This document shows, one piece after another, positions 1-64,000 of a DNA stretch of 64,000 nt (its first letter is position 1; the number at the start of each line of letters is the position of its first letter). This DNA is from Blastocystis sp. Blastoise. Its lineage: Eukaryota > Protista > Bigyra: Opalinata. Position numbers and translations under genes: made by a program. Location of the stretch: the NCBI GenBank assembly GCA_039096225.1, contig JBBPEB010000030.1:248001-312000 (forward strand), given 5' to 3'. The notes below the pieces were generated by a model. It was given only the letters and a program-made list of their open reading frames with translations. It was not told the DNA's origin and searched no databases.

Positions 1-787
1 ACTCTAGAATGATATAAGTTATATATATGAAGAGTTGTCAATAATATGTATATATATACAATTCAAAAAAAGTATAAAAAGAATGACTTTTATCGATAAA
101 AAGAAAATGTATTAAAAAAAGGAAAATTACTAGAGAATTACAAAAAACTAGAGCTAGGAAAAAAAGTGGGCGTAATTTTGTCGTTTTTTTGTCTTTTTTG
201 AGTGGAAATTTGTTCTTTGTTAAAAAAAGTGGTTTTTTGTAATTCTCTAAAAATTACGGTTTTAATTTAATTTTGAGTGTTTTTGTGAGAATTCCCTATA
301 AATAATCTAATTTTTAAAAATCAAGTTATTCTTTTAAAGTTGAGAAATAATGTATCAAATACATTAATAAATCGGTCGGTGAATGTTAAGGTATGGCTGT
401 ATTAGGGATTATTTTTTTTGGAGTAATGGGAAGAATATGTCTTTTTCCATTTTGTTCAGAATCCTTTGATTTATAAAATTCTAATTGAAAATAAGTATTT
501 ATGATATGTAAGAATATTATAAAATATGGGTTTATGATGAAATAGAAAAATAAACAATAAAAAACTATTCCAGATATTATAGAAACAAAGAAATTCATTA
601 TATTTGATGCTAGATATATTATGTTTATTGGAGACAATTTAAAATAAATTAAAGTATCCAATAATACAAGAGAAACTAATAAAATGATATAAAACAATAG
701 CAAATAATAAATAGAAAACAAAAAATATAAATAAGAAAAAAAGAAACTACCCTACTATAAAAAATAAATAATATAATATATAGAAAG

Positions 788-3700
788 TTAATAACAATTA
801 AGTTGTCTTCCGTCACTATCATATTTTAATTGTTTATTAAGACTACGTTTGAAATCAGGATCATCAATAGAAAATAGTGGTTCTTTGATAGTAAGTATGA
901 CTTCATCTTCAAGATTTTCTTTAATATAGTCAATCATTGTTGTTGGAGACATTTTTTTGTCAGAATGGATATAGTAACGAAGTTAAAGAAATAAAAATGA
1001 TTTTTATATAAATAAATTATTAATTATTTATATTATAATAATATATATATGGAAAATAAGACTATATGATAGCAAATAGATTATAAAGGATATAATATAA
1101 GCATCATTAAGTTTATCAAAAGGATCATTTGATATAGTTTTACTAGTAAGAATACTATTTCTTAATGATTCAGTCACTAATGGATTATTACGAAAAGAGT
1201 AATCAAGTTAAAGAAGACTATATGATGTTGATATATATATGTTATAATTATTATTATTATGATTAATATGATTAAATTATTATAAATATAATTATAAATA
1301 ATAATAATAAAAATAGTGAAAAAAAAAATGAATAAAATTTTAAATATAAATAAAATAGTAAATAGAAAAAAAAGGATATATATTCTTTATAGTATCCATC
1401 AAATATTTTATCAAAGGTATTCATACATACAAAATGATTTAAGCCACATGTAAATATAGATTTAATAGATGTAGCATCATTCATAGAAGGATCTTCAGGA
1501 ATAAGTTGTAAGTTATATTGAATAGGATTTGCTATATTATGACGAGCATCACGATAATCTTGACGTATATAAGGGATTTCTTCAATTGAATCAGAAATAG
1601 GTTTTGTTTGAGAAGATATTTGTGTATTTTGAGGTAGAGATGGATCCATTCGTGGTCTTCTTGTATTTCTTCTTTGAGGAAGAGGAGGTAATGTGGGTTT
1701 TACACGTAATCTACGAGGTGTCTGTGTAACAAGTGAATTTGTTGTAGTTGTTGAAGGAGATGAAGATGATGATGAAGGAGTTATTGAAGGAGATGAAGAT
1801 GATGATGAAGGAGTTGTTGAAAGAGTTGTTGAAGGAGTTATTGAAGGAGTTGTTGAAGGAGTTATTGAAGGAGTTGTTGAAGGAGTTATTGAAGGAGTTA
1901 TTGAAGGAGTTATTGAAGGAGATGATGAATTCTCCAAAAATGGAGAATTATAAGAATATATTGAATAATAATGTCTAGCTATATATATAAATATTATAAA
2001 TTATATATAATAATGATATTTTCATAATAAATCATTATACTCATACTAAATATATTATTCTTATATTACAACATATTTCAAAAAAGAAAATAATAATAAT
2101 AATATACCTTCTTGTTCTTGGTCAATATCATCTATATTTAAATCAGTGACAATATGATCATGAATAGAAAGTTGTTGTTCTTGTTTCTTTTCCGTTCTAA
2201 TTACATATTTCTTTTGTTCGAAACATGTGAATTCAGGAAGAATTAAGATTCGTTCTAAACGTCTTGCAAGATACATCATTCTTTTTAATGCTTCAATTTG
2301 ATATACTATAAAAGGTATTAGAAAATAGCTTGTAATAAAAAGTCAATATAAAATATGAAATGCAAATATATATCTATATATATAATAAAATTCATGTAGA
2401 AAATATATTCAATATGAATATATGGAAATACCTTTAGATCCTTTATATTTATGTAACGTAAAAGTAATATATTTATTCTTTGAGTTCTGATAATAATCAT
2501 TTATTTGATTAAAGTAGTATCCTAATTCTTTAATTCGATATATTTTGGCATAAGATCCAACTATCCAATTATTATGTAATATAACACAATGCTTACCTAT
2601 ATATACATAGAATTCTATATGTATATAATAGTATAGTATATTTAATAACAATATAATAGTATAGTATATTTAATAATAATAGATATAATAAAAATAATAT
2701 AATATAATAAATATAATAAAATATAATAAAATATAATAAAAACAATAAAATATAATGAATATAATAAAATATATACAAGGAAGTTGATGTAAGAAATTAA
2801 AATGTTCAATATCAAAAAAGTCTTGTCCCGTGGGAAATCGACTGAAATCAAGTTCGCGAACAGATAGATGTTCAGGATATAATCTATAAATAGCTTCATT
2901 AAGAACTAATTGTTGTCTTAAAGTATGTGCTCTATATAAGTCCCATGATAAATATAAACATTGAAGAGTATTATAGGTAGGACGCAAATACCTATAAAGA
3001 GAAGATTATATATATAAATATATGAAAACTATACATATAAATAAAAAAAATTACTAATAGAATAATAAATTATGAACAATAAAATAATAATAAACAATTA
3101 TATACATGAATCCCGTATTAATTTCCTTAAATGGAGAATATAATTCCATTTGAACTGTAATATCATAATAATCATTCATATAATATAATGGGTTTTTAAA
3201 GAATATAATATCAACATCTGTAAATAATACTTTATACCCAAGAGAAAGACAATGAATAATGGCTAATGTTTTCATATTCACTTTATGAGCAAAAGATTGA
3301 TTACCGAACAGTGCGTCATCTTCATCTATTTTTATAGAACCAATATTTAATAAACTAGACTCAATTCCATATTCTAAAAGCTCCTATATATAATATATAT
3401 AACTTATTCTTTATAAAATATAAAATAAACAATATATAAAAATATAATTAGAGAAAACGAATATAGTATTTTATCAATTTACAAGATAGCAAACATGAAT
3501 AATATAATAATAATACTATACATAAATACATCATAACTCTCAACATCTAAAACAAAAGGTAAGAAATTTGTGATTTTTAAAGGAACAATACTACTATAAT
3601 AGAAATTCAGAAAATGATTTATATAAGAATGATCAAAAAAACAAATAATAATTTGATTTTGAATTGATTTCTTTGCTAATAATTCCTTTAGAGAATAATG

Positions 3701-4442
3701 AGGAAGTGGAATTGTATATTTAAAGCCTTCAGGTAAAAATACATTGTTCAATTCCAATTCTTCTGGATTCACTTTTATAGCAACATTCTTATAAGAATTA
3801 CTATATATTGTTTGTGTGTCTTTTACATCGTTATTCTTATCATTTGATTTCATATTTTGAGGAACTTTTTGATTCTTTTCCATAGCTTTCTTAAGTTCTA
3901 ATTGTTTTCGTTTCTCAATATCATCTTCACTTTCAAATGGAAGATAAGGAAATGTTTTGTGAATAAACTCAATCTTGTTCTCTTTCGCAGCTTTATCAAA
4001 TTCTTGATCTAATAATGATTTTCGTTTTCTTGTTCTTTTAAAACCAGGATCTGTACCTTGAATTTGACGATAATTCCTATTTTATGAATATATTATTATT
4101 TCATATACTTTAATTATATATTTCCAGCTAATCATATACTTTATATTATCAAGAATCTGACCAGTTCCAGAATCATCATATACTAAAGGATAATCTTGAC
4201 TATTCTCATAAATTGTATTTTTAATTACTATGTCTCTATCACTCACTAGTTTCTTTGGTAAATTACTTGATGTATATTGATGAGTTAACAATGACTATTT
4301 TCATTAAATGATATTAAAAATTACATACATTTTGCCTTAACATAAGTATAGATGAACATAGAAGATACAGTGCAAGTAGAACAGCTAATATCTCCAACTT
4401 CATGATAAAATTGTTAGAAATAGAATACATAAATAAGTTCAT
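788..4442 (-). CDS. Nucleotide-diphospho-sugar transferase (GT77-like, XEG113/RRA-related), type II membrane protein, 10 exons
   Basis: Spliced ORF has an N-terminal anchor (LEILAVLLALYLLCSSILML), a DxD motif in KVLFTDVDIIFFKNP, INTGFMYLRPT, VILHNNWIVGSYAKIYRIKELG, RILILPEFTC...FTCGLNH...YKEYSFRNNP, and stop TAA at 790-788. It has seven GT-AG introns and two AT-AC introns. An alternative start ATG lies at 4403. Confidence 0.85.
974..1093 (-). other. U12-type (minor spliceosome) AT-AC intron, 120 nt
   Basis: 5' end ATATCCTTT; branch-site TTCTTTAAC (990-982); 3' end TTAC. Removal joins DAYI|YIHSDKK in frame to the stop codon. Confidence 0.9.
1199..1379 (-). other. U12-type AT-AC intron, 181 nt
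   Basis: 5' end ATATCCTTT; branch-site TTCTTTAAC (1215-1207); 3' end TTAC. Removal restores KEY|SFRNNP, matching the family-type RE[HY]SFLxNP motif. Confidence 0.92.
1748..1925 (-). repeat. Coding 12-nt tandem repeat encoding PSIT/PSTT and poly-Ser (mucin-like)
   Basis: GAAGGAGTT(A/G)TT units on the + strand; translation SPSITPSITPSITPSTT... Confidence 0.9.
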
Positions 4443-5452
4443 GGGGAAATAAAAAATCTCAGTACTCTTTTACATTATTTAAATGATTATAACGTCTTTT
4501 TTTATTATCCCTTTATATATCCATCAATAATCTCTTTTTGTTGATAATCTTATAGGATAAAGATCTCTATTTGCCTAGATCCGCATTTACATGAATACTT
4601 TTGATTATTCATTGATTCAATGAATGTTACACATTTAAATATGTATATATATGTGTGTTTTTTATATATAAAATCATATGTATATAATAAGTTGATAAAT
4701 GAATAGATGCATACTATATAAAATGAAACATTTTTTTTTTGAAAATTTTGAAAATTATTTTATTTAACATTCTGGAGTTTCAGAATAAATATTATTAGAA
4801 TATTTAATTAAAATTATTGTTTGACTTATTTCAGTTGTTTTATATCCTTTTCATATCTCCTGTATTGTTATTTCAATATTTGGAGAAGTTATTTTTGAAA
4901 TTATCACAAAAAATAATAATATTGGACAGCCATCATTTTATGTGTTTTAAGATGTAATGCAAAGAAATGAATGACCTATATCGAATATGAAGAATACATA
5001 ACTTGAGTAAAATTACAGAATTTAGTTTTAATTGACGTTGATATTGTTAGATTCTTTTATTAAAAATAATCAGCATGATCTGAATTCCACTATAAAGTGA
5101 ATAGAGATGATTGAAGAATATGTTTTCTGATTCCATTGACAAAAAATAATAAAAAGCAATTGTTTTCTTTAAAATAAACAAATAAAAATAAAACCATATC
5201 AAAAAATAGAATCATGTATGTAATATAGAATGTAAACAAAATTAATTATAAAAACAAGAACAAATAAAGAGATTACTCAATATTTCTCCCCCAAAAAACA
5301 AGAAAATTGCGTTTATAAAACAAATAAAAAAACATATCTATTATGCATTTACACAAATATAAATAAAAATATATATACAATTAGTTTTAAATTTTTTCTC
5401 TCAAATAGAATTCTTTCTTAAATAAAGAAGAGGATAAGAAGAGTGATATGTT

Positions 5453-7069
5453 TTAGCCAAGAGTAGCTGGTAATTCAATAATAGTTTCATCAGATTCATC
5501 AATTGAAGGTAAGGCATCATCATGAGAAATATATTCGAGAATTGTGTTCACAAAATCGAGATCTGTATCTCCTACAATAACAATATCAAAATTAGATACA
5601 TATTGCTGTTTTCTTTCTTCAATACTATAGATAGATATATATACTAATTGCATACTCAAAAGAAGAGATAAATTGATAATTTAAAAGGAAATAAAATGAA
5701 TATCAAAATAGACTTATGAATAAAAAAAAAACTGAATAAAATAATGAATAAAAAAAATGAATAAAAATGTAAAAAAAAGAAAAATGAATATAAAAAAAAA
5801 TGAATATAAAAAACTGAATATAATAAATAATAACGAATAATAATAAAAAAGAAGAGAAATATATCATACTCATCATTAAGGAATCCTACAGTAAGTCGAG
5901 TAGTAAATTCCATTCCTTGAGACATATCTAAATCACCAATATTATCTCCCATGAGAATTATATTTGGTCTGTTCTTCAGACGATGCGCATAAGACATTTT
6001 TCTCATATTTTTTGTTAAAGATGTAATAAGATCATTACTGAAATGATCTAATTCTTGTTTCTCATTAAATACCATCTTATTCGAAATCAACTCAATACCA
6101 CTATTCTTCTCTACTTTTATACCGCATTTTACTTCTAATAAAGCCTATAGAATATAGATTTTTAATATTTTATAATATACATATATATTTTAGTATATAT
6201 ATATATATTTTTGGTATTAGTATTTAGAATACAAAATAATAGTATAATATATATATATACATCAAGTACATCAGCTAGACCTGCTGAAAACACTAAAACA
6301 GGAATCTATATATATATTTATTATAAAACATATGTTTAGAATGTATTTTTATAATCTCTAAACATAAAGAATACAAAAAATAAATAATAAACAATAAACA
6401 ATAATAAATAATAATTTACCTAAAAAAATAAACAATAAATATACTTTATGATAAACACAGTGTTTGATTAGATTGGTAGTACTGGGTCGAAGACGTACAT
6501 CGGCATCTTTAACAGCTTCCATAATATCATTCTTTGTGACTTTCTCTTCTATCAATAGAGCATGCGCTTTATTCCACCATTCATCCATTTTCTCCATCTT
6601 CTCTTCACGAGTCAAACTAGAATTGTAGATAATTATATATTGATTACAAATAATTTATATACGTTGTAGAGATTTCCATAGGATAGTATATTTTCTATAT
6701 ATATAAATATATATATATAAAATAAAATAATAATAGTAATACAAAAAAAAAAATACTTGTAATTGACTCGCATTATCATGATAATGTTTTGAGAAAAGCT
6801 TACATTGTTCAAGAATACCATGAGAGGAAGGATTACGAACATTCTCACTTTTCCAAAACGTAGATAAAGTATAATCAAAATCAGTAACAACCTATTCATA
6901 TAGAAATAAATATAATATATAGCAAAAATTGATAAAGTAAAGCCATGCTAAGATAATAACTACATACTTGAAGTTGTGAAGGACCTCCTTGTTTCAATTT
7001 GTATAGAATGTTTTGGAATTTCTCCATATCTCCAATAAGAATATTCTCAGGTATAGCTAACTTCTGCAT
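5453..7069 (-). CDS. NT5C3: Cytosolic 5'-nucleotidase III / pyrimidine 5'-nucleotidase (HAD family), 7 exons
   Basis: GGPSQLQ|VVTDFDYTLS (HAD motif I), KMDEWWNKAH, IPVLVFSAGLADVL, ISNKMVF, NIILMGDNIGDLDMSQG, VGFLND, FDIVIVGD. All six introns are GT-AG and in frame. Confidence 0.93.
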
Positions 7070-7843
7070 TTTCAATGATATAAAAATATAAACTAGTATA
7101 GAACAAAAAATAAAATGAATTAAACTTATAAAGAAAAATATTATGGAAAAAGTGAAGAAACTGGTTCACTTTGAAACAGATTTCACGATTATTCTTTTTT
7201 ATTATTTTTAGTCACATATTCACGAAAATCAGTTTTTACAATTCAATAGAAACAAGAATTGCGGTTTCCAATATTTGTGTTTCCGAGAAACAAATAAAAG
7301 TTCTCATTCTGTGTACCGTATTTATTCTCCAAATAATAGGGAAACATTTGTTTTTTCCATGGATATAGAGTTGTTGGGGAATTTGTTTCATAATTTTGAG
7401 AGTATAACATTTGATATTTATTTTAAAGCTTCTTTTTTTGTATACGTTGATTTTTTAATTTTATTATGATTGTATTCTATAGGAGACGTAGTACTTATTT
7501 GTTTATAGTCAATAAATGAGCATTTTATTCTCAAAAAAAATAGATATTGATTATTCCATAAAAGTATTCGTATATTGTTGAAACTGTATTTTCTATGAAC
7601 CAATCACAGGACAGTACAAAGAAGACAGAGATTTCCACGGTTATCTTGATAAATCAAGTCATTTTTTTAGATTTCTATTTTGGATAGAAACCTTTAGTGT
7701 CATGCTAGTTTCGTATCAAATATTTTTTAACTGAATATTTCTCTTTGAATAGAAGAGTATCTACATAAATATTTGGTTGGTATGTTATACTTATCGATAA
7801 CTAACTGGTTTATAGATTGATTTTTCCATATATTGTTTTTTTC

Positions 7844-10800
7844 ATGTACAAGCTTGCTAATTTGTTGCTTTTAGCGGTGATCTTCACTGTTGTTTATGCT
7901 GGATGTCCTGCAAAAACCATTCCAGTGACATTTCAAACCTTTAAAGAATACGATAATATGACGTGGATAATCTACGGTTTCTTAAATGGAAGTTATCATA
8001 AATTCTATGTTGGTGAAGATGGAGAATATAATAAAGTTTCCATTGTTGATTATTGTATTGAAGAGAGTGACAGTCTTACTTATGGTATTAGTGCGTCCTT
8101 AAAGTATGATTTTATTTTTATTTTTTTACAATATATATTTTTGTATGCAACGAGTATTATTGAAAAATAATAATAATTATTTTTAGAAAAGCAAATAAAA
8201 CTGCACCTAATTATATTCGTGTATATGCTGCTTATGGATTATTCTTATTAAGAGTTAATGTTTATGATTCTAAATCTGTTGATGCTTCTTTCTCATGTAA
8301 GTTAATTGTTTTTATTCTTATTTTTTATTCTATATTTATATTTTTAATGCTTTTATACTATATGTTTTATACTATTTTTTTTATACTATATTTTTATATT
8401 ATTTTTAAATATATATATATTTTAGTATAATATATTTTAGTATAATATTTTTTATTATATATATTTTAAAATATGCATTTCTTATAGTAATGGATTCAAT
8501 ATCTATAAATCAACAATATCGTTATACAACAACTCAACCCCTTGATACATGGACAACTTCTTCTTTCGATGATTCTACATGGAATACTATTCAAGGAGGA
8601 GCATCACTTCCCAATCCTACAGGGAAATATTATTATAGAGGATTATTCAATGTTAAATCTTCTAAAGAATATGCAGGAGCTGTTCTAGGTCTGAGTTATT
8701 CTGGTATTGTTCATGTTTATATTAATTCACATTTAATTTGGAATAATGAAAAAGGAGATACGTATGAACTATATGGCTAAATTAAATATTTAAAATTAAT
8801 CTTTATTTTTTTTGATTTATTTTAAAATAAATCATTTTTATTATATTTTAGAATGAATTATTTTATATATATTTATATAGGACAAGTGTATTTAGTTTTA
8901 CAACTGATTATATGAGGTATATATTTATATATATATATAGTTATTCAAAAGTATCTTTTTATCTTTATCTATATATAGACTTTATTTAAATGGATATGTA
9001 TTAAAAGATTCAAATCTTATAGCTATTGAATATACGCCTAATTCTTCACCTACTGCTACTCATTTCAATGCTTTATCTTATGTACTTGTCGCTAATTATA
9101 ATAAAAGTATTTCTTTGATAATTATTTATATATGTTCTTATTTTTCAAATAAAAAAAAATATATTTAATTTAATAATAATTAGTTGTATACATTTTTTTA
9201 TATATTATATATATTATATTTACATTTATTATATATATTATATATATAATATTTATATTTATTATATTTATTATTATCACTATCTTTATAACAATTTACA
9301 TATATATATATCATAGTGTGTGCATCTGTTATTGATACAATGTCTATTTCTTCTTCTCCTTCTACTGCTGGTCTTGAACGTCTTATCGATGGAAATGTAT
9401 ATACAGAATGGGAGTCCTTTACTGCTTGGGATACTATTATTACTATGAATATGCCTGCTAATACGTATTTATATATTCATATATATATATATATTTTCCA
9501 AATATATTTTTCAAACATATTTTTCAACTATATTTTTTTAATCTTTTGTTATTCATATTAATGATTCTATCATTGTTCTTTATTATATATTTATATACAT
9601 TTATATATAATAATCTATTTTTTAAAATAATAAATATAGTTTTATTCAAGTAAATACATATGGTATATCTACTGCTAATAATGCTACTGATTATCCAAAT
9701 ACATTCCATGTTTCAGGACAAGATATATCTACTCAACCTTATCAAATATTATCAGATTATAAAAATCAAGATTATGAGCCATTTACAGAGAAAATCTTTG
9801 ATATATATGCTAATTTCCATTTTTATTCTTCATTTAAACTTCAACTTGAATCAAGTATATAAATATATATATATTATAATTTAATTCTTTTATCAATTAA
9901 TAACTATAGTTATATTATTGTTATGTAATAACATATTAAATAGAATAATAATATATATATATCTATATATATAGAAGATGTTGCTCATAATCGTATTACT
10001 ACAGTAACTGATTTTAATTTATATGTTTGTAATATTGTTCCTAAAGTTTTTGAATATGATTCATATAATAAATTAACTTATAGAAATATTCCTATATATC
10101 CAGATATTCTACCTGTATATAAAGGATTTAGAAATATTACTATTTCTCCTCCTCTTCCAAGTGGGTATACTATTGATCCTTATACTGGTGGTATTAGTGG
10201 TATTGTATGTACTATAATTATTATTTGATATATTCATGATATTATAATGATATATAAATTATTTAATAAATATATATATAAATTATTTAATAAATATATA
10301 TATAAATTATTTAATAAATATATATATAAATTATTTAATAAATATATATATATACTATATATAGGATCATTCTATTCTCCCTGCTACTGCATATACTATT
10401 ACTGCAACTATTCCTTATTTTACTTCATTTAAGATGGATCTTACTGTTGATGTTTGTTCCTATTCATTGTTAAAAGTTATTCGTGATTTCGGTAATTCTA
10501 CTAGTTATACTGAATCCTTTAATATAACTGCATATATGACAGGTGCATTACTTGTAGGACAACCTCCTAATAATAAAGATACCATGGGAAAGAAAACTAT
10601 ATATTTATTTTGTGCTATGCCTGATGATTATAATATATCTCTGTCAAATACTATGTATATATTGATAATTTTAAACAATGAATAATTATAATTATTATTT
10701 TATATATAATAATACATTAAAAATATTTATAATATAAAAAAGAACTCTTATATAAATAGTTCTTATACTAATAAATCAAAAATATTTATACTATAATAAT

Positions 10801-13800
10801 TATTCTTATAATTATAGTGTTTATAATGATATTAATATATAAATATATATATATGTAGAAATAAAGTTGAACAAGATTGGGGAGAAGGTTCTTCTTTAGA
10901 TGTATATATACAAACAACAGAGAATGATGGTCGATTAGAAGATATGTCGAATACAGATCTTCTTATCTCTACTTCGTATAATACTCTATCCTATAGCAAT
11001 CTTTTATTCTCAAGTATATAACGATATATATATATATATAATCATATATTACTATACAATACATTATTTTTTCAATACTTTTAAAAATAATTAAAAAAAA
11101 TAAAATTGCATATCTAGTTATTTTTTTCATTTAATTTTTATATTACTCTAAATATGCTTATACTCTATATATTATAGATGAACGTTTTGTGAATAGTTAT
11201 TCAACATGGTCCTATTTATATGGAACAATAGTTGATAATTGGTATGGTATAGATTTTGATGATTCTAATTGGCAGAAAGGAAAAGGAGCGGATCTTGGAG
11301 GTAACAGTGGTATTGAAATCTATAGACAAACTTTTCAAGCTAAGAATTTCGATATATATGGTGGTTCTGAAATACGTGTTACTTTTATTGGTGGTATTAT
11401 GATTTATATTAATAATAAAAAAGTATTCACTTATAGAATTCAAGAGTATATATATATATTCAATGATTTTATAAATAATATTAACTTTTTTTTCAATGTT
11501 TTATATTTATAGACCTATTACTACTACATCTACTCCTACTGGAACTTATGAAGAAACCAAATATAGATTGTATATTTATTTATATATGATCACTATGTTT
11601 ATATATATATATTTTTTGTTTATATATATTTTGATTTATAACCTATTTATATATATATATATAGGATAACAATTCCTTCTATCTATTTACAACCTGGTCC
11701 AAATGTTATAGCTATATTATTATTAAACCCTGCTTCCATATCTGTAAAGACATCATTCGATCTTACTCTAAGAGATCATGGATATGGTATATTTATATAT
11801 AATATATATTACAAATTATTATATAATATGATATTATATTATATGGTATATATATATATAAATTATTATATAATAATATAATATATATTACAAATTATTA
11901 TAATTATTTACTACTAATATAATATATGTATATTTGTATAGGTCCTTCTGAAGTATTTAAAAATATGGATATTACTATAATTGATGATGAAAAAGATAAA
12001 GTATTAGATAACCATGAAATACTTATTACTTCTAAAGATGATGAGTATATATATATAGATATATATATATATATATTCTATGAATATGTATTTTTTATTT
12101 AAATAAACAGATAAAATACACAATACTTTTTATGTTTTTAACAATTTAAAAAAATATATTTTATATATATAAATCTATATATATAGATTTTCTTGGGTTT
12201 CTATGTTTACATTCTTTATACCTGAGAAAATAACTGGCCTTGTAAAGATTCCTTCTTCATTTATATTTCAAGGTTATGATAAAGATACAAATACATGGAT
12301 TGATTTATTAGTTCAAGAGCATATACAATGTGAACCACCTTATAAAGAATTCTATTTATATGGAAATATGTTAATTACAAATCAATATAAAATAGCTAAA
12401 GCTCATTCTAGTTCAGGACTTCTTAATATTAATAAGATTCGTTTATATGCTTCTTCAACTTCTATTCGAATTCCTCCTTTAAAAACATCTTCTTCTACAT
12501 ATTCTGAATATATAAATACATATATAACTTTAATACAACCTTTACAATATACTGCTTATTTTAATTATCAAATAACTCCTCGTCTTCCAAATGGAGTTAC
12601 TTTTGAAAATCGTTATGGACGTATAACTGGTTTAATTAAAGAAATTTTACCCTCAACTGTATTTTTTATTACTGCAACTCTTCCAAATCGTACTTCAACT
12701 ACATGTAATTTCACATTAAGTACAAATTATTGTGATTCTTCAAAGAGTTTTATTTCTTTAAATTTCTATTATAATCCTTATAATACACGTGTTGGATTTG
12801 GTATATTCATGGGAATTTCAAGTGGATTACCTATGATGTCTGTGGACCAAGTCTATCAACCTTATGAAAATTATATATATATTGTTATTTTTTTTATATA
12901 TATATATTTTTATTTTTTTTCTTTTCTTTTATTTTTTAATTTATTATATATAATTTTATTTTAATTCACGTCTATTATAATTATAAATATATATTATTTC
13001 ATAATAATAATAATATTATTATTAAATATATAAATTAAATAAATAATATATAGAATAAATGTATATATTATATAGTTCTGCAACAGTTCCTCGTTATGAT
13101 GAATCTACATTGTTATATAGATCTTACCCTATGTGTTTTTCAAATGGTTATTATCGTTTTAAACCTGTGTATTCATCAACTGAAACTCAATATATAAATT
13201 CATTTTATCTTGGAAATAGTGTTGGAAATTCTTTAGCAAGTCATAAATTATCTTCTGATGACTTATCCATTCCTATAGATATTAATGATTGTTTAAGAAG
13301 AAGAGTCACTAAATATCGTTATACTACTACTGATAATACTATTAATACTGATTGGAAAGAAAATAATTTTGATGATTCTCAATGGAAAGAAGATGTTGAT
13401 GGTGAATGGAAAGGAACTGAAAAGAAACTTTATATTCGTACTAAAGTATACTATTATTATTATTTTAAATTATTATTAATTAATATATGTTTATATAATG
13501 TTTTTTATTGTTTAATTAATAATAATTATATATATATTAATAGCATATTATGAATATATATAATATAATATATTAATAGCATATTATGAATATATAATAT
13601 ATAATATAATATATATAATATAATATATATAATATAATATATATAATATAATATATATAATATAATATATATAATATAATATATATAATATAATATATAT
13701 AGTTCAGTTTAAATGATGTATATGATCATTCTGCAATTAATTTTAAATTTCGTTGTGAAGGATCTGCAAATATATATTTAAATCAAGAATTAGTATATCA

Positions 13801-14983
13801 GACAGTTTCATATGATAATAATGCTTATGAATATTTATTTACATTATTTATGCAATCTAGTTATATTCGTAAGAGTAATAATATGTTAGCTATAGAAATA
13901 ATACTTACTAAACAAGATACTAATTCATTTATATATGAAATGACGGCATCTTATGTATATGGTGGTCGTAGTAGTATAATTGATTATTATAATGTAACAA
14001 GTATTGCTGAAGATACTTCAAAACCTATGAAAAATGCATTTAATGGATATTATTATGATCCAGGTCGTCTTATTCAATCTGAAAATCCTATTGTTTATGT
14101 AGAATTTAGTCGTATTAATATAAGATGGAATCAATTATTTATAAGTTCAAGTGATACTGAAATTCCAAAAACTGTTTCTATTAAGGGAAGAAATACTCAA
14201 GAAGAAACATGGATTCAAATATTACCTTCTGTATTTTGATTACATATTATTATTATTATTGTTTTGATTATTATTATTTTTTATTATTATTAGTAATATA
14301 TTTATTATTATGAATGTTATTATTATTTTGATTATTTATATTTATTTTGATTATCATATTATTATTAATATTATTCTATTTGCTTTTATAAATAATCAAA
14401 AATATAAATTAATTTATATATATATATATAAATGCTACATTTTTCTTTTATTTTTCAATATAATATATTAATAATTAATTTCAATAGACTACTATAAGTT
14501 TATATGCAAATAGTAATAAGACTATTGATGTTCCATTTGGTATTGTTGGTTATAAATATATAGCTCTAGATTTTACAGATACTACTTCTAATGCTGTTGT
14601 ATCTGGTCCTTATACTATTCCTCGTCTTGCTTTTTTCTTTAAGAATTATCCTTATCCTACATGTCCTGCATTTAAGAGTTTCCCTATAGTAGGTGAAAAT
14701 ATGTATTCTTATAGATTATGTGATGTTGGTCTTGAAGGCTATGCTTCTGCTTTTTGTGATGGTATAAGATTTACGGATTTTAATTATACAAATTGTATTG
14801 AATTAAAACCTAAAAATTTAGTATATCCTCATCCTGGATATGTATTTAAATCAAATATGCTTATTGATCCTATTAAACCTACTTATTCAAATATTATTCA
14901 TTCATTTACTATTACTCCTGGTATATATTAGAATTATTATATATATATATTATATTTTAATATATATATTATATTTAGATATA

Positions 14984-15014
<31 letters not shown>

Positions 15015-15562
15015 TTATTATATTTATATATAATAATAATATATCTAAATATAATATATATTTATCTAGCTCTTCCAGAAGGTCTTGAATTTGATAGATA
15101 TACAGGTACAATTCAAGGTATACCTTTTTATATAAATGGCACAAATATCTATTCTGTAAGAGGTTATAATTCCCATGGTTCTGCAAATACTACTATTCAA
15201 ATATCTATTGAATCTGGTTATTGTAAAGAAAATCTGCCTTATGCTCAAACTAATGTTAATTCTATATTTACACAAAAATGTCCTTCTGGTTATTTTGGTA
15301 GTATTACTCGATCCTGTACTGTTAATAGTGAATCACTTGCTGAATGGGGTATTGTTAAAGAACAATGCTATAATATATATCTAATCTCTTCTATTTTCTT
15401 AGTACTTATATTAATTATTATCTTGATCACTTGTGTTATTGTTAGAAAAATTATTGCTCAAAAGAAAAAGTATGTTTAGAATATTATGTAATAATTCTAT
15501 TATTATAATAATTATATTATTATTATTATTATATTATTATAATAATTATATTATAATAATTA

Positions 15563-15594
<32 letters not shown>

Positions 15595-15730
15595 TTAATA
15601 AACAAAATAATAAATAATATATTTACATATTTATAAATATAGAGAAATGAAAGCCGCATTAAAAAAAGCTACAGGTAATGTTATATATAATAATTCAAGT
15701 GAAATTGATAATGCTGATGTCTTTATATAA
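7844..15730 (+). CDS. Large type I membrane/surface protein with repeated jelly-roll beta-sandwich modules, He_PIG-like Ig repeats, Cys-rich modules and a C-terminal TM; about 20 exons
   Basis: Signal peptide MYKLANLLLLAVIFTVVYAG; three WxxxxFDDSxW modules (~8550, ~11240, ~13350); three Ig-like motifs (ISPPLPSGYTIDPYTGGISG, ITPRLPNGVTFENRYGRITG, ITPALPEGLEFDRYTGTIQG); Cys modules; TM at ~15375-15445; short basic tail ending DVFI-stop. One donor site (~12871-12877) is ambiguous. Confidence 0.85.
10250..10350. repeat. Intronic ~20-nt minisatellite (ATATATAAATTATTTAATAA)n
   Basis: About four tandem copies inside a surface-protein intron. Confidence 0.85.
13556..13700. repeat. Intronic AT-only minisatellite (~12-nt ATATAATATAAT)
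   Basis: Tandem copies running up to the AG at 13701-13702. Confidence 0.8.
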
Positions 15731-16742
15731 AGATAAATTTTTAAAATAACTGAAAATAAAATACTATTCATTTTTATACTTTTCTTTTTCTTATATCTAT
15801 ATATTTTTATATACATATATATATTAATATTATTTTTGTATAATGATTTCTTCAATAATTTATTTTCATTATATACTTAACTATGTTTTTCTTTTCATTA
15901 ATTTTATAATACTATACTAATTCTTTTTAATAACAATAATTTTTCAACTTATCATCTTTTATTTTTCTTGTTGAAGATTTATTATATATATCTTTATAAT
16001 TACACATTAATATCTAAAAATTTCTTTTAATTGTCATTTTTTTAAATAAAAAGTCTTTTAGTTAATACACAAGAATAGCATTATTGGAAGCATGTGAATA
16101 TATATGAATATCACACTGTCATTAATAAGATTTTTTACATTTTGAAAATATTTCATTAATTACCATAAATCATTGAGTATAATCTATATATTGTAAAAAT
16201 CAAGTTAGTGACAAATAAAAATACATATTAATTACGTTTTTATTCCTAAAAATAGTCAAAGAAAAAGAAGAGTATATTCATTGGAGATGAATTCGTGTTA
16301 AAAAACTCTTTCAAAGGTTTGTACATATGTGTTGAACTTCATAGAGATATTATTTATTATAAAAAAGACATATAATGATAATCACATTTAAAAAAATAGA
16401 GACGTTTTGATATTTTGTTCTTCCCTTTTTTAATTTGAATTGAAAACTATGACATAAATGAAGGCAGTTCAAAAAACAGGTGTTTCTACTCAATAAAAAA
16501 AATGAAAATTAAAAGTGAAACGACTTCACAAAAAGATTCAGTTTCTTCATGAACAAAAATTAATGAAAAGAAGAAAATATCTCTATGAATCTAGAAAGAA
16601 TCTTGGGAATCGAATAAAAAAATAATCGCGGGTAACTTATGAATTGTATTTGATTAAAAAAACATTAAGTTCGATTCTGCCACCTTAAAATAATAATTAT
16701 AAGTGCTGTTTATAACACAAATTAATTAATTAAATATATAAT

Positions 16743-17238
16743 ATGATGCCTATAGGCTCAAGTATTTTATATGAATTTAGATTATTATTTAAATATGAAA
16801 TGTGTTTTTCTTCATCCATTTTTCTTCGATAAACCATTCTTATTTGTATGTGATTTTTCATAGATACAAATCATAACAATATACCGAATTCAAATTATGC
16901 TCAACCAAACGTAAATACGTTAACAAGACAATTTAGTGAGTCTTGGAATCAACCGTTAGGAATGGGGAACGTAACGATGCCCAATGAGTCTATGAGAGGT
17001 AATTATATTATTTTTCTAATATTAAATACTATTGTTTATAGAACTTTTTTGTTGTTCATTGTTTTCTATACTCTTATTTTTTCATCTATATAGATTCCAG
17101 AGTTCTTGAAAACCCTATTCGGATGGATCCTACAAGACAAGTATATTTTAAGTTCTATATATATTTTATTTTATCTACAATATATATATTATTATTCATT
17201 TTTTAAATTATATCTTGTACTATATTTTATTTTGTTTG

Positions 17239-17273
<35 letters not shown>

Positions 17274-20272
17274 TTTACCTAATGTTCAAGGTGCTTCAGG
17301 AATGGATCCTCGTTTATTTAAAACGTATATAAAACAAATATCTCTCTATAAATATTTTATTTTGAAATTCTATATAAATAATTATTTATAAATAAATATA
17401 TAGTCCCTATGATAATAATAGTTATCATTCTATTTCATTAACAAAAGAACGATCCATGAAGAATCCAATGCCAAAATCATTTTATAGAAGTGATGTATAG
17501 ATTGATGAATTTATTATTTTATTTATAATAATTTTTTAATTATGTATATTAGTATTTTTTTTTTAAAACTATAATGATAAAAGAAAAACAATAATAAAGT
17601 ATATATCACTATCTATATTTATAGTCTCCAAAGAATGATTCAGCTGCTGAAGAGAATAGTTTATTAGTTGCAGTAATTGATGGTCATAAATATACTGCTA
17701 CTAAATCGTATAATAAAACTCAAATACCAAAGAAATGGACAGAAGAAGAAGATGATAAATTAAGAGAAGCTGTTGAACGATATGGTGAAAAAAGATGGAA
17801 AGAAATAGCTGAATTAGTAGGTACACGTAATCATGTTCAATGTTTACAAAGATGGAATAAAGTATTAAAAGATAATTTAAAGAAAGGACATTGGACAGGA
17901 ACTGAAGATCAAATATTAAAAGATACAGTGAATGAATTATTAGAATTAAATAATCGTACTCCTCAATATAGTAAGAAGATTATAAGTTGGTCTCAAGTAG
18001 CAAGTCGTATAGAAGGACGTACTCCGAAACAATGTAGAGAAAGATGGCTGAATCATCTGGATCCATCGGTTAATAAGAAGTATATATATATTATTTACTA
18101 TTTATTATATGTTTTTTTTAAATTAAATATTTAATAATTTATTATATATTTAAAAAATTTTATTATTTAATAATTTATTATTTATTTAATATAAAATATT
18201 TAATAATTTATTATTTATTTAATATATATAATTATTTATGATAATTAATCATTTTTTTTTTAATTTATTTACCTAAATAATTATATATAGTCCATGGACA
18301 GCTGCAGAAGATGAGTTATTAGTGAAATTACATAGTCAATGGGGGAATCAATGGTCTTCTATAGCTGCTCAATTTAGTGGTAGAACACAAAATAGTGTAA
18401 AGATTCGATGGAAGACTTTAGAACGTTCTAAGCATGGTTCTTCTAATTTATATACTACATGTAGTATAGAGAATAAATCTGTAAATACTATTGATTCTAC
18501 TCCTTCTTATAATACATCTACATTAAATTCTATGATGTCTCCTTCTACTCATGGATTTAATGATACAATGAATAATTATAATATACCATCATTTATGAAA
18601 CAGAAAAGTTTTAATAATTATAATAATAATAATATGAATACATATACTAATCCTTCTAATAATCTCCCTATAGATCCAAATATGATTAATAATATGAATA
18701 TGATTAATAATATGAATATGATTAATAATATGAATATGATTAGTAGTATTCCTCAAAGACCTATGCAACCTCCAAATATAGTTAATAATCTTTCCAATCC
18801 TTATAAACAACCTCCTAGTTATATGTCTCCTATGTCTCCTTTATCACCTATGAATTTCTTACCTTCTTCTTCTGTTTATAATACAAATAATAGACCTATT
18901 CCTTATATGTCTACTCCTTCTACTCCTTCTCTTAATAATAATAATATGAATAATAATAATAATAATATGAGTAATAATAATATGAATATAAATAATAATG
19001 CTACTCCTACTGCTACTTCATCTACTCCTGCTTCTACTACTACTGGTTCTACTACTACTAATACTAATAATATGAATAATAATAATAATAATACTCTTCT
19101 TCCTACTACTACCCCTTCAAATACATATATGTCAGGTATGTCTTATCCTCCTTCTACTATGTACCCATCTATGAATATGCCTATAACTACTGTTTCTTCA
19201 AATCCTATTCCTACAGCTGCCTATCTTCAAAAAATGCCTTCTATTCATGATTTTATTAATAACTATGAAGAACAACTTGAAAAATCGAATTCTTATAATA
19301 TGATGTTTAATAATAATAGTAATATTCTAAATAATAATAATAATGAAAATAATAATTTTGGAATTCAAACAAAATCTGAAGTTTCTACTGAACAAACTAA
19401 TGATAATAGTATATCTATATATATTTATAATATTATTTTATATTTATAATATTAGTCTATTTATTACTTTTTATAATATTATTATATTTATTATTATAAT
19501 AATATTATTATAATATCCATATTTATATGACTATAATAATAATAATTATTATTATTATATATAAAGATGGTTTAAATATGACTTTACCTATGGCATTACA
19601 TTCAGAATTCAATCGAATGAACTCTCTCGGTATGGGAAACCCACTTTCATCAGCTATGAATAATGTACCTGTTTTCTTCCCTCAATCCTATGGTTATGCT
19701 AATATATTTGCTAATGATGAATCTAATAAATTATTAAATCTTGCTGACCAATCATTAGAAGAAACAATAAATACTATTCCAGATTATGCTAATGAATTAA
19801 TGCGTTTTGATCGTGGATATGGTACGGAGTACAATAGTGAAATGGATACGTTACCTATTAATTTAGATACTTCTGCTCCTTCTCCTTCTCCTTCTACTAC
19901 TACTAATAATACTAATAATACTAATAATAGTTCTTCTCAAATTACTGAACCTTCTGATATATCTATACCTACTACAAATATCTCCTTTTCATCACTTCCT
20001 CTTACTACAAATACTAATAGAACTAGTACTACTGTTAAAATAGAAAATAATACTCTATCTACATCTATTCCTAATACTAATAATAATAAATTAAATAATA
20101 ATAATGAAAATACTACTAATAATAATAATAATAATGGTTCTAGTACTACTACAAATACTACTACTCCTGCTACTACTAATAATAGTAATACTATAAATAA
20201 ATATATATTAGAACCAACATCATCTACACAAACATCTTCTATTGCTGTTCCTTCAACAGATATACCAATATC

Positions 20273-20318
<46 letters not shown>

Positions 20319-20384
20319 GATTTACCTACAGATACTTTGGATATAAAACCAGATGAACAACCACAACTTCATACTCTTGGTTAA
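16743..20384 (+). CDS. Three-repeat (R1R2R3) Myb transcription factor, 8 exons
   Basis: KWTEEEDDKLREAVERYGEKRWKEIAELVGTRNHVQCLQRWNKVL; KGHWTGTEDQIL...SWSQVASRIEGRTPKQCRERWLNHLDP; PWTAAEDELLVKLHSQWGNQWSSIAAQFSGRTQNSVKIRW; N/S/T/P-rich C-terminus. All introns are GT-AG. Confidence 0.92.
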
Positions 20385-21301
20385 ATTATATATATATATA
20401 TTCTTTATTGTTTTTCAATTTTTTTTCTTTTTTTTTATTATCCAACAACTTTCGTGGAACTGTTTTATTTATTGTTGTAATCTAGGTGTTGAACTATATG
20501 CAATTTATAACTATTATATTATATATACAATTTATGGTATAATAATCAATATATATTTTATCTATATATTGCTGTTGAATTCATTATATATATATACATA
20601 TAAAATTATTTTTTTTTAATTATATTATTTCTTTTTAAACAATCTATTTTTTTTTTGCTTCTACTGTTTTTCTAGATAGGTCTTTCTTTTGTACTAATTC
20701 TTCTATTAGTATATATGTATTTTTTGTTTGTTTTGTTTTATTACAATAATATATAAATATATATATCATTGAAATCAATATGATGATTCTTATAATATTA
20801 TTTTTTATTTATATACTTTAAAAGGCATCCTATTGATTGAGTAACATATTATTCTATTTAATAGCAATTTGAACAATGAAATTGTATTTTATAAAATAAG
20901 TAAAAAAAAAAACAAACAAACAAACAAACAAACAAGAATTCTTACTGACATAGAAAAAAATAACAATTAAAAAGAATGATAGTATCCGTGCAATAAAAGC
21001 AAAAACTTGCATAAATAATATGGAAAATAAATTATATAAATAGATAAAAAAATGAAAACACAAAGAGTTATTCAAAGAAAACTGAATTTCAAAATAACAC
21101 GACAGAAAGTTGATTCATATAAAGAAAATATATTTGAAAAAGAAATGTAAATATATTTGGAAAAAAAGAATTAAAAATAATAGTTGAATAAAATAAATTT
21201 ACAAAATATGATATATATATATAGATTGATTGATTGATATACTATAAAAAGTGAAGCATATATAAAGAAATATATATATAATAAAAGAATAGTACTAATA
21301 T

Positions 21302-21995
21302 TTATGACTTTTTAGAATTACTTTTGAATAATCCTTTAAATAAAGATAACGAATTCGTTTTTTTATCATTATTATTTTTATTATTCGTGTCATTATCTTC
21401 ATTTTCTTTAGTATTTTTAGTAGGGAATATTTGATGTATTCTATTATACATTTGACGATCTAATTTACTTCCCATTTTTTTAGGTTTCACTTGTTCTGTA
21501 GAGGGGAATGGAAGATGATCTGCATCAACAAAATAAGGATCTTCTGAAAATGATCTTAATAAGCCTGAATCAAATTGACTATCGATAGATATATTACTTG
21601 TATTTAATGGTGTAGTAGATATATCATTAGTAGTTTTATAATCAAATGAAATAGAATTTGATTCTTTTCTTAATATATAAGGTTTAGCTTTTGCTATGAG
21701 TGGTCTTTTCTCTTTTAATATAGGATTTGATTCTATATCTTCTGAATAACAAGTAGAATATATAATATGCTCTCCTTCCTCTAATGAATTATTTAAGGAA
21801 TCTACAGTATATATATTATTATTATTATTATTATTATCTGAAATCTTGTTATTATTATTATTATTAGTATTTTCAGTTGTAGAAGAAGAGATTGAAGGGA
21901 ATATAGGAAGAGAAGGAATCGATCGATTTGGAGTTATTTTATATATTGAATTATTATTATTGTTATTATTATTATTATTATTATTATCTGAAATC

Positions 21996-22029
<34 letters not shown>

Positions 22030-24214
22030 CTGAAATCTTGTTATTATTATTATTATTACTATTATTATTGTTATTAATATTAATATTATTATCAATATTT
22101 GTATTTCCTTTAGAACTTGATTTATTTATAGTAATAGGTAACAACGGTTGTAAACTATTGGATCGTCGTGCTGTATATTTATTATGTATAAATATATTTT
22201 CATTCTCTTTTTCCTTTAATTTTAATGTATCTTTCTTTATTTTCTTGAGTTTATTTGATTTCTTAGTTCTATATTCATTATTATTAGAATCATTACTATC
22301 AGAATCTGAATTTGAATCATAATAATCATTTATAAATAATTGTTTATCTTGATTTGAATATAATATAACATTCTTATTATTTTTATTATTAGATATATTA
22401 GCATTATTTATATTTAATTGTTTTCTCTTATATTCAGATAAAGGTATTGATTCATTTAATTGATTTGTAGATATATCTTTAGTATTTGAAGTAGTATATT
22501 CACTATATATATCTAAAGAAGAATGCGACTCATTTCTACCTACAGATGAAGATCTTATTTTTGAAGATATAGAATTATGATTAGAATATACATTATTATC
22601 TTGATTATTATATTTATTATTCATATTTATATTTTGAATATCATTATTTTTATTAGAAATAGACATTTCATTCTTTATAATAGTCGAATTTGTTTTTGAA
22701 ACTGAACTTGATCGTCTTCTTAATGTAAAATCAATTTCATTATAATTTTGATTCTGTACTAATTCATAATTCTCTTTTGTAATTCCTCGTTCGTCTAAAC
22801 TATTTCTACGAATAGTTAATACTTCTGGTTCTTCAATATATTCATTATTATTATCATTTTCATTATTTTTATTATTTCTTTCTTTATTATTATTATCATT
22901 TTTGTTATTATTTTCTTTATTCTTATTATTATTATTAGACATATCTTTCTCTTTTATATCCTTATTTATATTCTTATTACTATTAATATAATTATGATTA
23001 TTATAATAATTATTATTATATTCATTATCTCTAGATAATTTTGAAGCAGAAGAATTACGTCGAAGAGGAGCAGGAGAAGAAGCAAGTGGTTTTGGAATAA
23101 TAAGAGGAGAATGATTAATATCTGTAGATGTAGATATAGATGGATAAGTAGATAATGGATGATGAATACCCATAGAATTTGATATAGTATTATTAGAAGG
23201 TATTATATTTGAAGTAACTAATTTTAATGAATGAGGACGAGTACTAGAAAAGTGTTGTCTAAAGGATGTTACTGTAGGAATAGCTATTTCTTTATCTTTA
23301 CCTATTGAATCTGATATAGTATTTGTAGATTTCATATTATTATTTATTGAATCAGGAATAAAAGTTGCAGGTGATGGTGATAACGAAGGAGATGAAGATA
23401 TAGATATATGTTTTTGACGATTATAACAACTATTAGCAATACCAACACGAGAAGAAAGAAGTGACATAGATGAAATTGAGGATGCTCTTGTAGTTGATAT
23501 AGGATTTTTAGTATCTTTATTATCTTTATTATTAGAAGATTTTGTTAGAGATGGAGGAGTAGTTATAATAGAAGCTATATTGTTCATTTCTTTATTAGAA
23601 GAAGAAATATTCTTGTCTTTTATAATTGTATTACTTTGGTTTTGAATTTGATTATTCTTATCAACATTATTATTCAATATTCTATTATTATTTTTATTAT
23701 TAGGTATTTTATTATGTATTAAATAATCTTCTTGATCAAGTGGAGATAGTAATGGTTCTTCAATAATTTCATTTGATTCTTGAAGTGAAGGTGATAATGA
23801 ACGATTCTTATTCTTATTACATTCTTTTGTTGATATTACTTTCATTGATTTATTAGAATGATAAATAGGTATAGCTTTATCATTCATATTCTTTTGATTA
23901 TTTAATTGAGTGTTATATATAGAATCCTCTTTCAATATAGTAGATTGTTTAGTGGATAAAATAGTTTTTCCAGATTGTGTATTTATAATATCATTCTTAT
24001 TATTTATTAATGATGATATTGTTGAAGGAGTTGTGATATTAGAGTTAGTCGTAGAGTTAATAGTAGAATTAACAGTAGAATTAGTAGTAATTGAAATAGC
24101 TTGATTATTATTTATATAAGTACTAGTTAATTGTATAGGTTTATCAATTTGAGAAGAATTAGTACTAGATTTAATATTTGAATTCATACCAGATGGTTGT
24201 AGTTGAATAGATGA

Positions 24215-24261
<47 letters not shown>

Positions 24262-24403
24262 TATTATTTATAGTTATATTTCTATTTATAGAATTATTAT
24301 CACTAGAAATTGATTTATGTGCTGAAACTGAAGATACAGGAGTAGAAGATCGACTAATACCAATACGATTCTTATAAACAGGATTAGAAGATACTAATGA
24401 TGA

Positions 24404-24437
<34 letters not shown>

Positions 24438-26012
24438 GAAACAGACGAAGGGATATTTATAGTATCTTGTTTTGAATTAATGACAGAATTATCATTATGT
24501 ATATTATTATTCTTAGAAGAAATAGAGGATGATTGTTGACTAATAATAGATGGTTTTGCAAGTATTTCTTCATTAGCATGAATTGTTTCTTTATTTTCAA
24601 CAGAAGCAGTATTAGATATAGTAGAATCTTTTGAAGATATATTTTGCTTTATTATATCTTTCGATATATTTTTAATAGAAGTTGTATTCGAAGAAATATT
24701 CATATCATTAATAGGTGTAGAAAGAGAACTTGTATTATCATTTGTTGCTAATGATTTTATTGAAGTAACTTTAGGTATATACAATTTTTTATTATTAGAT
24801 GGAATAGATGTCTTTATACTATTATTGGTTGACATATCATTTGTATTAGAATTATATGTATTAATAGAAGAAGGTGTTTTTCTTTGAATATCAAGATTAT
24901 TATTTATTTCTTTATTAAGATCTTTAGTTAGAGACATAGAAATAGGTTGCAATGATTTATCTGTAGATTTTAATATATTTTCAGATTTTGAATCAGATTG
25001 TTTTGTATCTTTTTCTTTCTTATCATTCTTCTTTTTATTACGTAACATATTCGAACTACGTGGGAATCCAAGATAAGGAGGGAAAACACTAATAGAATCT
25101 AATGCATTTCCTAATGCTAATAAATCATTGCTATTATTATTATTATTACGATTTATAGAATAATTATCATTTTGATTATTGATTCTAGCTGACTGTTGTT
25201 GATAGTTATTCATAGCAGAATCATTTGAGAAATATACATGATTTGAAGGATAGTGACTAGATGAATTATAGTTATTATTTGTATCAATAGTTCTATCCAT
25301 TGGAGTCATAAATAATTGAGATTCACGGGAAATTGTCTTTTCTACAAAAGGTATATTTGAACTCATACAATTATTATTATTATTATTATTGTTATTATTA
25401 TTGTTATTGTTATTATAAAAATCATTACATTCCATTGTCATTTCTTGATTCTTCATTCTAATTGATTGTTTATTAGAGTTAATACTTTGTTGAATGAAAT
25501 CATTTTGATTATTATCAGGTTCATAACGATTCTGAAGTCTACTAGAAATAGGTTGAAGTGTATAATTATTTTGATAAGATACTTTAGGAAGTGAAGGAGG
25601 CGATATAGATGGAGATAAAAAGGATGGCATACTTATATTATTATTATTATTATTGTTATAATTATCATTCATATTATTATCATTTTCATTCATATTATTA
25701 TCATTCATATTATTATCATTCATATTATTATTATCATTATTATTATTATTATTACTATTCATATCAAGTTGAATAGTAGGATATTGATTAATATCTAATG
25801 TCATACAACTATCTTTAGAAGAACGAAGTTGATTTGATTTAGTATTATATTGAAAATGATTATTTTGATTAATTTCAGAATGACAAGGTGATACACAAGG
25901 AAGTAAATCTAAATCAACTGCAGGTATAGAACTATCTTCAGGAGATAAAATAGGAGAAAAAGGTAATAGACTCATTTCAGATATATATTGATTATTATTA
26001 TTATCAATATTA

Positions 26013-26046
<34 letters not shown>

Positions 26047-29000
26047 TATGAATAGAATAATCATCACTACTACTATTATCTATACTTACATCATTCTTAT
26101 CTTCAATATGATCATTACTTAGAATCATATGATTATATATATCTTGTAGATTAATACCATTATCTAAGAAATCATTATTAAGTTGGTCATATTGATTAAC
26201 TAATAATTCTAATTCATTTGATGATAATTGACTTAAATAATCAAATACTTCAGATTCAAATATTTCTGGACTAAATTCAGAAACATTACCACCTAAATTA
26301 GAAGGATATAATTTTGATATTATTAATTTGATATTATTATATATACTTTGTAATTGTGTTGATAAGAATTGAATAAATTCATTGAAAATATTCTCATTAT
26401 TATTATGAACATGACCACCTATAATAAAAGAATATAATTGTGATATTATTAATTTGATTATAGTAAATATACTTTGAAATTTAATCTCAGGTTCATGATA
26501 CCCATTGATCAAACTTGAATTCTTCATTGAACCACCAATATGAAATCCACTTACACCAGTACCCATAAATAGATCTAAAATACGAGGTATTATATCTCTT
26601 TTAGAAGCTATAGGATTATAATAATTAGGAAGTTGATTATTATTAACAGTTGCAGCGCCTATAGTTGATAAAATAGGATTTTCATTTGGCATTGAATTAA
26701 TAAATTTCTTAACATTTGATTTAGATCGATTTTTATTATTTGGTTCTTCATGTTCTTCATCATAATTCATGATTGATTCTATTGGATTACCATATGTATT
26801 CAATAAATAATCCATATTATCTACTAAGTGATCAGACTCATTATTATGATTACTCTTATTATTATGTTTATTTTTATTATGACTAGGATACTCATCATGT
26901 TCTAAATGTGATTTGTATGATTCTGGATAATAATTATAACGTATATGACGTGAATTTGTTGTATTATCGATTATAATCTTAGATCCAGCTCTATAATAGC
27001 CATCCATTTCAATATCAGAAGAAGAAGAAGAAAATCTCATATCGTTGACAGTATAATCATATGTATTTGAGTCTTCAATAGTCATTGTTGACTGAGAACC
27101 AGTAGAAGAAGAGATATTCTCCATACAATAAGACATCAAATAATCATATACATTATGATCAGTATAATCTTTAACTTTATCTGTAACAATAGAACCTTGG
27201 AGCATAATCGTAGAACTACATAAATAACGAAGATATTTATCAATTATAGTTTTAAGTTTATCAGTATTTTGAGGTTCAGATAAAACAGAAGCTTCTGATG
27301 ATTCCAACAAATCTATTTTTATTATATTACATAAACAAGAACCAATAATATTACCTAATCTATCTTCATCTATATCATTAAGATTATGCATTTGGAAATA
27401 ATCAACTAAACTATTACAAAACATAAATTTCCTAAGATGTTCATACATGATTCTAAAACTATTATTTGAAATATTATTAGGATCCATCTTAATTTTATTT
27501 TTAATTAAATATCGAATAATAAAACAGATACAAAGTTCTAATTCTTTAACATCATGATGAGGTATATATTTATATTCTTCACATGTAGTTTCTGGTCCTT
27601 GAGCAAGACGAATAGGTTCTGATGAATATAAATCATCAGCTATTGTTATAAGACAACTTGGAATAATACTATGAGATATTCTAGGAGAATACTTATGATT
27701 AGGAATAATAATATGATTTCTATTTTTATGAACAATTCTTTGATTAGATGATTGAATATTAGGTTGCTTAGAAGAAATAGATGTAGCAGGTTGTTTAGTA
27801 GGAATAGATGTAGTAGGTTGTTTAGTAGGAATAGATGTATTACGTTGTTTAGTAGGAATAGATACAGAATTCTCGGACTCTAAAGAAGGAATACTGTCTT
27901 TTAAAGAGGAAGGAATAATATCAAGAGAATAAGGAGTACTAGATTTAGAAGACACTCTAGGTAGAACAGATCTAGAAGATGGAGGACGAATAGAAGATGA
28001 AACAGTTTTAGAAGATGTAGTATGAATAGGTTCTGAAGATTCTTTAGTAGAAATTGTATTTATAGGTTTTTCAGGAGATATAATACTTCTATCTTCTTGA
28101 GGAGAAGTAATAAATTTTGCAACACTAATTGATTTTGCTGAGAATACAGGAGCCATAGATCGACTAGATTTTATAGATGGATTAGGTTCTTTAGATGGAG
28201 TCGATGTAAATGTTGGACGAATATAATTAGGAGTACCACAAAATGCAGGAATATCACGCAAAATAGATTGATTTGATTCTACAGATGATATTGATTTTAA
28301 AGGTTCTTTAGGAGAAATAGATATATCTATTTCTTTAGGAGGAGAAATAGATCTATTCATTAATATAGTGGGAGAAGGAACAGATTTATTCATTAACTTA
28401 GGAGAAGGAATAGATCTCTGTATTTCTTTAGTAGGAGAAATAGATCTATTCATTAGCATAGGATGAAGAATAGATCTACTCATTTCACTAGGAGGAGAAA
28501 TAGATCTAGAAAATAATAATGGAGTAGAAGACTGTGTATTTGAATTCATTATTTCTTTTTCAGGAGATGAAGTTAATAACTGTTGTGATACAATATGATT
28601 TTCATTTGTATTTTCTATAGATAATTTAGATTCATTACTAGGGGATGATTGAGTATTATTGTTAGTTATAGAGGATTCTATATTTCTAGATTGATTTTCT
28701 GTAATACACACTGAAGGCATGGCCATAAGTGATGTAAAATATGATGATATTGGTATATCATTAGTAACTGAATTTATATTATTAGGTGTAGATGTTAAAG
28801 TATACATTAAATGATTATTATTTATATCATTTTGTTGTTCAATTTCTATAGTATTATTAGTATTAGTATCATTAATCATAGAAATATTACATTCATTTGA
28901 AGGAGAATAATAATTAAAATAATCTGAAGTATCATTATATACATTCGTCTTAGGAGCAGATATAAAGGAATAATTGTGGTTTGTATCTTTTAATTCATTT

Positions 29001-29484
29001 AGATCCATAGGAGATATAGACGTAGTAGCATTATTGACTATATTATTATTGATTATATTATTATTGATTGTATTATTATTGATTGTATTATTATTATTAA
29101 TATTCATATTATTATTTATATCATACATAGAATCTTGAGAAAGAAGATGAGGAGATTCTATTTGTAATGGAGGTATTTCAAATTTATGATTCATATTCAT
29201 ATTATTATTTATATTCATAGGACTATAATTTAATTCACATAAAGAATTATTTTGTGCGATCATTGAAAACTCATCATTATTTGACTTGGATATATTATAC
29301 TGACAATTTGAAATTTCATTATTATTATAATAACTACCAAGAGAAGAACTCAAATCATCATTATTGAAATCATCATTATTTTTTATATTATTATTATTCA
29401 TATTATTATTTTTTATATTATTATTATTCATATTATTATTATTCATATTATTATTATTCATATTATTATTATTATTATTATTCA

Positions 29485-29517
<33 letters not shown>

Positions 29518-30665
29518 CATTATTACTAATACGATTTGAAGGAGATGTTCTTTCTTCGTTATTAAATAATAATCTATCACTATCTTTAATATCTACAATA
29601 GTTAGTGGAATTATAGAACTCTGATTATTATTTATATCTTCTCCAAAAGCATTATTATCATTAATGTTATATTGATTGTCATTTGAATTATTATAAGTAG
29701 CTGTATTCATAAGTATTGAATTTGGTTCATTTAGTATATAATTATTATTATTAAGAATAGTATGTGGAGTAGAATACATAGGTTTCATAAAGAAAGGATT
29801 ATCTTCTTCTACTTGTGTTTCTGTTCCATGTGAACTAGTAATATCCGTAGAAGAATAAGATTGTGTTTGAGACATAACAACAGAAGAAGCTATATTCACA
29901 TTATTATTATTTACATTATTATTATTTATATTATTATTATTTATATTATTATTTATAGTATTATTATTTATAGTATTATTATTTATAGTATTATAATTCA
30001 TATCCATATTATTATTGTTTATATCCATATTCATATTCATATTATAATTCATATTCATATTATTATTCATATTATTATAATTCATATTATTTAACCCATA
30101 ATGATTTTCATTAATATAATTAGAAGATTGTGAAGTAGATTGAGTATAACTATCGGGTAATATTTCTTGTGAGGATATACTTGGAGCCATATATATATCT
30201 TTAGAATCTGTACTTCCTGAAAGAGAAGTAACTGTTGTACTTTGTGAAATAGGACCTAATGTATAATCTATTTCATTAGAATATATATTCATATTCATAT
30301 TATTTATATTATTATTTGTATTATCATTTATATATTCATTATTATTATACATATTCTCATAATTATTAATATCATGTTGAATATCATTTTGAACATTTGT
30401 ATAACTATTATTATTAAACATATTATTATTAATAAATTCATTATTATTATTAATAAATTCATTATTATTAATATTGACATTATTTATATAAGGAGTAGAA
30501 TATTGATGTATATCTTTATTTGTAGAAGCAGGAGTAGGAGTAGAAGAAGAAATAGAAGTAGAAATAGGTATTTTATTTTGATTTATATCGATACCACCCT
30601 TATTTAAAAAATTATCAACATCACTTATTATATTGGTATCATTTCGATTCATTTTGGAATCAATC

Positions 30666-30697
<32 letters not shown>

Positions 30698-31636
30698 CAA
30701 TAAAAAATAATAATTAATAATAATAACAAATTATAATTATTTCTAAAATATAATTAGAAAAATATATATATACATTTTTTTGTTTGGGTAATAAAGATCT
30801 TAAATGAGATTTAACCTTTTCTCTCCCTCTAAATGGTGTCATTAACTATATAATAATAATAATTATTATTATTATTATTTATTATTATTATTATGTATTT
30901 ATTAAAATATATATACACTAGCTATTCTTGCATATTCATTAGGATATTGAGTATTTAAATGTAGTAAAAGCTCGTCTTCTTCTGGAGTCCAAGGACTATA
31001 TATATATATATTATAATAAATTATTAAAATATATATATATTATTATTATTAAAAAAAATAATATCTAAATAAAAGATAAAATTATATAAAATACCCATCA
31101 TAAATAGATGGATCAATAAGTTTCCATCTTCCTTCTAATTGATTTCCTTTTCTATTCTTAAAATATTTATCAGCTAGTTTCTTCCATGGAATTCCACTTG
31201 AGGAAGGATTTTTAGATAAAAATTCAGTTATAACTTTTATCAATAATATATCCTCTTCATCACTCCATTTATCTTTAGATTTTTGTCTATAACGAAATGA
31301 GATATATAGAGTAATTTCAATATAACAAAAGACATAAATCAATTTAAAAAAATAATAAATTTAAATATATACTTTTGTTTTGGTTTTTTAGCTTTTGTAC
31401 CATGATCCTAGAATTTTAAGAAATATATAAGATGATTTAGAATATATAAAATTAAATTAAAATAACAATATACATTTTGCATGGAATTAACTTCATTCAG
31501 TTGGACATTGAGATCTATAAATATATATTTAGAAACATATACATAAAGAATAACTCATTTGCTTATGTAGATTATGAGGAATTATACCTTGTTGATTCAT
31601 TGAATTAGCGTCTAACAAGAAATCGCACGTATCCAT
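21302..31636 (-). CDS. Giant Myb-domain protein (two N-terminal Myb/SANT repeats plus a >3100-aa Asn/Ser-rich region), 7 exons
   Basis: Six small 5' exons splice in frame (GT-AG) to give KWSDEEDILLIKVI...IPWKKLADKYFKNRKGNQLEGRWKLIDPSIYDG|PWTPEEDELLLHL...RGREKVKSHL. They join the terminal exon 30664-21302. Confidence 0.85.
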
Positions 31637-33051
31637 ACTTATATTATCGTATTGGTATTTGTCGTAACTTAATTAAATAAATACAAATACACAAAAACAA
31701 GTCCAGAAGCCGAAAAAAAGATTAATAACGTAAATCCAAAATTCTGATTTTTTTTAAGGTTTTTTCATTCAGTAATCAAACCTGTCGATAACTGTATACC
31801 TATAACTCTTTAGTAACTATATAATATATGCTCATAGTCATGTTTTGCGACTTTTATAAAAGTTAAATAGATATATAAAAAGCTTATAGCGTGTTATTTT
31901 CGTTGATCGCAAACATTCACATATAAAATTACTTATGAGAATGATAACATATCGATATTTTATTAATTGTAAACTAAATAAAATGTAATTGTTGATTGAC
32001 ATGAAAAGTTATATATATTTTACATAAAAAATGAGAATTTGAAAATAAAAGAAATTTCTTTCCATAAAAAATAATAAAAAATACTTGATAGTATATCAAA
32101 ATGTTCATAAAAAATACTTTTCTAATCTATTTAACACACATAGTATTTATGTGATATATTGAGTCGAATTTATTTCTTTGATGATGATGTTTTCTTTTTT
32201 TTTTCAAGTAGATTCCTTTCATTTTGCATTCAATATATGATAATTATTATTGCTAATAATTCTAAGAAATAATAAATAGATTATGTTAACAAATATGGCA
32301 TCTTGTTGAATCGATCTATGAAATATATACAAAAAATTAAGGATTAAGTTGAATTCAAGTCTAAAACAAGTAAAAACATCAAAATATAATCTAATAAAAT
32401 ATCTAATTAGCAATTGTTATTTTTTTATCGTCTAAAAATTACTTTTTAATATGATTTATTATATAGTAACAACCATAGATATCATTATTTAGCAAAATAT
32501 ATCATATCTTATAGGAGAAAAGCAGTAATATACTTTTTTTGAAGACATAATTCACTAAAAACAATGTGCAACACATATACACAATCCTAAATGCGTTGCC
32601 ATATATCATTTTTCTCGAATAACATTTCTAAGTCAAATTAGTTATCTTATATAAAAATGTTTGAATTGAACTAATTATCTTTTCATTCCTAACATTTAAA
32701 TACAGATTCTATTCTTAGAATAGTCATGTAGTACGATGGACAAAAAAAACAAGCTTCTTCATCAACAAAAAATCATAGAAATAGATGCCTAACATCAAAA
32801 CAATGTTTTTAAAAATGATTATTAATTGGATCAATTCATGTTCATTGTTTTATTCATATACATTTATAAATTAAGTTAATATAGCTGATAAAATAAATGA
32901 ATTAAAAAAGCGATAAGAAATGTTTCCAGAATTTTTTCTTCCAGGGGAATTCGATTCGATTCTCTATTTCTTGAAGAAAAAACAAGGAAACTTCTTTTTT
33001 GATCTAAATATATATTTGTGTTATTTAGTGTGATTTTCAAATATAGAAAAG

Positions 33052-35485
<2,434 letters not shown>

Positions 35486-35731
35486 ACAATTCAAGTCTCA
35501 CAGATACTATTGTGTTCTTTTTGAAAATAAAAGAATCATAGAATCATTTTTTTTTATTGTTTAAAATATAATTTGATTCATTTATTTTTATACATTTAAT
35601 TTTTTTTCTAATTATTTTGTTGTTTCTAATGATTCATAAATTTCTCAAAAAAAAAATAGTTTTTAATAACAACAATAGTTTTATTCATTTTTTATAATTT
35701 ATTATACAATGAAAAACAATATATATATGAT

Positions 35732-36714
<983 letters not shown>

Positions 36715-38009
36715 TATAGAAGTGATTTAAAAAAATATCTTAAAAATTATTTATTCTTGTTATTTCTGAAATACTCACTATTGTTCCAATAATAATCATA
36801 AATTAATTCTTTTTCTATCAAAACACACTAATTTAAAATAATTTAAATAGTATCAATGCACTAATAAATGAATAAAAAGCAGTCTATGCTAAATTAAATA
36901 AAATGAATAGCAAATATTATTGTTTGATGTCATAAACTATTTCATTTATGAGAATTAACGAATGAGTAAAAGAGAATAAGGTAATGAGAAGAACAAAACA
37001 CATAATAATAGTATAGATTTAAAAAACAAACGAAAATAATGTCGAACAAATGATTAAAATATCGATAAATGATATACTAATAAGGTATACATATTATCAA
37101 TGAAGAGTAAATGATAGAAAAATAGTTCCTAACAAAGATAAATAAAAATTTATAAATATTTCGACAAAATTCAAAGCAAAAAAAAAATAAAAATTTATTA
37201 AAATAAAAGGAAAGCACGAATGAGGAAAATGTAAATAAATTAAATAATATTTTATAGTCAAAATGATAAGCTTATTTAGGAGTAATATACAATATAAATA
37301 TATAGAATAATAAAAAAGTTATAAGGAAAAAAAAGTATAGAAAAGTGTTACAAAAATGAATATGAGAAAAAAAAACTTATGAATAGGTACTAATAAAAAA
37401 ATTCTATGAAAGAAAAAAATGCTATAAGGAAAAGCATAAAGATCAAGAATGAAATATATATATATAAATTCATTAATAATAAAAAAGGAGGATTGAAAAT
37501 AGACGAAGACCAGAAAAACTGAATGATAAAAAAAACAAATGAGTTTCAGAACAAAACAGTAAATAAAGATAATTATAAGAAAAAGAAAAATAAAAAAAAT
37601 ATATATGAATTCATTATTTTAGAAAAAAAAAAGGTGAAAAAGAATTGTTTTTAGAAATAATTTAAAAGTTATATTAAAAAGAAAAGAAGATACAAATGAA
37701 AAAAGAAAACTTATAGAAAAGAGAAACAAAGAAATTGTAAATAAAAATATTTAGAAAAATATGGTTTATAAAAAGAAAGAATAAAAAATATTTAGAAAAA
37801 CAATATATACAATGTGTAATAAATGAAATATTGAATGCTTGAAAATATGAAATAAAAAAAAAATAATAAGAGTTAATAAGTATTTGAAAAAACACAATAG
37901 AATTGAATATATAAATATATATATATATATACAATTAGAACCATAATAAGAATCATTTATGAGTATTTGGTTTATGATATTTCTAATAATATCAAAGAAT
38001 TTTGTTTAT

Positions 38010-47214
<9,205 letters not shown>

Positions 47215-48338
47215 TATGACAAAGAAAGAAACTCGAAATATTTAATTTGATCAAAGATTGATGTTTTGAATAACAATTTCTATTTGAAAAAAGAGAATAA
47301 CAATAAATAAACAGAGTATAACTATTCAAAAAAATATAAAATTTGGAATCTATTACTCATGAAATATCAATTGAATCTGGGTGTTTTCTTAATGTTTCCC
47401 ATAAATATCTTCAAATTAAGAAAACATGAGAGAAAAAAACAGTTGGTCCTCTCATTTGGCTTTATAATAATTGGTATTCAATCAATCACATTAAAATTGT
47501 TAAACATCATCTTATTGGCTTATTTTATAGTAATCTTAATACTATTGGATATGTCCTTTTGTTGTTAAAAAAATCATGAATCATGGGAATTCTCATGTCA
47601 TCACTTAGAATTTCAAAATAAACATGAATGTTCTTTAAAGATGAATTATTCTGTTTTAGGTTCATTTGTTCTGTTTTTGCACACAAATTCCCATTGTATT
47701 AGCTTTATTACGTTATATTTAAAGCTCCTATAGCTAAAGACGAATAGGATAAATATATATATAACAAAATGTGATAGTTTTTGCTCCATTCAGCTCTCAT
47801 CATGTATCATCAACAGGATCTGATATATCACTTATGCAATATAGTGCAGCATGTTTTTTATAATAAAAACACTTTGAATAGAAAGTATTTTCAAAACCAA
47901 ATAAAACGCTTTGAAGAGAAAATGAAGTAAATCAAATAGATTTCTAGTCACATTAGTCTCTACACAAAATCTAGACAACTTTTAAAGAATAAAAATGGAG
48001 AAAATTAGTAACTATGTAATCAAATAAAGCAAAAAATAATACGGCTCTTTAAAATTTCTTTGAGATACAGCATCTGGCTTTTCTTTCGTTTTGAAAAATA
48101 ATTTATGGAAATATTGTTTTTATTAGTGTTTTAATGAAAATAATCAGAAACGGATGTTATAAAACTAGAAGGCAAATGAGAAATAATCCCAGAATCCACT
48201 CAAAAAATTTCCATGAATAAAAAGAAAAAAAGAAAGAAAAAGTTTCAATAAATTAGTGTTAAAAAGAAATCCTCATTCTTTTCTCTATTAAACTGATTAT
48301 TTTATCATAAAGCGCACTTATTGAATTGTAAGCTTATT

Positions 48339-49795
48339 ATGGAAACGTCAACAAAACTATCTTCTGAAACAGAACATCCTGAACAAGTAAATTCTCCAAG
48401 TAGTTTTGACCAATCGAAAGCAAATGCTTATTTAAACACATCAAAAATTGACAGAAAGATGAATTCAGAAGGAAAACAAGATCGAAATAATGATTCTAGA
48501 TCTCCTGTTGATGACAACAATGTTATTATTGAAAAGTTCGCAAAGTATATACTCTAAATATATTCTATATATTCTCTATATATTTTATTGTCATGAATGT
48601 TTTTCATAAATATAAATTTTATATTGATCAATAGCAATAATGTACATAGAATACTAAAAGTTGAATATATAATTATAATCTTATTATTCTTCTATATTTT
48701 ATTAAATGATTAATATATAAAATGATTAATATTTTTAGATTGAAGAGTGGTATGTCTGTAGAACAAATAAAAAAATTAACCGAAGCTCGTTTACAAGGTG
48801 CTAAGATTGTTTTAGATACTACAGATATAATACATCAAAATACTATGAATCCTAGGGAAGATCCATTTATGTTTAATATGAATGAAAATGAACTATATTC
48901 TTCTGAAATGAATTATGATAATCGTAAGAAGAATAATAATAATATGCATCATTTTACTAATAATACTATTCCTTCTAATTATCCCATGGGGATGATGTCG
49001 AGTCCTATGAATGATACAACTTCAAATAAGATTAATAATAATATGAATAATATGAATAATATGAATATGAATAACAATATGAATATGAATACTATGAATA
49101 AAACTAATAATAATACTAATGTACTGAATACAATGAATAAAGCCAATAATCCTAATTCTATAAATGGTGCATCTATTGATTTTGGTTCATCCAATAGAAT
49201 AGATCTTGAATATCGTGCTTCTCATTCTTCTGAACCTTTATATAATTCATATAAAAAGCGTATATCTACTCAAAATCATCCTATGGGTCCATCTGTATAT
49301 TTAGATCGCCTTGGTTCACCTCAATCAGATACATATTCACCTCAAGAAGATTCTTTATATAAAATATCTCCTCTTAGTTATACAGGTTATCCTCCTTATG
49401 AAGATATTAATGCTTATGATGATTCTTATATTAATAATTATCTTTCAAATACATTACCTACTCCTACTACTAATACATTAAAACCTACATCCTATACTAC
49501 TACTACTAATACTAATACTAATAATAATAATAATAATACTCCTATTACTACTCAAGATTCTATAGATACATTACCAAGTGATCCTATACCTTATTCTTTT
49601 GATCGTTCTGATATTATACGTAGTAGACATCGTGAATCTGAACCTATTATTAATCCAGATATAGAAGCATTAGATATAGAATATCATCTAAGACAACCAA
49701 GTAGAGTAAGAACACAAACTTATGGTACTGTTATGAGAACTGGAAGTATAGCAAATGATGAATATGAATATAATATATCCGCTTTTAATAATTAA
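48339..49795 (+). CDS. Hypothetical low-complexity protein, 2 exons
   Basis: ATG at 48339; GT-AG intron 48545-48739 joins KFAK|LKSGMSVEQIKKLTEARLQ in frame; the rest is N/S/T/P-rich. No domain recognised. Confidence 0.75.
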
Positions 49796-50899
49796 ATTTA
49801 TTATTTATTTTTTTTTCATTATATTATTCGATTTTATTATATATATATAGATTTAATTGAATAATATTCATATTTTTCTTCATTTGTTTTGTTGTTCTAT
49901 TTATGGTTTTTATCTAATTAATATTCATCTATTATTCTTCTCTATGTATATATATATATATCTTTAATAATATAATAATAGTTTTTTATGATTTTTCCTC
50001 AAGTTATTGATGAAATTGTTTTTATTTGTCTTTTTTATATATTTGTATACTATATATATTTGTTTTATATAAACATCAATTTCTAATATATAAATATATT
50101 TCATTATATATTTATAAATATATCCAACAATTTATTACTTTTATTGTTACAAATCTTTTGAGTTCCTTTTGTTAACAATATATATAGTATTTAATATATC
50201 TTATCTTTCTTATGTAAATAATAACTATAAGTATATGAATTGAAATATTTATAGATATTTTATTCTTTTCTATATCTTTTACCATTATTATCATGTATAC
50301 TATTGTTTCCAATTTCTTGTTAACAACAGAGTAATTTAATATACTATAATATCTTCTTGTATATTCAATATTATATTGATTATATATAGATATTTCTTAT
50401 TTAGTCTTCCATTAAATTGATGTATAAATGAATTTTTATATATTTATTATTGTTTCGATATATATATATAGTTCATTTTAATCTCTTTTTAATGGCTTAT
50501 ATTATATATTCTATTCTTTATCAGTATTATTTATCAATGTCTACTGTTATGCTTATTCTATGTTTTTTTTCTCTATTTTTTTATTATTCGTTTTCTGGTA
50601 TATATATATATGTACTTATTTTTTTAAATCTTTTGTTTTCTTGTTTATCTGTTAGTTTTTTTCTATTTGTTTTGTGTATATAAATTACATTTATATAAAA
50701 GTCACATATTGTCAATGTTTTATAACATTTTTATTATGAGTAATACTTAAATGCTTTTTATTTTATAAAATAGATCTAGTTAACAAAAATATAATAATCT
50801 TGAAAAGAAAACTATTCAAAACAGTTATATATTCTAAAAAATAAACAGTTTTAATATATTATAGTAATAGAAATAGCAAATAAAAATAATAGCATTTAT

Positions 50900-55369
<4,470 letters not shown>

Positions 55370-55677
55370 GAAAAAATAATTTTGTTTTTTGTTTTTTATT
55401 GATTTTTTTTGCAAAATTAACAATATGATAATAAAAATAATTTTCATTTTGTGTACATTGCATTCTTTTAAAACTATGTAGGAGAACTGTTTTGAAAAAT
55501 AACATAGAGTTTGTTCAAAATGTAATTGTAAATAAGTTTTTAAATTCTAATTCATACATAGAACAACGTATAAAGAGATATATAGATAATATATCATAGG
55601 CTAAGTAGTATTATTTCAAGATTAAAATGGAAAAAAAGGAAAAATAATAAAAATAATGAATACTATGTTTTATTCTT

Positions 55678-55890
55678 TTATTTATTTTCTTCAATCATGG
55701 CTTTCTTACATATTGGGCATAACCATTTTAAGGGTATTTGAGCATATGGAGGTAATCCAACACATTCATAATGAAACCATTCAATTGGACACTAAATTGT
55801 ATACGAAAAATAGTGAAATTATATTAGAATTGATATACTTTAGGATTTGAACATAATATCATTTCGCCAAATGGATCCTGAATATGTAGG

Positions 55891-55939
<49 letters not shown>

Positions 55940-56715
55940 TAATGTAAATATATAAAAATTAATGTAAATAAATAAAAATTAATATAAATAAAAATTAATG
56001 TAAATAAAAATTAATATAAATAAAAATAAATATATATACTCGTTTACATATACAGCAAGATTGATTCTCATTTTCATCATCAATCCATTCTAAGAAATGT
56101 TTGGATGAATATTCTGTAGAGAATTGAGATAAAGGTTGTATTCCATAACTAATTAATTCATTTCTCAATATATCTGTTGAATAATCTAAAGATTTTATGT
56201 ATTTATGAACCTAAAAGAAATATAAAATAGAAGATATGGAGTTATATAAGAAGAGTATATATTTACATATAATAAAAGAATTCTTGAAAGTTTGACTTTC
56301 TGTTCATTTAATTGTGAAATAACAGAATATGTATCAGAAACCTATAATGAGAGAAAATCATGATTACAAAAATTAAAACAAAAATAAAGAAAAAACAATG
56401 AAAATAATAATAATAAAAAAAGCAGATAAAATAAAATAATCCCAACTATTCATAAGACAAGAAAACATACAACTGGTAACGATGGAGCAATTACAATTAC
56501 TTTTGAAGACTTTGTATCGTAATCGTTAACTTCATGAAGATTTGTTGACTTCACTAATGCTATATATAAGGATCAATTTAAAGAGAAACTTGAAAATAAG
56601 GAAAAATACTTCCAACGTAGTTATCTATTTCGCCTATAAGGTTCAGGTACTTTTTATAATTCTCTACAAACTCATCGAAAGGAATGAAATACTTCCCAGC
56701 TTTAAAATTATCCAT
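55678..56715 (-). CDS. ING-family-like PHD finger protein, 6 exons
   Basis: Helical N-terminus, then SCCICKR|DPFGEMILCSNPK|CPIEWFHYECVGL...KWLCPIC, the ING-type PHD pattern. All introns are GT-AG. Confidence 0.85.
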
Positions 56716-57300
56716 AGAGTAATCAATGAGTTTCAGAAATTTTTAATGAAACTAATTTAAAGTTATATTCACAGTCAGAAGATATCAGAAAAACAATAAA
56801 ATAGTTATTTTAATATTGAAATAAATGAAAACAACATAAAATAAAAGAGAATCGTTGAAAAATTATTTCAGATGCTTTCAGTTGACTTAATTATGATGAA
56901 AGATTCTGAAAAATTATTAATATCTTTAATTCTTCTCTATTCTTGTAGTTCGATAGTTCTTTTTATCATTCATAATTCTTTTCATATATCTTAGTCGTAA
57001 TTTATAAAGTTAGTGATGATGCTATTTGTAATGTGTAATAAAAAAATCTCTTTACATTCCTATTCTTAAAAATATGCTTGTTTTTTGATATGATGACGTA
57101 GAATGGTTGCATGATGAGTGATTTCTGGGAATATAAGAGTAGATAAGTATGTTTTAGATATTTCCCGTAAAATTTTGAGTTTAAAAAAAAGAAGTCATAG
57201 AATTCGTAACAGGTGTCTGTTTAAGACGTAGTATTCTTCATTTTTTAATTGTATTGTATTTTGCTATAAAGAATTATATTGAATAAGATTTGGATTCAAG

Positions 57301-57999
57301 ATGAAACTTATTATTGTTTATCGTAAGAAGGAGTATCCTGTTGAAGTTAATGAAAAGCAAACTGTTCTTGATTTTAAGAAAGATTTAAAGAAACAATTTA
57401 AACTTTCTGTTGAAAGACAAGCATTGAAAATTGATATTGAAGGAAAAGAACCTATTCGTTTTGATAATGATGAAAAATTAATGAGTACTTATCAACTTAG
57501 TGATGATAATATCCTTTTAAAATTATTTATTTCTTGCTTATATATTTTTTTCTTTGTTAAAATGAATAATAAATTTCATAAGTTGTTATTATGATATTTC
57601 TTCTTTGTTAAAATGAATAATTAATATTAAATTAATTTCAGTATATTATTTTGTCTTTAATTATGATTTACCTCAAGTAAAACTTCGTGATCTTGGTCCT
57701 CAAATTGGTTATAGAACTGTTTTTATTTAAATTATATATTAATAATGAAATATAAATTATTATTATTATTATATATATATAGGTTTTTATTTTTGAATAT
57801 CTTGGACCTTTATTAATTATGCTCTTATTATCTTATCAACCTTCTTTTATATATGGACAAATAACTAGTTCTATGAGTGCTGTTGCTAAGTATATTAAGT
57901 TTAATGTTATAAATGTTTTTTTATATTTCTTCTTCATTATATTTATTGTTAGTATTATGTTATTATTATTATCTGAAATATTATTATTATTATCTGAAA

Positions 58000-58057
<58 letters not shown>

Positions 58058-59261
58058 GTTTTTTTTTAGGAGAGCTGTATTATGTTGGGAACTTCATTAT
58101 TTAAAGAGATTATTTGAGACTTTCTTTGTTCATAAATTTAGTAGAGGTACAATGCCTTTAACAAATTTATTTAAGAATTGTACTTATTATTGGGGATTTG
58201 CTTTTTATGTACGTATATGTTATTATTATACTTATTATTAATCAAATTATTATTATTATAAATAAAATATCAATACATTATATATATATATATTCCTTTA
58301 TATATATAATTAGGTTGGTTATACTTTATGTTCTCCTTTATATACTCCTCCTACTAATATGAAACTTGTTAGAATTGCTACTATGGCTATGCTTGTATAT
58401 ATATAATATATATATATATTATTATATATATATATTGTTTATAAAAATATATACTTCTATTATACTTACTATATAAATATTCATTCATTATATAGATATG
58501 TGAACTTATTAACGGTGCTGTTCATCTTCAATTCCGTTTTATGAGAGGTACTGATAAAACATCTAGACCTATGCCTACCGTATATATTATCTATATATAG
58601 ATTATTATTATATATTTATTTTTTATATCTATACTATAATATAAAAATAATTAAATACAAAATTAAAAAAACTAATATAAAAAATAATTAATATATAATA
58701 TTCTACAATTTTCTATATTTTATTTCTTTATAGGGTTTCTTATTTGCTTTAGTGTCTTGTCCTAATTATACTGCTGAAGTCTGTTCATGGATTTGTTTCT
58801 CTACTATGACTCATTCTTTCCCTTGTATATATATATATATAGAGTTATAAAATTATTTATTTATTTCATATAAATATATATATATATAGTTATAAAATAT
58901 TTTATTTATTTCATATAAATATAATATATATATAGAGTTATAAGATTATTTATTTATTTCATATAAATATATATATATATATATATAGAGTTATAAAATT
59001 ATTTATTTATTTCATATAAATATAATATATATATAATATAAAATTTTTTTTTTATTTCATATAAATATAATATATATATAGAGTTATAAAATTATTTATT
59101 TATTTCATATAAATATAATATATATAGCTATCTTGTTTACTTTATGTGGTTTTTATCAAATGACTGAATGGGCACTTAAAAAACATAGAAATTATATTAA
59201 AGTTTATGGTACTGCTTATAAGAATTTACATAGAAAAGCTATTGTTCCTTTTCTTCTTTAG
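57301..59261 (+). CDS. TECR: Very-long-chain trans-2,3-enoyl-CoA reductase (TECR/TSC13/CER10), 8 exons
   Basis: Ubiquitin-like N-terminus; LRDLGPQIGYRTVFIFEYLGP; HYLKRLFETFFVHKFSRGTMPLTNLFKNCTYYW; LVSCPNYTAEV; QMTEWALKKHRNY; RKAIVPFLL-stop. Confidence 0.95.
57509..57671 (+). other. U12-type AT-AC intron, 163 nt (first intron of TECR)
   Basis: 5' ATATCCTTTT; branch-like TCTTTAAT; 3' TTTAC. The phase-1 junction gives SDD-T-QVKLRDLGPQ in frame. Confidence 0.9.
58826..59125. repeat. Intronic ~45-50 nt minisatellite in the last TECR intron
   Basis: About six copies of (AT)n-AGAGTTATAAAATTATTTATTTATTTCATATAAAT. Confidence 0.85.
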
Positions 59262-60041
59262 ATCTATATATTTATAATTATATATATATAAACACTTAAT
59301 AATTATTTAATAATTTTTATATTTTTACAATTTATGGGGAATTTTTTAAAAAATACTTATACTCTATTTAGAATAATAATTGAATAATTGTTTTGTTTAC
59401 GTTATGTTTATGCTTATAGGAGTAATTCTTTTGCAAAGTATCTATATATACGTATTTAAATAAAATATATTCTTGAAAAGACTAATATAGTTATAAATTT
59501 GCTTTACTTAATAAACTGAACAATACTTAGTATCTTGAACAAAACAAACATTGAAATAAAAATAACTGAATTGAAGATAATTATGACTAATAAAAAAAAG
59601 AAACATCCATACAAACAAGTGAGACTAATAAATTTGACGGAAGATAAAATTAGATATATTTAAAAAAAAAGTTAATAAATAAATAAGATATGGATTGCTG
59701 ATATATACAATCAAATATAAAGAGAAGAAATATAAAATAAAAGGAAATGATATGAAAAAGTATTCTCATAGTTATGAATACTAATGAATGAAGATGAATA
59801 ATAAACAACTGAAGAAATAAAATAAACAAATATTAATAAAATAAAATAAATATTAATAAATAAATATTAATAAAATAAATAAATATTAATAAAATAAATA
59901 AATATTAATAAATATTAAATAAATATGTATATAAATAATAAAAAAAAAGAGGATAAAAATAATTTGAATATACATAGAGTAATAATTAAAAAAAAACACA
60001 CAATAATATAAACATAATTCTTTCCAATGCAAATAATTATT

Positions 60042-61152
60042 TTAAATTAAAGGTTTTTGAATAGTATTTTCCTTTGATTGTGTTTGCTTATGTATAAACA
60101 ACTGATTAAATAAAGATAATACTGAATGTTTTGTATATTTACGAATTCTAAAGAATAAAAAAAATAATTATATATTATTATTAATATTAGGAATATATGT
60201 AATAACAAAAAAGAATGGAATAGAATACATACAAACAGGACATAGAAAGACCAAGTAAAACAATAGTAAATATAATAGAAAGAGTAACTAAAATACTAAT
60301 CCATTCTACATCTTTACTAGGAGTAATAGAAGGAGTACAACCTAGATATATATAAATATAATAATATTTATTCATATTATAATGAATATAAATATAATAA
60401 ATATAATAAATATAAACCAAATAATAAATATAAACCAAATAATAAATATAATAAATATAATGAATATAAATCAAAAAAATGAATATAATAAATAATATAT
60501 ATATACCCTCATTATCAACCATATGATAAGAGATAGTATCAATTTGAATACTATTATCTTGTTTCATATCAACATTAATTGATTCTTTATATCCTAAATC
60601 TTGTATATAAATACTACCAATATTTAAGTTCCATTTATAAAGAATATAATGTTTTAAACTATAATAGAAACCACGAATCATCGTATCATTACAATGAAAT
60701 CCATCAAGATTATTAAGATCATAAGGAACAAAAAAGATATCATCAACGACAATTCTATAATTTGTTATATTAGATACTTCAAAAAACTGTTTTCTAAAAA
60801 TCTCATTATTCTCTGCCTTCAAGAAATGATATCTTTTGATTATACCATATTTTGCTTTCTTTTGAGATGTACTATTATCGAAATAAACACTTTCTCTATC
60901 AATTTGAATTATAGAAGACTCATCATTATCAAAGAAACGATAACGGATTTCTAAAGATAGAAAACAATGTAAAATAAGTATATCACAATATCTAGATACC
61001 ATTAAAATGCGACGTAACAACAGCACTTTCATAAGTACCACACACTATAGAAAAATGAGTTGATTAACTCTATTTCTTAAAGCATAGATACATTGAGCTT
61101 TGACTGAGGCTACAAGAAGTAGTAATAATATAGAATTGAAGAATTTATTCAT
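60042..61152 (-). CDS. Hypothetical type I membrane protein, 5 exons
   Basis: Signal peptide MNKFFNSILLLLLVASVKAQ; ectodomain; TM WISILVTLSIIFTIVLLGLSMSCLI; short tail. Four GT-AG introns keep the frame. Confidence 0.75.
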
Positions 61153-61988
61153 CGAGTAAAAGAATAAAGAAACTATATTCTGAAAACAAAAGTTTTGTCA
61201 TCAACAAAAAACATCAAAAATATCCAAAGAAAAATGGGATTTCTCCACGGGAATATGGGTGTGTCATTTGGTGGTTATAATATAATTCCCTGTTTCTCTT
61301 TCCTTTAGTTTGATTTTTATTTTCTTTTTTTTTGTGGTTCTTATAACTATTCGTGATTTATAAGTGTTGATAATGTGAGAAATTTAATTGAATTTATTAA
61401 GGAATCTAAGATTTAGGTATTGAATTCGTAAGGGCGTGTTTATCATGTTATTCTTATTCAGTAGTTGAATGAAATTGATTGAAAAAGAATGAATTATTTA
61501 TGAATATATGAATAATAATAAAATATATATTGTGAAGTCACTAACTACATAAAGAGATTGATTTATTAGTTCATAAATTGATTTTATGTGTAATTATTTA
61601 TGAAATACTATGATAAATAGTATGCAGATGATGTTTGTATTATTTGTTGTAGGAGAATGAGTTGCTTAGAATCATTTTTCATATGAATTATAAGATTTAA
61701 GAGAGAACTAAAAGAGAATAAACACTAATTAAATCTAATAGTTCTTATAATACTTTTTATAAATCTGAGAGGAACATGATTTAAAGAGAAAAGTAGAATA
61801 ATACATAATAAAAAAGAGAATAGCAAGCTATAAGAAACTATATTAAAAACAAATAATTTATATTATTTGTTTTATCTTTTATAAAAAGAATGAATAAAGA
61901 AAAAATATTAAAAATTTTTTTTAATATATGTAAAAAAATATATATATATAATATAATTTAATATATAAATATAGAATTAAAAATAAAA

Positions 61989-64000
61989 TTATGATTTTTT
62001 CTTATATAATGAATTCAATTGACTAATATAAAACATATCAAATGCACTATCTCTCAATGAATAGAAAACTACACAATCTGGCGTATCTTGACGATTTGCT
62101 AATTGAATAAATTCATCTATATATGAAGCTAGTTTTCTAGAAATTGTAGATCCTATTTTTGATGATGATTTTGTAGTATTATAAGTTGAATCATTTAGTT
62201 TGGTTTTCGAGACTTTCCATTCTTCGGCTAATATATCATTTACAACAGATCGTATTTGAATAAGACGATTATTCGTAATTAATACATAACAGTGAATTGT
62301 CTATATATAATATATATATATATATATTTATTGAATAAAAATAATATATATATATTTACTGAATAAAAATAATATATATATATTTATTGAATAAAAATAA
62401 TATATATATATTTATTGAATAAAAATAATATATATATATTTATTGAATAAAAATAATATATATATATTTATTGAATAAAAATTTGTATATATATATATAT
62501 ACAAATTTGAGTTCTTCTAGATGTTTACGAACTTTTTCACAATATCCTTTTATTTCTTCATCTTTAATTGGATCTATACAATAATATATATTTTTCATTT
62601 CAACTTTTGTTGTTACTACTTGTTCATCAACTTTTCTTAATGTTTTTAATATTTGAACATCATTCTTTTTACCACTAAAATAAGATTTCAAAGTTTGAGC
62701 TACATCATAAACTGATGTATAATAGATACTCTCTCGTGTCTTCTGATTAATATCCTTACTAAAGGACATACACTAAATAGTAAAGAAATTATATAGTTTA
62801 TTATGTAAGTATAAAAATTATAAAAAGAGTTATTAAATGATAAACTATATTAATTAAATGATAAACTATATTAATTAAATAATAAACTATATTAATTAAT
62901 ATAATAATAAATAATAAATATATATACATATTGAGGTAATGATGATTTATCAATATGTATTTCTATGACATATTTAATACCACGAGTACGTAAATAAAGA
63001 GCTAAATCATTTATTGAACGAGATCCCCACTCCCACCAATCACACTATATATATATATATATATATATATTATTCTTTATAAAAATGATTAAAATAAAAA
63101 AATATATTAATGAATTCATAATATAATAAAAATACAATATATATATATAGTAATAAAATATAATAATAATAATATACATTAATTCCTTCTTGCCATAAAG
63201 CTTGTGCTAATACTAGTTCTTCTACTGTTGTTCCCTTTTCAAATGTACTACATATAAGAACAAGAGGACTAAAGAAATAGGCCTCAGATTGTAAATGAGT
63301 CGATAATAATGATTCTTCTTCCTATTATATATATATATATAATAGATATTTATAAGCATATTAATTGTATTTATATAATAATATATAAATATAAATATAT
63401 AAAATATATAAAATATATAAAATATATAAAATATATAAAATATATAAAATATATAAAATATATAAAATATATAAAATATATAAAATATATAAAATATATA
63501 AAATATATAAAATATATATACTTTACAATATTGTAATGCATTTGATATGATTTCTTCGATATTTACTCGTATACCTGCACTTCCTACAGAAGATTTCTGT
63601 CCTTTCGGATACAAAGATTTATAAGGATATAAACTTTGATCATATTCACCACCCTGTTATATATAGATATATAGATATATATATATATATAGATGGAGAG
63701 AGAGATAATAAAATGAATAATAAAATAATTAGATATAAAAAAATTAATTTGTATATAATAATTAGTACAATAAATAAACAAAAATATATAAAAAATAATA
63801 ATAATAAAACGAATAATCTAAAATTAATAATATATATATACCATAGCTAAACAAACAGATTGTTTGATACTTGTTTTTCCTTTCGAATCTTCTTTATTTA
63901 TACGCTTCATCTCTAATTGGGTATATACACTATATTGAATAGTTTGTCCCGCGGGAATAAGTAGTACATCAAAAACCATAGTATTCAAATAAGTAGAAAA
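61989..64000 (-). CDS. GCN2: 3' part of eIF2-alpha kinase GCN2 (HisRS-like and C-terminal domains); gene continues beyond the window
   Basis: CLAM|GGEYD...SAGIRVNIEEII (HisRS-like motif 3), LVLICS...LAQALWQEGIN (anticodon-binding-like), and terminal VVFYSLRDSAFDMF resembling the GCN2 C-terminal end. The kinase domain is not in the window. Confidence 0.75.
62310..62480. repeat. Intronic ~25-nt minisatellite (ATATATATTTATTGAATAAAAATAAT)n
   Basis: About six tandem copies fill the intron. Confidence 0.9.
63396..63520. repeat. Intronic 9-nt minisatellite (AAAATATAT)n
   Basis: Tandem copies starting at the donor site. Confidence 0.9.

Follow-up and report, generated by a model that had tools for sequence, protein, structure and literature searches.

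Gene structure at the locus

The window, i.e., the whole stretch of 64,000 nucleotides that was analysed, had a G+C content of about 21 % all along. On its minus strand, reading and three-frame translation delimited a gene for a GT77-like, type-II-anchored glycosyltransferase at positions 788..4403, the outer limits being approximate. The gene comprised ten exons, which were separated by seven GT-AG introns and, at the 3' end, by two AT-AC introns, referred to as A and B in the following. A hydrophobic N-terminal anchor was present in the translation of the gene start. The PF03407 domain was split over several exons, and the family assignment was obtained by exon-by-exon searches: exon 3383-3102 matched PF03407 (Nucleotid_trans, Pfam) with a score of 47.1 bits, well over the cut-off of 22 bits, in an alignment to positions 35-118 of the 208 profile positions. 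The affiliation to the glycosyltransferases, already proposed in an initial annotation from the sequence, was thereby supported. Pfam searches with exons 7-10 matched no family. Similar to the GT77 or PF03407 glycosyltransferases are the one exon above the cut-off and the visible N-terminal anchor; different is the intron-bearing C-terminal region of about 160 residues, for which neither a Pfam family nor a relative among 1.84 billion representative proteins was obtained. Two sequencing runs contained fractions of 0.43 and 0.14 of the words of the gene.

The last three exons surround the AT-AC introns. Exon 8 (1380..1978, minus strand) was an open frame with a complete final codon at 1380 and encoded a repeat stretch rich in Ser, Thr and Pro and, after it, a conserved block of 60 residues. 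Positions 1979-2014 belong to the GT-AG intron preceding this exon. Exon 9 (1094..1198, minus strand) had a length of 105 nt, corresponding to 35 codons with phase 0 at both ends, and was open in one frame only, while 3 and 11 stops occurred in the others. Exon 10 (788..973, minus strand) contributed 61 codons, open from 973 to 791, and the stop codon at 790-788. Since the last codon of exon 8 is complete and exons 9 and 10 are open in that frame, both introns are in phase 0 and their removal restores the frame; the three open coding pieces are joined around the 105-nt exon, as initially described. Without splicing, translation into intron A reached a stop at 1274-1272 after 35 codons, and an in-frame stop was present within intron B, too.

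Signals of the two AT-AC introns

U12-type AT-AC introns are characterized by the 5' consensus [A/G]TATCCTT, starting at the first intron base, and by a box like TCCTTAAC, whose branch A precedes the 3' splice site by about 10-15 nt; a polypyrimidine tract is unnecessary. Intron A (1199..1379, 181 nt, minus strand, phase 0) started with ATATCCTTT at 1379-1371 and had the branch box TTCTTTAAC at 1215-1207, followed by 6 nt and the terminal AC at 1200-1199. Intron B (974..1093, 120 nt, minus strand, phase 0) presented the same arrangement, with ATATCCTTT at 1093-1085, TTCTTTAAC at 990-982, a spacing of 6 nt and AC at 975-974. A re-reading of the minus strand thus reproduced exactly the coordinates and shared motifs of the initial annotation, and all sequence features of the proposed U12-type AT-AC identity were found in both introns. 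The 5' ends agreed with the extended U12 splice-site consensus, and the branch-site box TTCTTTAAC was identical to the consensus TCCTTAAC in seven of eight positions in either intron. With 8 nt left between the box and the end of the intron, the branch A is at -10 or -11.

Neither GT nor GC was present at or near either 5' boundary, hence no major-type splice yields the conserved junctions. The only nearby AG preceded the AC of intron A by 19 nt, a distance by which its use would displace the frame. Given the lack of a 5' GT or GC and the frame-shifting AG, only the AT-AC junctions lead to the conserved product.

The frequency of the motifs was compared with chance expectation. Within the window, ATATCCTT occurred nine times, with 9.45 occurrences expected from shuffled sequences, and TTCTTTAAC four times, with 1.18 expected. 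A loose composite of both signals (ATATCYTT .. YTTAAC, N4-12, AC) matched twice in the window, at introns A and B, while dinucleotide-shuffled sequences had 2.99 matches on average. A narrow composite had four matches across the 33-Mb genome and five in the reversed control. Taken by themselves, the splice motifs have the frequency expected by chance in DNA of 21 % G+C and are not significant. Because U12-like strings are cheap in DNA so rich in A and T, the weight of the case lies on position and conservation: above chance is the exact, frame-restoring placement in combination with the conservation in a paralogue.

A paralogous gene on contig C21

The exon-by-exon search of the own genome revealed a single second copy of the gene, located on contig C21. 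Exons 3 to 10 were all colinear with this copy, at protein identities of 48-86 %, and the GT-AG introns of the copy were found at corresponding places. The comparison of intron positions with a paralogue, which the initial annotation had suggested, disclosed AT-AC introns in the C21 copy at the identical two codon boundaries. The counterpart of intron A (L005 1255-1323, 69 nt) began with ATATCTTTT and ended with TTTTTAAC, five bases and AC. It was followed by a middle exon of exactly 105 nt (L005 1324-1428) and by the counterpart of intron B (L005 1429-1500, 72 nt), which began with ATATCCTTT and ended with ACCTTAAC, eight bases and AC.

In the DNA alignment, the exons of both copies corresponded base for base at 63-74 % identity. 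The introns aligned at the splice signals only, and the intron lengths differed by 112 nt (181 versus 69 nt) and 48 nt (120 versus 72 nt). On the protein level, the identity to the paralogue was 60 % both for the last 60 residues of exon 8 and for exon 9, compared to 56 % over the 61 residues of exon 10, and the stop codon of exon 10 was in the same position in both copies. The differences at codon positions 1/2/3 amounted to 16/9/21 in the exon 8 end, 11/10/18 in exon 9 and 21/9/29 in exon 10. Thus, the third position had the most differences in all three exons and the second position the fewest, the latter clearly in the exon 8 end and in exon 10. The remaining two frames of the three exons contained stops in both copies. 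Taken together, the alignment presents the classical signature of coding-constrained exons that are split by freely drifting introns with maintained signals. Both introns of the C21 copy were multiples of three and stop-free, resulting in a continuous open frame of 219 codons.

RNAs of the minor spliceosome

The genome (33.34 Mb, 34 contigs) was searched for the small nuclear RNAs of the minor spliceosome, with the Rfam cut-offs as thresholds. U6atac (63.8 bits) and U11 (62.9 bits) were above their cut-offs. U12 was recovered in full length with 46.8 bits, below the Rfam gathering cut-off of 53, and possessed the canonical branch-site-binding box in its 5' part. The branch box TTCTTTAAC departs from TCCTTAAC by one exchange of C to T, which leads to a G-U pair with the U12 box of this genome. 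For U4atac, a candidate on contig C8 was missed at the default threshold; it was of full length and had 29.7 bits, under the Rfam gathering threshold. This candidate contained a k-turn and an Sm site. The duplex of its 5' end with U6atac had a predicted energy of -28.9 kcal/mol, whereas 500 shuffled sequences gave a mean of -10.7 and a best value of -21.5, and its sequence changes were complementary to those of the U6atac of this genome, i.e., the two RNAs covaried. All four minor snRNAs are taken as present in the genome. The initial annotation had named the lack of these RNAs as an argument against its U12 reading, and with U11, U12, U6atac and the candidate U4atac at hand no such lack exists.

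Several observations count against the U12 reading. They include the chance-level frequency of the splice motifs, the U12 and U4atac scores below the Rfam gathering thresholds, and the C-terminal region, for which no homologue from another genome was retrieved, hence no uninterrupted relative across the junctions. Furthermore, the single-copy U6atac had a divergent 5'-splice-site-binding box, GAGCCGAGAGA in place of the consensus GAAAGGAGAGA, and this box is mismatched to the canonical 5' splice sites of introns A and B. A second, canonical copy of U6atac was not found in the genome.

Proposed splicing of introns A and B

Introns A and B are very probably genuine U12-type AT-AC introns of the minor spliceosome in a Blastocystis GT77-like gene, as judged from the signals, the frame, the paralogue and the snRNAs together. 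We infer that the RNA is cut at these junctions, and by the minor spliceosome. If the general knowledge on this system is applied, U11 would pair with the 5' splice site ATATCCTTT, and the canonical GAGUAAGGAAA box of U12 would pair with TTCTTTAAC, including the one G-U pair at the departure from TCCTTAAC. U4atac and U6atac would join next. Intron A would be released by cuts behind the codon at 1380 and ahead of 1198, intron B by cuts behind the codon at 1094 and ahead of 973, and the product would be an in-frame fusion of exons 8, 9 (105 nt) and 10.

An alternative use of the same splice sites was considered, in which exon 9 is skipped by a junction of 1380 to 973, as a regulated in-frame isoform, and the introns of the paralogue are perhaps partly retained as coding sequence. 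The skipping is suggested by exon 9 itself, with its 105 nt and its two phase-0 boundaries, the retention by the stop-free paralogue introns with lengths in multiples of three and their frame of 219 codons. The argument is, however, purely structural. Exon 9 is conserved at the protein level, which indicates its normal inclusion, and the peptides encoded by the introns are not conserved between the two copies. We regard this alternative use as unlikely.

We consider it very unlikely that the major spliceosome removes the segments or that other junctions are used. U2-type AT-AC introns are rare, but present in other eukaryotes, and the AG in intron A offers another 3' end. The 5' ends of both introns, however, fit the long U12 consensus and not the U2-type, each intron has a U12-type branch box at the characteristic distance of 10-11 nt to its 3' end, and the 5' boundaries are devoid of GT and GC. 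The minor snRNAs are all present, and the use of the upstream AG would cost the reading frame by its shift of 19 nt. It is equally hard to believe that the motifs are accidental and that the gene simply reads past 1379 to the stop at 1274-1272, ending in a hydrophobic tail with the downstream exons not being part of it: the chance-level frequency of the splice motifs in this DNA and the 35 open codons of the read-through would allow for it, but exons 9 and 10 are conserved in frame in the paralogue, with 56-60 % of the residues identical, an excess of differences in third codon positions and a common stop codon, either copy has the same four splice signals at matching codon boundaries, and the read-through peptide is not conserved, the corresponding segment of the paralogue being 69 nt of unrelated sequence.

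Age and origin of the intron pair

The preferred reading of A and B as minor introns allows an estimate of their age relative to the duplication. Since the C21 copy has both introns at the same codon boundaries, the AT-AC pair is older than the duplication, the products of which have 48-86 % protein identity today. On this reading, both introns were in place before this gene duplication within the lineage. Afterwards, the interiors drifted freely while splice signals and positions were kept, and intron A has swollen with AT-rich low-complexity DNA since the duplication.

The initial annotation offered gain or unusual retention as explanations; the pair may represent either, as the C-terminal region has no detectable relatives and provides no outgroup. 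A search with the 204-codon open frame of the paralogue, from the exon 8 end to exon 10 with introns included, retrieved no relatives from 1.84 billion representative proteins. The ESM Atlas provided nothing usable for the C-terminal region, and two metagenome scans, one with the exon 8 end and one with the exon of the glycosyltransferase domain, yielded no relatives.

The ends of introns A and B were alike beyond the consensus, with 15 of 22 and 20 of 31 matching positions, values that about 2.5 % of composition-matched offsets attained in either case. Between the ends of introns A or B and those of the introns of the paralogue, no comparable likeness was seen. The likeness of A and B is a weak hint that one intron may have been seeded from the other. 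A creation of both introns de novo within the Blastocystis lineage, one maybe seeded from the other, is conceivable, though we consider it rather doubtful. To our knowledge, almost no evidence for minor-intron gain has emerged from pan-eukaryotic surveys; if true, the de novo origin would represent one of few concrete cases.

The interior of intron A, an AT-rich low-complexity sequence, matched more than 150 places throughout the genome on both strands. An origin of intron A from an introner or mobile element was rejected, since the matches occur on both strands, the interior is of low complexity and the splice ends are excluded from the matches.

Comparison with other Blastocystis genomes and with animal genes

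A genus-specific 18S barcoding primer for Blastocystis had three matches in the genome, with one mismatch each, and none in the control. The primer matches were about 14.3 kb apart on contig C27 and within full-length eukaryotic SSU rRNA genes, which assigns the genome to Blastocystis.

For Blastocystis ST1, 346 U12 introns in 319 genes are reported, along with the complete set of snRNAs and proteins of the minor type (Gentekaki et al. 2017, PMC5608401). These numbers imply that some genes of ST1 carry more than one U12 intron. For Blastocystis, a pan-eukaryotic survey reported 253 minor introns, 77 % of them AT-AC and 49 % in phase 0 (ST1) (Larue and Roy 2023, PMC10639083), and a fast turnover of minor introns within Blastocystis (PMC10639083). 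The initial annotation had started from the premises that minor introns are rare, usually single in a gene and less commonly of the AT-AC subtype; these premises are inapplicable to Blastocystis (PMC5608401, PMC10639083), where an adjacent phase-0 AT-AC pair is much less unusual than had been assumed. The introns described here share with the published Blastocystis U12 introns the 5' consensus, the branch box near the 3' end, the AT-AC termini and phase 0, and the genome shares with ST1 the presence of all four minor snRNAs. An AT-AC minor intron in phase 0 is the typical kind for the genus, and the pair fits the published picture of Blastocystis without surprise.

Differences concern the length, the branch box and the arrangement. 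The published mean in ST1 is about 42 nt, whereas introns A and B have 181 and 120 nt and their counterparts in the paralogue 69 and 72 nt. Tortoise isolates of Blastocystis have long introns, a low GC content and ordinary stop codons (PMC12129017); introns A and B, three to four times the ST1 average, fit the longer introns of these isolates. U12 introns are not mentioned in the genome paper on the tortoise isolates (PMC12129017). In contrast to the published Blastocystis introns, A and B have an AT-shifted branch box, TTCTTTAAC, and are immediate neighbours. Particular to this pair are thus the direct neighbourhood, the lengths over the ST1 average and the absence of U12 introns from the paper on the tortoise genomes.

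Several U12-type introns per gene are present in the voltage-gated sodium and calcium channel genes of animals. The glycosyltransferase gene resembles these channel genes in having more than one minor intron, at positions that were kept across paralogues after duplication. In the animal channel genes, major introns usually lie between the minor ones, and GT-AG and AT-AC types are mixed; here, in contrast, two AT-AC introns surround a single exon in a protist gene.

The locus adds a dated data point: a deeply branching, AT-rich Blastocystis lineage kept two neighbouring AT-AC introns in place when the gene was duplicated, and their interiors have expanded and diverged meanwhile, while the turnover of minor introns in the genus is reported to be fast. 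It could help to test a recent gain of the phase-0, AT-AC-rich minor introns of Blastocystis, a question that it is insufficient to settle alone.

Consequences for gene models

The read-through ends 35 codons into intron A, which makes the truncation by GT-AG-only gene finders, expected in the initial annotation, plausible. Gene models limited to GT-AG and GC-AG introns would mis-end the gene inside intron A. For the C21 paralogue, models with the same limitation would read through both in-frame introns and add 47 spurious residues to the protein.

AT-AC introns of the GT77-like gene and its paralogue

In the paralogue of the GT77-like gene on contig C21 of the Blastocystis genome (locus L005), AT-AC introns occupy L005:1255-1323 and 1429-1500, at the same two codon boundaries as introns A and B of the window. 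Both paralogue introns have a length divisible by three and contain no stop codon, therefore the region forms a single open frame of 219 codons. A gene finder would translate through both introns and thus append 47 unconserved residues to the predicted protein.

Intron A (window 1379..1199, minus strand) exceeds the corresponding paralogue intron by 112 nt, an excess formed by its AT-rich low-complexity interior (window 1225-1345), which has more than 150 matching places across the genome, on both strands and with 72-87 % identity. Introns A and B (window 1093..974, minus strand) resemble each other at both ends further than the splice consensus (window 1064-1094 versus 1350-1380; 973-1020 versus 1198-1245), with weak statistics of about 2.5 % for each end under a composition-matched null; a 13-nt string, ATCATATAGTCTT, is common to the two. 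The upstream exon 8 contains a Ser/Thr/Pro-rich tandem repeat of SPSITPS-like units (window 1740-1930, minus strand), located after the transferase part and before the conserved C-terminal block. This repeat is absent from the paralogue, in which the flanking conserved blocks are only about 318 nt apart.

Minor spliceosomal RNAs

The single-copy U6atac gene is located on the minus strand of C21 (L002:1501-1617, C21:544821-544937). It presents GAGCCGAGAGAAGG at the site where the Rfam consensus has GAAAGGAGAGAAGG, thus the box that usually pairs with positions +6/+7 of the 5' splice site is altered. Despite this alteration, the AT-AC introns examined retain the canonical ATATCCTTT. A U4atac candidate was located on the minus strand of contig C8 (L009:1501-1635, C8:151033-151167); it was not picked up by the Rfam scan of the genome at default settings, and its score of 29.7 bits is far under the Rfam threshold of 53 bits. 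Both a k-turn and an Sm site are present in the candidate, and the complementarity between its 5' end and the U6atac of this genome is nearly perfect.

Further genomic observations

Two identical 77-nt stretches (C15:697477-697553 and C28:232679-232755), each with the composite ATATCCTTT ... CTTTAAC ... AC, may represent an AT-AC intron of a duplicated gene. Near the start of contig C27, the 18S rRNA genes, at positions 7508, 22056 and 36221, are repeated in tandem about every 14.3 kb.
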